Source: an uncultured Chloroflexia bacterium (GTDB taxonomy: Bacteria; Chloroflexota; Limnocylindria; Limnocylindrales; CSP1-4). From it: 64,000 bases of DNA. The translations under genes and the position numbers were made by a program. Below the pieces are notes generated by a model, which ran no database searches, was not told the DNA's origin, and saw only the letters and a list, made by a program, of their open reading frames with translations. The DNA lies in the NCBI GenBank assembly GCA_963791725.1, contig CAWBTQ010000003.1, positions 10,516 to 74,515 on the forward strand, written 5' to 3'. This document shows positions 1-64,000 of this stretch, piece after piece; positions within the stretch are counted from its first letter, which is position 1; every line of letters starts with the position of its first letter.

Positions 1-2
1 CA

Positions 3-2993
3 GTGGCCCGGCCGACGAGGGATTCGCCAGCCGGGCCATTGGGATCGAGCCCGGGACATCGGGGATGTACTCGGTTAGCCTCAGCCCCGGTGGACAGAGC
101 ATCGTCGGCCGTGCCAGAGCCCGCGCTTCGGACGTACGCACCAGCTGCGCCCCAGGTGCCGCTCGGCCGCGATGCCGAACTGGAAGCGATCGACGCTTTC
201 TTGTCGGCCGTCGAAGAAGCCTCAGCACCGGCCGCACTGATCCTGCTCGGTGACGCGGGAATCGGTAAGACGATCCTGTTGCGGACGGCTTCGACCCGGG
301 CTGCGGAGCGTGGCTGGCAGATCCTCCGTGCGGCCCCTGCCCAGGCTGAGGGCGAGCTGGCGTACGCGGCGCTGGCAGACCTCCTCCGCGAGGTCGACCA
401 GGCGGTTGACGCTGAACTCCCGGAGCCCCAGCGTCAGGCGCTCGTGGTCGCCCGTTCGGGAGCGGCGCCGACCCAAGGATCGATCGCACCGGGCACAGTG
501 GCCGCAGCTCTGCTCGGGATCGTCCGGCGCCTTGCGGACGCTGGCGCCTTGCTCGTAGTCGTCGACGACGTCCAGTGGCTGGATACGGCCACGCGATCGG
601 CCCTCGCCTACACCTTGCGGCGATGCGAAGGGCTCCCGGTCGGCATCCTGGCGAGCCTCCGCGGCGACGCCGACGAGCCGACGCCGCTCGGCCTTGAGCG
701 CGCACTCGATCCGAGCAGACTCGAACGTATCCGGGTCGGCCCGGTCAGCGTGGGCGCTCTCTTCCAGCTGTTGCGGACGCGCCTGGGGCATGCCTTCGCG
801 CGGCCGGCGCTGATGCGGATCGCCGAATGGTCCGGCGGCAATCCACTCTTCGCTCTGGAGATCGGACGGGCGATCCTCGAGTCGGGGAGGTCGCTGCAGC
901 CGGGTGAACCACCCCCGGTCAATCGGGGTCTGTCGAGAGCGCTCGGTGACCGGATACGGGGCCTGCCGAGCGACGTACGACGCACGCTGCTGCTCGCCGC
1001 CCTGGCAACACGACCGACGCTGGCGCTCCTGGAGGCGACGGGCAATTCCCTCGGCTGGGCCGTGCTGCTGCCTGATGACCCGTCCCTGATCTGCGAGCGA
1101 GTGCCAACGATCACCTTCGCCCACCCGCTTCTTCGGGCCGAGGCAGCAGGGATCGCCCCGGCGGACGATCGACGCGCGGCCCATCGGGCGCTCGCGGACC
1201 TGGCCGTCGATCCCGAGGAACGGGCGCGACACCTTGCCCTGGCGGCGACCGGACCAGACGCGGGGGTTGCCGAAGTACTCGAGAGGGCTGCCCGCGACGC
1301 TCGAGGTCGTGGAGCGCCGGAGGCCGCGGCCGAGCTGCTCGAACTGGCCTGCCGGTCGACCCCACCGGGCGCGGCGGAGGCGCTGACCTCCCGGCGTGTC
1401 GAACTCGCCGGGCTGGTGGCGCGGGCCGGGGATGGCACGCGTGCACGGTCGCTCTTGCGAGTGGCGGCCGCCGAGGCGGCACCCGGTCCGAGCCGGGCGT
1501 GTGCGCTCGCGGATCTGGCGCGGCTCGTCGTCCAGACAGACGGACCCGCGGCGGCCGTCGCCACATGCCGGACCGCCGCGGAAGAGGCCGACGGCGATGT
1601 TCGGGTACGGGCGGCTGTCGAGCTTGCCTGGTCGGCGGTCGCGCCCGACGCGGTCGAGCAACTCGAACACGCCCGCGCGGCGCTGACGCTGCTCGAAGAC
1701 GGCCCACCCGCACTACGCTCCGGCGCACTCGCGAGCGTGGCGCTCGCGGAGGCGAGCCTGGGCCGCGCCGTCCCCTGGACTCTGCTCGACGAGGCGATCG
1801 CGCTCGAGGCGTCCGATCCGCCCGAGAGGGTCACCGACTGGGCCGAAGCCAGCCGCGCCTGGCTGCGTTACATGGGCGACGACTTCGAACCTGCGCACCG
1901 GGCGTATGAGCGCCTGCGTCGAGTGGCGCTGGCGATGGGCGACGAGAGCTCACTGGCCAAGTTCTCGATCGAGCTCGCCCAGATTGACCTGCGCGTCGGG
2001 CGCTGGGATGAGCTGGCCGAACACGCTGCCGAGGCCATGACGATCGCCGAGCGCAACGACCGAGAGCGGGACCGGATCATGGCCGTCATCCAACTCGGCG
2101 CCGTAGCCGCGGCCAGGGGCGATGCACGCGAGGCAACCCAGCACCTCGACGAGGCGGGGCGGTTCGCGATGCGCACCGGTGAACCGTTCGTGGCCGGCAT
2201 CGTGGCGGGGAATCGTGGCGCTCTGGCGCTCGCCCTCGGCAACGCCGCAGAAGCGGAGGGTCATTTCCGGGAGTTGGATGGCACGTTCGGCCGGGCGCAT
2301 CTGGGCGATCCCGCACTGTCCCGGTACCAGGGCGACCAGCTCGAGGCACTCATCGAGCTGCGACAGATGGACCGGGCTCGCGCCCTTGCAGACGAGATCG
2401 AGGCGCGGGCCAGGCCGGCCGGCCGGCGACGGGCGATGGCGTTTGTCGCCCGGGGCCGCGGGCTGATGGCCGCGGCAGCGGGCGACCTCGAATCGGCCCT
2501 CGAGGCCACCGCTCGCTCTTATGACGAGCTGAGCGCCCTTGGGCTCCGATTCCAGGCGGCCCGAAGCCTCCTTGTGCGGGGCATGATCCACCGCCGGCGA
2601 CGAGAGAAACGCCTCGCCCACGACGACCTGGGCGCGGCCCTCGCGACCTTCGAAGAGCTTCGAGCCGTGGCCTGGAGCGCCCGCGCACGGAAGGAGCTCG
2701 GTCGCATCGGCCTTCGCCCCCGCGCATCCGACGTGTTGACCGAGACGGAGCGAACCGTGGCGCGGCTGGCCGCAGAAGGACGAACGAGTCGCGAGATCGC
2801 CTCCCTTGCCTTCATGAGTCCGCGCACAGTTGAAGGCGTGCTCGGCCGTGTCTACCTCAAGCTCGGCGTCGCCTCTCGCGCCGAGCTGGGACGTGCGATG
2901 GCCGTCGCTATGGCCGGCGATGCGGTCCGCCAGTACCGCGGGCAGTCGACTCCGTCACTGCTCGACCCGGCCGACCACCACCACCTCGCATAG
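3..2993 (+). CDS. LuxR-family transcriptional regulator with N-terminal P-loop NTPase domain (LAL/MalT-like); 5' end may lie outside the window
   Basis: 996-aa ORF. Walker A GDAGIGKT and Walker B-like LLVVVDDVQWLD near the N-terminus. Long helical/TPR-like middle. C-terminal LuxR HTH (TETERTVARLAAEGRTSREIASLAFMSPRTVEGVLGRVYLKLGV). The ORF opens at nt 3 with no upstream stop. Confidence 0.85.
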   Translation: MARPTRDSPAGPLGSSPGHRGCTRLASAPVDRASSAVPEPALRTYAPAAPQVPLGRDAELEAIDAFLSAVEEASAPAALILLGDAGIGKTILLRTASTRAAERGWQILRAAPAQAEGELAYAALADLLREVDQAVDAELPEPQRQALVVARSGAAPTQGSIAPGTVAAALLGIVRRLADAGALLVVVDDVQWLDTATRSALAYTLRRCEGLPVGILASLRGDADEPTPLGLERALDPSRLERIRVGPVSVGALFQLLRTRLGHAFARPALMRIAEWSGGNPLFALEIGRAILESGRSLQPGEPPPVNRGLSRALGDRIRGLPSDVRRTLLLAALATRPTLALLEATGNSLGWAVLLPDDPSLICERVPTITFAHPLLRAEAAGIAPADDRRAAHRALADLAVDPEERARHLALAATGPDAGVAEVLERAARDARGRGAPEAAAELLELACRSTPPGAAEALTSRRVELAGLVARAGDGTRARSLLRVAAAEAAPGPSRACALADLARLVVQTDGPAAAVATCRTAAEEADGDVRVRAAVELAWSAVAPDAVEQLEHARAALTLLEDGPPALRSGALASVALAEASLGRAVPWTLLDEAIALEASDPPERVTDWAEASRAWLRYMGDDFEPAHRAYERLRRVALAMGDESSLAKFSIELAQIDLRVGRWDELAEHAAEAMTIAERNDRERDRIMAVIQLGAVAAARGDAREATQHLDEAGRFAMRTGEPFVAGIVAGNRGALALALGNAAEAEGHFRELDGTFGRAHLGDPALSRYQGDQLEALIELRQMDRARALADEIEARARPAGRRRAMAFVARGRGLMAAAAGDLESALEATARSYDELSALGLRFQAARSLLVRGMIHRRRREKRLAHDDLGAALATFEELRAVAWSARARKELGRIGLRPRASDVLTETERTVARLAAEGRTSREIASLAFMSPRTVEGVLGRVYLKLGVASRAELGRAMAVAMAGDAVRQYRGQSTPSLLDPADHHHLA

Positions 2994-3072
2994 CGGGTAT
3001 CGCCACCCGCTGCGTCTCAGATCGCGTAATCCCCCGCTTACGTAGGACAGCTGCGCCGTCCACTCTCGGGCC

Positions 3073-3477
3073 ATGTCGCGAGCGTCCCACCGACTCGACC
3101 CCGATCCAGCCGCCCGGTATGTCGCCGAGCGGTACTGGCCCGGCCTCAACCTGGAACGTCTCGAGGGCGGCGAGGTCCTGCTCCGTCGGGCAGCTGCGGC
3201 GATGGCCCGGGAGGGCCGAGCCGTCCGCTACCTCGGAACCACCTTCATCGCGGCCGAGGAGGCCGCGTTCGCGGTGTTCGAGGCCTCCGACCCCGCTTGG
3301 GTCGAGGAGGTGAACCAGCGGGCTGGTCAACCGTTCGATCGGATCGTGCCAGTCATAGACCTGCGGGAATCGGAGCGGCTGAAGCTGCTGCCGCTTTCCA
3401 GGTCTGGCCAGCTGGCTCGAAGGAAACAGATAGGGACCCGTTCGTCGGGCCCGAGAGAACCAAGGAGGTCACCATGA
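3073..3477 (+). CDS. hypothetical protein (small, cytoplasmic)
   Basis: 134-aa ORF. The first ~100 aa look protein-like (ERYWPGLNLERLEGG...AAEEAAFAVFEASDPAWVEEVNQRAG). The C-terminal tail is low-complexity. The last codons overlap the SD and start of the next gene. Confidence 0.4.
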   Translation: MSRASHRLDPDPAARYVAERYWPGLNLERLEGGEVLLRRAAAAMAREGRAVRYLGTTFIAAEEAAFAVFEASDPAWVEEVNQRAGQPFDRIVPVIDLRESERLKLLPLSRSGQLARRKQIGTRSSGPREPRRSP

Positions 3478-4028
3478 TCAGGTCACCGTTGCGCTTGTCC
3501 GCGCTGGTTGCCGCGGTCTCCCTGCTGTTCGTGTCCGCGCCGGTCGCGATGGCCAAGCAGAGCGGCGAGACCGTCTGGGCGAACGGGCAGGAGTGGACGA
3601 TGATCGCGCCCCACGCGATCACGGATCCCAACCCGAACATTCTCGCGAAAGCCCCGCCCCTATACGTCCTGGCCTTCCCCTCGAACGGCCATGGAGGCTG
3701 GATCCTGCCCACCAATTACAGCCCGCAGTGCGACCCGTGCCTGGGCGTTCCTGTGCCCCCGTATCACGATCACCTGCTGACCGGCGCCCCGGGCTTCGGC
3801 ACCAACGGCACGGCCGGCGATTATGAGAGCCCGTGGCGAGTGGTGCTCATGATGTACAACCCCGCCTACGTTCTCGGCGGCGACTTCGTCCCGGTGACGC
3901 GTGACGAAGACCTGGCAGGGGCGATCGCCCATGGCGAGTTCCTCCCCTTCGGGCCGAACGGCGCCTACGAAGTGCCTCTCCCGGTGGTCCTCATCTGTCC
4001 TCTCGTATCACTGAACGCGGCCGGCTAG
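3474..4028 (+). CDS. secreted hypothetical protein
   Basis: ATG at 3474 follows AAGGAGG at 3462-3468. Signal peptide MIRSPLRLSALVAAVSLLFVSAPVAMA. The ORF-track entry 3297..4028 is a 5' over-extension. Confidence 0.6.
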   Translation: MIRSPLRLSALVAAVSLLFVSAPVAMAKQSGETVWANGQEWTMIAPHAITDPNPNILAKAPPLYVLAFPSNGHGGWILPTNYSPQCDPCLGVPVPPYHDHLLTGAPGFGTNGTAGDYESPWRVVLMMYNPAYVLGGDFVPVTRDEDLAGAIAHGEFLPFGPNGAYEVPLPVVLICPLVSLNAAG

Positions 4029-4075
4029 GGCCGCCGATACCGATCCGACAATTCGCCCAACGACTGGAGGAAACG

Positions 4076-4642
4076 ATGTCGCCACGATCCAAACGCCGAC
4101 GCGCGAGCCTCGCCGCCCTGGCCGTGGCGGCCCTCGCCGTCGCTGCCTGCTCGAACGGTGGTGGCTCGAGCGCCGCCACCGTTTCGGCCGGGCTCGAGAC
4201 AAGCTCGACCGCAACGGGCGCCTTCACCGGCGAGGTGTCTGCCGGCGCCGCGATCGAGGTCTGCGCCCTCCTGCCGGTCGACCAGGTTGCCACGATCACG
4301 AAGACATCGGTCTCCGCCAGCACGTCGAGGACGAAGGGCCTCGCCAACGACTCTGGCTGCACATACAGCACGAGCGCCGGCGTGGTGGTGATCGATGTCG
4401 TCACCCCGGGCGGCGCCGCGGACTACGCAGCGCAGCTGGCCCACGCCGGAACCAACTCCGTGAGTTTCCCTAACTTAGGGGACAAGGCGTTCCAGGACGC
4501 CACAGACGGAACCGGCCTTGTCGCGCTATTCGGCGACACCGAATTCGACGTCTATGCGCAGGACCGGACCAACACGCTCACTCAGGACCAGGAGAATGCC
4601 TTAGAGGCGTCCCTGATCACCGCCCTGAAGGCCAAGCTTTGA
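4076..4642 (+). CDS. hypothetical lipoprotein
   Basis: Signal peptide with lipobox (LAVAAC-S). 188 aa. Stop overlaps the next start (ATGA-type coupling at 4639-4642). Confidence 0.6.
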   Translation: MSPRSKRRRASLAALAVAALAVAACSNGGGSSAATVSAGLETSSTATGAFTGEVSAGAAIEVCALLPVDQVATITKTSVSASTSRTKGLANDSGCTYSTSAGVVVIDVVTPGGAADYAAQLAHAGTNSVSFPNLGDKAFQDATDGTGLVALFGDTEFDVYAQDRTNTLTQDQENALEASLITALKAKL

Positions 4643-6765
4643 GCCCCCGCGGTCAATCGCGCATCTTGACCGTCACGGGCCTGACGCGCGCCGCTGTTGC
4701 GTCGCTGGTCGGAGCGCTGCTGCTTGCTGGCTGCGCCGGGCCCTCGAACTCGCCGTCTGCCAACGGATCGGCGCCCAGCCAGCTCGTGTCGCCGGCGATA
4801 GTCGACCACTCGCCGCCCATCGGCGCCACAGCCGCCGTAGACGACGCCGCCTGGTCGTTGGCGGATCGTCTGACACAGCCCACATACACGAGGGACGCGA
4901 CGGCCGCGCTGGTGGCGGGGCTGGCCCGTTCTGGCATCCCCACGTATGTAGACCCGAGCGCGGCCGTCCCAGAAGTGCCCGTGGTCGGCCCCGTTAGTCC
5001 GTTGCAGGTGCTCGACATGCAGGCCCACGCGCTCGCCGTGGGGGCCTGGGCTGGCAGCACCTTCAGCGGCTCCGAGCTCGACGCCGTCGTGCCGCTACCC
5101 GACGCCCTGACCGGGATGGCACCCACGTCCGCCCTTCTCGCCGGCTACGTGGCCGCCGCCGACTCTCCGGGCGGTGCTTTGTCGCGCGCTCTGATGGCCG
5201 GCCAGGACCTTCTCCACCCCGCGACGCTGCGGTTTCCCGCGCTCGTGCTCGTCCTGTTCGCCTCGGATCTGACGACCGATGGCGGGCGACTCGGCGCGCC
5301 GAGCCCGCGCCCGAGCGGCACAAACGCCGCCCTCGCTCCAGCGCGTCTGCTTGCCTTCACGCGTGGCGGGCCAGCCGTTGCTGGCGAACCGGCAATCGCC
5401 ATCGATACCCTCTGCTCGGACGGCGCGAACTGGGTCCAAAGCATGCTTGGGCGATTCTTCAATGCGCTCAAGCTGGCCACGCCGAACAACCTGCCCGGGG
5501 CCATCGTCACCTCCATCTGGAACTGGGTGGTTGACAGGCTCCAAGGGGTGGTTCAGGGCCTCGTAAGCAGCGTCACCGACGCGGTCCTGGGCACCGTCCG
5601 CAGCATCGCCGGGACCATCGCCGCCGTGGCAGAGCAGATCTCCTCATTGTTGCCGTACGCGGTCAAGGTCTCGGCCAGCCATACCAGCGGGCCCGGTGGG
5701 GCGACGTTCGTCCTGCAGACGACGAGCGCGCAGTCTGGCGCGTTCACGGCAGCGGTCAGCGCCGGTGACCTGCCGACCTGGCCGCCCATGCTTCAGAACT
5801 GTGCGAGCACTCTGCAGGTGTCCTTGCCCAACTTCCAGGCCCACGGCGTGCCCCTGACCTGGGGGCCGCTTGTGGCGCCTACAGCCCCTTTGCTTTCGCC
5901 CCTCGACAGCGACCGTACGAACGACCTGACCGACGCACAGGGCCAGGCCAGCTGGCTTTTCCTCGCCGCCCGCGATCCCGGCGATCCGACGGGCGAACGG
6001 CGCAGCCAGCTCGACATTATGCCGGTGGCCGTTCATCGTCCGGAGCTAGACGAGGCCCGCTCACGGCTGACCACAGCCCTCCTGGGCTTCATCCCGAGCC
6101 TGTTGCGACCTTTCGTCGCGTCTCTCTTCGCGCCGTACATCGATGGCCTGCAGTCTCGCCTCAACACGCTACTCGATGCTCGTGGTACCGGCGTCGCGGC
6201 GCTCGTCTATCACGCCAAGGCCGCACCCACGCCGTCATCGTCGACAAGTCCCGGACCGTCGGGAGCCTGCAGCCCAAACCCCGTTTCGCCGGGCTCATAC
6301 AGCGGCACTTTCACGCTCGCGTCGACGACAATCGTGTCGGCGCCTGACGGAACCCGGACATCGGTTACCACCGACAATGGCACCGGCCCCTTTAGCGTGA
6401 CCGCGTCGTCCGGGGGCTTGCTCGCGGGGACGTTCCAATACGAAACGCACAGCGATGAGGTAATAGACGCGGGCCCGGCCGTCGATGAGCAGGTCTCGAC
6501 GATGACGATGAGCGGCTCCACGGTGGGCGGCACGGCCTGCAACATGGTCCTGGCTTTCGGCACTTCGGTGACCACGAGCTGCCACGACCAGGTCTTTGGG
6601 GACTGCTCCGGCGGCTCGATTTCGCTGGCTGGGGACAGACTCTCGATCGGGCCGCCGACCTCGGTGGCAGGCGGCCACATCACCTGGGTTTTCCATAACG
6701 AAACGAAGGTCGCCGGGAGCGTCGACGTCACGACAACGATCACAGTGAGCGTGAGCGGGCCGTAG
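4639..6765 (+). CDS. large exported lipoprotein of unknown function
   Basis: 708 aa. Lipobox LLLAGC-A. Ser/Thr/Gly-rich C-terminal beta-rich region. No recognisable catalytic motif. Confidence 0.6.
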   Translation: MSPRGQSRILTVTGLTRAAVASLVGALLLAGCAGPSNSPSANGSAPSQLVSPAIVDHSPPIGATAAVDDAAWSLADRLTQPTYTRDATAALVAGLARSGIPTYVDPSAAVPEVPVVGPVSPLQVLDMQAHALAVGAWAGSTFSGSELDAVVPLPDALTGMAPTSALLAGYVAAADSPGGALSRALMAGQDLLHPATLRFPALVLVLFASDLTTDGGRLGAPSPRPSGTNAALAPARLLAFTRGGPAVAGEPAIAIDTLCSDGANWVQSMLGRFFNALKLATPNNLPGAIVTSIWNWVVDRLQGVVQGLVSSVTDAVLGTVRSIAGTIAAVAEQISSLLPYAVKVSASHTSGPGGATFVLQTTSAQSGAFTAAVSAGDLPTWPPMLQNCASTLQVSLPNFQAHGVPLTWGPLVAPTAPLLSPLDSDRTNDLTDAQGQASWLFLAARDPGDPTGERRSQLDIMPVAVHRPELDEARSRLTTALLGFIPSLLRPFVASLFAPYIDGLQSRLNTLLDARGTGVAALVYHAKAAPTPSSSTSPGPSGACSPNPVSPGSYSGTFTLASTTIVSAPDGTRTSVTTDNGTGPFSVTASSGGLLAGTFQYETHSDEVIDAGPAVDEQVSTMTMSGSTVGGTACNMVLAFGTSVTTSCHDQVFGDCSGGSISLAGDRLSIGPPTSVAGGHITWVFHNETKVAGSVDVTTTITVSVSGP

Positions 6766-6788
6766 AGCCCTCCGTAGCCCCCTGTGAG

Positions 6789-7595
6789 CTACGCCCCCGA
6801 GATGTCGCGTCGGGCGATCGCGAACACCCCGATCCCCGCAAGGATGACCGAAGGGACCGCCAGGGCGGCGTAGCGCCACGGGTCCGTTGCCTGTTCGAGA
6901 GGGTTCCCGCCGAACGCCCAATCCCAGGGCGATATCTGCTGCCACGGCGCAAGCACATTGCTCAGCGGGAACAAAGAGTTGACGATCAACCCGGCAAAAG
7001 CCACACCGAGGCCGATTGCCAGCACCAGCGAAGGGCGCCCTCGCAAGCCGGCAATCGCAACCGCCAGGCTCCCGTGGAACGCGGCGAGGAGGCCGGACAG
7101 CACGATCGTGGACAAAACAAACCCTGTGCCGATCTTCAGGTCGAAGGCTGCGTCGCTGCCCAGCTGGGCCAGGATCACCACGACCAGGATCACGGCCAGG
7201 GCGATCAGGGCGGCGACCGCTCGACCGACCAGGACCGCTCGTCGAGAGACGGGCTGGGCAAGGTACAGCTCGAGGCGGCCGCTCGCTTCTTCGCCGGCAG
7301 TCTGCCCGTTCACGAACAGGACCGCCGCAACCGCGAGCAGCAGTGGCACGAAGAAGTCATAGAGATTGCCTCGCAAGAACCCGGCCGGAGTGCCGAAGTC
7401 TTGCAGCCCGAATGCCTGGACGACCCCAGAGGGCAGCTGATCCATCGCCGAAGAGATGGCCGACGATCCCTTGAACGCGGGCCAGACCGCGATCGTGCCC
7501 GCGATCAAAGCCGCGAGCCCGAGCGACCACCAGAGCGTCGCCCGTCGCATGGCGCGCAGCGGGCCGCCGACGAGTTCGAGGATCCGTGCGCTCAT
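6789..7595 (-). CDS. ABC-2 family transporter permease
   Basis: 268 aa. About 6 predicted TM helices. The start overlaps the upstream ATPase stop by 4 nt (7592-7595). Confidence 0.8.
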   Translation of the reverse strand: MSARILELVGGPLRAMRRATLWWSLGLAALIAGTIAVWPAFKGSSAISSAMDQLPSGVVQAFGLQDFGTPAGFLRGNLYDFFVPLLLAVAAVLFVNGQTAGEEASGRLELYLAQPVSRRAVLVGRAVAALIALAVILVVVILAQLGSDAAFDLKIGTGFVLSTIVLSGLLAAFHGSLAVAIAGLRGRPSLVLAIGLGVAFAGLIVNSLFPLSNVLAPWQQISPWDWAFGGNPLEQATDPWRYAALAVPSVILAGIGVFAIARRDISGA

Positions 7596-8494
7596 ACCCG
7601 CTCTCCATCGTACAGGTCGAGAAATGCCTCCTCCAGATCGGGCTCCTCTACCAGCATCGAACCGACTTGATGGCGCGCGAGCAGGCCGAGGAGCGGCTGG
7701 ATAGATCCCGAGAGGGTCGCGGTGAAGCGATGGTCCTCGACGACCGGATCGACCAGGTCGGGCAGGGCCTTGAGTTCAAGCTCGGGCGGATCGTCCTCGA
7801 ACCAGACCTCGACGCGCTGGCGAGCACGCCCGCGGAGCTCCGCGACGGTGCCCTGCGCCACGAGCTTGCCCGCGCGCAGGATGGCCACGCGATCCGCGGC
7901 TCGCTGGACCTCGCTCATGACATGCGAGGAGAGGAAGATCGTGGCGCCGGCCGCTCGTGCCTCGCGAACCAGCGCCAGGAACTCGCGCTGCATCAGCGGA
8001 TCGAGGCCGTTCGTCGGCTCATCGAGCACGATCAGCTCGGCATCGAAGAGGAACGCGAGCAGGAGCGCCATCTTGCGCCGGTTGCCGCTCGAGAGGTCGC
8101 GCAAATGGCGATGTAGATCGAGGCGGAGTCGCTCGGCGAGCCGGTCTCGACGAGCTGGATCGAAGCCACCCCGCAGGTGGCCGATGCTCGCCACGAGATC
8201 CAGGCCCGATAGCCGCTCGGGCAGCCTCAGCTCGCCGGGCACGTACGTGAGTCGGCGCCGCAGCGCCACTCCGTCGCGGGTCGCATCGAGGCCGAAGGCG
8301 CCGATTCTGCCGGCGGTGGGTCGCAACAGCCCGAGCAGGCAGCGGATCGTAGTGCTCTTGCCGGCGCCGTTGGGACCGAGAAAACCGAAGACCTCGCCTC
8401 GCGCGATCTTCAGGTCTATCCCGCGGACGGCCTCGACTTTGCCGTAATGCTTCACCAGGCCGTCGATCTCGAGGACCACGTCGGCCTTGACCAT
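7592..8494 (-). CDS. ABC transporter ATP-binding protein
   Basis: Walker A GPNGAGKST, ABC signature LSSGNRRK, Walker B LIVLDEPTNGLD. Likely start at MVKADVVLEIDG (8494). The ORF-track extension to 8605 looks like over-extension. Confidence 0.85.
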   Translation of the reverse strand: MVKADVVLEIDGLVKHYGKVEAVRGIDLKIARGEVFGFLGPNGAGKSTTIRCLLGLLRPTAGRIGAFGLDATRDGVALRRRLTYVPGELRLPERLSGLDLVASIGHLRGGFDPARRDRLAERLRLDLHRHLRDLSSGNRRKMALLLAFLFDAELIVLDEPTNGLDPLMQREFLALVREARAAGATIFLSSHVMSEVQRAADRVAILRAGKLVAQGTVAELRGRARQRVEVWFEDDPPELELKALPDLVDPVVEDHRFTATLSGSIQPLLGLLARHQVGSMLVEEPDLEEAFLDLYDGERV

Positions 8495-8601
8495 CAGGCC
8501 TCCGCCCGGTGGCGGCAACCTGGCTGGCCAGCAGTGCTGTCGAGCTGCTTCACGAGCCGCCGTAGCCGTGAAGACCGTGAGCCGATCACCGACCTCGAGG
8601 A

Positions 8602-10538
8602 TCACGTGGCCTCTTGGGACGATGACCTGTTCGCCGCGCGCGATCGAGACGAGGACGCTGTCACGCGGCCAGGCGGCCTGCGAGACGGGCTTGCCCGCGA
8701 GAACGGACGCCGGGGCCGATCTCGGCTTCTAGCAAGCGTGCCGGTCGAACCGACCATCTTGACCTGGCGCACGTTGGACGCCAGGGCTCGGCGATAGGCG
8801 GCCACCACGTCGCGCGCCGACAGCACGCCCGCCAGCCTGTCGTCGGCCACGACGGGCGCCCATGAACGATGCCCGTCCGCGAGCATGCCAAGCGCTCCGT
8901 CCAGCGTGTCGTTGGCAGCGATGATGGCCTCGTCCAAGGGGAGGTCTCCGACCTTGGCCGTCGGCTCGGCCGCCATCAGGGTTGCGAGGTCCACGCTTCC
9001 CCGGACGGTGCCGTTGCCATCGACCACCGGTGCGCCCGGCACTCCGGCGGCCTCGAGTCGGTCTATGGCGGCCGCCGCCGTGAGATCTCCGGAGAGAACG
9101 GCTCGGGCCGCCCGAGCGGCGTCGCCCGCTGGTATGGCCGACATGAGCGGCAGCGCGAACCGGAAGCGGTGTGCCGGCGACTCGGAACGATTCCGCAGTT
9201 GCGAGCCGTAGATGGAGCGATCGCCAACGATGAGCGTGGCCAGGCCGATCGCCAGCATCGCTGGGGCCAGCATGGCGAGACTGTCGGTCATCTCGGCGAC
9301 CATGAGCATCACTGCGAGCGGAGCCCGAGCGGTGCTGCCGAAGAGGGCCATCATCGCCACGATGACGAAGGCCGACGGATCGGCCGGAACCCCCGGCGCA
9401 ATCGGTTCCAGGAGCCGCCAGATGCCGGCTCCCAGCAGCGCCCCGATGAACATTCCGGGGCCGAAGATGCCGCCCGACCCGCCGGAGCCGATCGAGAGCG
9501 AGGTTGCGAGGATCTTCGCAAACGGCAAAGCCAGGATCACCCACAGAGGCAGGCTCAGAAGGGTGTTGCGATCGAAGCCAGCCTGAACCCAGCCGTAGCC
9601 GGTGCCGAGGACCCCTGGCAGCGCCAGGGCGAGACAGCCCACGGCGAAGCCGGCCACGGCCGGCCTCAGTTCGCGTGGCAGCGGCCAGGTCTTGAACCAG
9701 CGGGTCATGCCGTAGAAGCCGGCGATGTAGAGCCGGCCGACGATGCCGCAAGCCAGGCCGATAAGGGTGTAGTAGATCAGCTGGCGCGGGTCGGTGAAGC
9801 CGGCGCCGCCGGCGCGCCCGAAGATCGGGTTGAAGCCGATGATCGCCCCAAAGACCGAGAAGGCGACGATCGAGCCGACGAACGCCGGCACCAGGGCGTC
9901 CGACTCCACGTCGTCGCGATACGGAATCTCGACCGCCAGAACCGCGCCCCCGAGGGGCGCCCGGAAGATCGCCCCGATCCCCGCGCCCATCCCGGTGCTC
10001 ACGGCGATCCGGGCGTCCCGCGCGTCGAGGTCGAGGGTCCGGGCCAGGAACGACCCAAAGCCGGCGCCGATCTGAGCCGTTGGCCCTTCGCGGCCGCCGG
10101 AGCCGCCGGAGCCGATCGTTATGGCCGAAGCGACGAGCTTGACGAGGGGGATCCGCGCACGGATGCGCTCGCGGACCGTGGTGGAACGCCGCGATCGCCG
10201 CGTCTGTGCCGTGCCCTTCAGCCTCGGGAGCGAGCCGGAAGACGATGATGCCCGCGATCAGGCCGCCGAGTCCGACGACGATCGGCAGCATCCACGGGTC
10301 GAGCGGCGTCGGTGATGGGCTTGGCGCCTTCGCCGAGCGGTGACGCCGGGACGTAGCCGGCGAGCCCGAGGAAGAGCTGGGAGGCGACGTCCAGCGCCAT
10401 GAAGAACAGCGCTGCGCCCAGGCCGCTGATGACGCCGATTACCGCGCCGAGGACGATCCACTTGCGCAGGTATGCGGTCGAGCGGATGCGAAGTCTGATC
10501 ATCCGCAGCAGGAGATCGCGACGCTTCCGAAGGTTCAT
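8602..10538 (-). pseudogene. ClC-type chloride/proton antiporter with C-terminal CBS pair, interrupted by two 1-nt frameshifts (or sequencing errors)
   Basis: Three pieces in three frames. 10538-10314 carries TM1 (...FFMALDVASQLFLGLAGYVPASPLGEGAKPI). 10312-10169 carries PEAEGHGTDAAIAAFHHGPR. 10167-8602 carries IRARIPLVKLVASAITIGSGGSGGREGP...GIFGPGMFIGALLGAG plus a CBS pair. The frame changes lie near 10313 and 10168. Confidence 0.7.
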
Positions 10539-10961
10539 GCGAAAGGCTCGAACGAACGGGCGAGCTTGGCGATCGCCTCGGCCTCAACCGGCGTGATTGA
10601 AGCGGTCGAGATAGCCCCGGCGATGTCTCGCCGTCGCAGGTCCAGGACGCGCTCTCGCAGGTCGCGGCCGGCCTGCGTAAGTCGTACGCAGACCACGCGC
10701 CTGTCGAGCATCGCCTTTGTCCGTGGACACCAGGCCGCGGCGCTTCAGACGAGAGACGACTCGACTTGCCGGCGAGGCATGCGCGCCGATCCGAGCGGCT
10801 ATCTCGCCAACCGCCTGGCCCTCCTCGCGCTCACCGACCACAAGCAGCACTCGCCACTGCATGAAGGTGAGTTCTGCGTCAGCAGCGGCGGTGGCACGGG
10901 CGGTGATGGCGACCGAGCCGACCACCAGACGTTCGAGCACGCCGACGAGATCTTCGTTCAT
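10535..10961 (-). pseudogene. MarR-family transcriptional regulator with a 1-nt frameshift near 10708; stop overlaps the clc start (ATGA)
   Basis: The N-terminal frame gives LTFMQWRVLLVVGE...GEIAARIGAHASPASRVVSRLKRRGLVSTDKGD. The C-terminal frame gives LDRRVVCVRLTQAGRDLRERVLDLRRRDIAGAISTASITPVEAEAIAKLARSFEPFA*. Joined, they form a canonical MarR. Confidence 0.65.
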
Positions 10962-10975
10962 ATGCCTGCAGTGTA

Positions 10976-11005
10976 GCAGGTATATTCCGTATGGAATATA
11001 CCTGC
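10976..11005. promoter_or_regulatory. perfect 30-bp palindrome (13-bp arms, 4-bp spacer) in an AT-rich patch 15 nt upstream of the marR start; candidate MarR operator
   Basis: Sequence GCAGGTATATTCC-GTAT-GGAATATACCTGC. Flanked by a second small dyad CCTGCAgtgtaGCAGG (10965-10980). Local GC is far below the window average. Confidence 0.5.
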
Positions 11006-11117
11006 ACTCTCACCGCGTGCGGCTTGACTGCGAGCGCCTCACCCGCGTCTCGACCATCGGGGGATCCCGCCTCGTCGAGCAGAGACCTGGTGAGCCGCCT
11101 GACCCGAACCTTCGGCG

Positions 11118-12005
11118 TCAGTCATCCAGACCGCCGATGGCTAGCCCGCGAAGGCGTGCCGGATCGGCCAGGACGTCGATCTCGACGATCCTGCCCTGGC
11201 GAACGGCGAACCCCATGACCGAGTAGGCCCGTCCGGACTCTCCGGCAACGATGCCCGCCGCCCCGTTCACGAGCGCCGGGCGAGCGAGGGTGCCGTAACG
11301 CCGCGCGAAGGCAAGCGCCTGTTCCGCCACGGCCGGGGCACCGCGGAAGACCCTCGGGCCGCCGCCGACGGGAAGTGCGCCGGTGTCGGCGCGCAGGACT
11401 ACGTCGGGATCGAGCACCGCCAGGAGCGCCCCGAAGTTGCCGTCGCGAGCCGCGGCCACGAATGCCGCGACGACTTCGCGCTGGCGATCCCGGTCGGGGT
11501 CAGGCTCGGGAACGCCCCTCACCCGCCGCCGAGCGCGGCTGGCTAACTGACGCGCTGCGGTCGGAGAGCGCCCCACGATGGGCGCGATCTCGTCGAAGGC
11601 CACGCCGAACACGTCGTGCAGCACGAATGCGACCCGCTCGGGTGGAGCGAGGGTGTCGAGGACAACGAGCATCGCGAGCCCGACAGAATCCGCAATGAGG
11701 GCCTCTCGCTCAGGATCGCTCTCGTCCGGCAGGCTCACGATCGGGTCGGGCAGGTGGCCGGCCAGGGGTTCCTCGCGCCGCGACCTGCGCGACTCCAGCA
11801 TGTTCAGGCAGATTCGCCCTACGACCGTGGTCAGCCAGGCATTCAGGTTCTCGATCGTGCTCGAGTCGGAGCGATTCATCCGAAGCCAGGCTTCCTGGAC
11901 TGCGTCGTCCGCCTCGCTGAGCGAGCCCAGCATCCGGTAGGCCACCGCTCGCAGGCGACCGCGATTGGCCTCGAAGCGTTCCGCCAGCCATTCGTGTTCG
12001 TCCAT
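11118..12005 (-). CDS. ECF-family RNA polymerase sigma factor with C-terminal SnoaL-like extension (ECF41/SigJ-like)
   Basis: Sigma-70 region 2 (DDAVQEAWLRMNRSD) and region 4 (PPERVAFVLHDVFGVAFDEIAPIVGRSPTAARQLASRARRRV), followed by a ~100-aa SnoaL-like tail. Start MDEHEWL at 12005. Confidence 0.85.
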   Translation of the reverse strand: MDEHEWLAERFEANRGRLRAVAYRMLGSLSEADDAVQEAWLRMNRSDSSTIENLNAWLTTVVGRICLNMLESRRSRREEPLAGHLPDPIVSLPDESDPEREALIADSVGLAMLVVLDTLAPPERVAFVLHDVFGVAFDEIAPIVGRSPTAARQLASRARRRVRGVPEPDPDRDRQREVVAAFVAAARDGNFGALLAVLDPDVVLRADTGALPVGGGPRVFRGAPAVAEQALAFARRYGTLARPALVNGAAGIVAGESGRAYSVMGFAVRQGRIVEIDVLADPARLRGLAIGGLDD

Positions 12006-12025
12006 CGGCCACGTTCCTTTGCGTG

Positions 12026-12640
12026 CTACCTGACAGCGGGAATTCTCGGCCTGGCCGTCGCTGGCACCGCGCACACCATGCCCTCACTGAAACCGGCGGC
12101 CCCAATGCCGAATGCGAGGTTGAAGCGCCCGCGCAGGTTCTCCAGGGCGATCACGTGCGTGAGCTCAACCAGCTGGGCGTCGTCGAATTGCGTTCGTAGT
12201 TTGGCGAAGAGCTCGTCGCTGACCTCCACGGGCGTTCGACTGATAGCCACGGAGTAATCGAGCACGAGCTTCTCGAGATCTGTAAAGAGAGGGCTCGCCT
12301 GGTAGGAAGCCAGCGCCAGCAGCTGAGCGTCGCTCAGGCCTGAACGCCGGGCGATCTGCGAGCCCATGTCGATGCAGTACGCACAGTTGACCACCGTTAC
12401 CGCCTTGAGCTCAGCCAGATTCCTGAGGCGCCCGTCGACGCCGTGGAGTTTGGCCGTGGCCTGTTCGAACCCGGCGTAGCCGCCAAGGAGGCCGGGCAAG
12501 TGCGCGTAGATCTCCAGCGGCTCGATCATGCGCTCGGGCGCGCGGCCGGTCAGATGCGCGAGGCTCCGGCGCGTGAAGAAGTAGGCGAGCCTCGTTCGCA
12601 GGCCAGCGTGGCGGGCGCGTACGCCTTCAATCCGTGCCAT
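12026..12640 (-). CDS. carboxymuconolactone decarboxylase (CMD/AhpD-like) family protein
   Basis: 204 aa. CMD-type motif VNCAYCIDMGS. This is the classic conserved neighbour of ECF41 sigma factors. Confidence 0.75.
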   Translation of the reverse strand: MARIEGVRARHAGLRTRLAYFFTRRSLAHLTGRAPERMIEPLEIYAHLPGLLGGYAGFEQATAKLHGVDGRLRNLAELKAVTVVNCAYCIDMGSQIARRSGLSDAQLLALASYQASPLFTDLEKLVLDYSVAISRTPVEVSDELFAKLRTQFDDAQLVELTHVIALENLRGRFNLAFGIGAAGFSEGMVCAVPATARPRIPAVR

Positions 12641-12947
12641 CTGCCATCTCCTTCTGCCAGAACGAGCCCGACGACCATCTGGTGCGCCAACCCGAGCGGG
12701 TGCTTGCCCTTGTCACATCGGCCCGGTTTCGGCGGTCACTGCGATGACAGGGCAGACCGAAGGAATGTGACCGACGGCCCGCCCTGGAAGGCGCGGTGGT
12801 TGTCGCCGCCGAGACGCGCTAAGCGTTGCGGAGGCGTCATCGGCGCCAGGCCTCGATCCATCGCGAAGCCGACGATCGCGTCAGGAGTGCTCGGTTCCCA
12901 GGCGGCGCCAGCCGTCGGATCAGCACGCAAAAGGAGCAGGAGGCTAG

Positions 12948-13373
12948 ATGACGAAGGCTGCCCGAACCATCTACAGGTACATGACTGTGGCGTTCCTCGC
13001 TCTCGTGGTGGTCGAGTTCTTCTTCGCCGGGATCGGCGTGTTCACCCTGCAGTCCGCCGCGACCGGGCCCGGGTCGACTGTATCGGCGACTGACTTCGAT
13101 CACGACTTTGCGGCTCATCTTCTGCTGGGAGACGGGATCGCAATCCTCAGCTTCATCCTCGTCGGCGCCGCCGTCGCCGCCAGGCTCGAGCGACGGCGGC
13201 TACGCGTCCCGGCCGCGATCCTGACCCTTGTGCTGGCGCAGGCGACGTTGGCGTTCGTCGGTCCCCCGGCGGTTCAGGCTTTGCACCCCGTCGCCGGGTT
13301 GCTCATTCTCGGCGCGGCCGTCTACGCCGTTCGCGACTCCGGCCCGTGGCAAGCGCCCCGCCAGCCTCAGTGA
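12948..13373 (+). CDS. hypothetical integral membrane protein
   Basis: SD AGGAGG 7 nt upstream. Four predicted TM helices. 141 aa. Confidence 0.6.
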   Translation: MTKAARTIYRYMTVAFLALVVVEFFFAGIGVFTLQSAATGPGSTVSATDFDHDFAAHLLLGDGIAILSFILVGAAVAARLERRRLRVPAAILTLVLAQATLAFVGPPAVQALHPVAGLLILGAAVYAVRDSGPWQAPRQPQ

Positions 13374-13505
13374 CGCTTCGACCGGCCACTGCCGTTCGGG
13401 CGGCACTCGCGCGAAATCGATCCCTTGCTCGTATGCCTTCGCTGCTCGAGCAGACCGCCCAAGATGGCGCGGCCTGACCCGACTCGCCCGCGCGCCGGGG
13501 GCCTG

Positions 13506-13886
13506 TTAACTGGCTGGTCCGAGCTGTCGCAGCCGCGACAGGTTGTCTTCGAGGCCCCAGTACTCGACGAAACGTCCGCCCTGGACACGCAGGAAGAAGA
13601 CCTCGTCGACCTCCTGCCGCCGCTCGTTGGGCTTCAGTCCCAGGAACTCGGTGTCGCCGCGGAACGTGCCGGAGCACCGAAATCGCACCGCAATCCTGTC
13701 GTTCTCGCTGACGGCATCGACGATCGTCTCGTGCCAGTCGGGAAAAGAGGCCCGGAACACGGCGAGAGCCTGCCGGACGCCATCGGCCAGATCCGGCGCG
13801 AAGAGTTCCGACACCTTGTCGAGTTCGTTCCTATTGATGACTTCATCGACCAGCCGGTTGACCAATGCTCGCTGCTCCACGCTCAT
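13506..13886 (-). CDS. SnoaL-like / ester cyclase (NTF2-like) family protein
   Basis: 126 aa. N-terminal ALVNRLVDEVINRNELDKVSELFAPD and C-terminal FFLRVQGGRFVEYWGLED are typical of the ester-cyclase family. Confidence 0.75.
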   Translation of the reverse strand: MSVEQRALVNRLVDEVINRNELDKVSELFAPDLADGVRQALAVFRASFPDWHETIVDAVSENDRIAVRFRCSGTFRGDTEFLGLKPNERRQEVDEVFFLRVQGGRFVEYWGLEDNLSRLRQLGPAS

Positions 13887-14287
13887 CGCCGTTCCTCACT
13901 GACCACCGGCACGCTGACTACCTCCGAATCGGTGGTGGGCCCAGAGGCGGCGGAGTGCCTCGAGTACCCGCGGCCAGGGGATCGGATCGAGGCCATGCAG
14001 ATGGGGAGCGCTTCTGGTCCACGATGGTGCTCCTTCGCACGGACCGTATCCGTCTTGACGCGTCGTGGCTGTCTACGGCTCGCCCCGTCCCACGCTTTGC
14101 GGGGCGCACGTGCCGGGCCAGAGATGGGGCGCTGTGAGATTCGCGACTTCGGGACGACGCGGCGGGGTTTCAGGGTCCGTCGTCCGCTCCGCCCTCGCCG
14201 CAGATGAGAGATCGCGGTGCCGCGGGACCGCGGCGGCTGTAACCTCTGCGTTGCAGGATGGCGCGACCGACGGAGGAGCATTCGAGA

Positions 14288-15568
14288 ATGGGCGACTCGC
14301 TCAAGATCGGCAAGTCGGCGGGGCCGGCAGGCAAAGCCACTGGAATCGCGGCGCCAGCTCAGGACGCTCCGGCAGCACAAACCGCGTCTCTCGTCCTGGT
14401 CCCACCCGCGGCCGTCGCGGTAGTCGAAGAGCGCGAGGCCGCCGGCTCGATCAAGCTCGACGCCGCCACCCTGGCCAAGCTCGACGGCATGGTCGCCGAC
14501 TACGTCGCAGCCATCTCTCAGCTCGACGTAAGTGATCCGAAGTTCGAGTCGCGGATCGCCGACATCCGAACGCTGGGCAACGAAGACGTCAAGGCCGCCT
14601 CGCAGGTCTCCTCGCGCCTCCTCGATCGACCGGTCGGATCGATGCAGAAGGGCGGGCTCGCCACCTCCGCCACCGTGTCCACGAGCCTGCTGCAACTGCG
14701 CCGCCAGATAGACGCCCTCGATCCGAGCCACCAGGGCGATCTGTTCAGCCCGCGCAAGCTCCTCGGCGTCATCCCATTCGGCGACCGGCTGCGCAGCTAC
14801 TTCGCCCGCTACCAGTCGAGCCAGGGCCACATCAACGCCATCGTCGGCGGCCTCGAACGAGGCCAGGCGGAACTGGCCAAGGACAACGCCGACCTCGAGC
14901 GCGAGAAGGAAAACCTGTGGCAGACGATGGAACGTCTGCGCCAGTACATCTATCTCGCCCAGAAGCTCGACGCGAGCCTGACTGAGCGCATCGCCAGGGT
15001 CGAGGCGACGGATCCGGAGCGGGCCCGAGTCCTCAAGGAGGACATGCTCTTCTACGTGCGCCAGAAGGTGCAGGACCTGACCGCACAGCTGGCCGTGAGC
15101 GTCCAGGGCTACCTCTCGATCGACGTGATCCGGCGCAACAACCTCGAGCTGATGCGGGGCGTGGACCGGGCCACGACGACAACGGTCTCGGCACTGCGGA
15201 CGGCCGTGATAGTCGCCCAGGCGCTCGGCGACCAGAAGCTCGTCCTCGACCAGATCACCGCCCTCAACACGACCACTTCCAACCTGATCGAAAGCACCTC
15301 GGCGATGCTTCGCCAGCAGTCGGCGACGATCAACGAACAGGCGTCGTCGTCAACGATCGAGCTGGAGAAGCTGCAGGCGGCATTCGACAACATCTACGCG
15401 ACGATGGACGAGATCGACGCTTTCAAGCTCAAGGCGCTCGACTCGATGACCAAGACGGTCGACGCGCTCACGACCCAGATCAACAAGGCGCAGTCGTACC
15501 TGGATCGCGCCAAGACTGGCGAACCGGCGGCGACCCGGATCGAGGGCGGGACGGCCAAGCCGCACTGA
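14288..15568 (+). CDS. telA: toxic anion resistance protein, TelA/KlaB family
   Basis: Long coiled-coil protein with TelA-like middle and C-terminal regions. I prefer the ATG at 14288 (GGAGG 11 nt upstream) over the ATG at 14258. Confidence 0.8.
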   Translation: MGDSLKIGKSAGPAGKATGIAAPAQDAPAAQTASLVLVPPAAVAVVEEREAAGSIKLDAATLAKLDGMVADYVAAISQLDVSDPKFESRIADIRTLGNEDVKAASQVSSRLLDRPVGSMQKGGLATSATVSTSLLQLRRQIDALDPSHQGDLFSPRKLLGVIPFGDRLRSYFARYQSSQGHINAIVGGLERGQAELAKDNADLEREKENLWQTMERLRQYIYLAQKLDASLTERIARVEATDPERARVLKEDMLFYVRQKVQDLTAQLAVSVQGYLSIDVIRRNNLELMRGVDRATTTTVSALRTAVIVAQALGDQKLVLDQITALNTTTSNLIESTSAMLRQQSATINEQASSSTIELEKLQAAFDNIYATMDEIDAFKLKALDSMTKTVDALTTQINKAQSYLDRAKTGEPAATRIEGGTAKPH

Positions 15569-15790
15569 TCGTCGGCATCGGCGCCGGTCGGCGCCGCCGG
15601 AGCAAGGCGACTCTGACGCGAAGCTAAGCGTCGCCGAGCGCAGGCCGCGGCGAGCGGCAACCGGATCGTCAGGCGCCCGATCGTCGAGCATCGGCGCCGG
15701 TCGGCGCCGCCGGGGCAAGGCGACTCTGACGCGAAGCTAAGCGTCGCCGAGCGCAGGCCGCCGCGAGCGGCAACCGATCGTCAGGCGGGC
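15568..15790. repeat. 112-bp intergenic tandem duplication (2 copies) between convergent telA and merR-arsC; each copy carries GC-rich stem-loops
   Basis: Copy 1 is 15568-15679 and copy 2 is 15680-15790. They differ by 3 substitutions and 2 single-base indels. Each contains GGCGACtctgACGCgaagctaaGCGTCGCC and GGCGCCggtcGGCGCC. The unit is bounded by ATCGTC direct repeats. Confidence 0.8.
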
Positions 15791-16611
15791 GCGCCCTCCG
15801 GCGCTCGGCGGGCGCGTCGGGCCAACTCGACGAACGGACGAAGCCGCGTCGCCACCTCGGTCCGCGTCCGTCGGAAGGCTTCGAGCTTCTGCTCGTCCGT
15901 GCCCTCGACCTCGGCCGGGTCGTCGAGGCCCCAGTGGAGTGAGTTGTGTTCGCCCGGGAAGACCGGACACGTCTGGCGGGCTCGATCGCAGACCGTGATG
16001 ACATAGTCGAACCGCTGGCCGAGGAACTCGGTCACCGACTTGCTCTTCGCGCCGGACCAGTCGATGCCGATCTCGCCGAGGGCCCGAACCGTGTAGGGGT
16101 TGACGCCCTTTGGCTCGGTTCCCGCGGACAGTGCCTCGAACTCGGCGCCGCCGAAGTCGCGCAGCAACGCCTCCGCGATCTGGCTGCGCGCGGAGTTGCC
16201 GGTGCAGACGAAGAGAACTCGGATCGGTGCGGCCATGGTTTCCTCCCGGGTGCGCCGGGCTCGGCCGGCGGCGGCGATTGTCAACTCCAGATCGATCAAC
16301 TCCGCGTCAAGGCGGTCGAGGTCGGAACGCTGGTGAGAAATGGCGGCGCGCTGGCGGGCGATCAGCGGCTCGAGATCGATATCGATTTCGCCGCGGTCGA
16401 CGCACAGCGATGCGAGCCGGCCGGCTTCGACGGGTGGGAGTCCCAGGCGGCGCAGCGCCACGACCAGGCTCAGGCGGCTCAGCGCATCATCGCCGTAGTC
16501 CCGGTAGCCATTCTCGCCACGAGCCGCCGGCGGGAGAACTCCGGTCTCCTCGTAGAAGCGTATGGCAGAGGGGGCGACGCCGGCGCGTCGGGCGAGCTCG
16601 GAGACCTTCAT
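15781..16611 (-). CDS. arsC: MerR-family HTH regulator fused to low-molecular-weight-phosphatase-type arsenate reductase (ArsC)
   Basis: N-terminus: MerR HTH MKVSELARRAGVAPSAIRFYEETGVL plus a coiled-coil dimerisation helix. C-terminus: LMW-PTP fold with CTGNSARS (CX5R P-loop) and downstream Cys/Asp typical of thioredoxin-coupled ArsC. Confidence 0.85.
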   Translation of the reverse strand: MKVSELARRAGVAPSAIRFYEETGVLPPAARGENGYRDYGDDALSRLSLVVALRRLGLPPVEAGRLASLCVDRGEIDIDLEPLIARQRAAISHQRSDLDRLDAELIDLELTIAAAGRARRTREETMAAPIRVLFVCTGNSARSQIAEALLRDFGGAEFEALSAGTEPKGVNPYTVRALGEIGIDWSGAKSKSVTEFLGQRFDYVITVCDRARQTCPVFPGEHNSLHWGLDDPAEVEGTDEQKLEAFRRTRTEVATRLRPFVELARRARRAPEGAPA

Positions 16612-16660
16612 GACGCAACCCTACACCTTCAAGCCACTTGAAGGTCAAGGGGCGCGCCGG
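16612..16660 (-). promoter_or_regulatory. MerR-type promoter: -35 TTGACC, 19-bp spacer containing the dyad CCTTCAAGccaCTTGAAGG, -10 TAGGGT 6 nt before the ATG (leaderless)
   Basis: On the minus strand: cccTTGACCttcaagtggcttgaaggtgTAGGGTtgcgtcATG. The 19-bp spacer plus internal palindrome is the hallmark of MerR-regulated promoters. Confidence 0.55.
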
Positions 16661-16713
16661 GGGTTGCGGGCCTGCGCCGACTGTGCCGCGGCAGACGCGG
16701 GCGGGTCAGCGGG

Positions 16714-17058
16714 CTATGTCGGCCGCGTCAGCGCCAGGACCGTCGGCTTTCCGGAAAGCGCGGCGGCCGTGCGCGGGAGCCCCGGCACCAACTCCCCTGC
16801 CAGCTCGCGGAAGCGGGCTACGGCCTCAGGCCGGAGCGAGTAGTAGATCCACGTCCCCTTGCGCTCGGTCGTGACCCAGCCGGCGGTCCTCAGAACGCGC
16901 AGGTGGTGCGACACGGTGGGCTGGCCAACCGTGCAGCAGTCGGCAAAGTCGCAGGCGCAGACGGCGCCGTCGGCGCTCAGCTCGCGGAGTATCGAGAGTC
17001 TTGCGGGGTCGGCGGCCGCCCGAAGGAGCAGGACGTCCGGATCGGTCGAGCGTTTCAT
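16714..17058 (-). CDS. arsR: ArsR/SmtB-family metalloregulator
   Basis: Start MKRSTDPD at 17058. wHTH with metal-site CACDF (CVC-type As(III) site). A 5' ORF extension to 17283 would overlap the arsM promoter and is unlikely. Confidence 0.85.
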   Translation of the reverse strand: MKRSTDPDVLLLRAAADPARLSILRELSADGAVCACDFADCCTVGQPTVSHHLRVLRTAGWVTTERKGTWIYYSLRPEAVARFRELAGELVPGLPRTAAALSGKPTVLALTRPT

Positions 17059-17139
17059 GTTCTCAAGGATATCGACTAATTTCGATATTGACAACCGTCG
17101 ATATAGCCGATATGGTAGGCTCCGAAAGGAGATCGAAGA
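17059..17139. promoter_or_regulatory. arsR/arsM divergent control region: -35 TTGACA (17088-93), 17-bp spacer, -10 TATGGT (17111-16), SD AAAGGAG; overlapping CGATAT dyad/direct repeats (candidate ArsR operator)
   Basis: Dyads ATATCGA-ctaatt-TCGATAT (17069-17088) and ATATCGAC...GTCGATAT flank the -35. A further CGATAT lies at 17108. AT-rich island in GC-rich DNA. Confidence 0.45.
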
Positions 17140-17307
17140 ATGTCGATCCATTACAGCCCCGAGCTCGTCAAGACGCTCATGAACGAGAACCTGCGCGAGG
17201 CGCGCCGAGCCATGGAGGTCCACTGCTGCGAGGAGCCGCGGGTCGAGCCCAGGCGCTCCTTCCGCAGCCTCTTCCGGCGCCAATCCTCCGCCGCGTGCGG
17301 ATGCTAG
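17140..17307 (+). CDS. small Cys-rich ORF (55 aa) between arsR and arsM, not in the ORF track (<60 aa)
   Basis: MSIHYSPELVKTLMNENLREARRAMEVHCCEEPRVEPRRSFRSLFRRQSSAACGC*. SD AAAGGAG 8 nt upstream. Strongly G/C-biased third positions. Vicinal CC and C-terminal CGC resemble the Cys-rich tail of the adjacent ArsM (…SCGCGSCCG*). Confidence 0.4.
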   Translation: MSIHYSPELVKTLMNENLREARRAMEVHCCEEPRVEPRRSFRSLFRRQSSAACGC

Positions 17308-17317
17308 GGAGCCCCTA

Positions 17318-18142
17318 ATGACCGCCGAGATCCACGAAGAGGTCCGCCTCCACTACGCGGAAGCCGCCCGGGGCGTCGCCTCCGGCGAGTCGTGCTGCAG
17401 CGACAGCGGCAACTACGGCAGCGAGCTCTACTCCGCTCTCGAGCGCAACGAGCTTCCCGACGCGGCCGTGATGGCATCGCTCGGCTGCGGCAACCCCATC
17501 GCCGTCGCCGATCTGCGCGAAGGAGAGCGGGTTCTGGACCTGGGTTCCGGGGGCGGCATCGACGTGCTGCTGTCGGCCAAGCGGGTCGGGCCGAGCGGCC
17601 GGGCCTTCGGTCTCGACATGACCGATGAGATGCTGGCTCTCGCTCAGAGCAACGCCGCCGCTGCCGGCGCCACGAACGTCGAATGGCTCAGGGGCCAGAT
17701 CGAATCGATCCCGCTGCCCGCAGCCTCGATCGACGTCGTCATAAGCAACTGCGTCGTGAACCTGGCCGCCGACAAGCCGTCCGTCTTCCGAGAGATCGCG
17801 CGTGTCCTGCGGCCGGGCGGACGAATCGGCATCACCGATATCGTCGCCGACGACTCGCTCACGCTCGAAGATCGGCGCGAGCGCGGATCGTACGCCGGCT
17901 GCATCGCCGGCGCCCTGTCGTTCTCTGAGTTCCGCTCAGGGCTGGAGGAAGTCGGACTCGAGGACGTGTCCCTGACCGTCACCCACGAGGTCGCCGATCG
18001 GCTGTTCAGCGTCATAGTCAAGGCCCGCAAGGGGCCTGGTTCGGGCGATGAGAAGGCGGCGTACCCCGCCCACGCAGAAAGCGCGAAAACCGAGGCCGCT
18101 GCCGTCGCCCAGTCGTGCGGCTGCGGGAGTTGCTGCGGATGA
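17318..18142 (+). CDS. arsM: arsenite S-adenosylmethionine methyltransferase ArsM
   Basis: SAM-MTase motif I VLDLGSGGGID. Conserved As(III)-binding cysteines (ESCCSD, LGCGNP, AGCIAG). Cys-rich C-terminal tail. Confidence 0.9.
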   Translation: MTAEIHEEVRLHYAEAARGVASGESCCSDSGNYGSELYSALERNELPDAAVMASLGCGNPIAVADLREGERVLDLGSGGGIDVLLSAKRVGPSGRAFGLDMTDEMLALAQSNAAAAGATNVEWLRGQIESIPLPAASIDVVISNCVVNLAADKPSVFREIARVLRPGGRIGITDIVADDSLTLEDRRERGSYAGCIAGALSFSEFRSGLEEVGLEDVSLTVTHEVADRLFSVIVKARKGPGSGDEKAAYPAHAESAKTEAAAVAQSCGCGSCCG

Positions 18143-19464
18143 TGGCGGTCGAACGCGCGCTCGACTCGGATCGACCTGCGATCGAGGGCTTGCTGAACGC
18201 AAACGAACTGCCGCTGGACGGGCTCGAGACCGCACTGCAGACAGCTGTCGTCGCCCGCGCCGCCGGGGGCGTCGTTGGTTGCGCGGCCATCGAGCCGTAC
18301 GGTCCGGTCGGGCTCCTACGGTCCGTCTGCGTCGCGGCCGAATTGCGCGGTTCGGGCGTAGGCAGCCGGCTTGTTGCCGCCGCCGAGGCCCTGGCGGCCG
18401 AGCGCGGCATCAAGGATCTCTACCTGCTGACCGAAACGGCCGAGTCGTGGTTTCCGCGCCTCGGCTATGTGGCGGCGGCGCGAAGCGCGGTCCCGGCGGA
18501 GCTGACGGCGTCACCGGAATTTGCAGGCGCATGCCCGGACAGCGCAGCGGTCCTGCACAAGCGCCTGCAGTCGTCTGCGGCGAGACTCGAGGAGCCGAAG
18601 CCGGGTGCCCGAACGAGCCAGGCAGCCACGACAGCCTCGGTGGCACCGGCGGCGACGTCCGGGCCTCAGCCCGCCGCCCTCGAGCCAGCCCCGGACCGGC
18701 TCCCGGCCGTCTACCTCGGCCACGGCGCGCCGAACCTGATCGACGACCAGCTCTGGCCGGTCGAGCTGGCCGCATGGGCAAAGGAGATGCCGCGCCCCAG
18801 GTCGATCCTGGTAGTGAGCGCACACTGGCAATCCGCGCCGCTCACCGTCGGGGCGGTCAACCGTGCGCCGCTCGTGTACGACTTCTACGGCTTCCCCGAG
18901 CGTTACTACCAGATCCGCTACGACTCCCCCGCCGCCCCGGATCTCGCGGCACGAATCAAGGCACTGATGCCGCCGAGCGAACCGGTGGCGCAACGCGAGC
19001 GCGGCCTGGACCACGGCGCATACGTGCCGCTGCTGGTCATGTATCCGGAGGCCGACATCCCTGTCTTGCAGATGTCGATGCCGGACCTGGCGCCACAGCG
19101 CCTCTTCGAAATCGGCCGGCGGCTGGCGCCCCTGCGCGACGAGGGCGTCCTGATCATGGGCAGCGGCTTCATGACCCACGGGCTGCCGTTCGTTCACGAC
19201 TACTGGGACGGCCGGCCGGGCGCGCCCGAATGGTCGGCCGAGTTCGACCTCTGGGCAGCCGAGATGCTCGAGAAGGGCGACGTCGACTCGCTGTTCGACT
19301 TCCGCAACAAGGCCCCCGGCATGCCTTTCGCCCATCCAACGGTCGAGCACTTCGCGCCGCTGTTTGTCGCGCTGGGCGCCGCGACCGACCCGACGGCGGC
19401 TCCGAAATTCACGATCGAGGGCTACTGGCTGGGCCTGGCCAAACGTTCGTTCGAGGTCCGCTGA
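18139..19464 (+). CDS. fusion protein: ArsN-like GNAT N-acetyltransferase (N-term, ~150 aa) + class III (LigB/DODA-type) extradiol ring-cleavage dioxygenase (C-term, ~270 aa)
   Basis: The start ATG at 18139 overlaps the arsM TGA (ATGA). GNAT core AIEPYGPVGLLRSVCVAAELRGSGVGSRLV. A Pro/Ala/Thr linker follows. The dioxygenase module matches the YgiD/DODA fold (LGHGAPN, SAHWQSAPL, MGSGFMTHGL, PTVEHFAPLFVALGA). One continuous frame. Confidence 0.8.
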   Translation: MMAVERALDSDRPAIEGLLNANELPLDGLETALQTAVVARAAGGVVGCAAIEPYGPVGLLRSVCVAAELRGSGVGSRLVAAAEALAAERGIKDLYLLTETAESWFPRLGYVAAARSAVPAELTASPEFAGACPDSAAVLHKRLQSSAARLEEPKPGARTSQAATTASVAPAATSGPQPAALEPAPDRLPAVYLGHGAPNLIDDQLWPVELAAWAKEMPRPRSILVVSAHWQSAPLTVGAVNRAPLVYDFYGFPERYYQIRYDSPAAPDLAARIKALMPPSEPVAQRERGLDHGAYVPLLVMYPEADIPVLQMSMPDLAPQRLFEIGRRLAPLRDEGVLIMGSGFMTHGLPFVHDYWDGRPGAPEWSAEFDLWAAEMLEKGDVDSLFDFRNKAPGMPFAHPTVEHFAPLFVALGAATDPTAAPKFTIEGYWLGLAKRSFEVR

Positions 19465-19642
19465 CGGGCTGAGGATTCGCCCGGGCCGGCGAAGCCGGCC
19501 GCCGATCGGCACGCGGCGTCAACGTTCTTGACCCGCGGCGCTGCCCTCCGGTACCATGCGCAGCGCTAATTCCGAGTAACTAAGTAAGAATTGCGCGCCG
19601 TGGCCGCCCGCCGCCGCGCCCCGTCCCTGCCGAGAGGAACAG

Positions 19643-20428
19643 ATGAGCTTTGCCCAGACGGTGATTCTTGCCGCGTTCGCCGGTGGGACGATATTCCTCG
19701 GTCTCCCGGTAGGCAGGATCCGCGGGCTGTCGCGCAGGTGGCAGGCGACGCTTACGACCACTTCTGGCGGCGTGATCCTGTTCCTCATCTACGACGTGCT
19801 CTCCCAGGCAGTACAGCCGGTGAGTCACGCGCTCGATGACGCGCGGAGCGGCGGCTCCCCCGCCACCTTCCTGGGCTATGCGGCCGTGCTCGGCACCAGC
19901 GTCGCGTGTGGACTGCTGTCGGTCACCTACGTGACCTCGAAGATGCCCGGCCGGCAGGGCGGCGCCGCCTCCATATCGCCGCGCCAGATTGCGATCGGCA
20001 CCGCGATCGGTCTGGGGTTGCACAACTTCTCAGAGGGCCTCGCCATCGGTCAGTCCGCCGCGACGGGTGCCACGTCGTTCGCGCTCTTGCTGGTCATGGG
20101 CTTCGCCCTCCACAACACGACCGAGGGATTCGCCATCGCCGCCCCACTGGGCCAGGGCGAGAAGCCGAGCTGGACCTTTCTCGGGGCCGCCGGGATCGTC
20201 GGCGGAGGGCCCACCTTCATGGGCGGCATCCTCGGCTATTCGATCGTATCGCCGACCCTCTCGATCCTATTTCTCGGGCTCGCCGCCGGTGCGCTCATCT
20301 TCGTCTTCAACGAGACCATGGCCGTGGCCCGCCGTTTCTCGCTGCCGATGGTGACCGGTGTTGCCCTGACCATCGGGCTCCTCGCCGCCTTCGGAACGGA
20401 CTTCCTCCTCTCGGCCGCGGGGGCCTGA
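19643..20428 (+). CDS. ZIP-family (ZupT-like) divalent metal transporter
   Basis: Signatures GLHNFSEGLAIG and HNTTEGFAIA. 8 TM. SD GAGAGGAA upstream. Confidence 0.85.
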   Translation: MSFAQTVILAAFAGGTIFLGLPVGRIRGLSRRWQATLTTTSGGVILFLIYDVLSQAVQPVSHALDDARSGGSPATFLGYAAVLGTSVACGLLSVTYVTSKMPGRQGGAASISPRQIAIGTAIGLGLHNFSEGLAIGQSAATGATSFALLLVMGFALHNTTEGFAIAAPLGQGEKPSWTFLGAAGIVGGGPTFMGGILGYSIVSPTLSILFLGLAAGALIFVFNETMAVARRFSLPMVTGVALTIGLLAAFGTDFLLSAAGA

Positions 20429-20450
20429 GGCGTCGGTCCTCTCCCGCGGC

Positions 20451-21587
20451 TCAGCCGGCGATCACCGGGTCGATCGGGTAGTCGAAGAGGATCTCGGCGG
20501 CGGCGGCGCCAACGCGATAGATGTCCTCGAACCGGACGCCCCCAAAGCCCGGGATCGCCAGGATCGTGTGGCCGATCGTAACCGTCATGCCCTCGACCAG
20601 CGGCAGGTTCCGGTGGGGAGGGATGATCGTCGACGCCGGCGGCTCCTCGAACCGCAGACCGATGCCGTGGCCGATGCCATAGACCTGGAGGTCACCGAAG
20701 CCGTGGGCGAGGCAAACCTCATGGGCGGCGCCGTCGAGCTGGGCGGTCGTGACGCCCGGTCGCATCTTCGCCCTGACGGCGGCGACTATCTCTCGGTATG
20801 CGGCGATGAGTTCCGCCTGCCGCGGGTCGGGCTCGCCGAGCACGAAGGTTCGAGCGAGGTTGGCGCAGTAGCCCTCGACCTGGGGCGTGAGGTCGACCAG
20901 GATGAGCTGGCCGCGTTCGAGCGAAGCCGGGCTGAGGCGGCCGTGGAGCATGCATGTCTCGAGCCCGAAGTTCACGTAGATCGGGGTGCTCGTATCCTCG
21001 GCCCCTGCCCGCATCATGGCGTAGGTCGCCTCGGTGGCCACTTCCTGCGCAGTGACGCCCGGCCGCAGCAGCTCACGGGCGCGATCCATGCCGAGGCCGG
21101 CGATCCGCTGAGCCTCGCTCAGGAGCGCCAGCTCGCCGTCCTCTTTGACGCTGCGGAGTGGGTCCATTACCGGGTCCGACGAGACGACCTCGACTCCCGG
21201 GTTTACCTGCTTGAACATATCGACGAGAAAGGCCGGCGTGTCGAACCACATCTGGAGACCGACCTTGAACCGGCCGTCTGTGGCCCACGAGGCCGGCGCG
21301 GCCACGGAGAGCTCCCGTATCCGGCCCACGACGTCGTGTATCTGCCCGCCGACGCTGCCGAAGACTCGGACCTCGCCGTCCACCAGCGCGGCGCGCAACT
21401 CCGGCTCCTCGCCGGTGAAGGCGATCAACTCGGGCGGTCCTTCGAAGGGTATTAGCGCTCTCGGCTGGGCTCGATCGGTCCCGAAGAGGTAGCGGTAGTC
21501 GTCGTGGTTGAGGATCACGATGGCGATCCAACCGCGCTCGCGCATCGACTCCTGGATCCGCCTTATCCGATCGAATCGAACCTTCAA
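20451..21587 (-). CDS. M24-family Xaa-Pro aminopeptidase/dipeptidase (creatinase-N + pita-bread domain), intact copy
   Basis: 378 aa. Metal ligands in HGIGHGIGLRFEEPP and GMTVTIGHTI. Apparent TTG start at 21587. Confidence 0.85.
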   Translation of the reverse strand: MKVRFDRIRRIQESMRERGWIAIVILNHDDYRYLFGTDRAQPRALIPFEGPPELIAFTGEEPELRAALVDGEVRVFGSVGGQIHDVVGRIRELSVAAPASWATDGRFKVGLQMWFDTPAFLVDMFKQVNPGVEVVSSDPVMDPLRSVKEDGELALLSEAQRIAGLGMDRARELLRPGVTAQEVATEATYAMMRAGAEDTSTPIYVNFGLETCMLHGRLSPASLERGQLILVDLTPQVEGYCANLARTFVLGEPDPRQAELIAAYREIVAAVRAKMRPGVTTAQLDGAAHEVCLAHGFGDLQVYGIGHGIGLRFEEPPASTIIPPHRNLPLVEGMTVTIGHTILAIPGFGGVRFEDIYRVGAAAAEILFDYPIDPVIAG

Positions 21588-21800
21588 TCTCGTGCTCCCA
21601 TGAAGCTGCCGGCAGACGGGCCGGAGACTCGACCGAGACTCCGTCCGCGCCCACGCCGGGCGAGCGACCGACTACACCGAGGCCAGCATAGACCAGCGGC
21701 GCCGGAGGTCAGAATTCCAGCGGAGCGATACGAGATTGCGTGGTGGATGCGCTCAATCTTCGGCGGGGCGCCCGGTGCGGCCGGCCCGACCCGCGGCCGG

Positions 21801-22199
21801 TCAGAGCCCGAGCAGCTTGCGCTTGGCGGCCGTGAACTCCTCATCGGTCAGTTCGCCGCGGCCGTGCATCTCCGAGAGCTGACGCAGCCCATCGAGCCCC
21901 TCGCCGGTTGGACTCTGCGGAGGCGTCGGGGGCATCGAGGCAGGCCGGGAAGACCCCGCGAAGAGCCAGCTGAACAGGACGAACGCGAGGAAACCGAACA
22001 GGAGCAGCGGGATCAGGCCCCACAGCCCGTAGCCCCAACCGCCCCAGCCCATCCTTCCGTAGCCCCTCATGGGCCCGAAGAACGTCACCGGCCCGCCGGT
22101 GCCGCTGGCCCCGTAGTTGTAGGCGACCACGCCGATCACCCCTACCACGACGATGACGACGACCAGGCCTAGGAGAAGACGAGCAACCTTGCGGTTCAT
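21801..22199 (-). CDS. SHOCT-domain membrane protein
   Basis: Two TM helices around a Trp/Gly-rich loop. C-terminal SHOCT motif LSEMHGRGELTDEEFTAAKRKLLGL. Confidence 0.7.
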   Translation of the reverse strand: MNRKVARLLLGLVVVIVVVGVIGVVAYNYGASGTGGPVTFFGPMRGYGRMGWGGWGYGLWGLIPLLLFGFLAFVLFSWLFAGSSRPASMPPTPPQSPTGEGLDGLRQLSEMHGRGELTDEEFTAAKRKLLGL

Positions 22200-22369
22200 C
22201 CGGGCTACCTTTCGAATTCGTGTGTCCGTTCAGTATTCTGCATCGCGGGGGCTGAACCAGGTCTGAATGCCCGACGGGTTGCGGGCGGCGCGTTCCGGGC
22301 GGCGCATCGAGCCGCTGATACCATCCCCTCAGGTGCAGTGCCGGACGCACTGCCGTCGCACGGGCACCG

Positions 22370-23020
22370 ATGACGGAGCACGAGCCGATGGGTCTGGGTC
22401 CCGAGTATCCGGGCGGCGCTTCGCCGGAGCCCGAGGTCGGGCCCGACGTCAACCGGATCGGCCCCAATCAGCCCTCGGGCTGGATTGCGCCGGCCCCGGG
22501 CATGGGCCGGCCGGCTCAGTACGCCGCGCCCGCGTGGGGCTACCAGCCGGCCTATGCAGCCGCGGCGTATGCCCCGCCGGGGCCGGCACCAGGTCTGCAG
22601 TGGGCCGGGATCGCGGTCAGGCTGGGTGCGCTGCTGATCGATGCGGTGATCGTTGCGGGTTCGGAGATCGTGCTGAGTGCGGCATTGGCCGGCGGAAGTG
22701 CCTCGTCAGAGTGGGCCGGCTCCGGGTCGGCGACGTTCCTATCGCTCGTGTGGTGGCTCTTCGCACTGTCCTACTTCCCGGCGTGCTGGTACATCTTTGG
22801 CGCCAGCCTCGGTCAGAAGGTCCTCGGCTTGAGAGTCGTCCGGGCAGCCGACGGACTGCCACTCGAGATCGGTGCCGTCCTCGTCCGTTACCTGATCTTC
22901 TTCACGGCCACGATCGTGTTCCCGATCGGGATCGTCTCGGGCATCGTGGCGCGGGCCGAGCCGCACAAACGTGCCTGGCACGACGACGTCGCCGGGACAG
23001 TCGTGGTCCGGCGCTACTGA
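22370..23020 (+). CDS. RDD-family membrane protein with Pro/Ala/Tyr-rich N-terminal region
   Basis: RDD-like core (IAVRLGALLIDAVIV ... three TM). 216 aa. Confidence 0.7.
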   Translation: MTEHEPMGLGPEYPGGASPEPEVGPDVNRIGPNQPSGWIAPAPGMGRPAQYAAPAWGYQPAYAAAAYAPPGPAPGLQWAGIAVRLGALLIDAVIVAGSEIVLSAALAGGSASSEWAGSGSATFLSLVWWLFALSYFPACWYIFGASLGQKVLGLRVVRAADGLPLEIGAVLVRYLIFFTATIVFPIGIVSGIVARAEPHKRAWHDDVAGTVVVRRY

Positions 23021-23080
23021 CCGCCGAACAACGCAAGGATCGTCGAACTTGGGGGAAGCCTCCACGAAAGGGGAGCTCGC

Positions 23081-23440
23081 TTGAACGTCGGGGCCTACCT
23101 CGGCGACATGGGCGCTTCAGCCTTGTTGTTCTATTTCCTGGCTCTCGCATCGACCGACCTGGCAATGGATTTGCTCCGCGTGACGTCAGCCGCGCTGCCA
23201 AGCTGGGCGAGGGGTATAACAGCCCTCATGCTCCGCAGGTACGCCATGGAGTTCGAGGCGTGGCAGCGATGGGTCCGGCGGGTATTTGATTGCCTCTTGC
23301 TATCGGTCTGCTTGGCGCTCCCGGCATACCTTTTCATCAAGAACCCTGACGCCACCCGGATCGTGTGGGTGCTCGCCGAATGCGCCTTCATTGGATGGTT
23401 CGCGTACCTGATCAGGCTGCCCCGAGAACACCCCATCTGA
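23081..23440 (+). CDS. hypothetical small membrane protein (TTG start), lower-GC gene
   Basis: 119 aa. 3 TM. GGGGAG SD-like upstream. Local GC is clearly below the window mean, and the 23440-23680 spacer is also GC-poor. Confidence 0.4.
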   Translation: MNVGAYLGDMGASALLFYFLALASTDLAMDLLRVTSAALPSWARGITALMLRRYAMEFEAWQRWVRRVFDCLLLSVCLALPAYLFIKNPDATRIVWVLAECAFIGWFAYLIRLPREHPI

Positions 23441-23678
23441 GTGCTCGTTCTGATGACATTTCTGCACGCTAGCCAACGACGGCATCGCCCCACCGGTGCT
23501 CGCGGTCGCGGCCTCCGACGACTTATGAGCCGTTCGGCACTTGCGTAGCTGGCATCAGACCGAATGCTGGCGCGCGGACGGGGAGCTATGACGTGCGGCC
23601 TTAACAGCTGCCGCCGGGACTGCGCCGAGCCACTGGCAAGACCTACCGGCACGCCGCCGAACGGAGAGGGGCCGGGTA

Positions 23679-24191
23679 ATGGACACCAATCCTGGACGCG
23701 TTCACCTGCTTGTTGGTCTTATTGCCGCTTTGGCCCTAGCCGCGTGTAGTGGAGGGGCCGCCCCAACGACATCCCCAACGGCGAACGTACAGCCTTCGCC
23801 CACGGCCGCGGACAGCACCGTCGCTGTGCACGGCGTGGAGGATTGCCAGATCATCGACGCGGTCTACGAGGGCACGACTGACCGCGAACGGTTCCACTGC
23901 CAGGAAACCACCTCGGACGCCAGACTCAATGGCGAATGGGAGACCTGGTACGTCACGGAGGAGACCGGGGGCGGCCTCGGCACATGGACCGGCGAGCTCG
24001 TCATGACGAACTCGGGCGGCACCTGGCGTGGCAAGGCCTCGGGCACCACAACCGGCATACCTGGCAATCCCGTGAACCTCGGCCTCGTCGTGTGGGTCGG
24101 CGAGGGCGGCTATTCCGGACTGACCTACCACGAGTTCGTCTATGGCTCGAACGATCGGCTGGACACCGCCGGCTGGGTGGAACCCTCGTAG
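23679..24191 (+). CDS. hypothetical lipoprotein
   Basis: Lipobox LALAAC-S. 170 aa. Gly/Thr-rich beta-type sequence. Confidence 0.6.
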   Translation: MDTNPGRVHLLVGLIAALALAACSGGAAPTTSPTANVQPSPTAADSTVAVHGVEDCQIIDAVYEGTTDRERFHCQETTSDARLNGEWETWYVTEETGGGLGTWTGELVMTNSGGTWRGKASGTTTGIPGNPVNLGLVVWVGEGGYSGLTYHEFVYGSNDRLDTAGWVEPS

Positions 24192-24334
24192 GACCAGGGC
24201 CGGCGTCGAGCCAGCTCTGGTGACATTGACGCACCCTTGCCAACGGCGGCGTCCCCGCACAGCCGCGCGCCACCGGCAGAGTGGAGCGGGCGCGGGCGAT
24301 CCATCCGAAGCACCCGCGCCCACCCGAGAGGGAA

Positions 24335-25069
24335 TTACTTGCCGGTGATCGTCACGTCGGTGGCGGTGCGCGAGATCGCGCCCGGACTCGCGCTTGCGGA
24401 GGCTGTGCCGGGACTCGCCGCAGCGCCGGACGTCTGGACGACGACGGTGGCGCCGGTTGTCACGTCCGTACCCGTGGCCGAGGTTTGGCTGTGGTAGGAG
24501 GTCGACGATCCGGTCGCGATGGTGACGGTCTGGCCGTCCGCCTCCTTGATCGTTATCGAGTCCGCGGTGACGCTTACGACCGTGCCCGAAACGATGGCCG
24601 TACCGGTTCCCGGTCCACCCAGGCCGTCCCCGCGCAGACCCGGGGCGCCGCTGGCACCGGGGTCGAAGGCCGAGACGCCGGTTTGGGGGTCGCTCGCCGT
24701 CTGGCTCGCGGCGGAGGAGGTCATGCGACCGACGGCGAAGCTGACGCCGCCCAGGGCGACCAGGACGGAGACCGCGAGCAGAACCGTCGTGGAGGTCGGC
24801 CGGCGCCCGGGCGGCCGCACGCGCACGGGGTGCGCAACGCCCACGCCCGAGACGATGGCCGCGAGATTGGGCGAGCCCTCCAGTTGATCCGGCCCGTCGG
24901 CTGCCGTGAGCTCCGGCGCGGCCTCGCCCGAACTGGAGCCCGAAGTCGCCGGCGGGTGTTCCTCCTCGATCGCCTGCGGTTCTTCCTCCCCGGGCGTCGG
25001 CGGCTGCCAGACAAGTGCCTCGGCCCCGGCTGGCATGCCGGCAGCACGATCCCCAACCGGGGTAGTCAT
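24335..25069 (-). CDS. exported Ser/Thr/Gly-rich protein, DUF5666-like C-terminal beta domain
   Basis: Likely start MTTPVGDR (25069). Single TM/signal anchor. C-terminal repeats ...TVVSVTADSITIKEADGQTVTIATG... ending TATDVTITGK*. Confidence 0.5.
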   Translation of the reverse strand: MTTPVGDRAAGMPAGAEALVWQPPTPGEEEPQAIEEEHPPATSGSSSGEAAPELTAADGPDQLEGSPNLAAIVSGVGVAHPVRVRPPGRRPTSTTVLLAVSVLVALGGVSFAVGRMTSSAASQTASDPQTGVSAFDPGASGAPGLRGDGLGGPGTGTAIVSGTVVSVTADSITIKEADGQTVTIATGSSTSYHSQTSATGTDVTTGATVVVQTSGAAASPGTASASASPGAISRTATDVTITGK

Positions 25070-25452
25070 GTCATCGCCTCCTTGAGTCGCCGGCCCTGGT
25101 CCCGTCCGGCGCGGCCCGACACCGCGAGTCAGCCGCCGGCCCGACTGGCAGCGGCTCCGGCGTTCATGCCCGTAGCTTGCTTCGACATTGCTGTCGAACG
25201 GGTTACGGAGGCATGTGCTCGGCAACTGATTCGAGCGAGTCTTCCAGCCGGAGGAGGTCTATTTGCTCGTGATGGTCACGCTCGTGGCGATGCGCGTGAC
25301 GGCGCCGCGATTGGAGTCTCCAAAGCCCTCCGAACCGCGCTCGCGACCGCCCGAACCGATGGCCCGGGTTTCCTGAAACCAGCTTGCAAAGAAGTTCGTC
25401 TCGCCGGGCGCGACTCGGAGGGACGAGACCAACCACGGAAGGGCCGTGCGGG

Positions 25453-26760
25453 TTAGTCCGCCGAGTGCGAATCCCGATGCCCGCTCATTGATCGGGGCCA
25501 GCTGACGCTGACGCTCGCGCCGCCCGCGGGAGAAGTGCCGATGTGCCACCTGCCACCTGTGGCCCGAACGATGGCATCGGCGATGGCCAGACCAAGCCCG
25601 GAGCCGCCGGGTTGGTCCGTGGCGCGGTGAAACCTGTCGAAGACGCGGCCGCGTTCCGCCTCCGCGATGCCGGGCCCGGAGTCGTCCACGCTCAGTCGGA
25701 CCCGCCGGCCCTCGGCGACCACACCCACGGCGACGGAGCCGCCTTCGGGCGAGTACCTGCAGGCGTTGTCGAGCAGTATCCCAACCAGTCGATCCAGCCA
25801 TTCGGGCGGCGCGGTAACGATCGCGTCGACGCCTGCCGCATCCGGCTGAAGCGCGAGGCTCTGGCCGCGAGTCTCCGCGACCGCGCTGAACCGGTCGGCC
25901 GTCTGGGCCGCCAGGATGCGGAGGTCTACCGGCTCCGACTGGGGCTGGGCTCCGGTGGAGTCGAAGCGAGCCAGCCACAGCATGTCGTCGACCAGCCGCC
26001 GCGTCCGCTTGAGCTCGGAGTCGATGCGTCCGAACGCCGTGGAATCCCAGGCCGCGTCGCGGTTGCGTGCCAGGGCCAGCGATGCCTGGGCCTCGATGAC
26101 CGAGAGCGGCGTCCGGAGCTCATGCGAGGCGTCGGCCGTGAACTCCAGCTGGCGCTGCCGCGCCCGCTCGATCGGCATGGCCACCCGCCGGCCGACCGCC
26201 ACGGAGCCGAGGAACACGAAGATCAGCAGTGCGCAGCCGATGCCGATCTCGGCCACGATCAGAGTCGACTCGGCCTGGGACGCGCTGTCCAGCGACTGAC
26301 CGACCACCAGCCGCGAGTCGCCGACGACCTGGCCGGCTATCCGGTAGCTGACGCCGTCGATCGATACGGTAGTCGGGGTCGTGACCGAGGAGTCCGCGGC
26401 GGGCAGCTCGAGGCTGTTGAGGCCCTGGCCGGTGGCCGTGCCATCCGCATCGACTCGCCACAGGAGTACGGGCAGGGCGTGCGGGTCCTGGCGCGTCGGA
26501 TCGAAACCGGGACCACCGAGACCGCCGCCTGCCCCTCCGCCCGGCTGGTCGATGCTGGCCATGCCGTTCAGCGCCTGGGTGAGATGCTGGTCGACCGAGG
26601 CGGTCAGGTCGTTCATGACGATAACCGCAACGACCACCGCGATCAGCACGTAAGTGACGGCTACCACGGCGCCGGCCGCCATGGCCACGCGAATCGTGAG
26701 CATCGCGACCGACGGTCCGGCCGGTCCTCCCTCGGAATGGCCCCGGCCAAACGCCTTCAC
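25453..26760 (-). CDS. sensor histidine kinase (HAMP-HisKA-HATPase_c)
   Basis: H-box SHELRTPLSVIEAQ. N/G1/G2 boxes (LLDNACRYSPEGG, DDSGPGI, GGSGLGLAIA). GTG start at 26760 with GGAGG SD; it overlaps the response-regulator stop (GTGA). Confidence 0.85.
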   Translation of the reverse strand: MKAFGRGHSEGGPAGPSVAMLTIRVAMAAGAVVAVTYVLIAVVVAVIVMNDLTASVDQHLTQALNGMASIDQPGGGAGGGLGGPGFDPTRQDPHALPVLLWRVDADGTATGQGLNSLELPAADSSVTTPTTVSIDGVSYRIAGQVVGDSRLVVGQSLDSASQAESTLIVAEIGIGCALLIFVFLGSVAVGRRVAMPIERARQRQLEFTADASHELRTPLSVIEAQASLALARNRDAAWDSTAFGRIDSELKRTRRLVDDMLWLARFDSTGAQPQSEPVDLRILAAQTADRFSAVAETRGQSLALQPDAAGVDAIVTAPPEWLDRLVGILLDNACRYSPEGGSVAVGVVAEGRRVRLSVDDSGPGIAEAERGRVFDRFHRATDQPGGSGLGLAIADAIVRATGGRWHIGTSPAGGASVSVSWPRSMSGHRDSHSAD

Positions 26761-27425
26761 GCTTCCTCCAGCCGGTAGCCGGCACCGCGAACCGTGACGA
26801 TGCGTATCCCGGCGTTCGGCAGCTTGGCCCGCAGCCGGCTCAGCTGGACGTCGATGGCGTTCGAGCCCAGGGGATCGGTTTCGTCGTCCCAACCGTGTTC
26901 GGCGATCGCCTTGCGATCCACCACTGCCGGCGAGCGCCGCATCAGGAGCTCGAGGATCTTGTATTCCGTCGCCGTCAGGGCGAGGGGAGCCTCACCGACG
27001 GTAACCGTGCGCCGGATCGGGTCCAGGGAGAGAGAGCCGCGCGCAATCACGGGCGCATCGACTCCCCTTGGTCGGCGTTGCAGCGCCCGGATGCGGGCCA
27101 GCAGCTCGCCGAAGTCGAAGGGCTTTACCAGATAGTCGTCGGCGCCCGCGTCGAGGCCGCGGATCCGATCCGGTGGCGCGTCCCGGGCGGTCAGCATCAG
27201 CATGGCGGTCGGCTTGTTCTGCTTGCGGGCCCAGGCGACGACGTCGATCCCCTCTACGCCCGGCATCCGCCAGTCCACGACGGCAACGTCGTAGTCGTAG
27301 AACTTGAGCAGATCTATGGCGTCGTCACCGCGCTCCGCGGCATCGACCTGATAGCCGTAGTCCCTGAGACCGAGGACGAGGACCTGACGGAGACCTGGAT
27401 CGTCCTCGGCGACTAAGACGCGCAT
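26757..27425 (-). CDS. OmpR-family response regulator
   Basis: REC domain (MRVLVAEDDP...D at DVAVVDWRMPG). Winged-helix trans_reg_C (...AIDVQLSRLRAKL...VRGAGYRL). Confidence 0.9.
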   Translation of the reverse strand: MRVLVAEDDPGLRQVLVLGLRDYGYQVDAAERGDDAIDLLKFYDYDVAVVDWRMPGVEGIDVVAWARKQNKPTAMLMLTARDAPPDRIRGLDAGADDYLVKPFDFGELLARIRALQRRPRGVDAPVIARGSLSLDPIRRTVTVGEAPLALTATEYKILELLMRRSPAVVDRKAIAEHGWDDETDPLGSNAIDVQLSRLRAKLPNAGIRIVTVRGAGYRLEEA

Positions 27426-27661
27426 CGTTGTCCCCCGTTTGCCGCGGCCGACCTGCCGACGGCAGGCTCGGAGTGGCGGCTCTCAGGCGCCGCAATCGTA
27501 CCGCCGGGTCTGGCAGGGTCTAACCCGAGGCCGGGACCTTCGAGGCTGATGTGGTGCCTGACCGATGTTGCTCCCATAAACGAAAGACTTGCGGAGGCCG
27601 CCTTTCGGAACGGTTACGGGTGCGAACCGAGGCCTCAGACCTGTGTGTTACGCAGCAGAAC

Positions 27662-27698
27662 GGAAAGCGGCCGGAGAGGAGGAGACCGGCCGCTTCCC
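27662..27698 (-). terminator. GC-rich hairpin (13-bp stem, 11-nt loop) 20 nt downstream of the GT39 stop; putative intrinsic terminator
   Basis: GGAAAGCGGCCGG-agaggaggaga-CCGGCCGCTTCCC. On the transcribed (minus) strand it is followed by TTTCCGTTCTGCTG. Confidence 0.45.
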
Positions 27699-27716
27699 AG
27701 GCTCCGGAGAGGGCAG

Positions 27717-29702
27717 TCAGGCCGCTCCGGCACAGTCGTAGAGCTGGCTGTTGACGGAGCTCACTACCTTGCAGCTGGCCGCCAGCCAGGCCGTGCGCTC
27801 GCTGGCTGTGGAATCACTGGCGGCGCCGCCGAAGCCACCACCGCCCATGCCTCCGCCCGCAAGGATGAACCTCAGCTTGCCCGAGGCCACGTAGCTCTTG
27901 AGCTGGTCGAGGGTCGGCGTCGGATCGGATCCGGTGAAGCCGCCCATGGCCATCACCGGTAGACCGGTGGTCAGCTCGATGGTGCCCGCATCCTGGGCCG
28001 AGTTGATGGCCACGATCCAGGTGGCCGTGCCGCGGTTGGCGACGAGATAGTCGAGCAGCGCCGAGTCGACTCCGTTCCCGGCCGGTCCCCCCGCAGAGAG
28101 GCCCGATGCCGCTCCGCCGGGGTTGCCGCCGGCAAGGCCAGGACCGCCGGCGAGTCCGCCGAACCCGCCCGGGGTGCCGCCGATGCCGCTCGCGGTACCG
28201 GGTCCCGGATGCGGGTCGCCGCCGCCATAGGCGTTGCCCGTCGTGGCCACGGCATACGCGGCGGGCGCAAGCAGAGTGGCGACGATGCCGAACCCGGCCG
28301 CCGCAAGCGCGATTCGCCTGGCCACGGGCCTTTCGGCTAGACGCGGCAGCGAAGTGGCCGCCAGCACGACGAGCGCCAGCGCGGCCAGAGCGATCGCCAC
28401 GGGACCCAGGCCGTGGGCGAAGCCGGGCGTCCGATCCAGCAGCGTCGCGCCAAACCAGGCCGAGCCCAGGCAGGCGATGCCGACGCCGATCCCACCGAGC
28501 CAGATCCGGGCACGGCTCTTCCAGATGTCCACCAGCCCGGCTCCGACGAGCGCACCGATGGCCGGCGCGAGGGCAACTGCGTAGTAGGAGTGGATGATCC
28601 CCGACATGTAGCTGAAGACGATCGCCGTGACGACGAACCAGCTGCCCCACAGCAGGTAGCCCGCGAGGGCAATGTCGGTCCGATGAGCCCAGCGGCGTCG
28701 GAAGAGGCCGACCAGGAGACACACGATCGCGAGCGGGATGAGCCAGGCGATCTGGCCGAACATCTCGTCGTTGAAGAGCCGCAGCAGCCCGACGTCGCCG
28801 CTGAAGCCCCCGCCGCCAGCAACGCCGCCACCGGATCCGCCGGATCCAAAGATCCGGCCGAGCCCGTCGTAGCCGAAGATCAGGTCGAGCGCGGAGCCAG
28901 AAGTGCTGCCGCCGATGAACGGCTTGCCCGCGACCGGCAACAGCTCGACGATGGCCACCCACCAGCCGCTCGCTATGAGCACGGTCGCAAGGGCCAGGCC
29001 GAGCCCGACGATCCTGCGGCGCAGGGTCGTGTTTGCCGAGAAGCCGAAGACGAGCGCGTAGCCAGGCAGGACGAGATACGCCTGCAGGTACTTCGTCAGG
29101 AAGGCCAGGCCGACGCAGCCTGCGGCGAACGCCATCCAGCGGTAGCTGCCGTTCTCGAGGGAGCGGAGAAGCGCCCAGGCCGAGACGACGAGCAGCAGGG
29201 TAAGCAGCGCGTCCGGGTTGTTGAAGCGGAACATCAGGACTGCGGCCGGCGTCAGAGCCGTCACGATCGCGGCGATCGTGGCCGCGACCGGCCCGAAGGA
29301 CCGCTTCACCGCCATGAACAGGACGCCGACCGTGGCCACTCCGGCCAGGGCTTCCGGCAGGAGGATGCTCCACGAGCTCAAGCCGAACAGGCGTACCGAC
29401 AGACCCATCAGCATGGTGCTGAGGGGCGGCTTGTCGACCGTGATGAAGTTCGCGGCGTCGAAGCTGCCGAAGAACCAGGCCGACCAGCTCTTCGCGGCCG
29501 AAAGCGCCGCGGCCGAGTAGTAAGTGTTGGCGTAGCCGCTCACCGTGAGGTTCCAGATGTAGAGCACCGCGGCCAAGGCCAGCACCCCGGCGAAGGCCGG
29601 TCTGACCCATGTGGCTTCCTCCTCGCTGCCTCGGACCAGGCTCCGCAGCCTTCCTACGGGCCGAAATCTCGGCACGAAGGCGGGTCTGGTTACGGCAGTC
29701 AT
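27717..29702 (-). CDS. GT-C glycosyltransferase, family 39 / PMT_2 (ArnT-like) integral membrane protein
   Basis: 661 aa. About 12 TM. N-terminal DxD-like loop (FITVDKPPLSTMLMGLSVRLFG) typical of PMT/ArnT transferases. Gly-rich periplasmic C-terminus. Confidence 0.85.
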   Translation of the reverse strand: MTAVTRPAFVPRFRPVGRLRSLVRGSEEEATWVRPAFAGVLALAAVLYIWNLTVSGYANTYYSAAALSAAKSWSAWFFGSFDAANFITVDKPPLSTMLMGLSVRLFGLSSWSILLPEALAGVATVGVLFMAVKRSFGPVAATIAAIVTALTPAAVLMFRFNNPDALLTLLLVVSAWALLRSLENGSYRWMAFAAGCVGLAFLTKYLQAYLVLPGYALVFGFSANTTLRRRIVGLGLALATVLIASGWWVAIVELLPVAGKPFIGGSTSGSALDLIFGYDGLGRIFGSGGSGGGVAGGGGFSGDVGLLRLFNDEMFGQIAWLIPLAIVCLLVGLFRRRWAHRTDIALAGYLLWGSWFVVTAIVFSYMSGIIHSYYAVALAPAIGALVGAGLVDIWKSRARIWLGGIGVGIACLGSAWFGATLLDRTPGFAHGLGPVAIALAALALVVLAATSLPRLAERPVARRIALAAAGFGIVATLLAPAAYAVATTGNAYGGGDPHPGPGTASGIGGTPGGFGGLAGGPGLAGGNPGGAASGLSAGGPAGNGVDSALLDYLVANRGTATWIVAINSAQDAGTIELTTGLPVMAMGGFTGSDPTPTLDQLKSYVASGKLRFILAGGGMGGGGFGGAASDSTASERTAWLAASCKVVSSVNSQLYDCAGAA

Positions 29703-30172
29703 GGTCGGGTCCTTTCCACCGTTGAGAGCGTGGTCAACGGGAGCTGGTACGGGGCCGGCGCGCGACCGTCTCGCGGCCGATCTATGGCCATTCGCAGGAG
29801 CAGGAACCGGACGACGGTCGCGGCGGCGTTGGCGATGACGAGTACGCCGATCTCGGCCAGTCGGCCATGGTTGGGCGCGACGGCTCCGACGATGGCGAGG
29901 GAGACGGAGGTGAAGGCCAGCGCGGCGCCCAGGGCGACGACGCCGGCGGCGTGGTCGCGGGCCATGCTCCGGCGGCCACGGACGGCGAAGGTCATCCGGC
30001 GGTTGGCTGCCGTGTTGGCGACGGCCGTCACCAGGAGGGCGGCCGCGTTGGCCAACGCCGCGGGCGCCAGCTCGCGCAGCCCCGCATAGAGCACGACATA
30101 GGCCGCGGTGCTGGCGAGCCCGATCGCTCCGAAGGTGGCGAGCTGCCTGAGGATTCTGCAGTTCGATGCCAT
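29699..30172 (-). CDS. GtrA-family small membrane protein (polyprenol-phosphate-sugar flippase-associated)
   Basis: 4 TM, GtrA-like pattern. The stop overlaps the GT39 start (ATGA at 29699-29702). Start MASNCRIL (30172) or 30193. Confidence 0.75.
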   Translation of the reverse strand: MASNCRILRQLATFGAIGLASTAAYVVLYAGLRELAPAALANAAALLVTAVANTAANRRMTFAVRGRRSMARDHAAGVVALGAALAFTSVSLAIVGAVAPNHGRLAEIGVLVIANAAATVVRFLLLRMAIDRPRDGRAPAPYQLPLTTLSTVERTRP

Positions 30173-30454
30173 ACCCGAAGTCTCGGCGGGCATTCTTGCG
30201 ATCTGGTTACGTGCGTCTCGCGCCGGGCTAGCGCTGCGGTGGCGCGGGAACCCCCGGCTCGCGCGCAGAAATCAGTAGCGGCGCGACTGCGGATGCGGAC
30301 CCAACTCAATGTTGGCTGAGGCGCCACCGCCCACCGCCCGTCTAGCGAACGGATCCCCCTCGCGGGGCTCTGTAGACTGCGGGCGAGATCGACCGGCCAG
30401 GAGAAAGACGCTAACGAGCCTCCTGGCCTGGCGGCAGCAGCAGGCCAGGCTCGC

Positions 30455-32380
30455 CTAGGCTGGGTTCGGAGTGTGTCGTCGAACCGGAGCCCTCGCCAGG
30501 GCGGATCCGCCCAACGAACGCCGACCCGGTGCGTTCTGCAGCAGGAGCAGCAGGCTGGGCACGACGACCGGAACGAGCAGGAAGAGGATCGGCAGATACG
30601 GATCCGGCGAACTCGGCGGGAGCGGTACGACGTCCGCAGGACTCGCAGTCGTGATCACCAGCTGCGGCGGGTTTGCTCCCTCGCGCGAGGATAGTGAGAC
30701 GGCCGTGCTGTTCGTCGTCGAGATGCCGAAGCTGACCAGCCCGTTGCCTGTCACCGCGGAAGTCACGTCAGCGCTGGTCCACGATCCGGTCGTTATGGGG
30801 CCCGAGCTGCCGAGCTGAGCGCCGAAAGGCGGAGCATTGGCGTCGGTGATCGTGGTTTCGCCCCAGGTCGTGTCGGCGACCGAGTAGGCGTTGTAGCCGG
30901 TCGATTGGGCGCTGTTGGCCCAGATGCGCAACGTGGCGTTGGTCACGGTGCCGCCGATGCCCGACACGTTGAAGCGCAAGAACGAGCGGACTGTCGGCGA
31001 GCCATCTATTCGGATCTGGGTGGAGGTGCCGAAGTTGGCCCCTGGGTTGGAGGCGTCGACGTAGCTGTCGGCGACGGGCGTGAAAGTCGATGCGGCCACG
31101 ATCGGAGTCGGCGTGGGCGTCGCGACCGGCGTCGGCGTGGGAGCCGGCGTCGGAGTCGGAGTCGGTGCGGGGGTCGGCGTGGCCAAGGGCGTGGGCGTCG
31201 GAGTCGGAGTCGGTGCGGGGGTCGGTGTGGCCAAGGGCGTGGGCGTCGGAGTCGGAGTCGGTGCGGGGGTCGGCGTGGCCAAGGGCGTGGGCGTTGGAGT
31301 CGGCGTTGGAGTCGGCATGGGACCGGCGCTATGGCAGGTCGCGGAGCCGCTGTCTGTAAACGAACCCACGGCCGGCTTGAAGCTCCAGTCGTAGCTGCCC
31401 TGATGCAGAGTCAACGCCAGGATTCCGAAGGTGTTCGTGTTACGAACGATGCTGTTGGGGGCGATCGAGGAGATTGAAGTGTGGTCAGCGCCACCGGTGC
31501 CGACCGTGATTTCGACGATGCCGTTCGTCGGATCGAGTGCGCCCGTCGGCGACTGCGGCGCGAAGCGCTCGTAGATGTGGTCGTGGCCGTCGAGGATCAC
31601 GTCGGCGTGGGCCGCGTATAGCTGCTGCCAGAACGACTTTGAGTTGTTGTTCGCCCGGCCCCCCGAGCTGAACAACGGGATGTGCCAGTACGCCAGAGTG
31701 CACTGGTTGGGGTGAGCGGCGAGGTCCGCGGCTAACCACTTGCCCTGAGGAGAACTGGCCGAGCAGCCGCCGGCGCTGGCGCAGTTGGTGTTGAGCGCGA
31801 TCAAGTGCCAGGACCCCACATCGAAGCTGTAGTAGCCCTGGCCCTGAACGCCCGCGGCGGACCCGAAGTAGGTGAAATAGCCCGCCGCATTGGTGTTGGA
31901 GCTGTCGCAGCCCGTCGATGGCTTCGAGCCTCCAGAGGTCAGATACTCGTGGTTGCCGACCACGGGATGGGTGATGGCTTTCACCTGGCCCCAGCTCGGG
32001 TCGTACGACTGCTGGAACGCGGCCAGACTGCCGCAGTAGTACTGGTTATCGCCAAGCGCCAGCACGGCCGCAAAGCCACCGCTCGCGAGTTGAGCCGCGG
32101 TCGCCCTCTGTTGGCAGACGCTGCTGGTGGCCCCATTGAAGTGGGCGTCGGCAGGATCGCAAGCGATGTCGCCCGCCGCGGCGACGGTGGGATCTCCGGC
32201 CGCAGCCACGGGACGTGCCACGAACGGCCCGGCGGCAATCCAGGCCACCACCAACAGCCCAGCCACGGCGAGCCGCATCCACCCGACCCACCAACCCGTC
32301 AGGCCGGCTCGCCGGCCTTTTGCCTTCCCGGCCAGCGAAGCAAGTTCGGGCAGGCGTGGCACGACGGCGATTGGGCTCAT
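30455..32380 (-). CDS. exported calcineurin-like metallophosphoesterase, with Pro/Thr linker, DNRLRE-like carbohydrate-binding-type domain and C-terminal TM anchor
   Basis: 641 aa. MPE motifs [26 protein letters not shown] ~75-aa [14 protein letters not shown] linker. Beta domain ...[20 protein letters not shown].... Hydrophobic tail [19 protein letters not shown] then GRR. Confidence 0.8.
31100..31330. repeat. ~48-bp tandem DNA repeat (about 4 copies) encoding the PT linker of the metallophosphoesterase
   Basis: Repeated GGCGTGGGCGTCGGAGTCGGAGTCGGTGCGGGGGTCGG(C/T)GTGGCCAAGG units on the plus strand. Antisense reading gives the GVGVGAGVG ORFs in the track. Confidence 0.7.
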
Positions 32381-32908
32381 GGTCCCTCTTCTGCTCGAGG
32401 CAGCCGGTGGGTCGCCCTACCCGCAGGCGCCGGAGCCCAAGCGGTTTCGGATATTAGAGTTGAGACGTAACAATTAGAAGCGGCCCGATCGCATTCGGAC
32501 CGCCCGTCCTACCAGGTGGTCTGGCCGATCCACGGTCCGGGCGCGCCTGCCCAAACTCGGTTCCGGTGGGACCCGGTGTACGGGTCTAACGGAGGGAGCG
32601 GCGGATTGCCGCGCGTTCGCAAACGTCATCGCCCGCGCAGGTGAGATCGTCCCTGAGCAAGCGCAATACGGCTGTCGGGTAGGGTCCGCAAGGGAACCTC
32701 TGCCAATGGGTGGTTGACGCCCCGGAGCTCCGCCCGGAACGCTTGATAGCCCGAGCGGCCCGACAGCCGGGACGATCGGCCGGAGGTTGGCGTCGCACAG
32801 AGTCCAGATCGAGACTCTGACGGCCCAGCACGGCACGCAGTCCACCACGACAGAAGCGTGCGCCGCAGGCCCGACGCTCCGAACAATGGCCGCTCGCGGG
32901 AGGTCCAA

Positions 32909-34012
32909 ATGACGCCTGGCGCCCATCCCAATCGCCGTCTTGCCTCTGTCGTCGGAATCGCTGCCACATTGATGGCCATCCTGTGGGCATGCTCGAATGC
33001 GCTTCCGTCTCCCCACCAAAGCCCGACGAACGCAATCAGCCCATCGGGCGACTCATCGGTTCTCGGCGCTACGAACGCTCCAACGGCCCCTCCAACCGCA
33101 GGACAATCTGGGCTGATTTCGCCTTCGCAAGCCGCCATAACGCAGCCCGCCTCGCCCGGTCCAACGTATACCGGAGGCGGAACGACCAGTCCGCGGCAGG
33201 GTGCCACCGTGACGGTTGTCGCCGCCGGGGATATCGCCTGCGATCCCGCCCACAACGTCGGCGCCCCGACTGACTGCGACCAGGCGGCCACAGCGAATCT
33301 GATCGGACAGCTGCACCCGACGGGCGTCCTCACCCTTGGAGACAACCAATACGAAGACGGGACCCTCGCGGCATTCAAGTCCGTCTTTGACCCGACCTGG
33401 GGCAGATACCGCTCGATCATGTACCCGGCAATCGGCAACCACGAGTACCTGACATCCGGAGCGGCCGGCTACTTCGGGTACTTCGGAGTGCCCGCCTACT
33501 ACAGCTTCAACCTTGGCGCCTGGCATCTGATCGCCCTCGACTCGGAGTGTTCGCATGTGGGCGGATGCCAGGTCGGCTCGGCGCAGGAGCGTTGGCTCCT
33601 GGCCGATCTCTCGGCCCATCCCTCGCTGTGCACGCTCGTCTACTGGCACGAGCCGAGATGGTCGTCGGGTGAGCACCAGGACGCGACTCAGATGTCCGCC
33701 ATCTGGGCCGACCTGGTGGCCGCACACGTCGACGTGGTCCTGTCAGGCCACAACCACGATTACGAGCGGTTTGCGCCTCTGGACGCCAACGGCCAACGCG
33801 ACCCAGCCGGCGTGACCGAGTTCGTCGTGGGCACGGGCGGCAAGAACCACTACGGCTTCGTCGCCTCGCCCCTCACAGGAGAGCTCGTCCGCAACGACGC
33901 CTCATTCGGAGTGATCGAGATGACCCTCCGACCCACGGGCTATAGCTGGAGCTTTGTCGCGGCTCCAGGCTTCACTTTCCGTGATTCGGGATCCGCGAAC
34001 TGCATCCCATGA
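32909..34012 (+). CDS. exported calcineurin-like metallophosphoesterase (paralog of 30455..32380, catalytic domain only)
   Basis: Start MTPGAHPNRRLASVVGIAATLMAILWAC (GGGAGG 6 nt upstream). Same motif set GDIACD/GDNQY/GNHEY/GHNHDYERF. Divergently oriented to its paralog. Confidence 0.8.
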   Translation: MTPGAHPNRRLASVVGIAATLMAILWACSNALPSPHQSPTNAISPSGDSSVLGATNAPTAPPTAGQSGLISPSQAAITQPASPGPTYTGGGTTSPRQGATVTVVAAGDIACDPAHNVGAPTDCDQAATANLIGQLHPTGVLTLGDNQYEDGTLAAFKSVFDPTWGRYRSIMYPAIGNHEYLTSGAAGYFGYFGVPAYYSFNLGAWHLIALDSECSHVGGCQVGSAQERWLLADLSAHPSLCTLVYWHEPRWSSGEHQDATQMSAIWADLVAAHVDVVLSGHNHDYERFAPLDANGQRDPAGVTEFVVGTGGKNHYGFVASPLTGELVRNDASFGVIEMTLRPTGYSWSFVAAPGFTFRDSGSANCIP

Positions 34013-34227
34013 TCGGGCCCGAGCCGGCAATCAGCGAGACGCCCTGCCTTTAGTGGTGGGGCTAGACATCCCTGATTTGGGTGGCTCAGGGTAGGGATCC
34101 TTCCACCTGTCGGGACGGGTACCCACCCCAGGGTCTCAAAGCGGGAACAGCGGTCGTAAGGGGGTCGCCTTAGGGAGTAGATTGCCGCCTTCTGAAGCCC
34201 ATCCCGGTCCATTGGAGGATGCTCCGC

Positions 34228-34986
34228 GTGGCGACTTCAAAAGCTCACCTCTGGTTCGTGTTGCCCACGTACAACGAGAAGGACAACGTCCGCCCGATGA
34301 CGGAAGCCATCCTGGCCAGCGTGCCAGGAGCATCCGTGCTGATCGTCGACGACAACTCGCCCGACGGGACGGGCGCCATCGCGGATGAGTTGGCGGCGCG
34401 GCGAGCGGACGTCGCCGTCCTCCATCGCGAGGCCAAACAAGGCCTGGGCCGGGCCTACGTGGACGGGTTCTGCAACGTCGCCGCGCGCGGCGCGGCGATC
34501 GTCGTCCAGATGGACGCCGACTTCAGCCATCCGGTGCGGTTCCTGGCGCCGCTGCTGGAACCAATCCTCTCGGACAGGGCCGATGTGAGCCTGGGCAGCC
34601 GCTACGTGCCTGGCGGCGTCATTCCGCGCTGGAGTCCGATACGCAGGTTCATCAGTAGAGGCGGCGGCCTGTTCGCCCGCACGGTCCTGCGATTGCCGTA
34701 TCGCGACCTGACGGGCGGCTTCAAGGCGTGGCGGATGTCGGTCCTTCAGGCCATCGATCTGGACGACGTCCACGCCGGCGGTTACGCCTTCCAAATCGAG
34801 ATGACGTACCGCGCACACCGCCTCGGGGCTCGGATCGTCGAGGTCCCGATCACCTTCGAGGAACGCCGCGAGGGCGCTTCGAAGATGAGCAAGGGCATCT
34901 TCTTCGAGGCGTTCAAGGTCGTCGTCGGTCTGCGGCTGGCAGCCGCGAGAGGTCAGGTGCCGGCCACGAAGCTCGGTCACCTCTGA
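34228..34986 (+). CDS. polyprenol-monophosphomannose synthase / dolichyl-phosphate beta-glycosyltransferase (GT2, Ppm1/DPM1-like)
   Basis: GT2 motifs VLPTYNEKDN, IVDDNSPDGT, QMDADFSH. GTG start at 34228 is 9 nt after GGAGG. The ATG at 34219 abuts the SD. Confidence 0.85.
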   Translation: MATSKAHLWFVLPTYNEKDNVRPMTEAILASVPGASVLIVDDNSPDGTGAIADELAARRADVAVLHREAKQGLGRAYVDGFCNVAARGAAIVVQMDADFSHPVRFLAPLLEPILSDRADVSLGSRYVPGGVIPRWSPIRRFISRGGGLFARTVLRLPYRDLTGGFKAWRMSVLQAIDLDDVHAGGYAFQIEMTYRAHRLGARIVEVPITFEERREGASKMSKGIFFEAFKVVVGLRLAAARGQVPATKLGHL

Positions 34987-35140
34987 TCATTCCGCACCAG
35001 CTCAACGGACTGTGTGAATAGATCAACGGAAACCGTGAGCCGCGCCGCTGGCGGAATGGAGGACCCGGCGGCCAAAAGTCAAGTTTCGAATTCATTGCGT
35101 CCCAAATCGCCGCCAGCTGCACTCATTCGGGGGTCACATC

Positions 35141-38100
35141 ATGAAGGTCCAAACACTCAGCAGGGCCGGGCTTCCTACCTGGCCCCGACTGGCCATCCTG
35201 GCCAGGTTCCTCATCGTCGGACTCACCGGCATCGCCGTAAACGAGCTGGTGTACGTCCTCATGGTTCACGATCTGGCAATCTGGTTCGTCGTCGCGGCGA
35301 TCGCCTCGACGGAGGCCTCCACGACGTGGAACTTCCTGGGCAACGAGCTGTGGGCGTTTTCCGGTCGGCGCCTCGTGGGTCCCGCCTGGGCTCGATACCT
35401 GGCGTACGCCGGCATGAACAACGCCATGCTCCTGCTACGCGTACCGATGCTCTGGCTGCTGTCCGACTTCGGCCGCCTCGGGCCGGCCTCGGCCAACCTG
35501 ATAGCCCTCGGGGCGCTGTTCGCCATGCGCTTCGCGCTCTCGGACGGATTGGTCTGGCGCCAAAAGGGCGCGAGCGCCTACGACGCGGTGGACTCGACCG
35601 GGGAGCCTGCGCAAGCCTACCGCTATGACATTGGTGGCCTGTTGAGGCTCGATTCCGACTCCGAGTTGCCGGAGCTCGCGTACTTCCGCACGGCCGCGGT
35701 TACCCCGCCCGACATAAGGATCAGAACTCGCCGTGTGGCATCCATCCCCACGACGCGCGTCCGACTTCGACGGGATGGCGACCGGGTCACGTACCGCGAG
35801 CACCTGGGCATCCTGGGCGCGGACTTCAACGTGACCATGGGAAAGACGATCGACGTCGAGGCTTCGCAGCTTCTTTCCCTGTCGCGGCATGTCCTCTACA
35901 CCAACGTGGTCGAGGCGCTGCTCCGATTCGTGCTCGTGTCGAAGGGCTACGTTCTGCTCCACTCCGCGGGTCTCGACGTGGAAGGGCGGGCGACACTGCT
36001 CTCCGCGCAGACCGATACCGGCAAGACGAGCACGGTCATCAACCTGGTCCGCGAACGCCACTGGCGCTTCATCTCCGACGACATGGCGATCATCGACCCG
36101 GCGGGCTTCGTTAGGACCTTCCCCAAGCCGATGACGCTGTCCTACCACACCATGACTCGGGCAGTGGACGCCAGCAGCCTGACTCCCAGCAAGCGGATAC
36201 AGCTGCAGGTCCAGAGCCGTGTCCACTCCAAGAGCGGTCGCTCGGTCGGCAAGGGACTCGGCACCCTAAATGTGCCGATCATGTCGATCAACAGCGTCCT
36301 TCAGATCATGGTTCCGCCGCCTAAGTACCACATCACCTCCTTGCTTCCGGCGCACATCGCGACGGAGTCGCCCATCGCCAACGTCTTCCTGATGGAGCGA
36401 GGTGAGCCCCTACAGGAGCGCGTTCCTCTCGAGGCGGCAATCGACCAGCTCATCGAGAACACCGACGACGCGTACGGCTTCCCGCCATTCGCCGCCCTGG
36501 CGCCTCATTTCGTGATCGACGGCGCGGACTACCCGGCGTTGCGCGCGCGCGAGCGCGAACTCCTGACGACGGCGATGAAGAACGCCTCGATCTGGCGGCT
36601 GCGAGTTCGCGGCCACGAGTGGGGCGAACTGCTGCCGAAGCTGATCCTCGGCGAGCAGCGCGAACTGGTCGGCATTCCTATCGAGATTGACGAGCGCGAG
36701 CCGGTCGGCATTCCCATCGAGACCGGCGAGCGCGATCTGGTCGGCATTCCTGTTCCGGCCGGAGGAATGACTGCTGAATCAGCCGGAGGGCCTTCGCGCC
36801 CTTTTTCCTCTCGCCGCCAGCCCCCGGAGACGCGTGCCAGTCACGGACTGGCGTACCCCGACGCGGGGCCGGGCGGGATTAGCAACTTCAAGGCGAGCGT
36901 GCCCGGCCCGACGAATCGGGCGCGTCGTCGCACATTCGAGTCCGGCCCGCCTCGCGGAACGGCTTCACGAAACGTGGGCGCTCAATCTGCGGCCGCCGCG
37001 GCAGTCGCTGTCGGTCCAGTCCCGGGCTGGGGGCTGCGCGGCGGTCTCCCTCTGGTACCGAACCTGATTGCCCTCCGGGAACGAGTCGAGCAGCGCCTTC
37101 GCATCGATACTCGTTTGTGGGTCACGCTGGGCGTAATCATCCTCGCGGGAGCCGCCGTCCGGCTCTGGGCGATCGGTTCGGTAGGCTTCAACAACGACGA
37201 AGCGGTCTATACGGGGCAGGGCGCCTCGTTGGCCGCAGACCCAACATACAGCGCTCTGTTCGCCATCTTCCGCGCTCATCCGCTGCTTGTGCAGTTCCTG
37301 TATTCCATCTCGTTTCGCCTCTTCGGAGTGAACGATGTCACCCCTCGGCTGATCTCGATCGCGTTTGGCCTGGGCGGCATCGGCCTCGTCTACGCGGCCG
37401 GCTCCGTCCTGTACAGCCGCAGGGTCGGGCTGATAGCCGCCGCCATCCTGGCGCTCATGCCTTACCACGTGATCGTCACCCGTCAAGCCTTGTTGGACGG
37501 GCCCGAAACCACACTCTTCCTGCTGAGCATGTACATGCTCGCTCGCTTCGCTCGCGGAGGAGACTCTCGCTGGCTGTACAGCGCGGCATTTACGACAGGC
37601 CTCACGGTGCTCGCCAAGGAGACGGCTGTACTGATCGTTCCGGTGGCCGTCACCTTCCTGCTTCTGGCGCCGGAGATCCGTATGCTCCTGCGCCAACAAC
37701 TCCTCGCAATCGGGCTCTTCTTCCTGGCAGTCGTGCCGTATCCGGCCGCGATCCTCATCGGTAAGGGGGGCGGTGCCGCTCAGTCTTTCTTCCTGTGGGA
37801 GGTCCTCCGCCAGCCGAACCACACATGGACTTTCTACGCCGACGTGCTGCCGGGTGCCGTAGGTCCGCTCGTCTTCCTGGCGGGCGTAGCGGGGCTCCTG
37901 TTCGCGGTCCGCCGAGGGCGCTGGGAGGACCGGCTGATCATCAGCTGGGTCGCCGTGCCGGTGGCATTCTTCGAAATCTGGCCGGTCAAAGGCTTTCAGT
38001 ATCTTCTGCCAATCGCCCCGGCCCTCGCGATTCTCGCCGGCGTGAGCTTCGACCGGTTGATTCAGACAGCCGAGCGTGTCCCCCAGAGGCCGAGCAACGA

Positions 38101-38698
38101 GGCAGCGGTCGAGTCCTCCGCGATCGCGGGGTACCCGGTCGAGGAACCGCGGCCGTGGCGCATACGCCTCCCCAGGGTGCCGCGCGCGGTTGCCGTCGGG
38201 GCGAGTGCCCTCCTTCTCGCCGTGACTATGGCGAGCATCGCGGTGCCGACGGTCCTGGCTGTGAACACGACTTCCATGAGCGGCTCACTGGCCGGTACGG
38301 GAGGACTGCCCGGTGGCCGCGACGCCGGTTTGTGGATCCGAGAGCACGTTCCCCAGGGCGGCGTCTTCCTGACCACCGGCCCGACGCTGGCCAACATCAT
38401 CGAGTTTTACGGACAGAGACAGGCATACGGCCTGTCCGTCAGCCCCAACCCGCTGCGGCGCAATCCGGCCTACGACCCCGTCGTGAATCCGGACCGTTCG
38501 CTCCAGCTCAACAAGATCCAGTACATCGCGACCGACATCTGGTCCACCCAGCGCTCGCCCTTCTTCGACAAGCTGCTGAGAACCTACATCGCCAGGTTCC
38601 ACGGGGTGCTGGTCTACCGGCAGCCGGCCGAGGTCCGCGATGCATCGGGCAACATCTCGAACCAGTTCGTCATCCAAATCTACGAGGTCAGGCCATGA
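35141..38698 (+). CDS. tri-domain fusion: GtrA-like (aa 1-~140) + HprK/P-like P-loop kinase domain (aa ~200-430) + GT39/PMT_2 GT-C glycosyltransferase (aa ~610-1185)
   Basis: Single 1185-aa frame. GtrA 4-TM N-terminus. Middle [47 protein letters not shown] aligns with the HPr-kinase C-terminal P-loop (LHGvlvdvyGvGvLitGdSGvGKSE...rGHrLvaDD). Three 12-aa VGIPIE repeats follow. Then the ~12-TM ArnT/PMT-like domain with periplasmic tail. Confidence 0.75.
36662..36762. repeat. 3 x 36-bp in-frame tandem repeat (encodes E/D-x-VGIPIE-x-x-ERE linker between kinase-like and GT-C domains)
   Basis: gaactggtcggcattcctatcgagattgacgagcgc / gagccggtcggcattcccatcgagaccggcgagcgc / gatctggtcggcattcctgttccggcc. 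Confidence 0.6.
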
Positions 38699-40191
38699 AG
38701 GGGCCCGCCCCCTTCTGGCGCTCGCTCGGGCGTCGCCCGCTCATCGTGCGTGCCGGCGCGGTGGGGATCGCAGTCGCCCTCTCGGCGGCCCCTCTCATCT
38801 TTGTCGCGCCTGTGGCGGCAGCAACCAAACCGATACAGCATTTGATCTTCTTGATGCAGGAGAACCACACCTTCGACAACTACTTCTCGGCCTTCCCGGG
38901 CGTCGACGCGCCTCCGAGTTCGACGTGCGAACCGAACTGGATACCGAGCCCGAGCCCCGCGCCGACGCTCCCGCCGACGCCAGCCCCGAGCTCTTCGGCA
39001 GGCCCCACGCCGACGCCCAAGCCGACATCGAAGTCCAGGGCGACGCCCAGCGCGCCGCCAAGTCCCACACCCGCTCCCACGGTGCAGTCGGCGACTGCGT
39101 GCTTCACGAGATTCCATCTTTCCAGCCACCGGACTGTGGACCTCAACCACGGCGCCGATGCGGCGCGCAAGGCTCTTGACGACGGTGCGATGGACGGCTT
39201 CTCGGCCGCACAGGGCCAATACGGCTTACCGACCGACCTGCCGATGGGCTATTACGACGGCTCGGATCTCCCGCTCTACTACAACCTGGCCAGCGATTAC
39301 GTACTCGCGCAACGTTTCTTCAGTTCCGCCATGGGCTCGAGCGACATCAATCACATGTACTCGGTCGCGGCCCGTGGAGGCGGACCTCTGCCCGCTACCG
39401 GCTACGAGTTCGATACCATCTTCGACCGCCTTGAGGCCGCCGGGGTTTCGTGGAAGTTTTACGTCCAGGGATACGACCCCTCGATCAACTTCCGCAATCA
39501 CAGCCCGACCGATCCGAAGGCCGCTCAGCTTATCTGGACGCCGCTGCTCGACTTCTCCCGCTTCATCGACGACCCGGCGCTGGCGTCGCATATCGTCGAC
39601 CTTCAGCAGTACTACACGGATCTGCAAACCGGCCATCTGCCGGCGGTGGCCTACCTTGTCCCGAGCGGCCTGTCGGAGCATCCGCCCGGAGACATCACTT
39701 CCGGCCAGACGTTCGCAGTGTCGACGGCGACTTCGTTGATGCGCAGCACGGCGTGGGACAGCAGTTTCTTTGTGGTCACGTGGGATGACTGGGGCGGCTG
39801 GTACGACCACGTTACCCCGCCGCAGGTGGACAACGATGGCTACGGCTTCAGGGTCCCGGCCATCTTCGTTTCGCCGTACGCGCGTTCCGGAACAATCGAC
39901 AACACGACCTACGACTTCACCTCGATCCTCAAGTTCATCGAGGACAACTGGTCGCTGCAACCGCTCACGGCCCGCGACGCGACCGCCAACAGCATTGCCG
40001 ATGCGCTCGATCTGAGCCGGGCCCCGGCTGCGCCGGTCTTCCCGGCTCAGACGTACCCCGTCAAACCCTCGTTCGATACGCAAAACAGGCCCGTGCTGCT
40101 TGCGATGTACGGCGCCTTCGTCGCCTTTGCGGTCATCTGCGGCGCGTTCCTGCTGCGGCCCCGGCGGCGCCAGGCTCTCAAGGGAACGTGA
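38695..40191 (+). CDS. phosphoesterase-family protein (PF04185: non-haemolytic phospholipase C / acid phosphatase AcpA-like), exported with C-terminal TM anchor
   Basis: Hallmark [15 protein letters not shown]. Start ATG overlaps the fusion-gene stop (ATGA at 38695-38698). Pro/Thr/Ser-rich insertion. C-terminal [22 protein letters not shown] then RPRRR. The track ORF 37795..40191 is a 5' over-extension. Confidence 0.8.
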
Positions 40192-40200
40192 GGTCCATCG

Positions 40201-41664
40201 ATGGCTGAACGCCGTTCCACGTCGCGCGCGAAACGCCGGCTCGCGCATCTGGCCGTCACGTCGGCTCTCGCCCTGGCGGTCGCAATCCCCCTCGCTCCGG
40301 CGGCTGCGGCCGAGTCGGCAGACGCTACCCTAACGGCGGTCGCAGCCGGCGCGCTTGCTCCCGTGTCCGTTGTTCATCACACGAAGTCCGTCGCGACGAT
40401 CGCGACGATTGGCACGTCCCTTTCGGTTCAGGTTCCCTCTGGGAGCGTGATCGGCAAGGACGTCGACATCTCTACGGTCCTGCGCAACCGGTCTGGCCAG
40501 CCCCTGGCCGGCGAGCACGTGTCGCTCCTTCTGGACGGGGCCCCGATCCGCAGCGACAAGACGGACCCTCACGGCGCCATCACCTTCACCATACCCGGCA
40601 AGAGTCTGGCTGAGGCGCGCGCCTATGCGCTCGTGGTCGAATTCGGCGGGGCCCGCGGCCTGGCGCCGTCGATCGCGAAGGCCACTCTCACCATCCTTGC
40701 GGCTGCGATCCAGATTCAGACTGTCCCGCCGCTGGCCAACATCAGATTCACCCTGGGCCCCGAGGCCGCCACGACCGGCCCGGACGGCGTGGCTGCTCTG
40801 CCCATCCCCAAGACGGGGAGTTACGCCCTTACGGCCGACCTGAATCCCGACAACTCACCTGCGGCTACGGTCAGGGCCAGCTTCGTGCGCTGGCTCGACA
40901 ACGTCTACACCGCCAACCGCAATATCGACGTCTCCGGGCCGGCCACCTACGTGATAGGCCTCCGCGTGGCATACCGAGCCTCGATCCGGTATGTCGACCT
41001 CGACAACAATCCGGTCGATCCGGCCCTCATCGATCAGGCCTCGTTCAGCGCCGGCATCGGCACCGACGACGTAATCCTCAGCTCGCAGACGAAAGCCAAC
41101 GACGTCTGGTGGACGGCCGCTACGACGGTCCGCATCAGCACGTCGCTGACTGCGTCACCGGTCACCTATCGGGCCCTGTCGGTCAAGATCCACGGCGCCG
41201 ACGTGGTCAACCGAGGCCAGCAAGCTTGGACGCCGACCGAAAACGGGGAATGGACGGTCCAGTTGCTCTTGTACACCATGACAGTGCGGGCCACGGACGC
41301 GATATTCGGCACGCCCGTCTCCGGACAGCTGCGGCTGACTTATCCCGACGGGGCATCTGTCGAGCAGCACGTCGCTTCGGATGGACGCATCGCGTTCGCG
41401 AATCTCCCACGCGGCCAGTACCAGCTTGGGATCAGCCCATCGGTGTTCTCACCGCCAACTCCGGTCGCGTTGTCGCGACCCCAGGAGGCGATCATCAGAG
41501 TGATCACCTACCTGGACGCCATCCTGGTGACGCTAGCCCTCCTCCTGGTCACGCTGCTGCTGGTCGTCATCGGTCGCTGGCCCGTGGTCCAACCGGTTCT
41601 TCGGCGTCTGTCGCGGCGTATGTCGGACAGACTCAACAGGCTCGCCAGAGAGTTCACTTCATAG
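40201..41664 (+). CDS. exported hypothetical protein with C-terminal TM anchor (Ig/transthyretin-like beta repeats)
   Basis: Signal peptide ...ALALAVAIPLAPAAAAES. Repeated beta-sandwich-like segments. TM LVTLALLLVTLLLVVIG near the C-terminus. Confidence 0.55.
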   Translation: MAERRSTSRAKRRLAHLAVTSALALAVAIPLAPAAAAESADATLTAVAAGALAPVSVVHHTKSVATIATIGTSLSVQVPSGSVIGKDVDISTVLRNRSGQPLAGEHVSLLLDGAPIRSDKTDPHGAITFTIPGKSLAEARAYALVVEFGGARGLAPSIAKATLTILAAAIQIQTVPPLANIRFTLGPEAATTGPDGVAALPIPKTGSYALTADLNPDNSPAATVRASFVRWLDNVYTANRNIDVSGPATYVIGLRVAYRASIRYVDLDNNPVDPALIDQASFSAGIGTDDVILSSQTKANDVWWTAATTVRISTSLTASPVTYRALSVKIHGADVVNRGQQAWTPTENGEWTVQLLLYTMTVRATDAIFGTPVSGQLRLTYPDGASVEQHVASDGRIAFANLPRGQYQLGISPSVFSPPTPVALSRPQEAIIRVITYLDAILVTLALLLVTLLLVVIGRWPVVQPVLRRLSRRMSDRLNRLAREFTS

Positions 41665-41679
41665 CCTCGGAAAAGTGCG

Positions 41680-42927
41680 ATGCAGCTTCCGCGATCGAAG
41701 AACGCCGGCCTGGCAGGGGCGATACCAATCATCTTCGTGCTCGCGGGCGCGCTGAGCACGCTCGGTCTGGCCGGGTCCCCGCACCCGTCCCCAAGTCCGA
41801 CGGCAGCCGCAGGGCCGACCCCCGTGCTGGCCTATTACTACATGTGGTTTGGCACCGCCAGCTGGACCCATGCCAAGACCGACCTGCCGGCTCTCGGGGC
41901 CTACACGAGCACGGATCCGGCCATCATCCGGCAGCAAGTGACGTGGGCCCGTGAATCGGGGGTGGACGCCTTCATCGCTTCGTGGAAGAGCACGCCCTCC
42001 CTGAACACGGCCCTCTCCGAGCTGGTAGCCGAATGCCATCGCCAGGGTCTCAAGCTGGTCCTCATATACGAGGGCCTGGACGTCAACCGCAATCCGATCC
42101 CAGCCTCCACTGTGAAGGCCGACCTGCTCGCGTTCGAGGACCAATACGGTTCGGATCCGGTCTTTCAGCTCTTCGGCAAGCCGGTCGTCATCTGGTCGGG
42201 CAGCTGGGCATTCAGCGATGCGGACATCTCAGCCATCCGAAGCAGCCTGGGAGCGCCGGACAAGCTCCTGCTGCTCGGTTCCGAAAAGAGCGGGGCGGCC
42301 TACACCGCCCGGGCCGGCTTGTTCGACGGCGACGCCTACTACTGGTCATCGGGAGATCCTCTCGCGACCCCCGGCTACCAGACGCGACTGACCCAGCTTT
42401 CAGCCTCGGTTCACGCCGCCCACGGCCTGTGGCTCGCTCCCGCCTCGGCCGGGTACGACGGCCGTCTGAATGGCGGAACGACGGTTGTCGACAGGCGCGA
42501 CGGCGCGACGTTGAGGTCGGCCTGGTCCGATGCGTTGGCCACGAAGCCGGACGGAGTTGCGCTGATCAGCTGGAACGAGTACACGGAGAACTCCTACGTC
42601 GAGCCGAGCCGGGACTTCGGCATGCGCTACCTTCAAGTCCTGTCCGGCATCACGGGAGCACCGGGACCGCCGACCGGAATCGCGCCAGCGGCGGGCACTC
42701 TGCCGCCGACCACGGCCCCTCTACTGACGGCGCAGTCCCCCGGCGCAACGTCGCGGCCAAATGCCTACGACGCGACCGCCTTGCTCGTGGCCGGGCTGAT
42801 CCTCGGGCTTCTGGCCCTGCTCGGTTTCAGCCTTAGACGCAATGACGCCCGCTCCGGATCGCGCGCAGATGGAACTCAGAGCGAGTTGGGCCGCCAGTCC
42901 GATTCGCCCGGTGGACGTTTCCGATGA
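41680..42927 (+). CDS. glycoside hydrolase family 99-like protein (putative endo-alpha-mannosidase), signal anchor + C-terminal TM
   Basis: GH99-type start VLAYYYMWFGTASW. Core ...DAFIASWKS..., ...LISWNEYTENSYVEP.... C-terminal TM LLVAGLILGLLALLGF. Confidence 0.6.
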   Translation: MQLPRSKNAGLAGAIPIIFVLAGALSTLGLAGSPHPSPSPTAAAGPTPVLAYYYMWFGTASWTHAKTDLPALGAYTSTDPAIIRQQVTWARESGVDAFIASWKSTPSLNTALSELVAECHRQGLKLVLIYEGLDVNRNPIPASTVKADLLAFEDQYGSDPVFQLFGKPVVIWSGSWAFSDADISAIRSSLGAPDKLLLLGSEKSGAAYTARAGLFDGDAYYWSSGDPLATPGYQTRLTQLSASVHAAHGLWLAPASAGYDGRLNGGTTVVDRRDGATLRSAWSDALATKPDGVALISWNEYTENSYVEPSRDFGMRYLQVLSGITGAPGPPTGIAPAAGTLPPTTAPLLTAQSPGATSRPNAYDATALLVAGLILGLLALLGFSLRRNDARSGSRADGTQSELGRQSDSPGGRFR

Positions 42928-43532
42928 TCCGGCGGCACCGTCGGGGGATATTCGGCGCCGGGGTCGTGGTCGTGCTTGCCGCCTTCATCTCAGTCTGGGC
43001 CCTGCCCAACGTCGCGGGAGCCGCATTCGTCAGCGTCCGCGCCATCGTCTCGCCGACGCTCGCATCGGGCGGACCGACCGTGGTGGTAGGCGGCGAGCGG
43101 GCGGTCCAGGCGAGCGCGGTGAACATAGCGGTCGAGATCGACAATGGCTACCCGCTGTCGGTTGTCCTGGGGACGGGGCCAACTCCATATCAGGCAGCGG
43201 TGTACCGCCGCGACAACGCCGGCCACCTGACCCGTGTCTGGCAGGTGGGCTCGGGCGACCCGACCGTGGAGGAAGGCTCCGATTCGCCGGTCGGCGGCGG
43301 CCCCTCGGGCGGGGCGGTGGTCGTGCCTCCGGGGTCATCCCGGCATTCCATCACCGATGCCTCGACAACTTTCGCCCTCTCATCCGCGGGCGATCGCAGC
43401 CCTGGCCCCGGCGTCTACTACGTTCGCGTTTGGGCTTACGGGATCGGCAGCTCGCTCGTGCCGATGGCACTGGACGGCGGGGTCGACCCGCTGGGGACGC
43501 CCAGCGAACTACCGGTCGCGCCTGCGGTCTGA
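42924..43532 (+). CDS. exported hypothetical protein
   Basis: The start overlaps the previous stop (ATGA). N-terminal TM/signal GAGVVVVLAAFISVWALP. 202 aa. Confidence 0.5.
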   Translation: MIRRHRRGIFGAGVVVVLAAFISVWALPNVAGAAFVSVRAIVSPTLASGGPTVVVGGERAVQASAVNIAVEIDNGYPLSVVLGTGPTPYQAAVYRRDNAGHLTRVWQVGSGDPTVEEGSDSPVGGGPSGGAVVVPPGSSRHSITDASTTFALSSAGDRSPGPGVYYVRVWAYGIGSSLVPMALDGGVDPLGTPSELPVAPAV

Positions 43533-43560
43533 CCGCTTCCGCCCCGGCCGGGTCCGGCCG

Positions 43561-44766
43561 TCACTGGCCTGGCGAGACCCTCGTCACCCAGTAGGCCGTC
43601 CGATCCAGGTATGCGTCGGGAGCCTCCGAAGCCGCCCGGCCGTAGGCGCCACCGTATCCGGTATAGGTTCGCGCCCCGGCCGCGAAGTCGACCGCCGGCT
43701 CGATCTGAGTGCCCTCGTGCCATTCGTTGAACGAGGTCACGCTAACCCACTCGGCGCCGGCCGCGACGACCCCTTGCCACATGGCGTCGTAGCGGGCGCC
43801 GTTGTCTCTTGCCACGAACTGCTGACCCGTGGCCACGGCCTGGCTATTGTCGAACCCGGGACTGACGCTCGGGCTGCAGATGAGTCTGGCGGCCCGGCAG
43901 TCCGCCACGAGACCCGCGAGCGCGGCAGGCGACGCCATCGGGTCGTACGTGTAGACGCCGTCCGCCCCCACCCTGGCGGCGGTGGAAGCCTTCGGCGAGT
44001 GAACCAGGACGATGGCGTCGTCCTGAGTCCGGCGAAGCCCGGCGATCGCCACTTTGAGGGCCGCCACCGGCAGCCTGCTGCTACCGAATAGATAGAAGAC
44101 CGCGCGAGGAGAGGTGGTTTCGCTCGCGGCAGTCGGCCGTGACACGCGCAAGAGGGCCGGCGACGAACCGAACCGGCCGAGAAGATAACGGATGTCAGAC
44201 GCCACCGAACCCGCGGTCTGGCCCTGGTAGGGCTCGATATGGAAGGCGATCTTGATGCCATTGGCCGCGGCGGCGCTGAAGACCGCATCGAGCGATCTGT
44301 CTTCCCATGACCCAACCCCCCACCAGCTGACCGCAATCGCACCGACCCTTGCCTGGCGCAACTCGGCCATCTGCGACTGCAGCACGAGGGGGTCGCGCGA
44401 AGAGTACGGCCCACGCTCCGGATAGAAGGACGACGCGATGTTGTCGGGCGGCACGTGCTCGAGCTGGTTCCAGTGTCGCCACGCCCCGTCGCCGGCAGGG
44501 GTCCCGTACCACACGTAGAAGAAGGCGGTCACGGCCGTCGATGGGGCCGGAACTGTCGTCGGGCTGGCAACGGGGGTGGCGCTCGCTTGGGTGCTCACCG
44601 GCGCGATCAGGAGCGTGGGCGTGATCGAGCTCGACGAAGTCGGCGGGTTGCTCGGCGGTTGCGTGCCGCAGGAAGCCGCCACCAGCGCGGCAAGCAGAGC
44701 CAGGGCGAAGCGGGCGAGACGTGCCCGACCTCGTCCGGGTCCGCTGTTTGGGAGCATCAATAACAC
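43561..44766 (-). CDS. glycoside hydrolase family 99-like lipoprotein (putative endo-alpha-1,2-mannosidase/mannanase)
   Basis: Lipobox LAALVAASCG. Motifs FFYVWYGTPAGDGAWRHW, FYPERGPYSSRD, VSWWGVGSWED, HIEPYQG, TSFNEWHEGTQIEP. Confidence 0.7.
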   Translation of the reverse strand: MLLMLPNSGPGRGRARLARFALALLAALVAASCGTQPPSNPPTSSSSITPTLLIAPVSTQASATPVASPTTVPAPSTAVTAFFYVWYGTPAGDGAWRHWNQLEHVPPDNIASSFYPERGPYSSRDPLVLQSQMAELRQARVGAIAVSWWGVGSWEDRSLDAVFSAAAANGIKIAFHIEPYQGQTAGSVASDIRYLLGRFGSSPALLRVSRPTAASETTSPRAVFYLFGSSRLPVAALKVAIAGLRRTQDDAIVLVHSPKASTAARVGADGVYTYDPMASPAALAGLVADCRAARLICSPSVSPGFDNSQAVATGQQFVARDNGARYDAMWQGVVAAGAEWVSVTSFNEWHEGTQIEPAVDFAAGARTYTGYGGAYGRAASEAPDAYLDRTAYWVTRVSPGQ

Positions 44767-44835
44767 CGCGTTAAGCCTGCGTTGATGTCGCGGACCTACG
44801 TTGACCTCGTGCTAATTGAGCCAAGGAGGCCCACA

Positions 44836-45327
44836 ATGGCCATCGTGATGACGTCCGCGTGTCGATCGTACTCGGCGCTGACTTTCGACGGATGTCCGGG
44901 CTGCGTCGATGCGGCCCTCGATGCCGTGACCCAAGCAGGTAGCTACGTGCTCGGGCAGGTCGCTCCCAGCCTTGCCACCGAACAGACGGACGGACGGCTC
45001 GAGATGGCATATCGCCTGGTCGTGCGTCTGTTCAACCAGAAGGACGACGAGATCGCGCGAGACGAGCTCACAATCGAGCAGACGATCTCGCCCGTTGAAG
45101 CCGAGAGCGAACGGGACGAGGAGGTCGGAGAGCCAGTGGAGGAGCGCGAAGCCAGCGTCGAGCAGGCCGAGGGACCCATGAGACTCGCCGACTTCCAGAC
45201 CATCCTGGACGTCGTGCGGCTCGGCCCGGCCGGTTCGAGCGGCGCCCACGGGGAAATCCACGGCCGCCTCTTCGGCTTCGAAAGGCCAATCGGCCGCTTC
45301 GAGATAGAAGTCCACCGGGGCCGCTGA
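44836..45327 (+). CDS. hypothetical acidic protein with CPGC motif
   Basis: ATG at 44836 preceded by AAGGAGG. 163 aa. DGCPGC near the N-terminus. Glu-rich middle. Confidence 0.5.
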   Translation: MAIVMTSACRSYSALTFDGCPGCVDAALDAVTQAGSYVLGQVAPSLATEQTDGRLEMAYRLVVRLFNQKDDEIARDELTIEQTISPVEAESERDEEVGEPVEEREASVEQAEGPMRLADFQTILDVVRLGPAGSSGAHGEIHGRLFGFERPIGRFEIEVHRGR

Positions 45328-45515
45328 GGCTCTTCGATCCCGCAAGGACGGTGACGGCCGACCGGCCTGCCGCTCGGCTTCTGTGCTGGCGAGGGGCCCG
45401 CCGCGGCAGGCATTAGGCCTACACGCTGCTGCCGTGGGCCGGTTCGCCATGAACACTCCGGCCGTCGGCCGGGGCTCAGATGCGCCCCTGGCACGGAATC
45501 TCGTAAACGGGCATA

Positions 45516-46055
45516 ATGCTCAATGTGATGTTGAATATCTCTGACACGTTGAACGACGGCTCCGAACCGGCCGCCGGCCAGCCGACACTCGATCGCGCGT
45601 GGCTCGAGCGCGAGCTCCTCGATGAGATGACGGCCTGGTCTCCAAGCGACCGCCGAGGGGCGCTCAAGACATGGCACCAGCACGCCCTGAGCCTGGTCCA
45701 CCTCAACGTCCTGACCGGGCTGGAGGTGGAGGGACCGCTTTCGATGCGGCGCCTGGCCGAGCTGATGGACGTGTCCGACGCAAGCGCGACGGGAATCGTG
45801 GATCGGATGGAGAAGCGCGGGCTCGTCGAGCGCCGCCATGACGCTGTGGACCGGCGCGTGGTCCTGGTGCATCCCACCGAGGCCGGAGCGAGGGTCTTCA
45901 GCGAAATGGCAGACCGTCGTCGAGAGATGCTGTCCAGGGTTGTCGCAATACTGTCCGGCGACGAACTGGCGGCGCTCCTGGTCGGAATGAGAGCCATCCA
46001 CTCCGCTCGCCGGCGCTTGACGGAGGACGGAGACGTGCCGCCGGCCTCGGGCTGA
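45516..46055 (+). CDS. MarR-family transcriptional regulator
   Basis: wHTH LSMRRLAELMDVSDASATGIVDRMEKRGLVERRHDAVDRRVVLVHPTEAGAR. Directly upstream of the ABC exporter pair. Confidence 0.8.
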   Translation: MLNVMLNISDTLNDGSEPAAGQPTLDRAWLERELLDEMTAWSPSDRRGALKTWHQHALSLVHLNVLTGLEVEGPLSMRRLAELMDVSDASATGIVDRMEKRGLVERRHDAVDRRVVLVHPTEAGARVFSEMADRRREMLSRVVAILSGDELAALLVGMRAIHSARRRLTEDGDVPPASG

Positions 46056-46186
46056 GCCGCTGAGACCGACTCTCACGACTCCTCCCGGCCCAATTCACCA
46101 GTCCTACATATTCCGCTGCGACGCTTGCTCCAATACCGACAACGCCCCCCAGCAAGGACCCACATGAACCCGCAGGACGAAAGCCG

Positions 46187-47917
46187 ATGATCAAGCTCCT
46201 TGGCAAGTTCGGCTGGCCGTATCGCAAGCTGGTCGTGATCGTCATCGCCCTGGTGACCGTCCAGGCACTGACCAATCTGTATCTGCCCAACCTCAACGCC
46301 GACATCATCAACAACGGCGTGCTGAAGGGCGACACCAACTACATCCTCCGCATCGGCGGGCTGATGCTCCTCATTACGCTCTTGCTGGGCGTCTGCTCGA
46401 TCATCGCCGTCTATTTCGGCTCGTTGACCTCGATGTCGATCGGCCGTGACCTGCGAAGCGCGATCTTCCGCAAGGTCATGGGCTTCGCTCAGCAGGAGAC
46501 CAACACGTTCGGGGCTCCCACCCTCATCACCCGCAACACAAACGATGTGCAGCAGGTGCAGATGGTCCTGGTGATGGTCCTGAACATCATGGTCCTGGCG
46601 CCGATCATGTCGGTCGGGGGCCTGATCATGGCCCTGCGCGAGGACGTGCCGCTGTCGGGCACCCTCCTTGTGATCGTCCCACTGGTCCTGATGGTCATCG
46701 GCACGATCGCCTTCATCGCCGTGCCTCTCTTCCGGTCGATGCAGAAGAAGACGGACCGGATCCAGCAGGTCATGCGCGAGATCCTGAGCGGCATGCGCGT
46801 GATCCGGGCCTTCGTCCGAACCGACCACGAGGAGAAGCGCTACGACGACGCCAACAGCGATCTGACCGACACGTCACTCAAGGTTGCCCGGCTCTTCGCC
46901 CTCATGATCCCGTTCCTGTTCGGGATCATGAACCTGTCGATGGTGGCCATCGTGTGGTTCGGCGGCCAGCGGATCGACTCCGGCGCGATGCCGATCGGCA
47001 ACCTCGCGGCGTTCCTCCAGTACGTGATGCTGATCCTGTTCTCGGTCATGATGGCCGCCCTCATCTTCGTCATGGTTCCTCGAGCGGCCGCCTCGGCCGA
47101 GCGCATCAACGCCGTCCTCGAGACCGATTCCACTGTCTGCGACCCGGATGTGCCGATCGTGGTGACCGACCCCCGCGGCCTGGTCGAGTTCCGAGACGTC
47201 GAATTCCGGTACCCCGGCGCCGAAGACGCGGTTCTGCGCGGGATCTCATTCACCGCTCAGCCGGGCCAGACCACGGCCATCATCGGTGGTACGGGCTCGG
47301 GCAAGACCACTCTCATCAACCTGATCCCGCGCTTCTACGACGTGAGCGCCGGCAGCGTTCTCATCGACGGCGTGGACGTTCGCCAGATGCGCCAGGAGGA
47401 TCTCTGGCGGCTGGTCGGCATCGTGCCGCAGAAGGCCTTCCTGTTCAGTGGAACCGTCGCCAGCAACCTGCGATACGGAGACGACAACGCCGACGACGAA
47501 GCCCTGTGGCAAGCGCTGGCCGTGGCCCAGGGCAAGGATTTCGTTTCGGAGATGGCGGGCGGGCTCGACGCCGAGATCGACCAGGGTGGGACGAACGTCT
47601 CGGGAGGCCAGCGCCAGCGGCTGGCGATCGCTCGAACCATCGTCAGGAAGCCCAAGGTGTTCGTCTTCGACGACAGCTTCTCGGCCCTCGACTTCAAGAC
47701 CGACCAGAAGCTTCGCGGCGCGCTCCACGACCAGACGCGCGACGCGACGGTCATCATCGTCGCCCAGCGCGTCGGGACCATCCTCCACGCCGACCAGATC
47801 GTCGTTCTCGACTCGGGTGACATCGTCGGCCTCGGCACCCACAAGGAATTGATGGAAACCTGCGAAACGTATCGCGAGATCGTCTACTCGCAGCTCACCC
47901 AGGAGGAAGTGGCATGA
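46187..47917 (+). CDS. ABC exporter, fused permease + ATPase (MsbA/MdlB-type half transporter)
   Basis: 6-TM domain then Walker A GGTGSGKTT, signature VSGGQRQRLAIAR, Walker B VFVFDDSFSALD. Confidence 0.9.
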   Translation: MIKLLGKFGWPYRKLVVIVIALVTVQALTNLYLPNLNADIINNGVLKGDTNYILRIGGLMLLITLLLGVCSIIAVYFGSLTSMSIGRDLRSAIFRKVMGFAQQETNTFGAPTLITRNTNDVQQVQMVLVMVLNIMVLAPIMSVGGLIMALREDVPLSGTLLVIVPLVLMVIGTIAFIAVPLFRSMQKKTDRIQQVMREILSGMRVIRAFVRTDHEEKRYDDANSDLTDTSLKVARLFALMIPFLFGIMNLSMVAIVWFGGQRIDSGAMPIGNLAAFLQYVMLILFSVMMAALIFVMVPRAAASAERINAVLETDSTVCDPDVPIVVTDPRGLVEFRDVEFRYPGAEDAVLRGISFTAQPGQTTAIIGGTGSGKTTLINLIPRFYDVSAGSVLIDGVDVRQMRQEDLWRLVGIVPQKAFLFSGTVASNLRYGDDNADDEALWQALAVAQGKDFVSEMAGGLDAEIDQGGTNVSGGQRQRLAIARTIVRKPKVFVFDDSFSALDFKTDQKLRGALHDQTRDATVIIVAQRVGTILHADQIVVLDSGDIVGLGTHKELMETCETYREIVYSQLTQEEVA

Positions 47918-50028
47918 GCGGCCCTTCGAATGGCGCCAACGGGCACGGCCCCGCGGCGGCGGATGGGCGGCCGGCCGGCATCCCGGGCGGGCTGGGCGGT
48001 CCAGGTTCCGGCAACGGTCGCCCGCCGGGCGCCGTCCCGGCCGGCGGGCCGGGCGGTCTGGGCGGCCCGGGCGGTCGCCGGCGCCCGGGTGGCGGCTTCG
48101 GCCCCATGGGCGGCCATGGCCTGGCGATGCCGGCCGAGAAGGCGCGCAACTTCCGCGGGACCTTCCGCCGGCTCCTGGGCGAGCTCCGCCCGGAACGCAA
48201 ATGGATCGTCGTGGTCGGCATCGTTGCCTTCTTCAGCACCGCCGGCCAGATCTTCGGGCCCAAGATCCTCGGCAACGCGATCAACAAGCTTCTCGACGGC
48301 GTGGTCGGCAGGTCGATGGCCCAGATGGGCGTCCCGACCAACCTCAACCATGACCAGGTCGTGGCCCTGCTGCGTCAGTCGCACAACCCCCTGGCGGACC
48401 TGGTGGCCGGCACCAACGCAGCGCCCGGCGTCGGCGTCGATTTCGGGGCGCTGGGCACGATTCTCCTTGGCCTGATCGGCCTGTACCTGGTCGCCACCTT
48501 CTTCAGCTGGGTGTCCTGGTACGTGATGGGCGGCGTCTCGCAGCGGACCGTGTACCGGCTTCGCCGCGACGTCGATCTCAAGCTCGCCCGACTCCCGCTC
48601 AAGTACTTCGACACGCACCAGCGCGGTGAGACCCTCAGCCGCGTTACCAACGATATCGACAATATCGCCGGCACTCTGCAGCAGAGCATGACCCAGATCA
48701 TCACTTCGGTCGCGACGATCATCGGGATCCTGGCGATGATGTTCTGGATCAGCCCGGTGCTGGCGCTGGTCTCGTTGCTCGTCATCCCGCTCGCCGCGGG
48801 TTCGACGATGCTCATCGCCAGACAATCGCAGAAACAATTCGCCGCCCAATGGGCAAGGACCGGCGTACTGAACGCCCACGTCGAGGAATCCCACACGGGA
48901 CATGCCATCGTCAAGGTCTTCGGCCATGAAGAGGACGCGATCCGTCAATTCGACGAGGAGAACGAGCGCGTCTTCCGGGCGAGTTTCCGGGCGCAGTTCA
49001 TCTCGGGCATCATCCAGCCGGTGATGGGGTTCATCAGCAACCTCAACTACGTCGCCATCGGCGTCCTCGGCGGGATGCAAGTGGCCAACGGAACCATGTC
49101 GCTCGGCGACGTCCAGGCTTTCATCCAGTACTCGCGCTCGTTCACGCAGCCGATCATGCAGACGGCGAGCATCGCCAACCTTCTGCAGTCGACCATGGCC
49201 TGCGCCGAGCGCGTCTTCGAGTTGCTCGACGAGCCGGAGGAAGAGCCGGACGCCGAACAGCCGGCCGTTCTCACGAATCCCACCGGCCACGTAACCCTGG
49301 AAGGCGTCTCGTTCCGCTATGAACCGGACAAGCCGCTCATCGACGACCTCAATGTCGACGTTCGGCCGGGCGAGGTGCTCGCCATCGTCGGACCCACTGG
49401 AGCCGGCAAGACCACAGTCGTCAACCTGCTGATGCGCTTCTACGAGATCGACGCCGGCGCGATCTGCGTCGACGGCATCAACATCCGCGACCTGACCCGC
49501 GACAACCTGCGCCGAACCTTCGGCATGGTCCTCCAGGACACGTGGCTCTTCGGCGGCACGATCCGGGAGAACATCGCCTACGGGCGGGAGAACGCGACCG
49601 AAGAGGAAATCGTGGAGGCTGCCAAGGCCGCGCACGTGGACCATTTCGTCCGCACCCTGCCGCTCGGATACGACACCGTGATCGACGACGAAGCCTCCAA
49701 CCTGTCGGCGGGTGAGAAACAGCTTCTGACCATCGCGCGGGCCTTCCTGGCCGACCCGGAGATCCTGATCCTCGACGAGGCCACGAGTTCGGTAGACACG
49801 CGCACCGAGATCCTCGTCCAGAAGGCCATGGCACGGCTCATGAAGGGCCGCACGGCGTTCGTCATCGCCCACCGTCTCTCCACGATCCGCAACGCAGACG
49901 AGATCCTGGTGATGAACCACGGCAAGATCGTCGAGCAAGGCAGCCACGACGAGCTACTCGCCCGCCACGGCTTCTACTACGACCTGTACAACTCGCAGTT
50001 CGAAGAGGCGATCGCGGAAGCGGTCTAG
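47914..50028 (+). CDS. ABC exporter, fused permease + ATPase, with ~60-aa Gly/Pro-rich N-terminal extension
   Basis: The start overlaps the partner stop (ATGA). Walker A GPTGAGKTT, signature LSAGEKQLLTIAR, Walker B ILILDEATSSVD. Confidence 0.9.
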   Translation: MSGPSNGANGHGPAAADGRPAGIPGGLGGPGSGNGRPPGAVPAGGPGGLGGPGGRRRPGGGFGPMGGHGLAMPAEKARNFRGTFRRLLGELRPERKWIVVVGIVAFFSTAGQIFGPKILGNAINKLLDGVVGRSMAQMGVPTNLNHDQVVALLRQSHNPLADLVAGTNAAPGVGVDFGALGTILLGLIGLYLVATFFSWVSWYVMGGVSQRTVYRLRRDVDLKLARLPLKYFDTHQRGETLSRVTNDIDNIAGTLQQSMTQIITSVATIIGILAMMFWISPVLALVSLLVIPLAAGSTMLIARQSQKQFAAQWARTGVLNAHVEESHTGHAIVKVFGHEEDAIRQFDEENERVFRASFRAQFISGIIQPVMGFISNLNYVAIGVLGGMQVANGTMSLGDVQAFIQYSRSFTQPIMQTASIANLLQSTMACAERVFELLDEPEEEPDAEQPAVLTNPTGHVTLEGVSFRYEPDKPLIDDLNVDVRPGEVLAIVGPTGAGKTTVVNLLMRFYEIDAGAICVDGINIRDLTRDNLRRTFGMVLQDTWLFGGTIRENIAYGRENATEEEIVEAAKAAHVDHFVRTLPLGYDTVIDDEASNLSAGEKQLLTIARAFLADPEILILDEATSSVDTRTEILVQKAMARLMKGRTAFVIAHRLSTIRNADEILVMNHGKIVEQGSHDELLARHGFYYDLYNSQFEEAIAEAV

Positions 50029-50054
50029 CCGAGTCGGCGAGTCGATGGCCGTAA

Positions 50055-50081
50055 CGAGGGCCGGGCAATGCCCGGCCCTCG
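50055..50081 (+). terminator. perfect 11-bp-stem hairpin 27 nt after the ABC stop; putative intrinsic terminator
   Basis: CGAGGGCCGGG-caatg-CCCGGCCCTCG followed by tcgattcgtg. Confidence 0.55.
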
Positions 50082-50154
50082 TCGATTCGTGTCCCGGGGT
50101 GGGCCGGCACCGGGGCCGGTCCAACGGCCCAGCCACGACCCAAGCCCAGGTCCT

Positions 50155-50308
50155 GGGGCGGAGCCACGGCCGGTACCACGGGGCGGAGCCACGGCCGGTA
50201 CCCCGGGGCGGAGCCACGGCCGGTACCACGGGGCGGAGCCACGGCCGGTACCACGGGGCGGAGCCACGGCCGGTACCCCGGGGCGGAGCCACGGCCGGTA
50301 CCCCGGGG
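50155..50308. repeat. 25-bp tandem repeat, 6 copies, intergenic
   Basis: Unit GGGGCGGAGCCACGGCCGGTACC(A/C)C repeated head-to-tail. The period is not a multiple of 3, so every frame and strand reads a spurious ORF through it. Confidence 0.8.
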
Positions 50309-50566
50309 CGGCCGATGTCCAGGGCGGAATTTCCCTGTACGCATGGGCAGAGTACTTGGGACGTGCGCTGGCGCGGTTTCGTGCGCGGGCGCCTCGCGAA
50401 GACGGATTCTGGCCCCGAATCGACCAGTCAGCGCCCGAAGATCGAAATTCAGGGCCCGAATCGGCCCGTCCGACGGCCTCTAGACGTGATCCGGGGCTCC
50501 ACCGGTGGAAGTTTCGGGCCCGACAGCGGAGAGCATTCCATAACACTCCACGGATGCGTACAAGGA

Positions 50567-50631
50567 AGAAGCGGCGCTCGCCGTCGCTTCTGGTTTTGCG
50601 AAGCGGCCGCTCGCCGTCGCTTCTGGTTCGG
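50567..50631 (+). repeat. duplicated stem-loop (2 x ~32 bp) 100 bp upstream of the LLM gene; copy 1 ends in a T-tract (terminator/attenuator-like)
   Basis: AGAAGCGgcgctcgccgtCGCTTCTggtttt then GAAGCGgccgctcgccgtCGCTTCTggttcgg. Confidence 0.45.
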
Positions 50632-50723
50632 ACTCGGCGCGTCGGCCCTACCGGGGACGCCGTGCTGGTCTCGGCCGTCGGCTCCCCGGCGCCGGACCAT
50701 GTGGGTCGGAGTAATCTCCGCGA

Positions 50724-51647
50724 ATGCATCCGTTTCGGTTCGGCGTCCAGCAGGCATCGGCCCGGAGCGGCGATGCCTGGGCAGCCCTCGCGCGCCGGGT
50801 GGAGGCACTCGGTTACGACATCCTGGTGATGCCCGACCACCTGGGCCACCAGCTCTCGCCCTTCGCGGCGCTGGCCGCTGCCGCGGCGGCAACGAGTAGG
50901 CTGCGCATCGGCGTCTTCGTGTTCGCGAACGACTACCGCCACCCGCTCCTGCTCGCGCGTGAGGCCGCCACCCTGGAACTCCTCTCCGGCGGGCGGTTCG
51001 AGATGGGGCTCGGAGCGGGTTGGATGACCGGGGACTACCGCGCGCTCGGCATGGCCTACGACCCCAGTCCGCGTAGGGTGGACCGGCTCGAGGAGGCGAT
51101 CCCGCTGATCAAGCGACTGCTCGCCGGGGAGACTGTCAGCCACCAAGGAAGGCACTACCAGCTCGACCGGGCATCCGTCGGCGTGGAGCCGGTGCAGAAG
51201 CCGCGACCGCCGCTGGCCATCGGCGGGGGCGGGCCAAGGATGCTCAAGCTCGCGGCTCGCGAAGCCGAGATCGTCGGCCTCGTGCCCGGCTTCGACGCCA
51301 ACGGCCGTATCCGCGTTCGCCAGGCCACGGAAACGGCCACGGTCGAGAAGATCGCACATATTCGGACGGCCGCCGGCGACCGACTCGAGCGCCTCGAGAT
51401 CAACCTCTGGCTCGGTGACGCCGGCCTCGTCGGCAGCGGCAACTCTCTTCCCGGGTCGGTCTGGGCCGGCGCGCGTTGGGCATCCACCTCTCTGTACGGC
51501 AGCCCATACGTCCTGTACGGAACCCTCGCCTCGGTGCGCGAGAAGCTTCTGAGGCGCCGCGATCGGCTCGGCATCAGCTACTACACGGTCCCGGCCCACG
51601 CCATGGAATCGATGGCGCCGCTGGTCGAGGCGCTGGCGGGTCGGTAA
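50724..51647 (+). CDS. LLM-class (luciferase-like monooxygenase) F420-dependent oxidoreductase
   Basis: 307 aa. TIM-barrel LLM pattern (LGYDILVMPDHLG, RLRIGVFVFANDYRHP, ELLSGGRFEMGLGAGW). Confidence 0.85.
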   Translation: MHPFRFGVQQASARSGDAWAALARRVEALGYDILVMPDHLGHQLSPFAALAAAAAATSRLRIGVFVFANDYRHPLLLAREAATLELLSGGRFEMGLGAGWMTGDYRALGMAYDPSPRRVDRLEEAIPLIKRLLAGETVSHQGRHYQLDRASVGVEPVQKPRPPLAIGGGGPRMLKLAAREAEIVGLVPGFDANGRIRVRQATETATVEKIAHIRTAAGDRLERLEINLWLGDAGLVGSGNSLPGSVWAGARWASTSLYGSPYVLYGTLASVREKLLRRRDRLGISYYTVPAHAMESMAPLVEALAGR

Positions 51648-51659
51648 GGCCGGCCCGCG

Positions 51660-51795
51660 AGGCCACTCGCAGGGCCACCTGCGGGGCCACGGGGGCCGCA
51701 GGGCGACGGCGCATGCGGCTCGGCGGACCCCCACGGGGCCACCTGCGGGGCCACGGGGGCCACCTGCGGTGCCACGGGGCGAGGCCACGGGCGGC
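51660..51795. repeat. degenerate GC-rich tandem repeats (GGCCACCTGCGGGGCCACGGGGG, 3-4 copies), sharing a CCACGGGG core with the 50155 repeat
   Basis: Seen at 51678-51701 and twice within 51730-51775. Confidence 0.5.
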
Positions 51796-51849
51796 CAGGC
51801 GGCGCGTTCCGGCGCAGCGCGACACCCCGCCCGGCATTACTCTGCCGCC

Positions 51850-53024
51850 ATGAGTGACTCCGACCGGCATGTCCCCCTACGTAGATACACCGAACGTCTG
51901 GCGGCCTGCCGCGAGGCCATCGCCGCGCACGGGTTCGAGGCGCTTCTGATTGGAGTTGGGCCCGACCTGCGGTACCTGACCGGGTTCGTGGGTGAGCCGA
52001 TGGAGCGCCTCACGTTGCTGATTGTCCCGAGCGACGGGCCGGTCTCGTTCGTCGTGCCCCACCTCGAGGCATCGAAGGCCCAGTCGACGCCGCTCGTCCG
52101 CGACGGCGCTGCGGAGGTAGTCGCTTTCGAGGAGACCGACGACGCCGCCGCGCGCGTCGCGGAACTGCTCCGCCATTCCATTCGTGGCCCGGCAAGGCCT
52201 CGCCGGGCAACCGATGGGGCTTTCGGACCGGCTCTGGGCGATGCATGTGCTCCGGCTCCAGAGTGCGTTGCCGGACCGGCGCTTCGAGCCCGCGAGCACC
52301 GTCCTCCGCGAGCTGCGAGAGGTGAAGGATGCGGACGAGACCCGGCTCCTCCGACTCGCGGCGCGAAGCGGCCGATCGGACGGTCGACGCGATCGCCGGG
52401 GGCCGGCTCGTGGGTCGAACGGAAGCCGAGATAAGCCGGGAGATCCGCGGGCGGCTCATCGATGAAGGGCACGATCTGGCCGATTTCGCGATCGTAGGTT
52501 CCGGGCCGAACGGCGCCTCGCCCCATCACGACGCAGGGGACCGCGAGGTCGCGGCCGGCGAGCCGGTCGTCCTGGACCTGGGTGGCAGTCTAGCCGGTTA
52601 CGAAAGCGACACGACCCGCACGATTTGGGTGGCCGGTGAGGCGGGTGTGCAACCCGAACCGGAGTTCACGTTGGTCTACGACCTGGTGCGCGACGCACAG
52701 GCGGCGGCCACAGCCGCCGTCGAACCCGACGTCGCAGCGGAGCAGATCGACGCGGCCGCTCGCCGTGTCATCGAGGCCGGTGGCTACGGCGGATACTTCA
52801 CCCACCGCGTCGGACATGGAATAGGTCTCGAAACCCATGAAGACCCCTACATGGTGGCGGGAAATCTCACCAGGCTCCGACCCGGGATGGCCTTCAGCGT
52901 GGAGCCAGGGATTTACCTGCCGGGCCGGTGGGGCGTCCGCCTGGAGAACATCGTCGTCTGCACCCCGACCGGCGCGGACGTCCTCAATCGTTCGAGCCTC
53001 AACCTTCGGGTAGTCCGGGGCTGA
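51850..53024 (+). pseudogene. second M24-family Xaa-Pro dipeptidase, split into three frames by two 1-nt frameshifts (near 52190 and 52365)
   Basis: Frame 1: creatinase-N part MSDSDRHVPLRRYTERLAACREAIAAHGFEALLIG.... Frame 2: ...ASTVLRELREVKDADETRLLRLAA. Frame 0: EAADRTVDAIAGGRLVGRTEAEISREI...HRVGHGIGLETHEDPY...SVEPGIYLPGRWGVRLENIVV. Confidence 0.7.
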
Positions 53025-53148
53025 TCTAACGGGGGCTTCCCGTAGCCCAAATGGCGTCTGGTAGGCGCGAGAGACCGGCGCTAGCATCTTCTGTGATCGA
53101 TCTGCCGCAAGTGCAGACTCGGGTGGGGACGGCGGCCGGGGAGGTTCC

Positions 53149-54367
53149 GATGGCTTCGTGGCGCAGGGCTTACGGGCGGCTGGGGGCCTTGGCCCTGGCA
53201 CTCGTCTTCGTGGCCGGCTGCAGCAGCTCCGGCGCAACCTTCCCCCACACGCTTCGCTCGGGCGAGGCCTCGGCATCGGCTGGTCCGCTCGCCTCCGGCG
53301 TTCACGTCGTCGTGCCCGGAACGTCGGGCGGCGGTGCATCCCAGGCCCCGGCATCGGGCGCTCCCAGGGCCACGGCCGGCGCCGTAACCGTCGACCAGAT
53401 CACGGCCGACTACACGTACAAGGATGAGCTGATCACCCCCATCGCCCACCTCTATGGAACGTTCCTGGACGACTTCGTCATCGTCACGATCGCCAACAAG
53501 AACTCGTCGGCCGTGAAGGTCGTGGTCACCAGCCAGATCAGCGGCTACACCGACATGGCCACCGACACGGTCACCGTCAGTGCCAACGGATCTGAAGAGA
53601 TACGCCAGAACCCACGGCTTACCACCGCCGCTATCGACGGCCTCAACAGCGAACATCGGGCAGACCTGCAGGTGACCGTCGCTTACCTCGACAACGGCCA
53701 GCCGCGGACGATTCTCGACCAGACCAACCAGACCCTCATCACGTCCCGGCGCGACTTTCCCTGGAGCATCAAGGGGTTCACCCAGCAGGAGAACTACGAC
53801 CTCATCACGGCCATGGTCACGCCGACCGACCCGTCGGTGGAGAACCTGATCCGCGCCGCTGCCAACTACGATCCGACAGGCGCGATGACCAGCGGCTATG
53901 ACGCCCAGAATGACGACAACGGCACCGTCTGGCAGCGGATGGACGACGTCTGGCAGGCCGAGGCGGCCGACTTCAAGCTGACCTACATCAGCACGCCGAT
54001 AACCTTCGCGTCCGGCTCGTCGCAGCGGATCCGACTGCCGGGCGAGGTCCTCGACACGAGCAGCGGCAACTGCATCGAGCTGACGCTGCTGTATGCGTCG
54101 GTGGTGGAAGCGCTGGGCATGCAGCCCGCGCTCGTCATAGTCCCCGGCCACGCCTACGTGGCTGTCCGGCTCGACGACACCAACGACTCCTACTACTTCA
54201 TCGAGACGACCATGATCGGTCAGGCAACCTTCAAGCAGTCCGTGACCGAGGGCATCACGGAGTGGAGCGATGCCCAACCTCACGTCAACGCGGCCGAGGC
54301 GGATTACGGCTGGGTCGACATCGCCACGCAGCGCCAGAACGGCATAGATCCGATCCCCTGGCGCTGA
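53149..54367 (+). CDS. lipoprotein with C-terminal transglutaminase-like (Cys-His) core
   Basis: Start MASWRRAYGRLGALALALVFVAGC (GGGGAGG 5 nt upstream). C-terminus SGNCIELTLLYASVVEALGMQPALVIVPGHAYVAV resembles the transglutaminase/cysteine-peptidase core. Confidence 0.55.
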
Positions 54368-54432
54368 CTCGAGATCGGCGCCTATCCGATCGGGACGCGT
54401 CCCGGCCGATCCGGTTGTGGCGCATGGCTCGA

Positions 54433-55416
54433 TCAGCCGATGACCCCGTCCGGCATTGTCGACTGGCTGGGCTCGCCCGTGCCCGGCGGGCAACGTCGGG
54501 CCAGGTCTTCGAGGATCGCCCGGCGGTCGTCTGCGTCGAGGTCGGCGCCCCAGAGGGAGGCGTCCCTGCCCCAGATCGCCCGGGCTGCCGCCAGCCCGTC
54601 GGGGCCCAGCGCCTCGAACTCGTACGACTCGATCCAGGAGCGGCCGGCTTTGCGCTCCTTGAGCCAGCTGTCGGCTGAGGTCTTGAGGATCGCTATGAAA
54701 TCGGCCGTATCGCTTCGCCGAAACTGGGTCAACGAGCCCTTCAGCTTCTTGAACTCGGCCATCGAGTCGCGTGACCGATCTCCGGCTCCATGCTCCATCA
54801 TGCGGCCGAAGGTCCGGTAGAGCAGCCACCGGAACGTCGCCTCATCCGGATCGAAGTCGGGCGCCGGCATCGCGTCGGGCCATGCCCTCCTGCCGATCTC
54901 ATCGAGTCGGATAGAGCGGCGACCGGCCTCGTTCCAGGACTCTTCCCCGGCGATCAGGTCGTTCAGCTCAGCCATCATCAGGTCGCATAGCTCGGCGTTC
55001 TGCGGCGCCCTCAGAGCTGCGATGCGCTCGATCTCGGCCCGCAGCCGAAGCGGATGGACGGAGGTCGGGTCTTCCCGAACGAGGTTCGACAGCCTGGCTG
55101 TCTCGATCTTCGCCCGCCGCAGCTCCCAGGTTCGCTCGAGCCCACCCAGCCGGATGATCCATCGAACCGGGACCAGCATCATGGCCACGATCAACGCGAC
55201 CAGCCCGAGGATGGTTGCCGCCCGCTCCCCTCCGGGCTGTGCTAAGGCGACAGGGATCAGGACCCAGGCCAGGGCGATGACGATGCCCCAGCGGGCCGAA
55301 TTGAGGATCTGGGTGCGCGGCCTGGCGTGGGCCTCGGTCAGGCCGATCTCCTCGAATCGGAACATCAAGATCGAGACCAGGGTCAGGCCCGCGGCCGCCA
55401 ACACTGCCGCGTTCAT
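54433..55416 (-). CDS. hypothetical membrane protein (3 N-terminal TM + cytoplasmic helical domain)
   Basis: 327 aa. No recognisable motif. Confidence 0.5.
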   Translation of the reverse strand: MNAAVLAAAGLTLVSILMFRFEEIGLTEAHARPRTQILNSARWGIVIALAWVLIPVALAQPGGERAATILGLVALIVAMMLVPVRWIIRLGGLERTWELRRAKIETARLSNLVREDPTSVHPLRLRAEIERIAALRAPQNAELCDLMMAELNDLIAGEESWNEAGRRSIRLDEIGRRAWPDAMPAPDFDPDEATFRWLLYRTFGRMMEHGAGDRSRDSMAEFKKLKGSLTQFRRSDTADFIAILKTSADSWLKERKAGRSWIESYEFEALGPDGLAAARAIWGRDASLWGADLDADDRRAILEDLARRCPPGTGEPSQSTMPDGVIG

Positions 55417-55505
55417 CGCTCGCGACCTCCCGCGCCCCGTCGCATTTGACGATACCTCCGGCTGTCCGAGCGAAGGTTAGCGATCGGGCCGGCCGGCGCC
55501 AACGG

Positions 55506-56042
55506 TCATGCGACCGGGCGTGAACGGCGGGCCGCGGCGAGAGCTCGCTCCGCCTGGGCGCGGTGGATCCGACCGTGTCCGGCCTGGACGCGGAAGATCA
55601 GTTCGTAGGATTCGGGTCCGCGCTCCGCATGCAGCCCGATGCGGCCTCGATCGGCGACAGGGGTGCGATGCCACAGGGCAAGGTTGGCGCGCCGCAGCGC
55701 GCCGAAGAAGTCGAGCAGCGCATCCGGGTCGTCGGCTGAATGATCCAGGCGGGCAGCCCACGCTTCCTGGTCGAACCCGACGAGCGGCGGCTCGTGCTCG
55801 GAAAGGATCCAGCGGTAGCGTGCGGAGGTGACCAGCTCCGAGTCGGTCAGATGCCCCAGGCACTCAAGAACAGACCATTCCCCTTCCTCGGGGCGCGTCC
55901 GCATGTGTGGTCCAGCCTGATCGATCAGGCGGCGCCACAACTCCGGCTCCATCTCCTGGACTGCGACCGGATCGTCATCGCCGACAGCGTCCAGCATGGT
56001 CTGCCGATAGGCATTGGCCTCCTCGGGCGACATCACGGTCAT
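55506..56042 (-). CDS. DinB_2/DUF664-like (mycothiol-dependent isomerase N-terminal-like) four-helix-bundle protein
   Basis: Start MTVMSPEE. Motif WSVLECLGHLTDSE typical of the DinB/YfiT-like family. Confidence 0.6.
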   Translation of the reverse strand: MTVMSPEEANAYRQTMLDAVGDDDPVAVQEMEPELWRRLIDQAGPHMRTRPEEGEWSVLECLGHLTDSELVTSARYRWILSEHEPPLVGFDQEAWAARLDHSADDPDALLDFFGALRRANLALWHRTPVADRGRIGLHAERGPESYELIFRVQAGHGRIHRAQAERALAAARRSRPVA

Positions 56043-56149
56043 CTCGCAACTCCTCGGGCGACGCCGCGGCGGCATGGCGGCGAATCAGCGGTGGGTACAG
56101 CGTAGCGCCGCCTGGCGCCACGGGCGGACGATGGCTCATTCCGTGCGGG

Positions 56150-57379
56150 CTAGGGCTCGTAGATCTCGACGCTGCGGGCATCGGCGCCCGAACCCCCGCC
56201 GGCCATCAGGACGCTTCCGTCCTGCAGGAGCGTGGCGGTGGTAAGGCCTGCCCGGACTGCGTTCATCTGGCCGGTCGGGGCGAACGTGCCGGCCGTCGGG
56301 TCGTAAAGCTCGGCCGACATGTCGTAGCCCCCGGCGACCAGGACGTGCCCGTCGCGCAGGAGCGTGGCCGTCATGCCGTCTCGAGCGGCGATCATGGATC
56401 CGGTGGCGGTGAAGGCCAGCGTGGCCGGATCGAAGATCTCGGCCGAGGCCATGGGCTTCTCGTATACGGGACTGCTGTTGCCACCCACGATCAGCGCCCG
56501 GCCGTCTCGGAGGGTGACCACCGCGGGAAGCAGCCGACCCGCCTGCATCGAACCGGCGGTCTCGAAGGCACCGGCCGTCGGGTCGTAGACCTCGGCTGAA
56601 CCGAACAGGCTCGGGCCGGCGCAACAGCCACCGACGACGAGGACTCGGCCGTCGGCGAGTTTGGTCGCACCGAAGCTGTCGCGAGCCTGGAGCATCGATC
56701 CCGTTGCCGTGAACCTGCCGGAGGTTGGGTCGTACAACTCGGCCGCGGCAAGGGTGGTGCCTTCGGCGTCATGACCGCCCAACACTAGAACGTCGCCGTT
56801 TCCCAGAAGGAAAGACCTCCCCCCGGCCCGTGCGGTCAGCATCGATCCGGTGGCCGTGAAGTCGTTCGTGTCCGGATCGAATAGCTCTGCCGATGCCTGC
56901 GCGACCGAGCCGGTGTCCGCACCGCCCGCGACCAGGGCGCGGCCATCCTGGAGCAACGCAACGCTGGGATCGAGCCGCGGCGCCGTCATCGGCCCCGTAT
57001 CCGTGTAAACGCCGGTCCGGGGATCGAACGTCTCGGCCGTGGCCAGGGCCGCGCTCGAATCGTCTCGGCCGCCCACCAGCAGCACGCGGCCGTCCTTGAG
57101 CAGAACGGCATTCAGACGAGCGGCCTGCATCGAACCGGCGGGCGTGAAGATGCCGGGACCGGCCGGTGTCGGAGAGGCGGAGGGAGCTGCCGCCGGGCTC
57201 GCCGTCGCCGACGGCGTGGCGGCGACCGGCGTCCGCGTCGCGTATGCGGTGGGCGTAGGAAGTCCGCTACCACAGCCGGCGAGAACCAGAAGCAGGAGCA
57301 GCGTCGCACCAGACGGCGGCGCCGCGCCCCGCCGCGCCCCGGCTTTGAGCCCGACCCGGCCCCCGCGAGATCCCCGCAT
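56150..57379 (-). CDS. Kelch-repeat beta-propeller lipoprotein
   Basis: Lipobox LVLAGCG. Six or more repeats of the form DGRVLVVGG...AELYDP... (Kelch motif). Confidence 0.75.
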   Translation of the reverse strand: MRGSRGGRVGLKAGARRGAAPPSGATLLLLLVLAGCGSGLPTPTAYATRTPVAATPSATASPAAAPSASPTPAGPGIFTPAGSMQAARLNAVLLKDGRVLLVGGRDDSSAALATAETFDPRTGVYTDTGPMTAPRLDPSVALLQDGRALVAGGADTGSVAQASAELFDPDTNDFTATGSMLTARAGGRSFLLGNGDVLVLGGHDAEGTTLAAAELYDPTSGRFTATGSMLQARDSFGATKLADGRVLVVGGCCAGPSLFGSAEVYDPTAGAFETAGSMQAGRLLPAVVTLRDGRALIVGGNSSPVYEKPMASAEIFDPATLAFTATGSMIAARDGMTATLLRDGHVLVAGGYDMSAELYDPTAGTFAPTGQMNAVRAGLTTATLLQDGSVLMAGGGSGADARSVEIYEP

Positions 57380-57527
57380 CCGAGCCTCCGAGAACGCCGC
57401 CGGCCAGGACCTATCGGTTCCACGTCCGGTAGATAGCGCGCAGCCCCTCCGCCGATTAGTCTAGGCAGGCCGACGCCCACAGGCGAGGCCCAGACCGAGG
57501 CTCGGTCCGCTCAGGTCAGCCTGTCCG

Positions 57528-58649
57528 ATGACGGCCAACGAACCGCCCGAAAGAGATCCGGCGGGCGCCCCCTCACCCGCGCCGGTGCGCTCGGTCGCCT
57601 CGGGCGATGTGGCGATCGGGCGACGCGCGCTCGTGGTCGGGGCCGGGGCGGTGGGTTCGTACCTCGGAGCCCTCCTCGGCTCCGTCGGCCACGACGTCAC
57701 GCTGGTCCGGATCTTCGAGGCCGACTCCGAGCGGCCGCTGGTACTCGTCCGTCCCGACGGATCGCGCACGACCGTCCCGGTCCACCGCCGCGCCCGAACC
57801 GAGGATGCGGCCGCCCCCGACCTGATCGTCGTCGCAGTGAAGATGCCCGCCCTCCGAGAGGCCCTGGCTCCGACGCTGCTCTGGCCGTCGGTTCCAACCC
57901 TGACCGTGGAGAACGGCATCGGCGCGGAGGGAATTGCGGCCGAGGCACGGCCCGAGGCGCCGATGCTCGCCGCCTCGCTGACGGCCTCGATACAGCTCGC
58001 CTCGGAAGACGAGGTTCGATGGCTCGGCAGAGGCGGGCTGGCACTGGCGGCCGTCGACGGCCGCGCCGGACCCGTGGTCCGGCACCTGCTCGTTGACCTG
58101 GGCCGCGCCGGCCTGCGCGTCGCCGAGCGCCCGGCCGCGGCGCCGATGAAGTGGTCGAAGTTGCTGGCCAACCTGATGGCGAACGCGACGGGCGCCATCC
58201 TGGACATGGATGCGGACGACATCTATCGCGATCCACGGCTCTTCGACCTCGAGCGACGTCAAGAGCTCGAGGCCCTGGCCGTGATGCGGCATGGGAATCT
58301 GGCGCCCGTGGCGCTGCCTGGCGCGCCGATCCCGTGGCTCGTCCGCTGCTTCCGGCTGCCCCCGGCGCTCGGCAGGCCGATCCTGGCCCGCGTCGTCGGC
58401 GGAGCCCGGTCGGGAAAGGCGCCGTCGCTCCGGATGCAGGTGAGCGCCGCCCCGCCGGACGCCCCGTGCGTCGAGCCAACCGAGGTGGCCTGGATGAACG
58501 GGGCAGTGGCCCGCCTCGGAGCCCGGGTCGGGGTGGCGACGCCGGTCAACGCGCGCCTGGCGGCGCTGGTCGATGAGGTCGCCACGAACCCGAGCCGGCG
58601 GGCATGGTTGCGCGGCCATCCGGAGCGGTTCCTGGCGGAGATGGCGTAA
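57528..58649 (+). CDS. panE: 2-dehydropantoate 2-reductase (ketopantoate reductase, ApbA/PanE family)
   Basis: Rossmann VVGAGAVGSYLGALL. Family motif KWSKLLANLMANATGAI. C-terminal ApbA_C domain. Confidence 0.75.
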   Translation: MTANEPPERDPAGAPSPAPVRSVASGDVAIGRRALVVGAGAVGSYLGALLGSVGHDVTLVRIFEADSERPLVLVRPDGSRTTVPVHRRARTEDAAAPDLIVVAVKMPALREALAPTLLWPSVPTLTVENGIGAEGIAAEARPEAPMLAASLTASIQLASEDEVRWLGRGGLALAAVDGRAGPVVRHLLVDLGRAGLRVAERPAAAPMKWSKLLANLMANATGAILDMDADDIYRDPRLFDLERRQELEALAVMRHGNLAPVALPGAPIPWLVRCFRLPPALGRPILARVVGGARSGKAPSLRMQVSAAPPDAPCVEPTEVAWMNGAVARLGARVGVATPVNARLAALVDEVATNPSRRAWLRGHPERFLAEMA

Positions 58650-58839
58650 GCGCGGGCAGAAGGCTCCTCCCCGGCGGCCGATGACCCGGCGGTGCGTCAG
58701 TGAGGCGGCGCGGCGGGGCGGGTTGGGGCGTCGGGCCCGGCGCGTCAACGGGGCGGCGGCGCGGCGGAACAAGGCGACCCGCGTCGCCATGATCGAGGGC
58801 CCCTCTGCGTCCTGATTCGCCGCCCTATACTTCCCCGCG

Positions 58840-59505
58840 ATGCAAGACGTTGACCTCGTCCGGGTCGTCGTGGCCGCCGTCGCCGGCTACCTCCTGGGCG
58901 GCATTCCCTTCGGGATCATCATCACCAGGCTCATCGGCGGACCCGACCCACGAACCCTCGGCAGCGGCCGTACGGGCGGGGCCAATGTGTCGCGCGCCGT
59001 CGGTTTCCGCTGGGCGGCGGTGTCGGGCCTGCTCGACGTCGCCAAGGGCTCAGCCGCCGTTCTGCTGATCGTGGCCATCGGCGGCGGTCCCGTTCCACAG
59101 GTCGTCGCCGCCCTGGCGGCTATCGTCGGGCACAGCCGCTCACCGTTCATCGGGTTTCACGGAGGCCGCGGCGTTGCCCCCGCCACAGGCGGGGCGATCA
59201 TCCTCGCTCCGGTGATCCTCCTGGCCATCTTCCCGGTCTTCGCCATCACGATACTGATTACCCGCATCTCGTCCCTCGGATCGCTCGGCGCCAGCCTGAT
59301 CGGCGGGATTGCGATGGCCGTCGTCACGGCGGTTACGCCGCTCGCGCCGATCTACTACGTCTACGCGATCGGCGTGCCAGGCTTGATCTGGCTCTTCCAC
59401 GCCGACAACATCGGTCGCCTGCTCCGCGGGGAGGAGCGGCGGGTGGGCCCCCGGCAGCGCGCCTCGGAAACCGGCGAACCACCGGATGAGGCGCGGCCGC
59501 GCTAG
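58840..59505 (+). CDS. plsY: glycerol-3-phosphate acyltransferase PlsY
   Basis: LGGIPFGIII, GSGRTGGANVSRA (GSGNxGATN-type motif), HSRSPFIGFHGGRGVA. 5 TM. Confidence 0.85.
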   Translation: MQDVDLVRVVVAAVAGYLLGGIPFGIIITRLIGGPDPRTLGSGRTGGANVSRAVGFRWAAVSGLLDVAKGSAAVLLIVAIGGGPVPQVVAALAAIVGHSRSPFIGFHGGRGVAPATGGAIILAPVILLAIFPVFAITILITRISSLGSLGASLIGGIAMAVVTAVTPLAPIYYVYAIGVPGLIWLFHADNIGRLLRGEERRVGPRQRASETGEPPDEARPR

Positions 59506-59697
59506 GTGTTACCGGGCTCCACGGGCGGGCTCGAATGAGACCGGCGTTGAGATTCCAGACGGCCCTTGCCCGGGCGCGTGTCCCTCCGTATCGTTGCATC
59601 CGGCGGTCAATTCACAGCGCCCATATCGCTTCCGGCGTATCGTCATCAGGACTGAACTACCGAGATCTCCCGTAGGAGATCCCACAGGTACCCAGGA

Positions 59698-60216
59698 TTG
59701 GACTGGGAAGCCATGGGAACGGAAATCGAATTCGTCGGATTCGCCGACGACTGCCGGGTCGAGGGGAAGGTCGACCTGGAGGATGCCAGGCTGGCCGACC
59801 TGCTCAATTCGAGCCCCAGCATCGTCGTGCGCGACGTGACTGTGGTCAGCACGCAGGACGGACACACGCAGGAGCTCGACCGGCTGGAGATCCAACGCGA
59901 CGAGCTGGATATCGTCGTCGCCAGCGGCCCCCGCGGAGACCCCAAGCGGCGCCTCGCCACTAAACCCAACGGCGTGACCATGAGGCTCGGCCCCTACTCC
60001 GCCGAGGGATTCATGCATGCACCGCCGACGGCGAACCCCGTGAGCGGGTTCGGCCGCGGTCCGGCGATGGTCGCCATCACCGACGCCGTGCTCGAGTACG
60101 TGTACTGCGAGGAGCCCCATAGCGAGTGGTTCCGGACGCTGCTCGTCAATCGCGAGCTGGCGGATTCGCTCAGCATGGTGGCGAGGCCGGGCAGCATGCA
60201 GCCAGGCACCGCCTGA
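59698..60216 (+). CDS. hypothetical protein
   Basis: 172 aa. A 7-bp dyad GATCTCCcgtaGGAGATC lies 25 nt upstream (59657-59675). Confidence 0.5.
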   Translation: MDWEAMGTEIEFVGFADDCRVEGKVDLEDARLADLLNSSPSIVVRDVTVVSTQDGHTQELDRLEIQRDELDIVVASGPRGDPKRRLATKPNGVTMRLGPYSAEGFMHAPPTANPVSGFGRGPAMVAITDAVLEYVYCEEPHSEWFRTLLVNRELADSLSMVARPGSMQPGTA

Positions 60217-60393
60217 TCACCGTCTCGGACTGAGGCATTCCCGGGGCGTGACTGGCTGGCCCCCTCCTCCGTGGGTTCACTCCGATGCCCCCCATCGCCT
60301 ATCGTATCTGGGCCAAAACGAGATCGGGCCGCCGACCGCCGAACCTGGCATGATTGGCGCCACAGGGGCTCACAGGGAGATTTCGCTCTGTCC

Positions 60394-62412
60394 ATGGATC
60401 GCGCGACAGCCGGTAGCCCGGCTCGAGCAATAGCCGGCCTGGCCGCGCTGCAGGATCTGAGCGTCTTGCTCGAAGGAATCGAAGATCCACGATCCCAGCG
60501 CCCTGTCTGCCGCCAGGTCCTGGAGGCCCGTCGCAAACTCCTCGGACCGGATCACCCGACCACGATCGAGGTCGAGGCCCGCCTCGCGGCCATCGCCCTC
60601 GAGCTGGAGGAATTCCTGGTCGCCCGCGACGCCTACACCGTCCTTTTGGAGCGGAGCGAACGAGTCTTCGGGCCGCGCAACCTCGACACGCTCTCCGCGG
60701 CCCACGGGCTGGCCGTCGCCCTCTCATACATGGAAGAGCCGCAGACGGCGCGGCCCTTATACGAGCGCGTGTACAACGGGCGCCGGAGTGTCCTCGGGGC
60801 CGACGATCCGGCCACCCTCAGCGTCATGCACAACCTTGGCCTGACCCACCGCGCCCTCGGCGACAACGCCGCCGCGCGAGCCACGCTCGAGCAGCTGCTC
60901 GACATTCAGCGCCGCGTATACGGTCCCGAGAACATCCTGACGCTGCGTACGATGACCAACCTCGGGGGCGTATTGATCGCCATGGAGGAGTACCCGCGCG
61001 CCTGTGAGGTCCTGGCCGAGCGCGTCGACCGCAGCCGCCGGATCCTCGGGCCAACCCACGCGGAAACCCTGGACGCGATGCTCTCCCTTGCCCGGGCCCT
61101 GTGCGGGACGGGCGACAACGCGTCGGGGCGCTCCCTGTCCGAACAGGCGCTGGCGGCGACGATTGCGACGTTCGGCCCGGATGCCCCCGAGACGATTGCC
61201 GCGATGACCCAGCACAGCCGGCTGGTGCTCAAGCTGGGCGACGCCAAGGCCGCGGCCACCGCCTACCGGACCCTCTTCGACAAGCTGACCAGGCTAAATG
61301 GGCCAGAGGACGTGGCCACTCTGGACGCCATGGCCGGGCTGGCCGATGCCGTGGGCAGGGGCGGCGACCACAAGCGCGCCCATGACCTGGACATCCAGTT
61401 GCTCGACCGCCGCGAGAAGATCCTCGGACCCGACCATCCGGCGACGTTGTGGTCGATCGGCGACCTCGCCTGGAACCTAGAGCAGCTGGGAGACCTGAGT
61501 GGGGCCGCCGCCAGGTTCGGCGAGCTCCTCGAGGCGCGGACCAGGACGATCGGCCCCGATGAGCCGGACACGGTCTGGACTATCCAGGGCCTGGTCAGGG
61601 TGCTCTCCAAGCTCGAGGCCCACACCGACGCCCGCCGCGCCTATGCCCGACTCTACGAGACGCAGGATCGGCGCCTCGGGGCGGAATCCGATGAAACTCT
61701 GGCCGCGCTGCGTGGTCTGGCCTGGGAGCTCGCCAAGGTCGGCGAGTTCGACGCGGCACGGCGCGCCTGGGCGCAGCTCGTGGAGACCCACGAACAACTC
61801 CACGGCCCAAAGGACGAGCGCACGCTCGATTGCCTGGTCTGGCTGGCCGAGGCGCTCGAGGAACACGGGGACCTGGAGGGGGCGCGCATCATCTCGGAGC
61901 GGCTGGCCGGGCCGCTCGGACGGCAATACGCCGCCAGCGCCGACGCAGCCGGGCCGGACGATCCGCTCACCCTCACCCTGGGCCACGGTCTGGGCCTCAC
62001 TCTCGAACGGCTCGGCCAGCTGGAGGCCGCCCGCGTCGCCTACCAGGCGACCCTGGAGGGATATCTCCGTGTCCAGGGCAAGCGCGGCCGGGCGGTGGCC
62101 GAGCTCCGCGGCCGGCTCGCCGACGTGGCCCTGATGCTCGGGGACGCCGCGGCCGCACACGCCACGTACGGCGAGGCCCTCGCGATCATGCGCAAACACC
62201 CCGGCCCCGAGGATCCCGACACACTCGACCTGGTCAGCCGCGACGCCGCGGCCCTGATGAAGCTGGGCAAGAAGATCGCGGCCCGCAACCAGGCCCGGAC
62301 CGTAGTCGACGGATACCGGCGCACCCTGGGCGAGGAGAACCTGCTCACCCTGCGCGCCCAGGCCCGCCTCGAGGCGATGTTGCCCGGCCGGCGACGGCGG
62401 CCGACGTTCTGA
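60394..62412 (+). CDS. tetratricopeptide-repeat (TPR_10/TPR_12) protein
   Basis: About 14 consecutive 42-aa repeats of the form LGPDHPTTIEVEARLA...A. I prefer the start MDRATAGS (60394) over the upstream GTG at 60271. Confidence 0.7.
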   Translation: MDRATAGSPARAIAGLAALQDLSVLLEGIEDPRSQRPVCRQVLEARRKLLGPDHPTTIEVEARLAAIALELEEFLVARDAYTVLLERSERVFGPRNLDTLSAAHGLAVALSYMEEPQTARPLYERVYNGRRSVLGADDPATLSVMHNLGLTHRALGDNAAARATLEQLLDIQRRVYGPENILTLRTMTNLGGVLIAMEEYPRACEVLAERVDRSRRILGPTHAETLDAMLSLARALCGTGDNASGRSLSEQALAATIATFGPDAPETIAAMTQHSRLVLKLGDAKAAATAYRTLFDKLTRLNGPEDVATLDAMAGLADAVGRGGDHKRAHDLDIQLLDRREKILGPDHPATLWSIGDLAWNLEQLGDLSGAAARFGELLEARTRTIGPDEPDTVWTIQGLVRVLSKLEAHTDARRAYARLYETQDRRLGAESDETLAALRGLAWELAKVGEFDAARRAWAQLVETHEQLHGPKDERTLDCLVWLAEALEEHGDLEGARIISERLAGPLGRQYAASADAAGPDDPLTLTLGHGLGLTLERLGQLEAARVAYQATLEGYLRVQGKRGRAVAELRGRLADVALMLGDAAAAHATYGEALAIMRKHPGPEDPDTLDLVSRDAAALMKLGKKIAARNQARTVVDGYRRTLGEENLLTLRAQARLEAMLPGRRRRPTF

Positions 62413-62622
62413 TCGGCTCCGCGGCCGCCGATGGCCCGCCGCGACATTGAGCCCTCGGCCGGTATTGCGGGACGTGCCGCCCGGCGGACCGGAGGAGGCT
62501 CCACGCACCGGCGCACTTGCGCAATGGAGGGGAGGGCCCTTACACTTCGCGGCCAATGAAGACCCACGCCTTCAGCCGCCAGGAGAACTCGCGCACGGCC
62601 ACAAGCCTGCGCTGTTCGATGA

Positions 62623-64000
<1,378 letters not shown>

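Follow-up and report, generated by a model that had tools for sequence, protein, structure and literature searches.

To our knowledge, the characterised regulators of ars operons are mainly ArsR/SmtB repressors that sense As(III) and not arsenate, and no MerR-type arsenic regulator has been known before. Regarding the MerR family, the members of the CueR/ZntR/CadR/PbrR/MerR subfamily have an N-terminal winged HTH and a long coiled coil; in BmrR, TipAL, CarH, BrlR, SoxR and NmlR/AdhR, HTH and coiled coil are followed by a C-terminal sensory module, and we know of none among them in which this module is a complete detoxification enzyme with the likely signal as its substrate. As for the thioredoxin-coupled arsenate reductases, they are stand-alone proteins, 131-144 aa long, that lack a DNA-binding domain. 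Fusions of the ArsRC type reportedly exist in Leptospirillum ferriphilum and Microbacterium sp. A33, in addition to that of Paracoccus sp. In the latter, a transcription factor is joined to an arsenate reductase of LMW-PTP type within an ars locus, and the fusion was reported to improve As(V) detection, the reduction being coupled to the As(III)-sensing ArsR domain (PMC11672702). The DNA-binding half of the ArsRC proteins is an ArsR/SmtB repressor, which is released from DNA.

The protein encoded in the 64-kb window (the whole stretch of DNA that was analysed, part of a soil Chloroflexota genome) also joins a transcription factor to an LMW-PTP-type reductase in an ars locus, and As(V) reduction may be coupled to regulation here as well; in contrast to ArsRC, its regulatory half is a MerR module with a promoter of 19-bp spacer, implying activation, and the two are independent fusion events. 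Its features are as follows.

15781..16611, minus strand: MerR-ArsC fusion gene, 276 aa, span including the stop codon (ORF list, Pfam MerR_1 and LMWPc)
16420..16611, minus strand: MerR winged-HTH DNA-binding domain, CueR-like, aa 1-64 (Pfam PF13411, PDB alignments)
16402..16404, minus strand: codon of Cys70, where helix alpha4 in the MerR domain ends (210 of 212 fusions; helix from the AF2 model)
16249..16374, minus strand: aa 80-121, long helix alpha5, which presumably mediates dimerisation as an antiparallel coiled coil (AF2 model)
15805..16224, minus strand: arsenate reductase domain, LMW-PTP fold, aa 130-269 (alignments to 1jl3 and 8p5n, TIGR02691)

From the N-terminus, a CueR-like MerR HTH with its coiled coil (aa 1-121) is followed by a linker of ~10 aa and by a complete thioredoxin-type LMW-PTP arsenate reductase. 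The initial annotation had read the gene as a MerR-ArsC fusion, and both Pfam domains, MerR_1 (aa 1-64, 1.3e-15) and LMWPc (aa 132-260, 9e-20), indeed lie in one ORF of 276 aa, together with the CTGNSARS P-loop it had pointed out. The AF2 model, which is that of a monomer, has a mean pLDDT of 82.7; it shows alpha5 as a helix over residues 80-121, a flexible linker over 119-129 and the ArsC fold over 130-269. A survey of MerR-ArsC fusions in databases, already envisaged in that annotation, returned >200 full-length homologues with the MerR + LMWPc architecture; ArsR + ArsC architectures also occur among the homologues. That separate merR and arsC genes were merged through a frameshift or through chimeric assembly is a general possibility in MAG-derived sequence, and nothing further speaks for it: the >200 distinct clusters at 90% identity come from many samples and assemblers, all are 270-290 aa long with a conserved linker length, and the identical protein is recorded on a contig of 366 kb. 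Such an artefact, whose chance we regard as negligible, is ruled out by this many clusters of one architecture. Judging from the sequences, the fusion is genuine and purifying selection acts on both halves.

The fusion is common in metagenomes of Limnocylindria and Dormibacteria, where it is auto-annotated only. In a representative library, few clusters at 50% identity hold MerR-ArsC, most of the long matches being ArsC-ArsC or ArsR-ArsC; thus the family is narrow in sequence space, though it has many members. The literature searched (MerR-ArsC, MerR arsenic regulator, Limnocylindria arsenic) held no description of the fusion, and matches of the operator sequence in papers were unrelated primers only.

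Only MerR models match the N-terminal half, and the ArsR/SmtB model HTH_5 of Pfam does not; aa 1-64 scored 57.7 bits with PF13411 (cutoff 21.6) and 53.5 bits with PF00376 (cutoff 28.2), and the Pfam MerR-DNA-bind model gave a weak match at aa 44-108 (20.1 bits, under the 25.4 cutoff). The best solved relatives of aa 1-106 are CueR structures (1q05/4wls, E about 4e-12), and CueR is also the top regulator family in NCBIfam, with a score of 57.6 bits for the CueR equivalog TIGR02044 that lies below its cutoff of 147.4; the structures of TipA and BrlR are among the weak matches of the protein. Several differences set it apart from CueR. The C-terminal CX7C metal loop (Cys112/Cys120) is absent after alpha5, and its place is taken by the linker and the 140-aa arsenate reductase. 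The fusion has an extra cysteine, Cys70, that is absent from CueR and near-invariant here (Cys in 210/212 fusions); the CueR residue at this position is presumably Phe, according to an alignment made by hand. Stand-alone MerRs on the identical operator have His or another residue there, and, as far as the compared sequences go, Cys70 is specific to the MerR-ArsC family.

Regarding the reductase half, C136, R142, C208, C215 and D231 align to C10, R16, C82, C89 and D105 of B. subtilis ArsC (1jl3), the P-loop being C136-X5-R142; fold, CX5R P-loop, Cys10/Cys82/Cys89 and Asp105 are shared with the enzymes of B. subtilis (1JL3) and S. aureus pI258 (1LJL) and with 8P5N. Among the 212 fusions compared, which span 43-97% protein identity, C136, R142 and C208 are found in 212/212, C215 in 211 and D231 in 210, so that, with Cys70, four cysteines are near-invariant, three of them forming the catalytic triad C136/C208/C215. 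The match to TIGR02691 (1.2e-37) reached 129.1 bits and stayed under the equivalog cutoff of 174.3; the domain is therefore a divergent member, assigned on the basis of its catalytic residues and genomic context, and it is a complete and probably active arsenate reductase of the thioredoxin type.

The LMW-PTP fold is also common to protein tyrosine phosphatases, any oxidant could act on the conserved cysteines, and NmlR is among the weak NCBIfam matches; hence the protein could be read as a general switch for thiol/disulfide stress, with an LMW-PTP-like redox cysteine module as in NmlR/AdhR, or as a phosphotyrosine phosphatase, in either case not an arsenic sensor. This seems very improbable to us: the full triad of thioredoxin-type ArsC and the equivalent of Asp105 are invariant, the best matches of the reductase half are arsenate reductases and not PTPs, and in most loci the neighbours are ars genes (ArsR, ArsM, ArsN2, ACR3, MIP).

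The region preceding the gene contains the following elements.

16643..16648, minus strand: -35 hexamer, TTGACC (sequence)
16618..16623, minus strand: -10 hexamer TAGGGT, of TANNNT type, separated from the -35 by exactly 19 nt (sequence)
16625..16645, strandless: candidate operator, perfect dyad ACCTTCAAG-N3-CTTGAAGGT, 9-3-9 (dyad and PWM scans)
16609..16611, minus strand: ATG start, 6 nt past the -10, with a predicted TSS at ~16611 (conserved geometry)

On the minus strand, this region reads cc TTGACC (16648..16643) ttcaagtggcttgaaggtg (16642..16624) TAGGGT (16623..16618) tgcgtc ATG (16611..16609). The dyad sits in the 19-bp spacer and extends over the final three bases of the -35; the initial annotation had given it as CCTTCAAG-cca-CTTGAAGG, which is correct as a plus-strand reading, and the perfect palindrome extends one base further on each side. 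It is unique in the 64-kb window even with 3 mismatches allowed (chance expectation 0.02), and no second operator was found there by dyad search or PWM scan. A generic sigma-70 scan missed the promoter because it allows only spacers of 16-18 nt.

A palindromic operator within a sigma-70 promoter of over-long spacer (19-20 bp) is the hallmark of the MerR family, and it is what this locus has. The E. coli promoter PcopA, the target of CueR, has the same register (TTGACC TTC-N9-GAAGGT-N-TANNNT) and the same 19-bp spacer; it reads TTGACC TTCCCCTTGCTGGAAGGTT TAACCT, and its place 30 nt upstream of copA was confirmed in 5423/5426 genomes. Activation by DNA untwisting is presumably shared with the CueR subfamily. 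Compared with the CueR system, the half-site is extended, ACCTTCAAG versus ACCTTCC, and the mRNA is predicted to be leaderless. As for the latter, the stretch between the -10 and the start codon is too short for a Shine-Dalgarno sequence, and the -10 hexamer supplies an in-frame TAG stop, which makes a start codon further upstream impossible; we infer that the mRNA is leaderless and that transcription starts at, or next to, the ATG. The start of arsR also appears leaderless by promoter scan and sequence (TTGTCA-17-TATCCT-7 nt-ATG), its 17-bp spacer indicates that a length of 19 bp departs from the optimum of this organism, and, judged from such starts, leaderless genes are normal in it.

The promoter is kept among relatives. 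The geometry of -35, dyad, -10 and start is found in ~47/49 sequences at 43-97% protein identity, with the surrounding bases unconstrained; the 49 sequences are the window and 48 homologous loci, three being counted where the start 6-7 nt past the -10 is that of a mini-ORF. In 22 of 23 sequences (the window and 22 related genome loci), TTGAC[CA] is followed after 19 nt by TANNNT and after a further 6/7 nt by ATG/GTG; the dyad arms are 78-100% identical per column in this set, whereas identity is only 30-70% at the dyad centre N3, at the inner positions of the -10, in the 6-7 nt that precede the start and across the 20 nt on the upstream side of the -35. When metagenome fusion loci (n = 23) were retrieved by the -35 and the dyad alone, the -10 and its spacing to the start were also present in 22/23, and the geometry occurs as well in three distant members, one of them a Dormibacteraeota MAG. 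Sequence and homologous loci thus bear out the MerR-type promoter with an operator-carrying 19-bp spacer that had been proposed; the 6-7 nt between -10 and start in ~47/49 sequences favour the leaderless geometry, and the conserved arrangement of promoter and operator before the fusion genes speaks for the suggested self-regulation.

A second copy of the operator, which would act in trans, is found in L008, L009, L012, L013 and L180 within a divergent promoter, also of 19-bp spacer, driving not arsR but a leadered LMWPc paralogue or, at L012, a Metallophos_2 gene. An 8-bp operator insertion considered for L013 was rejected, since upon inspection it was the -35 of the divergent promoter; at this locus the fusion's own promoter is apparently lost. 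In L111 and L150, the promoter module drives a Metallophos-fusion operon. Moreover, the pair of -35 and dyad is shared with many other MerR regulators across phyla, before MATE, ABC, DcuC-like and HMA-ATPase genes, so that another MerR paralogue, encoded elsewhere in the genome, could be the binder.

The neighbouring genes are those of an ars locus.

16714..17058, minus strand: arsR, canonical ArsR/SmtB with CxC motif (Pfam HTH_5, NCBIfam NF033788)
17318..18142, plus strand: arsM, arsenite methyltransferase, divergent from arsR (NCBIfam NF008823, 272.6 bits, above cutoff)

A canonical ArsR is therefore kept at the locus, as had been noted; the further statement that arsR is divergent from the fusion was wrong, for it lies directly upstream and co-directional, with its stop at 16714. 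The promoter being within the 102-bp spacer between two co-directional genes, it cannot drive the "arsR side". The arrangement ArsN2-LigB <- ArsM <-|-> ArsR -> fusion was found in 9 loci; directly after the fusion, L006 and L201 carry ACR3 and L203 carries a MIP channel. Within the 64-kb window, there is no second ArsC, ACR3, MIP or other MerR of the fusion's type. The RNA searches gave no Rfam match, and the folding of the 3' repeat region had z = -0.16; no RNA element plays a part at this locus.

The scan for promoters and terminators detected no terminator behind either arsR or the fusion gene, and with arsR only 102 bp upstream, read-through from the promoter under ArsR control could add to expression of the fusion. 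Some MerR relatives, e.g. MerD, are mainly repressors or co-regulators. On these grounds, the fusion may be a constitutive autorepressor, or a limiter of dosage, whose MerR half only binds the promoter and which lacks allosteric activation, induction being due to read-through from arsR and the attached ArsC having no signalling meaning. We hold this to be improbable, because a strict 19-bp spacer between a good -35 and a good -10 marks activation by distortion and would serve no purpose in a pure repressor; besides, loci that lack arsR upstream (L006, L010, L011, L017, L019, L020 and L202) conserve the promoter equally well, and the module drives other genes too.

We favour, as fairly probable, an arsenic-triggered and self-activating regulator-enzyme of MerR-ArsC type, expressed as a leaderless mRNA from a CueR/MerR-type promoter; its label of "sensor-enzyme" and the signal that triggers it are what we infer. 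According to this proposal, the protein would be a CueR-like module for DNA binding and dimerisation in which an arsenate reductase replaces the usual C-terminal metal-binding loop; its dimer would bind the ACCTTCAAG-N3-CTTGAAGGT dyad and, like MerR and CueR, keep the over-long spacer weakly repressed until the sensor half is triggered and the promoter becomes untwisted and active. The trigger would come from the reductase cysteines, most likely through arsenate turnover, which would set off the disulfide cascade from C136 via C208 to C215 together with the loop rearrangement known to go with it, and the change may be passed on to the invariant Cys70 of the other subunit; a close alternative trigger would be As(III) captured by the thiols of the reductase and Cys70. 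The presence of As(V) would thus lead to more reductase by positive feedback. The As(III) made by the enzyme would in turn relieve repression of the adjacent genes under ArsR control (arsM and others), which by themselves cannot respond to As(V). The specific version, a catalysis-coupled As(V) sensor-activator whose own disulfide cascade flips the MerR module, via Cys70 across the dimer, into its DNA-untwisting form, is put forward tentatively.

Metal sites in the MerR family are commonly inter-subunit, and the Hg(II)-S3 site of MerR is built from two subunits. By analogy, the fusion may be an As(III) sensor acting by local reduction, in which the reductase only makes As(III), a tri-thiolate is formed by Cys70 and two reductase cysteines of the partner, and the disulfide state carries no signal. 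The four near-invariant cysteines, including the family-specific Cys70, agree with such a site, and the logic is that of the Paracoccus ArsRC (Chem Rev 2024, PMC11672702). Still, the catalytic cysteines would need a double role, in the enzyme reaction and as ligands, and a second As(III) sensor is less obviously useful at a locus that already has the As(III)-sensing ArsR; overall, we find this rather unlikely.

In conclusion, if the catalysis-coupled As(V) sensor is real, it would be, as far as we know, the first MerR-type arsenic regulator. A MerR-type activator with a reductase as its sensor would add a second logic to ars regulation, made of activation, positive feedback and an enzyme used as sensor, and it would explain how ars genes are induced by arsenate although ArsR sees only As(III); it would also open a natural way of sensing As(V) directly and supply biosensors for As(V) with a compact part. 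MerR-ArsC is a natural example of how a new MerR specificity arises, with the C-terminal module swapped and both operator and promoter unchanged, and the comparative footprint yields precise, testable predictions on the operator, the TSS and the four cysteines. Chloroflexota of peat and soil (Limnocylindria), and also Dormibacteria, carry the family in abundance, and it may for this reason shape arsenic cycling in these habitats.

Regarding its architecture, the MerR-ArsC fusion is encoded by an ORF of 276 aa at 15781..16611 (-), in which Pfam places MerR_1 at aa 1-64 (1.3e-15), LMWPc at aa 132-260 (9e-20) and a weak match to MerR-DNA-bind at aa 44-108. The N-terminal 106 residues are best matched by the CueR structures 1q05/4wls (E ~4e-12), and CueR likewise leads the regulator families in NCBIfam, though its score of 57.6 bits falls far short of the equivalog cutoff of 147.4; the usual CueR metal loop is missing. 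Over its full length, the C-terminal domain can be aligned with thioredoxin-coupled arsenate reductases (8p5n, 1.5e-37; B. subtilis ArsC 1jl3, 8e-31), with the P-loop C136-X5-R142, C208, C215 and D231 at C10, R16, C82, C89 and D105. The AlphaFold2 model (mean pLDDT 82.7) has four MerR helices with a wing, a single long helix (aa 80-121), a low-confidence linker (aa 119-129) and an ArsC fold (aa 130-269), with a low-confidence loop, 211-214, between C208 and C215; this segment of ArsC rearranges during the disulfide cascade.

In an alignment of 212 full-length fusions (43-97% identity), C136, R142 and C208 are kept in 212/212, C215 in 211/212 and D231 in 210/212. The MerR domain has a further cysteine, Cys70, kept in 210/212 fusions and located at the end of helix alpha4, where stand-alone MerRs that share the operator carry His or a different residue, and where CueR, in a hand alignment, has Phe. 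Purifying selection thus acts on both halves; the enzyme half is no decayed sensor.

The fusion is genuine; it is common, with a narrow distribution. The first search returned more than 120 clusters (90% identity), 77-97% identical to it and all MerR + LMWPc, from entries named "arsenate reductase" or [quoted passage not shown]; a search seeded with P0147, the most distant member, added about 90 further MerR + LMWPc clusters, one of them from a Candidatus Dormibacteraeota MAG. An assembly artefact is excluded as its origin. At 50% clustering the fusion occupies only a handful of full-length clusters, the remaining long matches being ArsC-ArsC or ArsR-ArsC proteins, and the 22 full-length copies in species-representative genomes are all from Chloroflexota MAGs. 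Its database names are automatic only, and no account of a fusion of MerR with ArsC, or of an arsenic regulator of the MerR type, was found in the literature searched.

As for its promoter, direct reading of the minus strand (5'->3') gives cc-TTGACC-ttcaagtggcttgaaggtg-TAGGGT-tgcgtc-ATG, with these features:

16648..16643 (-), -35 hexamer TTGACC
16642..16624 (-), promoter spacer of 19 nt
16623..16618 (-), -10 hexamer TAGGGT
16611..16609 (-), fusion start codon ATG

The dyad, correctly described in the initial annotation as 8-3-8, is in full a perfect 9-3-9 palindrome, ACCTTCAAG-N3-CTTGAAGGT, at 16625-16645; it takes in the final three bases of the -35 hexamer and extends imperfectly up to 20-3-20 at 80% complementarity. 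It is present as a single copy in the 64-kb window with up to 3 mismatches allowed, 0.02 matches being expected from shuffles. This promoter escaped a consensus promoter scan for the sole reason that the scan was limited to spacers of 16-18 nt.

Across the aligned upstream regions of the 22 species-representative genome copies and the window, TTGAC[CA], exactly 19 nt, TANNNT, 6 or 7 nt, and ATG or GTG recur in 22/23. The columns of the dyad arms have 78-100% identity; this falls to only 30-70% at the three bases of the dyad centre, at the inner positions of the -10, between the -10 and the start (6-7 nt) and over the 20 nt that precede the -35. On this alignment, the fusion promoter is a phylogenetic footprint. 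A metagenome scan with the -35 and dyad as the only query gave at least 120 matches; at least 23 among the matches listed precede fusion genes, and 22/23 of these listed fusion loci have the -10 and the 6-7-nt start spacing, though both lie outside the query. Exact protein look-up of distant members found the geometry of the window in L201 (Dormibacteraeota), L202 and L203 as well.

The region upstream of the fusion leaves no room for a Shine-Dalgarno sequence, the -10-to-start spacing is kept across loci while the intervening bases are not, and an upstream start is impossible, since the -10 hexamer contains an in-frame stop, TAG; we strongly infer that the fusion mRNA is leaderless. The arsR gene, itself predicted to be leaderless, has the same start geometry, TATCCT-7 nt-ATG, behind a normal promoter with a 17-bp spacer, which points to 17 bp as the native optimum here and to 19 bp as a deliberately poor spacing. 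In L101, L107 and L203 (two metagenome loci and a distant fusion locus), the -10 is followed after 6-7 nt by the start of a leaderless mini-ORF (13-18 codons), so that the "+1 = start codon" geometry is kept even with the main ORF displaced. The mini-ORF ends in an ATGA or GTGA shared with the start codon of the fusion, a hint that translation of the two is coupled in a subclade.

The same operator is found before other genes. A divergent promoter, TTGACA-19-TAGCCT, carries a second dyad in the related loci L008 (3919-3949), L009, L012 and L013 and in the metagenome locus L180. In L008, L009 and L012 this dyad is found 43-65 bp upstream of the operator that belongs to the fusion; in L013, where the promoter of the fusion itself seems to have been deleted, it is the only dyad and is shared. 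This divergent promoter has a leader of about 45 nt with an AAGGAG Shine-Dalgarno, and its gene encodes a 226-aa "Phosphatase-like_N + LMWPc" paralogue, ArsC-like with a three-helix-bundle N-domain, or, in L012, is a Metallophos_2 gene. The same promoter/operator also precedes a Metallophos_2-fusion operon with the fusion as second gene (L111, L150) and a Metallophos_2 gene (L082), this phosphoesterase gene being leaderless in all three metagenome loci. Re-use of the module in both orientations before other genes argues for the operator of a trans-acting protein.

The E. coli copA promoter, TTGACC-TTCCCCTTGCTGGAAGGTT-TAACCT, located 30 nt upstream of copA in 5423/5426 complete genomes, shares with that of the fusion the register TTGACCTTC-N9-GAAGGT-N-TANNNT; by its sequence, the latter is a CueR-type promoter. 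Among the matches listed (metagenome loci L081-L200), the identical -35 and dyad pair, TTGACMTTCAAGNNNCTTGAAGGT, occurs across phyla at 31-75% GC, human-gut Firmicutes-like contigs included. Downstream of it are MATE transporters (at least 23 sites), DcuC-like carriers (at least 14), ABC exporters (at least 7), HMA P-type ATPases (at least 4), CopZ-like proteins (at least 2) and small stand-alone MerR regulators with typical Cys motifs (at least about 10). The module seems to be a MerR operator type in very wide use, and since it is common to several phyla and other genes, the DNA-binding specificity of the fusion would be inherited from a broad heavy-metal MerR clade; its novelty is the C-terminal module.

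Regarding the gene context, the initial annotation had placed arsR on a divergent side; instead, it is on the same strand, directly upstream of the fusion, whose promoter lies within the 102-bp gap after the arsR stop:

16714..17058 (-), arsR
17059-17116, overlapping divergent sigma-70-like promoters, TTGACA-17-TATGGT (+) and TTGTCA-17-TATCCT (-)

The divergent promoters separate arsR from a small ORF, downstream of which is arsM; their short palindromes, ATATCGA...TCGATAT, are probably the ArsR operator. The arrangement ArsN2(-LigB) <- ArsM <-|-> ArsR -> fusion occurs in nine related loci. No other operator, ArsC, ACR3, MIP or MerR of the fusion's type was found in the 64-kb window; elsewhere, ACR3 follows the fusion after 37 bp (L006) or 11 bp (L201), and a MIP channel with a 4-nt overlap (L203).

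The small ORF (17140-17307 (+), 55 aa, good Shine-Dalgarno), between the divergent promoters and arsM, is Cys-rich, MSIHYSPELVKTLMNENLREA...HCC...AACGC; tblastn gave matches in 15 related loci (36-57% identity), in which the N-terminus is conserved and most have a C-terminal CxC. The ORF has no family assignment and could encode a small protein that binds As(III). The gene at 18115-19464 (+), overlapping the arsM 3' end by 28 nt, joins a LigB/4,5-DOPA-dioxygenase-like domain to an ArsN2-type GNAT acetyltransferase (NF040501, above cutoff); tblastn matched it again in related ars loci, in some of them over one half only. On the other side, a TelA (toxic anion resistance) gene, 14258-15568 (+), converges on the fusion gene, and is a neighbour also in L001, L002, L005 and L024. 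At its 3' end, the fusion gene runs directly into a ~113-bp tandem direct repeat (15575-15787, 97-98% identical), which duplicates the gene's last codons, stop and downstream GC-rich palindromes; the repeat was found in none of the related loci, and the RNA fold of the region was not significant (z = -0.16). In L203, one complete-genome-scale contig, the fusion-MIP operon is back to back with a pst-like phosphate ABC cluster (1-2980; PBP_like_2 and two BPD_transp_1), a layout that hints at a regulator linked to arsenate and phosphate uptake.

On the MerR/CueR paradigm, a fusion dimer would bind the dyad, repress weakly at rest and untwist the 19-bp spacer upon activation. The favoured signal is arsenate turnover, because the four cysteines are invariant and the enzyme intact, and because the As(III)-sensing ArsR of the locus cannot detect As(V): the C136 to C208 to C215 disulfide cascade, with its loop rearrangement, would be the trigger, possibly relayed to Cys70 of the partner subunit. 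A close rival is that As(III) made locally is captured as a tri-thiolate; the same logic was reported for the Paracoccus ArsR-ArsC fusion, used for As(V) sensing (PMC11672702). Less likely than either are pure autorepression by the fusion, with read-through from ParsR, and a general thiol-stress switch.

The fusion can be described as a MerR regulator whose sensor module would be an enzyme: it would resemble CueR/MerR at the DNA level, but is no CueR equivalog, and its sequence likens it to B. subtilis/pI258 ArsC at the enzyme level; the likeness to ArsR-ArsC fusions is conceptual, as it is no ArsRC. Such an architecture could be predicted from domain databases; what recommends the fusion as a well-posed target for experiments is how strong its footprint is, the additional invariant cysteine and the chance that it is an activator responding directly to As(V).

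Follow-up and report, generated by a model that had tools for sequence, protein, structure and literature searches.

A conserved small protein ending in a Cys-x-Cys motif is encoded directly upstream of arsM in uncultured Chloroflexota

Background

What is encoded by the short, cysteine-containing open reading frame (ORF) that lies between arsR and arsM in the genome of an uncultured Chloroflexia bacterium, and how might its product relate to the enzyme whose gene follows? Methylation by ArsM governs the toxicity and mobility of arsenic in soils, peat, and rice paddies. ArsM has been studied as a stand-alone enzyme whose substrates are As(III)-thiol conjugates drawn from the cytoplasm and, to our knowledge, no arsenic-binding helper of this enzyme has been described. 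A reading of the DNA made from its sequence alone had proposed that the ORF is a genuine gene, whose product could be a small As(III)-binding metallochaperone or trap, or else a regulatory leader peptide. Here we follow up on these proposals in the whole stretch of 64,000 nucleotides that contains the ORF (the window) and in related loci.

The arsenic island and its small ORF

The window carries an arsenic island organized around two divergent genes. On the minus strand, arsR (16714..17058) encodes an ArsR/SmtB metalloregulator of 114 aa (Pfam HTH_5, 6e-10; NCBIfam NF033788, 88 bits). The stretch VCACDFADCC sits just before its helix-turn-helix (HTH), at what corresponds to the CVCDLC As(III) site of the R773 ArsR. 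Downstream of arsR on the same strand is a gene (15781..16611) for a MerR-type HTH fused to a low-molecular-weight phosphatase, the fold of ArsC-type arsenate reductases (Pfam LMWPc, 9e-20; MerR_1, 1.3e-15). This fusion protein is 70-94% identical in relatives and is part of the same conserved island. On the plus strand, arsM (17318..18142) encodes an arsenite S-adenosylmethionine methyltransferase of 274 aa, which scores 272.6 bits against the NCBIfam model NF008823 'arsenite methyltransferase' (cutoff 263) and 4e-29 against Pfam Methyltransf_31. Its cysteines are found in SCC (25-26), in GCGNP (56), at C144 and C194, and in the Cys-rich tail SCGCGSCCG. The end of arsM is overlapped by 28 nt by the start of a third plus-strand gene (18115..19464), whose 449-aa product joins an ArsN-like GNAT acetyltransferase to a LigB-type extradiol dioxygenase (Pfam LigB, 1.4e-31; Acetyltransf_7, 1.9e-11). 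Most relatives also have a GNAT gene 3' of arsM, as a rule free-standing and encoding 143-153 aa, and wherever the upstream sequence of a related locus was long enough, it contained a divergent arsR. Genes for ArsP-type MAs(III) permeases occur near several of the related loci, and separate thioredoxin genes were seen in some.

The small ORF occupies positions 17140..17307 of the plus strand, from ATG to TAG, and encodes 55 aa plus the stop; it occurs as a single copy within the 64-kb window. Both its coordinates and its peptide were exactly those given by the sequence-only reading, and the expression signals named there also held up. These are the Shine-Dalgarno (SD) sequence AAAGGAG (17125..17131, plus strand), 8 nt 5' of the ATG, and a sigma-70-type promoter of the operon (17088..17116, plus strand), in which TTGACA and TATGGT are separated by 17 nt and match the consensus at 10/12 positions. 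GC content by codon position (0.59/0.50/0.93) follows the pattern of the flanking genes. The GC-rich third positions, which had been taken as a mark of a real gene, were thus confirmed, with a GC3 of 0.93 in the frame of the small ORF only and of 0.84-0.87 in the flanking genes. An (A)AAGGAG-like SD (AAGGAG, CAGGAG, AAGAGG, or AAGGGAG) precedes the ORF in 28 of the 29 loci listed. A weaker SD was noted at locus L034 among the related intergenic regions that were read.

A protein family tied to arsM

A profile search retrieved about 96 clusters (90% identity) of family members measuring 41-68 aa, every one of which was named 'hypothetical protein'. A HMMER search of 1.84 billion representatives yielded 28 small relatives (54-66 aa) that scored E = 7.5e-17 to 1e-3 against the family profile, with the window protein as its founding member. 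The scan of metagenomes for related loci used an alignment of 9 sequences. No match came from searches of Pfam, NCBIfam, and PDB in which the query was the window protein, the family profile, or all 89 family members; against Pfam and NCBIfam the window protein returned nothing even at E <= 1, and the best PDB match, with E = 1.9, fell on a helix of chloroplast NdhB. By their NCBI names, the relatives belong mostly to Candidatus Limnocylindrales (Chloroflexota), and signs of lateral transfer were seen. Peat and fen are among the sources of the samples in which the loci occur. This restriction to one uncultured lineage of soil bacteria limits the generality of what is described here.

The gene order arsR(-)/small ORF(+)/arsM(+) was present in 39/39 related loci, and when six loci were picked blind via ArsM alone (74-77% identity) the small ORF was upstream in all six. 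None of the 39 loci placed the family in a context other than preceding arsM. The gap between small ORF and arsM measures 8-13 nt, the most divergent members included, except in L001, which has an 80-nt spacer, and in the frameshifted L028. The ORF is intact in 38/39 loci, with in-frame indels and lengths of 54-66 aa in the loci read, against 51-68 aa in the family as a whole. In the remaining one, L028, arsR and arsM are frameshifted as well, indicating sequencing errors. Conservation among syntenic relatives, which the sequence-only reading had suggested as a check, therefore extends to all 39 loci, L028 being the frameshifted case. In two loci, L034 and L014, the gene is duplicated in tandem; the copies have diverged, and each retains a C-terminal Cys pair.

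Collectively, an ORF conserved with the same neighbors in 39 other loci is far beyond chance, and the claim that it is genuine was upheld: the small ORF is a conserved protein-coding gene and the first cistron of the arsM operon. The family itself is new, consisting of small ArsM-preceding proteins with a C-terminal CxC, and the window protein has its N-terminal motif, its tail, and its position between arsR and arsM. Meanwhile, the assertion that standard pipelines miss this ORF proved wrong. The identical protein (P0001) is already in an NCBI/ENA-derived protein collection, and family members are called 'hypothetical protein' by both JGI and NCBI (e.g., ABSB75_00860 from a Candidatus Limnocylindrales MAG). 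This is a clear case of a functional protein of ~55 aa that lacks a family name despite having been predicted by gene callers.

Architecture, cysteines, and selection

Members of the family share the N-terminal motif MS[IM]YYSPE[LI]V[KR]LLMEER[LI]REA, for which the window protein has MSIHYSPELVKTLMNENLREA, and the tail LFRRxSPAAC-x-C right before the stop. Column conservation places this tail at codons 44-55 of the window ORF (17269..17304), as LFRRQSSAACGC followed by the stop. The window copy deviates from the family at three near-invariant residues (H4, N17, and S50). AlphaFold2 (AF2) predicted a confident helix at residues 7-28 (17158..17223; pLDDT 85-92) and disorder in the remainder (pLDDT 55-59). 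This helix of ~22 residues presents one conserved face (Y4, Y5, P7, V10, L13, R17, E20, and A21), which is mixed charged and hydrophobic. The linker that joins it to the tail is variable and predicted to be disordered, while the tail is basic and Arg-rich.

The cysteines of the window protein (4 in 55 residues) differ in how well they are conserved. Those of the terminal CxC (Cys53-Gly-Cys55, 17296..17304) are nearly universal: 83/89 representatives end exactly in C-x-C-stop, C53 being kept in 83/89 and C55 in 88/88 of those aligned. Many members end in C-A-C, where the window protein has CGC. In P0073, a widespread variant (96 contigs), only one terminal Cys is left, the protein finishing with ...AAGGC. 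The vicinal Cys29-Cys30 (codons 29-30, 17224..17229) occurs in 42 of the 89 representatives only and is missing from whole subclades; hence it is not the core of the function. In 37/89, every Cys lies within the last six residues. The sequence-only reading had stressed both pairs as positions whose conservation would matter, and of these the C-terminal one stands (83/89 CxC) while the vicinal one does not (42/89). It had also noted that the C-terminus of the small protein echoes that of ArsM. This echo is real, as ArsM of the related loci likewise ends in an SCGCxGxC tail, and the Cys-rich tail, SCC, and GCGNP are all kept by ArsM in both subclades, with and without the internal CC of the small protein.

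Selection on the ORF was estimated as pairwise Nei-Gojobori dN/dS, near synonymous saturation. The first 23 codons gave 0.22 (dS ~1.1), compared with 0.20 for arsR and 0.20 for arsM in the same loci; with synonymous sites saturated, this value means that the amino acid sequence itself is selected. In the linker, the middle third, dN/dS is about 1, indicating neutrality, though the reading frame is always kept, and the ORF as a whole reaches 0.51-0.53. The comparison across orthologous loci that had been proposed thus revealed purifying selection on the N-terminal helix and none on the linker. Part of the N-terminal conservation is explained by a nucleotide constraint on codons 1-3, from a palindrome that runs across the ATG, as described below.

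Promoters and operator-like repeats

Next to the operon promoter is a divergent promoter-like site for arsR on the opposite strand (17094..17066, TTGTCA-17-TATCCT, 9/12 matches). Within the 3 kb scanned there were three promoter-like sites, where shuffles would give 0.2, and most of the related intergenic regions read show the hexamers in matching positions. Between the genes we found a perfect 7-bp inverted repeat, ATATCGA-N6-TCGATAT (17069..17088; inverted repeat I4), a putative ArsR operator whose right arm runs up to and into the -35 hexamer. Of the 28 related intergenic regions read, most show the palindrome in an equivalent position; its right arm varies in several loci, and it is out of register in L014, L033, and L034. 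ArsR may bind this palindrome. A third half-site, GTCGATAT (17097..17104; inverted repeat I3), falls between the -35 and -10 hexamers, and its TCGATAT is found in most relatives.

A second operator-like palindrome, ATCGA-N6-TCGAT (17132..17147; inverted repeat I1), spans the start codon of the small ORF (ATG TCG AT). Nearly all loci encode Ser2 by TCG, which argues for constraint at the DNA level on codons 1-3. At the other end of the ORF, the SD-like AGGGAG of arsM (17306..17311, plus strand) overlaps the TAG, and the arsM ATG follows 10 nt past this stop. Such overlap was seen in all the loci read except L001 and L028. Relatives therefore share the layout of a translationally coupled upstream cistron, and this layout is compatible with any hypothesis on the function of the protein.

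A possible arsenic-binding partner of ArsM

We postulate, as the best, though tentative, reading of these sequence features, one that falls short of being probable, that the small protein is an arsenic-inducible, metallochaperone-like partner of ArsM, made together with the enzyme and binding As(III) or MAs(III). In this model, the small ORF, arsM, and the GNAT gene would form an ArsR-repressed, arsenite-inducible operon. As(III) would free ArsR from the ATATCGA-N6-TCGATAT operator, and the small protein, which would be cytoplasmic, would be co-produced with ArsM. Its flexible C-x-C thiol pair would capture trivalent arsenic, either As(III) or the two-coordinate intermediate MAs(III), and the extra CC in the subclade of the window might help with the capture of As(III). 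The helix would dock on ArsM, and an exchange of thiol ligands would move arsenic to or from the catalytic cysteines of the enzyme. The coding signals, the unbroken adjacency to arsM, the near-universal thiol tail, the operator-like palindrome at the -35 hexamer, and the tandem paralogues are all consistent with such a role.

Several observations sit less comfortably with this proposal. Two cysteines supply only two of the three thiolates preferred by As(III); a universal pair instead of a triplet would be a better fit to MAs(III) than to As(III). The P0073 variant has a single terminal Cys, and the middle third of the protein is neutral. Also counting against it are the dN/dS of 0.51-0.53 over the whole ORF, the nucleotide constraint behind part of the N-terminal conservation, and the three near-invariant residues at which the window copy deviates. 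No fusion of the small protein to ArsM, which would prove a physical partnership, was found, nor was any long protein with the full family profile; the longer ArsM homologues merely have Thr/Ala/Pro-rich N-terminal extensions. Finally, ArsM enzymes of other lineages work without such a partner, which indicates that the small protein is not essential to catalysis.

More speculatively still, the small protein could be the first dedicated partner of an arsenite methyltransferase, a helix-anchored two-thiol 'arm' acting in trans which would hold MAs(III) or deliver As(III) at the active site. We regard this stronger version as doubtful on present sequence comparisons. If true, channelling would carry arsenic through methylation, or onward to the ArsP permease or the products of other downstream genes, and keep it from escaping into the cytoplasm of these organisms, which may lack glutathione.

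Our working analogy for the proposed partner is ArsD, the arsenic metallochaperone of the ATPase ArsA. ArsD has ~120 aa and a thioredoxin-like fold, and its site is made up of Cys12-Cys13-Cys18. Both are small cytoplasmic proteins of ars operons encoded directly upstream of the enzyme that is served, or would be served, and the binding of As(III) by cysteine thiols including a vicinal pair, followed by transfer through ligand exchange, is what we propose for the small protein. Unlike ArsD, however, the window protein has 55 aa, one predicted helix with a disordered tail, and its conserved cysteines at the C-terminus. No member of the ArsD family was found among the 89 family members, the window protein has no Pfam or NCBIfam match, and no arsA is present among the ars cassette genes of the window or among the genes tabulated for the related loci. 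Metallochaperones with an HMA domain (CopZ, MerP, and Atx1) adopt a beta-alpha-beta-beta-alpha-beta fold with an MxCxxC loop. The small protein shows no HMA match, no predicted beta strands, and no CxxC.

Other precedents lie in the cysteine arm. The CXC in domain III of the copper chaperone CCS and the C-terminal Cys-Cys of mercuric reductase MerA are on flexible tails that take up a soft metal ion and hand it to buried active-site cysteines. A flexible C-terminal tail with two closely spaced cysteines is also what we see here, both in the small protein and in ArsM itself. Those arms are carried by large folded proteins, whereas here the arm would be a separate 55-aa protein with no sequence relationship to them and with arsenic as the proposed ligand. 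Meanwhile, the As(III) site of R773-type ArsR, Cys32-Val-Cys34 with Cys37, is a precedent for As(III) binding by C-x-C. The window ArsR has C-A-C there, and many members of the small-protein family end in C-A-C. The ArsR site, however, is located inside a winged-helix DNA-binding domain, and the small protein has no HTH.

Alternative explanations

An unlikely alternative is a small arsenic-responsive regulator, whose helix would bind ArsR or ArsM and whose CxC would sense As(III) or MAs(III), thereby tuning derepression or activity. ArsD was itself first described as a second trans-acting regulator. This idea draws on a gene that in each locus sits at the divergent arsR promoter, on the second operator-like palindrome over the start codon, on a helix face typical of protein-protein interfaces, and on the basic, Arg-rich tail. 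Against it, arsM is the neighbor that never changes, at 8-13 nt; Pfam and NCBIfam revealed no DNA-binding or known regulatory domain, and one helix with a disordered tail gives the role no independent evidence.

We consider it rather improbable that the ORF acts in cis, its translation feeding termination-reinitiation coupling onto the ribosome-binding site of arsM, with the peptide being secondary or acting as a nascent chain. One variant would be stalling at the terminal Cys codons when arsenic depletes cysteine or thiols. The ORF is always the first cistron, its stop is embedded in the SD-like motif of arsM, the 8-13 nt gap is kept nearly everywhere, and its middle is neutral while frame and end point are maintained. 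As in TnaC, the trp and his leaders, and ErmCL, a short first ORF of an inducible operon has its stop beside the start of the regulated gene. However, the present ORF is longer than those, lacks an attenuator, a terminator, or significant RNA structure, and is under selection at its N-terminus. No terminator-like site was found in 16600..19600, the ORF-arsM junction and the whole leader folded no better than shuffles (z = +0.45 and -0.04), and no Rfam family matched the ORF in searches of its locus at permissive E-values and of the whole window at gathering thresholds. The only Cys codons that could serve leader-type sensing are the two at the end, with no run of codons for a sensed amino acid. 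The peptide sequence is selected over its first 23 codons (dN/dS 0.22), a segment that would already be outside the ribosomal tunnel at termination, and the LFRRxSPAACxC tail is conserved as protein. Furthermore, arsM has its own SD, L001 retains the ORF though its 80-nt spacer breaks the coupling, and in the tandem arrangements of L034 and L014 the first copy is far from arsM. The regulatory leader peptide offered by the sequence-only reading is, in its classical form, disfavored by the 8-13 nt gap, the lack of a terminator, RNA structure, or Rfam match, and the N-terminal purifying selection. A riboswitch or attenuator was also considered and dropped, given that no terminator was seen and that folding equaled that of shuffles. 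A programmed frameshift into arsM was rejected as well: the gap takes values of 8, 10, 11, 12, and 13 nt, and the relative frame varies with it.

There is a slight chance that the protein is a stand-alone trap or buffer, similar to metallothioneins, which would tie up As(III), or the more toxic MAs(III), with no delivery to a partner. Its terminal thiol pair, joined by CC in about half of the members, its presumed co-induction with an enzyme that generates MAs(III), and the ArsP-type permease genes near several relatives would suit this role. So would its likeness to the metallothioneins SmtA and MymT, which are also small, Cys-containing, metal-inducible, and cytoplasmic. Those proteins have many clustered cysteines, whereas half of the present family has only the two terminal ones and no Pfam match. 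With 2-4 Cys per 55-68 aa, its stoichiometric capacity is poor compared with metallothioneins. A general buffer would also be expected beside other ars genes or alone, and not only before arsM (39/39), and the conserved helix is left unexplained.

A disulfide relay, in which a redox-active C-x-C recycles the disulfide between N-terminal cysteines of ArsM, is very unlikely. ArsM catalysis reportedly proceeds via a Cys-Cys disulfide that needs reduction, and redox-active C-x-C precedents exist in the CGC arm of Erv2p and the CXC of CCS. The flexible C-terminal C-x-C (CGC in the window) and its strict coupling to ArsM are in line with this. However, CxC disulfides are strained and relatively oxidizing, which makes them poor reductants; the small protein has no thioredoxin-like fold, and in some loci the thioredoxin genes are separate.

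Lastly, high-GC genomes do yield many spurious ORFs (66 of at least 40 aa in the surrounding 7 kb), but a chance ORF that is not a gene is virtually excluded, refuted by comparative data that include a GC3 of 0.93 in one frame, an SD, start, end point, and motifs kept in 39 loci and 96 clusters, and an N-terminus under purifying selection.

Implications for arsenic methylation

A conserved, co-translated, Cys-tailed protein tied to arsM would extend the catalogue of ars genes. It would also suggest protein-mediated delivery of the substrate, or containment of toxic MAs(III). Being very small, the peptide is easily synthesized and would permit a direct test of this idea of protein-mediated handling.

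The long proteins P0017, P0019, P0033, P0034, and P0036, which matched the family profile through a repeated (H/Y)YSPELVxxI only, were considered as homologues and judged to be cases of motif sharing. In each of them this motif closes every repeat of ~65 aa.

A conserved small gene directly upstream of arsM

Re-reading the window gave the same small ORF that had been described from the sequence alone, with identical coordinates and translation. It spans 17140..17307 on the forward strand, from an ATG at 17140 to a TAG at 17305..17307, and its 55 codons are translated as MSIHYSPELVKTLMNENLREARRAMEVHCCEEPRVEPRRSFRSLFRRQSSAACGC. A Shine-Dalgarno motif (AAAGGAG, 17125..17131, forward strand) lies 8 nt ahead of the start codon. 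GC content at the three codon positions is 0.59/0.50/0.93, the coding signature of the flanking genes (GC3 0.84-0.87), which appears in this frame only. Ten nucleotides downstream begins arsM (17318..18142, forward strand), which encodes an arsenite methyltransferase of 274 aa (NCBIfam NF008823, 272.6 bits against a cutoff of 263).

The comparison set was 39 related loci. A genome scan gave one (L002, a MAG labelled Anaerolineaceae) and a metagenome scan 26; one was an ENA contig, five came from look-ups of the most divergent family members, and six were picked via ArsM homologues at 74-77% identity, blind to the small ORF. A family member stood directly upstream of arsM in all 39, and a divergent arsR was present in every locus with enough upstream DNA, across an intergenic region of about 80 nt whose conservation extends to most of the related loci read. 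It was mainly the small ORF itself that led to these loci, a bias eased by the ArsM-picked sample, in which the ORF preceded arsM in 6/6 loci; these include L037, where the source annotation had left it uncalled, and L034, where it starts with GTG. The ORF was intact in 38 of the 39 loci. In the exception, L028, arsR and arsM are frameshifted as well, which points to sequencing errors. Conservation in syntenic relatives, the check proposed in the sequence-only reading, therefore confirmed the small ORF as a real gene, and a chance ORF is excluded.

The claim that this ORF is unannotated and missed by standard pipelines did not survive. Gene callers predict it, and a word-index search of an NCBI/ENA-derived collection returned the identical protein together with a 55-aa relative at 75% identity, whose 542-bp contig has the order arsR - ORF - arsM, as in the window. 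A full HMMER search over 1.84 billion representatives gave 33 matches, of which 28 are small (54-66 aa) and align over their full length. A profile search of a 5.8-billion-protein collection yielded 96 clusters at 90% identity, all of 41-68 aa, none with Pfam domains and named, where named at all, 'hypothetical protein'; one cluster comes from a Candidatus Limnocylindrales MAG, and NCBI names on homologues were mostly of that order. The protein itself had no match in Pfam or NCBIfam. What is lacking is a family name and a function, not the gene call, and we regard the small ORF as a new, unnamed small-protein family within a known kind of system. An incomplete literature search returned nothing relevant on a small ORF or chaperone tied to arsM, which is absence of evidence only.

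The remaining five HMMER matches were set aside as long repeat proteins sharing only the (H/Y)YSPELV motif. These five, the database proteins P0017, P0019, P0033, P0034 and P0036 from outside the window, are large, with repeats of about 65 aa (APEGWxT...NPEYFKEF...HYSPELVxxI); they match the family profile solely through the YSPELV motif at the helix start, and probably form an unrelated repeat family.

Protein anatomy and selection

In an alignment of 89 representatives (51-68 aa), residues 1-23 read MS[IM]YYSPE[LI]V[KR]LLMEER[LI]REA, with Y4, Y5, P7, L13, R17, E20 and A21 each at least 90% conserved. The linker that follows varies in sequence and length, always through in-frame indels, and leads to a basic tail, R-x-LFRR-x-(S/T)PA-x-C-x-C, finishing at the stop. 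C53 is present in 83/89 and C55 in 88/88 aligned sequences, and 83/89 representatives end exactly in C-x-C. Of the cysteines highlighted in the sequence-only reading, the terminal pair is hence a family trait, whereas the vicinal Cys29-Cys30 occurs in just 42/89 and is absent from entire subclades. At three positions (H4, N17 and S50) the window's copy does not follow the family consensus.

By pooled Nei-Gojobori estimates over 29 distinct orthologous sequences, dN/dS of the whole ORF was 0.53 (dS about 1), with 0.22 in codons 1-23, 1.03 in the middle part and 0.68 in the tail. Within the same 17 loci, arsM and arsR each gave 0.20 and the small ORF 0.51. All these values are approximate, as synonymous sites come close to saturation. 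AlphaFold2, run with the family alignment, placed a single helix at residues 7-28 (block pLDDT 85-92) and left the remainder without predicted structure (pLDDT 55-59).

Loci L034 (2432..2614 and 2803..2991) and L014 (about 104..295 and 436..606) carry a second, diverged tandem paralogue (MWLNYP...C-A-x-C) that again keeps the terminal Cys pair. The first copy is the diverged one and the second abuts arsM; between them lies a degenerate operator-like box, ATATTGATCG...TCGATAT in L034 and ATATCGAT...CAATAT in L014.

Promoter and putative operators

Upstream and divergent lies arsR (16714..17058, reverse strand), encoding an ArsR/SmtB regulator of 114 aa. A consensus scan located a promoter, TTGACA-17 nt-TATGGT (17088..17116, 10/12 positions matching), and a divergent promoter-like site for arsR on the opposite strand; the scanned 3-kb region held 3 promoter-like sites, where shuffles gave an expectation of 0.2. 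A perfect inverted repeat, ATATCGA-N6-TCGATAT (17069..17088), extends with its right arm into the -35 hexamer, and a third TCGATAT half-site sits between -35 and -10. A second operator-like palindrome, ATCGA-N6-TCGAT (17132..17147), covers the region from Shine-Dalgarno to start and codons 1-3 of the small ORF. Its right arm is ATG TCG AT, which is nearly invariant, with TCG as the Ser2 codon in nearly all loci; synonymous variation is free from codon 4 on. Codons 1-3 are constrained at the DNA level as well, and the palindrome may mark a second ArsR site that would lie downstream of the transcription start.

Immediately before its HTH, in the place of the CVCDLC As(III) site of R773 ArsR, the ArsR encoded here carries VCACDFADCC. 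We straightforwardly infer from this layout that the divergent promoter would be derepressed by As(III), with the small protein as its first product. Instead, this small product might itself sense arsenic and regulate ArsR or ArsM; this is the foremost of the alternative explanations, and an unlikely one.

The junction with arsM

The small ORF's stop codon and an SD-like motif overlap (as TAGGGAG, TAAGGA or TGAGGA), and the gap from stop to arsM start is 8-13 nt except in L001 and the frameshifted L028. The variable gap leaves the frame of arsM unfixed relative to that of the small ORF, which rules out programmed frameshifting into arsM. The locus matched no Rfam family and held no terminator-like site, and the minimum free energies of the ORF-arsM junction and of the whole leader could not be told from those of shuffled sequence (z = +0.45 and -0.04), so that nothing points to a device at the RNA level. 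The leader-peptide role considered in the sequence-only reading is accordingly unlikely, and the ORF does not conform to attenuation leaders. An ORF coupled to arsM and acting in cis would use this stop-SD overlap, while codons 1-23 show protein-level constraint; we rank it second among the alternatives, as improbable.

In L001, an 80-nt insertion (427..506) separates the ORF from arsM. This spacer holds a relic duplicate of the ORF's 3' end, in which CTTCCGCCGCCAGTCCCCCGCC would encode FRRQSPA, nearer the family consensus than the live copy. Some ArsMs of the clade (L007, about 1365 onward; P0171, P0183, P0167, P0227, P0132, P0212) have a Thr/Ala/Pro-rich low-complexity N-terminal extension of 15-55 residues before the conserved DIHE(A/T)VR start.

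Possible function

The family is thus one of small conserved proteins in which a helix is joined to a flexible, two-thiol C-terminus; the gene always lies immediately ahead of arsM, and the protein is always made from the same arsenic-type promoter. We propose that the C-x-C tail would bind trivalent arsenic and that the conserved helix face would dock on a partner, presumably ArsM, because arsM is the only gene whose adjacency never varies. ArsM in these loci carries an SCGCxGxC tail. MAs(III), the trivalent methylated intermediate made by ArsM, has two coordination positions free, which fits the two cysteines conserved throughout the family; with the additional CC found in the window's subclade, a site with three thiolates for As(III) would be complete. 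We consider a chaperone plausible and tentatively prefer, at somewhat under even chances, a metallochaperone-like partner that would use thiol exchange either to pass As(III) on to ArsM or to keep MAs(III) bound there.

ArsD is the nearest functional analogue, being encoded just before its client ArsA and using Cys thiols, but the small protein differs from it in sequence, fold, Cys pattern and neighbour. Neither does it belong with HMA-domain chaperones or metallothioneins. With the C-terminal CXC arm of CCS and with the Cys-Cys arm of MerA, the analogy is one of mechanism alone. A stand-alone arsenic trap would share the thiol tail, set against the unvarying adjacency to arsM, and comes third, with little probability. 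A disulfide-relay arm, which would likewise use the terminal pair, is very improbable.

Neighbouring genes and other features of the window

ArsP-type permease genes adjoin the cassette in several relatives. In the window, an ArsN-like GNAT acetyltransferase is fused to an extradiol dioxygenase of LigB type in one ORF (449 aa; 18115..19464, forward strand), which overlaps the end of arsM by 28 nt. These are two genes in most relatives, far apart in L005 and separated by a MarR gene in L035 and L036; in L037 they stand side by side and can be aligned as a single stretch. Recent loss of a stop or spacer may have produced the fusion. Beyond arsR, a MerR-type HTH is fused to an LMW-phosphatase/ArsC-type domain (276 aa; 15781..16611, reverse strand). 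Most related loci have this fusion over its full length, with about 70-94% identity; some relatives have the phosphatase alone (151-157 aa). Its product may act as a regulator linked to arsenate reductase. The arsenic island is flanked, here and in L029-L031, L034 and L039, by a TelA-like gene (toxic anion resistance; 14258..15568 in the window, forward strand), with the Pfam TelA assignment made on the relatives' genes.

In L035 (1..357 and 2820..3861), a gene of the phage integrase family is found about 2.5 kb from the arsR-small ORF-arsM cassette, and NCBI labels the ArsM as Verrucomicrobiota. This hints that the cassette was transferred laterally, or else that the contig was wrongly binned.

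Elsewhere in the window, a c-di-GMP-II-GAG riboswitch variant (RF03169; 23572..23656, forward strand; 45 bits, gathering score 40) precedes by 22 nt an ORF (23679..24191, forward strand) whose 170-aa product has a lipoprotein-like signal, LALAACSGG.

Follow-up and report, generated by a model that had tools for sequence, protein, structure and literature searches.

The C–As lyase ArsI adopts the vicinal-oxygen-chelate fold of the type I extradiol dioxygenases, and 2-aminophenol 1,6-dioxygenase (AmnB/APD), the known class III type that opens o-aminophenol rings, uses a second subunit. Reduced roxarsone would need ring opening of this chemistry. ArsI is a non-haem Fe(II) dioxygenase of ars operons (PMC6138428). 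The APD site is of the 2-His-1-Glu type, and BvDOD binds Fe through His15, His53, and His229 and uses His119 and His175 in catalysis (PMC11926856). Neighboring genes of ars clusters can also be joined in one polypeptide, as in bifunctional ArsRM (PMC10190100). ArsN2 is clade 2 of the GNAT N-acetyltransferases encoded in ars operons (Nadar et al. 2019, PMC6465285). No substrate has been assigned to ArsN2 in the literature (PMC6465285, PMC12607644, PMC13163355); therefore, no function can be transferred to the ArsN2 domain described here. ArsN2 occurs widely among ars operons, and function is classically inferred from gene fusions, hence a fusion involving ArsN2 looks like a lead.

In this study, we analyzed an ars locus in a stretch of DNA of 64,000 nucleotides (the window) from an uncultured bacterium of the Chloroflexota. 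The last gene of its ars operon, arsN2::ligB, is a real, rare, and recent fusion that joins two known domains.

The fused gene in the ars operon

The features of the locus are as follows, where L096 denotes the sister locus, that of the closest relative.

15781..16611, minus strand: MerR-HTH fused to a low-molecular-weight-phosphatase-type arsenate reductase (ArsC)
16714..17058, minus strand: arsR, ArsR/SmtB metalloregulator of 114 aa, ATG at 17058
17066..17116: divergent promoter-like sites, for arsR on the minus strand (17094-17066) and for the small ORF and arsM on the plus strand (17088-17116)
17140..17307, plus strand: conserved small ORF of 55 aa, first gene of the operon, with AAGGAG upstream and a C-terminal CxC
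17318..18142, plus strand: arsM, arsenite methyltransferase (NF008823, 272.6 bits against a cut-off of 263)
18139..19464, plus strand: fused gene arsN2::ligB, 441 aa and stop, last gene of the operon
18139..18567, plus strand: ArsN2 GNAT domain, residues 1-143 (NF040501, Pfam GNAT)
18568..18570, plus strand: codon 144, CAG (Gln), at the position of the arsN2 stop TAG of L096
18568..18588, plus strand: linker part 1, residues 144-150 (QSSAARL), arsN2 3' untranslated sequence in L096
18589..18696, plus strand: linker part 2, residues 151-186, homologous to codons 2-38 of the stand-alone LigB of L096
18697..19461, plus strand: YgiD/DODA-type class III extradiol dioxygenase core, residues 187-441
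19528..20428, plus strand: ZIP/ZupT-like transporter gene (19643-20428) with a promoter-like site (19528-19557)

The gene order arsR (minus strand), small ORF, arsM, arsN2::ligB places ArsN2 in an ars operon. The small ORF had no family match; at least 8 further distinct loci carry it ahead of arsM. By consensus scan only, 3 promoter-like sites were found between arsR and the small ORF, against 0.2 expected, and a consensus scan gave no such site within the operon. Positions 18139-19464 form 441 codons and a stop in a single frame without interruption. The ATG of arsN2::ligB (18139-18141) and the TGA of arsM (18140-18142) overlap as ATGA, which bears out the coupling to arsM proposed in the initial annotation; GGGAG lies 9 nt upstream of the ATG. 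The stand-alone arsN2 genes of relatives show the same ATGA overlap. The gene does end the arsM operon, as had been proposed; the ZIP/ZupT-like gene downstream is separate, being the conserved right-hand neighbor of LigB outside the fusion. The identical 441-aa protein is recorded for a 366-kb contig (P0001). The feature is real, because both domain matches are significant and both flanks are homologous to those of relatives.

The ArsN2 and dioxygenase domains

The initial annotation had described an ArsN-type GNAT domain joined to a LigB class III dioxygenase and had proposed HMM assignment as a check. Both domains scored above their cut-offs, and the GNAT domain was assigned specifically to ArsN2. 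The NCBIfam model for ArsN2 (NF040501) gave 142.2 bits against a cut-off of 125 over residues 11-141 (profile positions 1-132 of 133), and Pfam GNAT models matched residues 35-113 (Acetyltransf_7, E 1.9e-11; Acetyltransf_1, E 7.9e-10). This half is colinear with stand-alone ArsN2 proteins of 143 aa. An acetyl-CoA motif fitting R/Q-x-x-G-x-G/A can be read from the sequence as R70-G-S-G-V-G75, and in the alignment of relatives (A4) no variation occurs at Cys48 or Cys132, and Cys64 is nearly invariant. AlphaFold2 gave a pLDDT of 87-95 over the domain. Its Foldseek matches were the GNAT domains of N-acetylglutamate synthases (3d2p, 5yo2, 5yge), and the secondary NCBIfam matches were amino-acid N-acetyltransferases; the fold is nearer to N-acetylglutamate synthases than to PAT/ArsN1. 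The N-terminal domain is thus predicted to be an acetyl-CoA-dependent N-acetyltransferase of the N-acetylglutamate synthase-like ArsN2 type. Acetylation of arsinothricin, which had been considered for the GNAT domain, suits ArsN1 and not ArsN2.

Like stand-alone ArsN2, the domain directly follows arsM with ATGA coupling and has an N-acetylglutamate synthase-like GNAT fold, whereas the window protein has no stop there and continues into a C-terminal extension of 298 residues (linker and dioxygenase). The best 120 ArsN2 relatives listed (62-81% identity) were 135-217 aa long, nearly all of them 141-172 aa, and contained GNAT domains only, with no LigB domain.

In the C-terminal half, Pfam LigB (PF02900) matched residues 210-417 (E 1.3e-31; 110 bits against a cut-off of 26.3). 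The NCBIfam model PRK10628 (4,5-DOPA extradiol dioxygenase) gave 170.1 bits, which is under the equivalog cut-off of 233, so that the domain is not assigned as a YgiD equivalog. Alignment to BvDOD identified the Fe ligands as His195, His229, and His404 (a 3-His site) and the catalytic residues as His292 and His347; these five histidines are invariant or nearly so among 125 relatives. The substrate-positioning Thr17 of BvDOD corresponds to Ala197, and the aligned stretch ends before Asp254 and Tyr260 of BvDOD. PDB matches were 8in2, 29ky, and 2pw6 (E 1e-53 to 1e-44), and the AlphaFold2 model (pLDDT 84-97) gave Foldseek TM values of 0.86-0.88 to 8in2 and 2pw6. Compared with YgiD/DODA enzymes (2pw6, 8in2, 9j2l, 29ky), the domain shares the fold (TM 0.83-0.88), the 3-His Fe site, and both catalytic histidines, whereas it is 32-37% identical to them and is the C-terminal domain of another enzyme. 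These features suggest a 3-His Fe(II) extradiol dioxygenase that would open a catechol-type ring.

The window domain shares with ArsI the character of a non-haem Fe(II) dioxygenase of ars operons, but its fold is of the LigB type according to Foldseek. Neither ArsI nor any glyoxalase/VOC family was found among the Pfam and NCBIfam matches of the fusion. There was no indication of C–As bond cleavage by the window dioxygenase. The next-best Foldseek relatives of this half were the 2-aminophenol 1,6-dioxygenases (3vsh, 8ihg, 7txy). They belong to the same superfamily, but the window domain is 16-18% identical to them (TM 0.61-0.71), has the 3-His DODA-type site in place of 2-His-1-Glu, and lacks a partner subunit.

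The junction and the gene order in relatives

The initial annotation had described an uninterrupted Ala/Pro/Thr linker, and the frame is indeed open throughout. The linker comprises 43-45 residues, and residues 142-186 contain 12 Ala, 7 Pro, 5 Ser, and 4 Thr of 45. An open linker frame is unremarkable by itself, the chance of a stop-free run over 45 codons at this G+C being approximately 0.39. AlphaFold2 gave a pLDDT below 50 at residues 148-184 between confident flanking domains, the input being the alignment A5, which misplaces the N-terminal ends of distant LigB sequences. The origin of the linker became clear from L096, in which LigB is approximately 95% identical and arsN2 ends at a TAG stop, followed by DoxX (minus strand), MarR, and LigB. 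Both flanks of the window are colinear with L096 at 85-87% identity, and approximately 1.6 kb ending at the LigB start codon is missing from the window. Homology by blastn reaches window position 18574, with weaker similarity approximately 30 nt beyond the arsN2 stop. Linker part 2 is the low-complexity N-terminal extension of LigB, whose ATG is gone. An internal start of the dioxygenase was also considered and rejected; the only in-frame candidate, GTG at residue 168, lacks a Shine-Dalgarno sequence. Repeats at the deletion ends, by which recombination or assembly collapse might have occurred, were sought in L006, L008, and L096, and none was convincing.

In relatives (Ca. Limnocylindrales), the dioxygenase stands alone, with translational coupling to a MarR regulator, and arsR-arsM-arsN2 is located 1-5 kb upstream of it. 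Its orthologues at 80-95% identity are stand-alone and coupled to MarR, with arsM/arsN2 upstream or absent, and stand-alone orthologues at 80% identity or more exist for both halves of the fusion. Both ArsRM and the MerR-ArsC protein of the window likewise combine neighboring ars-cluster genes; whereas in those fusions each of the two proteins has a known role with arsenic, arsN2::ligB takes its partner from a separate marR-controlled unit. The order regarded as ancestral was seen in L002-L009, L013, L016, and L096-L121. Across the clade, the spacer between arsN2 and LigB varies from 118 to 4841 nt, and the hypothetical gene, the LUD gene, and marR are lost stepwise.

Furthermore, a second in-frame fusion was found in L001/L092, with a different junction and a MarR-containing ancestor, in two assemblies of another population. 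The first trees, lacking the closest relatives, were star-like; the tree that includes them groups the window with L096 (bootstrap 100) and L001 with L098 (bootstrap 97). Because the sisters L096 and L098 keep marR and an unfused LigB, the two fusions are independent, and a single ancestral fusion of the window and L001 was rejected on the basis of these true sisters from the metagenome scan. Since the fusions are independent, dN/dS between the window and L001, which beside the star-like trees had resembled long-term constraint on a fused gene, is uninformative on the time after fusion. In two further lineages, L012 and L093/L094, arsN2 and LigB are adjacent; tblastn had covered residues 1-441 in them, but the genes are unfused. 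The juxtaposition of arsN2 and LigB thus arose independently at least 4 times, 2 of them as an in-frame fusion.

Beyond the window and L001/L092, the ArsN2-LigB fusion was found neither in the best 120 relatives of each half nor in a metagenome scan of 80 loci, and 80 GTDB loci contained none. Long Actinomycetota matches in L070 and L082 (query 66-440) were spurious, with a uracil-DNA glycosylase gene upstream and a stand-alone LigB. A phmmer search gave no two-domain match among the best 150 cluster representatives, behind which fusions may hide because the window protein itself is no representative there. Consequently, the expectation that the fusion is rare held, and the proposed search of other ars operons succeeded in one respect, the second fusion in L001/L092, and yielded nothing among the broader relatives scanned. 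The same fusion or linkage was not found across diverse lineages, as a 'Rosetta-stone' signal would require.

Origin of the fusion and its significance

We consider it probable that arsN2::ligB is a recent lineage-specific fusion through genome erosion and not a dedicated arsenic enzyme. In the Limnocylindrales clade to which the window belongs, the ancestral order would have been (small ORF)-arsM-arsN2, a spacer of a hypothetical gene, a LUD-domain gene (minus strand), and marR, and then the dioxygenase and the ZIP transporter, with the dioxygenase ATG presumably overlapping the marR stop. In the window lineage, a deletion probably extended from approximately 20-30 nt past the arsN2 stop to the dioxygenase start codon (approximately 1.6 kb relative to L096), and the arsN2 stop appears to have changed from TAG to CAG. 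Because the spacer was deleted and the stop was lost, translation would continue from ArsN2 into the dioxygenase as a C-terminal domain, and the disordered N-terminal extension of the dioxygenase would now serve as the linker. A deletion that removes the start is likely to persist only if translation is restored, as by in-frame fusion. In-frame joins can be explained without functional coupling because the dioxygenase is under strong purifying selection, and the fused domains may act independently. The dioxygenase would also be freed from MarR control and be produced 1:1 with ArsN2 under the ArsR-controlled promoter that precedes arsM, so that it would be arsenite-inducible. L093/L094 behave differently from what a filter passing only in-frame fusions would predict: the deletion is present, the arsN2 stop is kept, and LigB is intact, although no canonical LigB start was found.

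The main alternative is selected functional coupling, in which the dioxygenase was repeatedly moved into the ars operon, and twice fused, because both enzymes serve a shared pathway or the same arsenic stress. N-acetylation and ring cleavage of an aromatic arsenical of the aminophenol or catechol type, such as 3-amino-4-hydroxyphenylarsonate, would be one example; in another, a DOPA-like amino acid would be acetylated at its amine, which would keep the ring-cleavage product from cyclising. The at least 4 juxtapositions, including 2 in-frame fusions, could indeed mean selection for co-expression. The ars cluster is the conserved upstream neighbor of LigB in most clade members, and in the L105/L115 lineage a divergent ArsR/SmtB-type regulator replaces marR beside LigB. 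LigB remains strongly constrained even after the loss of marR, its next-best structural relatives are the 2-aminophenol 1,6-dioxygenases, and the ArsN2 fold resembles amino-acid N-acetyltransferases. On the other hand, in close relatives (L002-L005, L107, L109, L117) LigB is accompanied by marR and arsM/arsN2 are absent, ArsN2 lies within 6 kb of LigB in 0 of 93 more divergent loci (58-77% identity), and the best 120 ArsN2 relatives listed carry no LigB domain. The clade is also narrow (80-95% identity), so that the shared neighborhood may be mere inherited synteny; the spacer decays by many routes, as under neutral erosion, and the LigB C-terminus is broken in one fusion lineage. We therefore regard coupling as rather unlikely. 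A narrower form, in which selection lies behind the repeated capture and ArsN2 and the dioxygenase share one aromatic amino substrate during arsenic stress (such as an arsenical of the aminophenol or catechol type or an amino acid resembling DOPA), appears improbable.

The initial annotation had placed LigB here for the cleavage of aromatic arsenicals. This was not supported by the comparison: the orthologues are stand-alone with MarR, the 93 more distant loci lack ArsN2, and the deletion with the loss of the arsN2 stop explains the join. Dioxygenase relatives free of ars association, which the annotation had named as counter-evidence, are largely what was found. Nothing was found in the literature on DOPA dioxygenases with ars operons or on acetyltransferases for roxarsone amines. 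The conserved ars neighbor and the repeated juxtaposition keep the aromatic-arsenical idea alive at a low probability. Because the join probably arose by deletion between two neighbors, the fusion is weak evidence for a new arsenic pathway.

It is also conceivable, but very improbable, that the dioxygenase half is a decaying passenger, dispensable after losing its regulator and start codon, with the fusion a transient step to loss. In L001/L092, a 1-nt deletion puts the last 47 LigB residues out of frame, including the third Fe ligand, and the adjacent ZIP gene is also split; this loss of the last ligand in a fusion lineage is at the same time an observation against the erosion reading. The lesion is nevertheless very recent or an error, because the downstream sequence is still conserved in the old frame. 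Similarly, LigB of L093/L094 has no evident start, and the window LigB carries H321R and Y397F at columns otherwise 95% conserved. Two deviations in 158 conserved columns are, however, within the normal range (median 1, 90th percentile 3), and the full-length window LigB retains all five key histidines. In the comparison of the window with L096, ω was 0.16 for ArsM, 0.19 for ArsN2, 0.068 for LigB, and 0.155 for Zip, LigB being the lowest of the four neighboring genes, and the linker was near neutral (0.67 for linker part 2). The ω of LigB was 0.07-0.16 in every pair, with marR present or absent. Thus, both fused domains are intact and under purifying selection; the low ω of LigB could largely predate the fusion on the window branch. 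Most remote of all is an artefact in which the contig collapses a real spacer or miscalls a stop between separate genes: the source is a metagenome-derived contig and the 441-aa protein occurs in one assembly only (a cluster of one member) with no second contig by exact look-up, but the flanks are colinear with L096, the deletion ends lack long repeats able to collapse an assembly, the join requires no frameshift, the other fusion occurs in two assemblies, and related deletions occur in L012 and L093/L094.

If selected capture were true, the orphan enzyme ArsN2 would gain its first substrate clue, and organoarsenical metabolism would gain a class III ring-cleavage step. The worth of this clue is limited by the fusion being a young product of spacer erosion and by the dioxygenase family not being otherwise tied to arsenic. 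Under the preferred reading of erosion, the clade offers a natural series from the full spacer through partial spacers, adjacent genes, and adjacent genes in frame with one stop to true fusions, which shows the rescue, by upstream fusion, of a gene losing its regulator and start codon. The locus is also a cheap experimental handle on the role of a YgiD-type dioxygenase under arsenic stress.

Domains of the fused gene and its ars cluster

We found that arsN2::ligB is a single ORF of 441 codons (18139-19464, + strand). Its start codon and the stop codon of arsM share the sequence ATGA, and GGGAG lies 9 nt upstream. Pfam assigned residues 35-113 to GNAT domains and residues 210-417 to LigB (PF02900, E 1.3e-31). 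With NCBIfam, the N-terminal part was identified as ArsN2 (NF040501, 142 bits against a cut-off of 125), and the C-terminal part was closest to 4,5-DOPA extradiol dioxygenase (PRK10628) with a score of 170, which is below the equivalog cut-off of 233. The initial annotation had described the gene correctly in these respects.

The LigB half matched solved 4,5-DOPA dioxygenases (8in2, 29ky and E. coli YgiD 2pw6; E 1e-53 to 1e-44). For the Beta vulgaris 4,5-DOPA dioxygenase, three Fe ligands and two catalytic histidines are defined (PMC11926856), and these align to His195, His229, His404, His292 and His347 of the fusion protein. In an AlphaFold2 model, residues 1-147 and 185-441 formed confident domains (pLDDT 84-97), joined by linker residues 148-184 with pLDDT <50. 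The best Foldseek structure matches of the C-terminal domain were DODA/YgiD (TM 0.86-0.88), followed by aminophenol dioxygenases; the N-terminal domain matched the GNAT domains of N-acetylglutamate synthases, by likeness to which ArsN2 was defined (PMC6465285). Judging from sequence and model, both halves are intact. In a shallow alignment of 37 ArsN2 relatives (58-81% identical), Cys48 and Cys132 were invariant and Cys64 nearly so. The predicted model puts Cys48 and Cys64 on adjacent strands of one beta-hairpin. The cysteines could form a candidate As(III)- or thiol-linked site.

Features of the ars cluster in the window
14258-15568, +: TelA-family (toxic anion resistance) gene, adjoining the ars cluster
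15781-16611, -: MerR-family HTH fused to low-molecular-weight-phosphatase-type arsenate reductase (MerR-HTH::ArsC), 276 aa
17140-17307, +: conserved 55-aa ORF between a promoter-like site and arsM, AAGGAG upstream
18280, 18328, 18532: Cys48, Cys64, Cys132 of the ArsN2 domain

The gene order is MerR-HTH::ArsC (-), arsR (-), the 55-aa ORF, arsM, the fused gene and a ZIP transporter gene with a promoter-like site of its own. Homologues of the 55-aa ORF (MSIHYSPELV...HCCEE...FRRQSSAACGC) were found upstream of arsM in at least eight other distinct loci of relatives (L096, 85% identical; L013, L008/9, L099, L100, L098, L093/94 and L012), and the C-terminal CxC is kept in most of them. No Pfam family match to it was found; its product is perhaps a small Cys-rich protein related to arsenic. 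MerR-HTH::ArsC, another fusion within this cluster, also occurs in L001/L092 and L002, and the ArsC of L008 is stand-alone (166 aa). Across the clade, TelA, ArsC, ars genes, dioxygenase and ZIP transporter stay together as a conserved stress-related neighbourhood.

Rarity and junction

The fusion is very rare. Among the best 120 of 7,943 scored whole-protein relatives, both domains occurred together only in the window's own protein (P0001) and one relative (P0002), 74% identical; the rest, most of them from Ca. Limnocylindrales, were dioxygenases that stand alone (254-314 aa, 71-89% identity). The best 120 ArsN2 relatives (135-217 aa, nearly all 141-172 aa) had GNAT domains only, none with LigB. 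In a search against 1.84 billion cluster representatives, the best 150 included no two-domain protein; this is weaker evidence on rarity since close relatives sit behind one representative. In the literature searched, no report connecting DOPA-type dioxygenases to ars operons was found.

The window and its sister locus L096 share 85-87% DNA identity on both sides of the join, and the left-side homology extends through arsN2. Where L096 reads AAG CGC CTC TAG, the window reads AAG CGC CTG CAG TCG TCT, and Gln144 stands at the L096 arsN2 stop. The next ~7 codons derive from the former 3'UTR. Residues 151-186 are matched in the alignment by codons 2-38 of the N-terminal extension of LigB in L096, the LigB ATG being gone. 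About 1.6 kb, comprising DoxX, marR and intergenic DNA, is absent from the window. The linker first described as Pro/Ala/Thr is indeed present, but by this alignment it is mostly LigB's own low-complexity N-terminus, a segment whose length and sequence vary across all the stand-alone relatives.

Spacer erosion and independent fusions

Neighbourhoods of close relatives gave the ancestral order as TelA and/or ArsC, arsR (-), a small ORF, arsM and arsN2 with its stop, followed by a 400-450-aa hypothetical gene, a LUD-domain gene (-), marR, LigB and ZIP, with the marR stop overlapped by the LigB ATG (8 nt). The marR-LigB pair is kept without any arsM/arsN2 in L002-L005, L107, L109 and L117. The spacer between arsN2 and LigB measures 118-4841 nt, shortening as the hypothetical gene, LUD and marR drop out step by step.

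Features in loci of relatives
L105 2695-3485, L115 945-1706, -: ArsR/SmtB-type HTH regulator and small membrane protein, divergent, just upstream of LigB, marR absent
L013 5795-5917: arsN2 remnant, 41 residues, between arsM and the hypothetical gene-LUD-marR-LigB block
L093 4430-4640 (same structure in L094): arsN2 TAA, 70 codons in the LigB frame, then intact conserved LigB
L001 about 9153 (same in L092): 1-nt deletion in LigB; 403-aa product and 47-aa ORF
L001 9400-10300 (L092, same population): ZIP gene split by two 1-nt deletions into 84 + 144 aa

In place of the lost spacer genes, L096 has a DoxX-family gene at the site where L105 and L115 have the regulator and membrane protein. The regulator beside the dioxygenase has been swapped several times in the clade, and the L013 remnant suggests that arsN2 itself can be lost here.

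No gene separates arsN2 from LigB in four lineages: the window and L001/L092/L095, which are fused, and L012 and L093/L094, which are not. L012 (MAG fen_1051) has a 132-nt spacer with three stops, and its LigB has its own RBS and ATG. In L093/L094, the single TAA is followed by an open stretch of 70 in-frame codons, none of them ATG, GTG or TTG, an arrangement that looks like an intermediate between deletion and fusion; its LigB may be translated by readthrough or from a non-canonical start, or be a very young pseudogene.

In neighbour-joining trees of ArsM, ArsN2 and LigB over 449 columns (INDEPENDENCE), the window grouped with L096 (bootstrap 100), L001 with L098 (97) and L012 with L115 (100), and separate analysis of the two halves gave the same groupings. 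Because both sisters, L096 and L098, retain marR together with an unfused LigB, and regain of marR at the same site is implausible, the two in-frame fusions are independent; so are the four juxtapositions. In L001/L092, the deletion lies in a C-run near the LigB 3' end; it shifts the frame of the 47 C-terminal residues, among them the third Fe ligand. One population is represented by a JGI and an ENA assembly, which match over 13 kb with 0 mismatches and carry identical lesions. Since the old frame downstream is still conserved, the LigB lesion is very recent or an error.

Selection, expression and the proposed arsenic link

Between the window and L096 (dS ~0.4-0.5), ω (dN/dS) was 0.16 for ArsM, 0.19 for ArsN2, 0.068 for the LigB core, 0.155 for Zip and 0.67 for the linker. 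LigB ω was 0.07-0.16 in all pairs tested, including the marR-less L012/L115, and the window LigB deviated in two of 158 highly conserved columns, within the normal range. No in-frame start with a Shine-Dalgarno sequence was found in the linker, and a consensus scan found no promoter-like site inside arsM or the fused gene, which suggests that the dioxygenase would be made only as the fusion. The chance of an open in-frame junction in a random join is roughly 1/3 x 0.39. Where a gene is under strong selection, a deletion that took away its start codon would likely persist only with translation restored, and an in-frame join to the upstream gene would restore that of the dioxygenase. Because such a join rescues translation, it can explain in-frame fusions without functional coupling.

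The initial annotation proposed that the dioxygenase cleaves aromatic arsenicals. The comparative evidence gave this no support and leaves it at low probability: none of the 93 LigB loci that are more distant (58-77% identity) had ArsN2, and close relatives have LigB without arsM/arsN2. For the same reasons, a functional link between dioxygenase and ars operon, with selection for co-expression, is improbable. Such selection would also produce the recurrent independent juxtapositions, LigB in this clade usually has the ars cluster as its upstream neighbour, and one lineage placed an ArsR-family regulator beside LigB; however, the clade is narrow (80-95% identity) and the shared neighbourhood may be plain synteny. 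Furthermore, among the 93 loci a marR-like gene lay directly upstream of LigB in none and real ars genes within 6 kb in only one, and the L001/L092 lesions, with the third Fe ligand lost from frame and ZIP split, also argue against it. An assembly or sequencing artefact is unlikely: only one assembly holds the 441-aa protein, but colinearity with the sister locus extends over both flanks, the deletion end points showed no repeats, the join requires no frameshift, and elsewhere there is an independent fusion whose junction differs.

Taken together, the fusion is a real, evolutionarily young one of two known domains. It most likely arose when the spacer between the ars operon and the neighbouring marR-dioxygenase unit eroded and the arsN2 stop was lost. 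Its product would most likely work as a single chain carrying two independent enzymes, and the dioxygenase has most likely switched from MarR to ArsR control.
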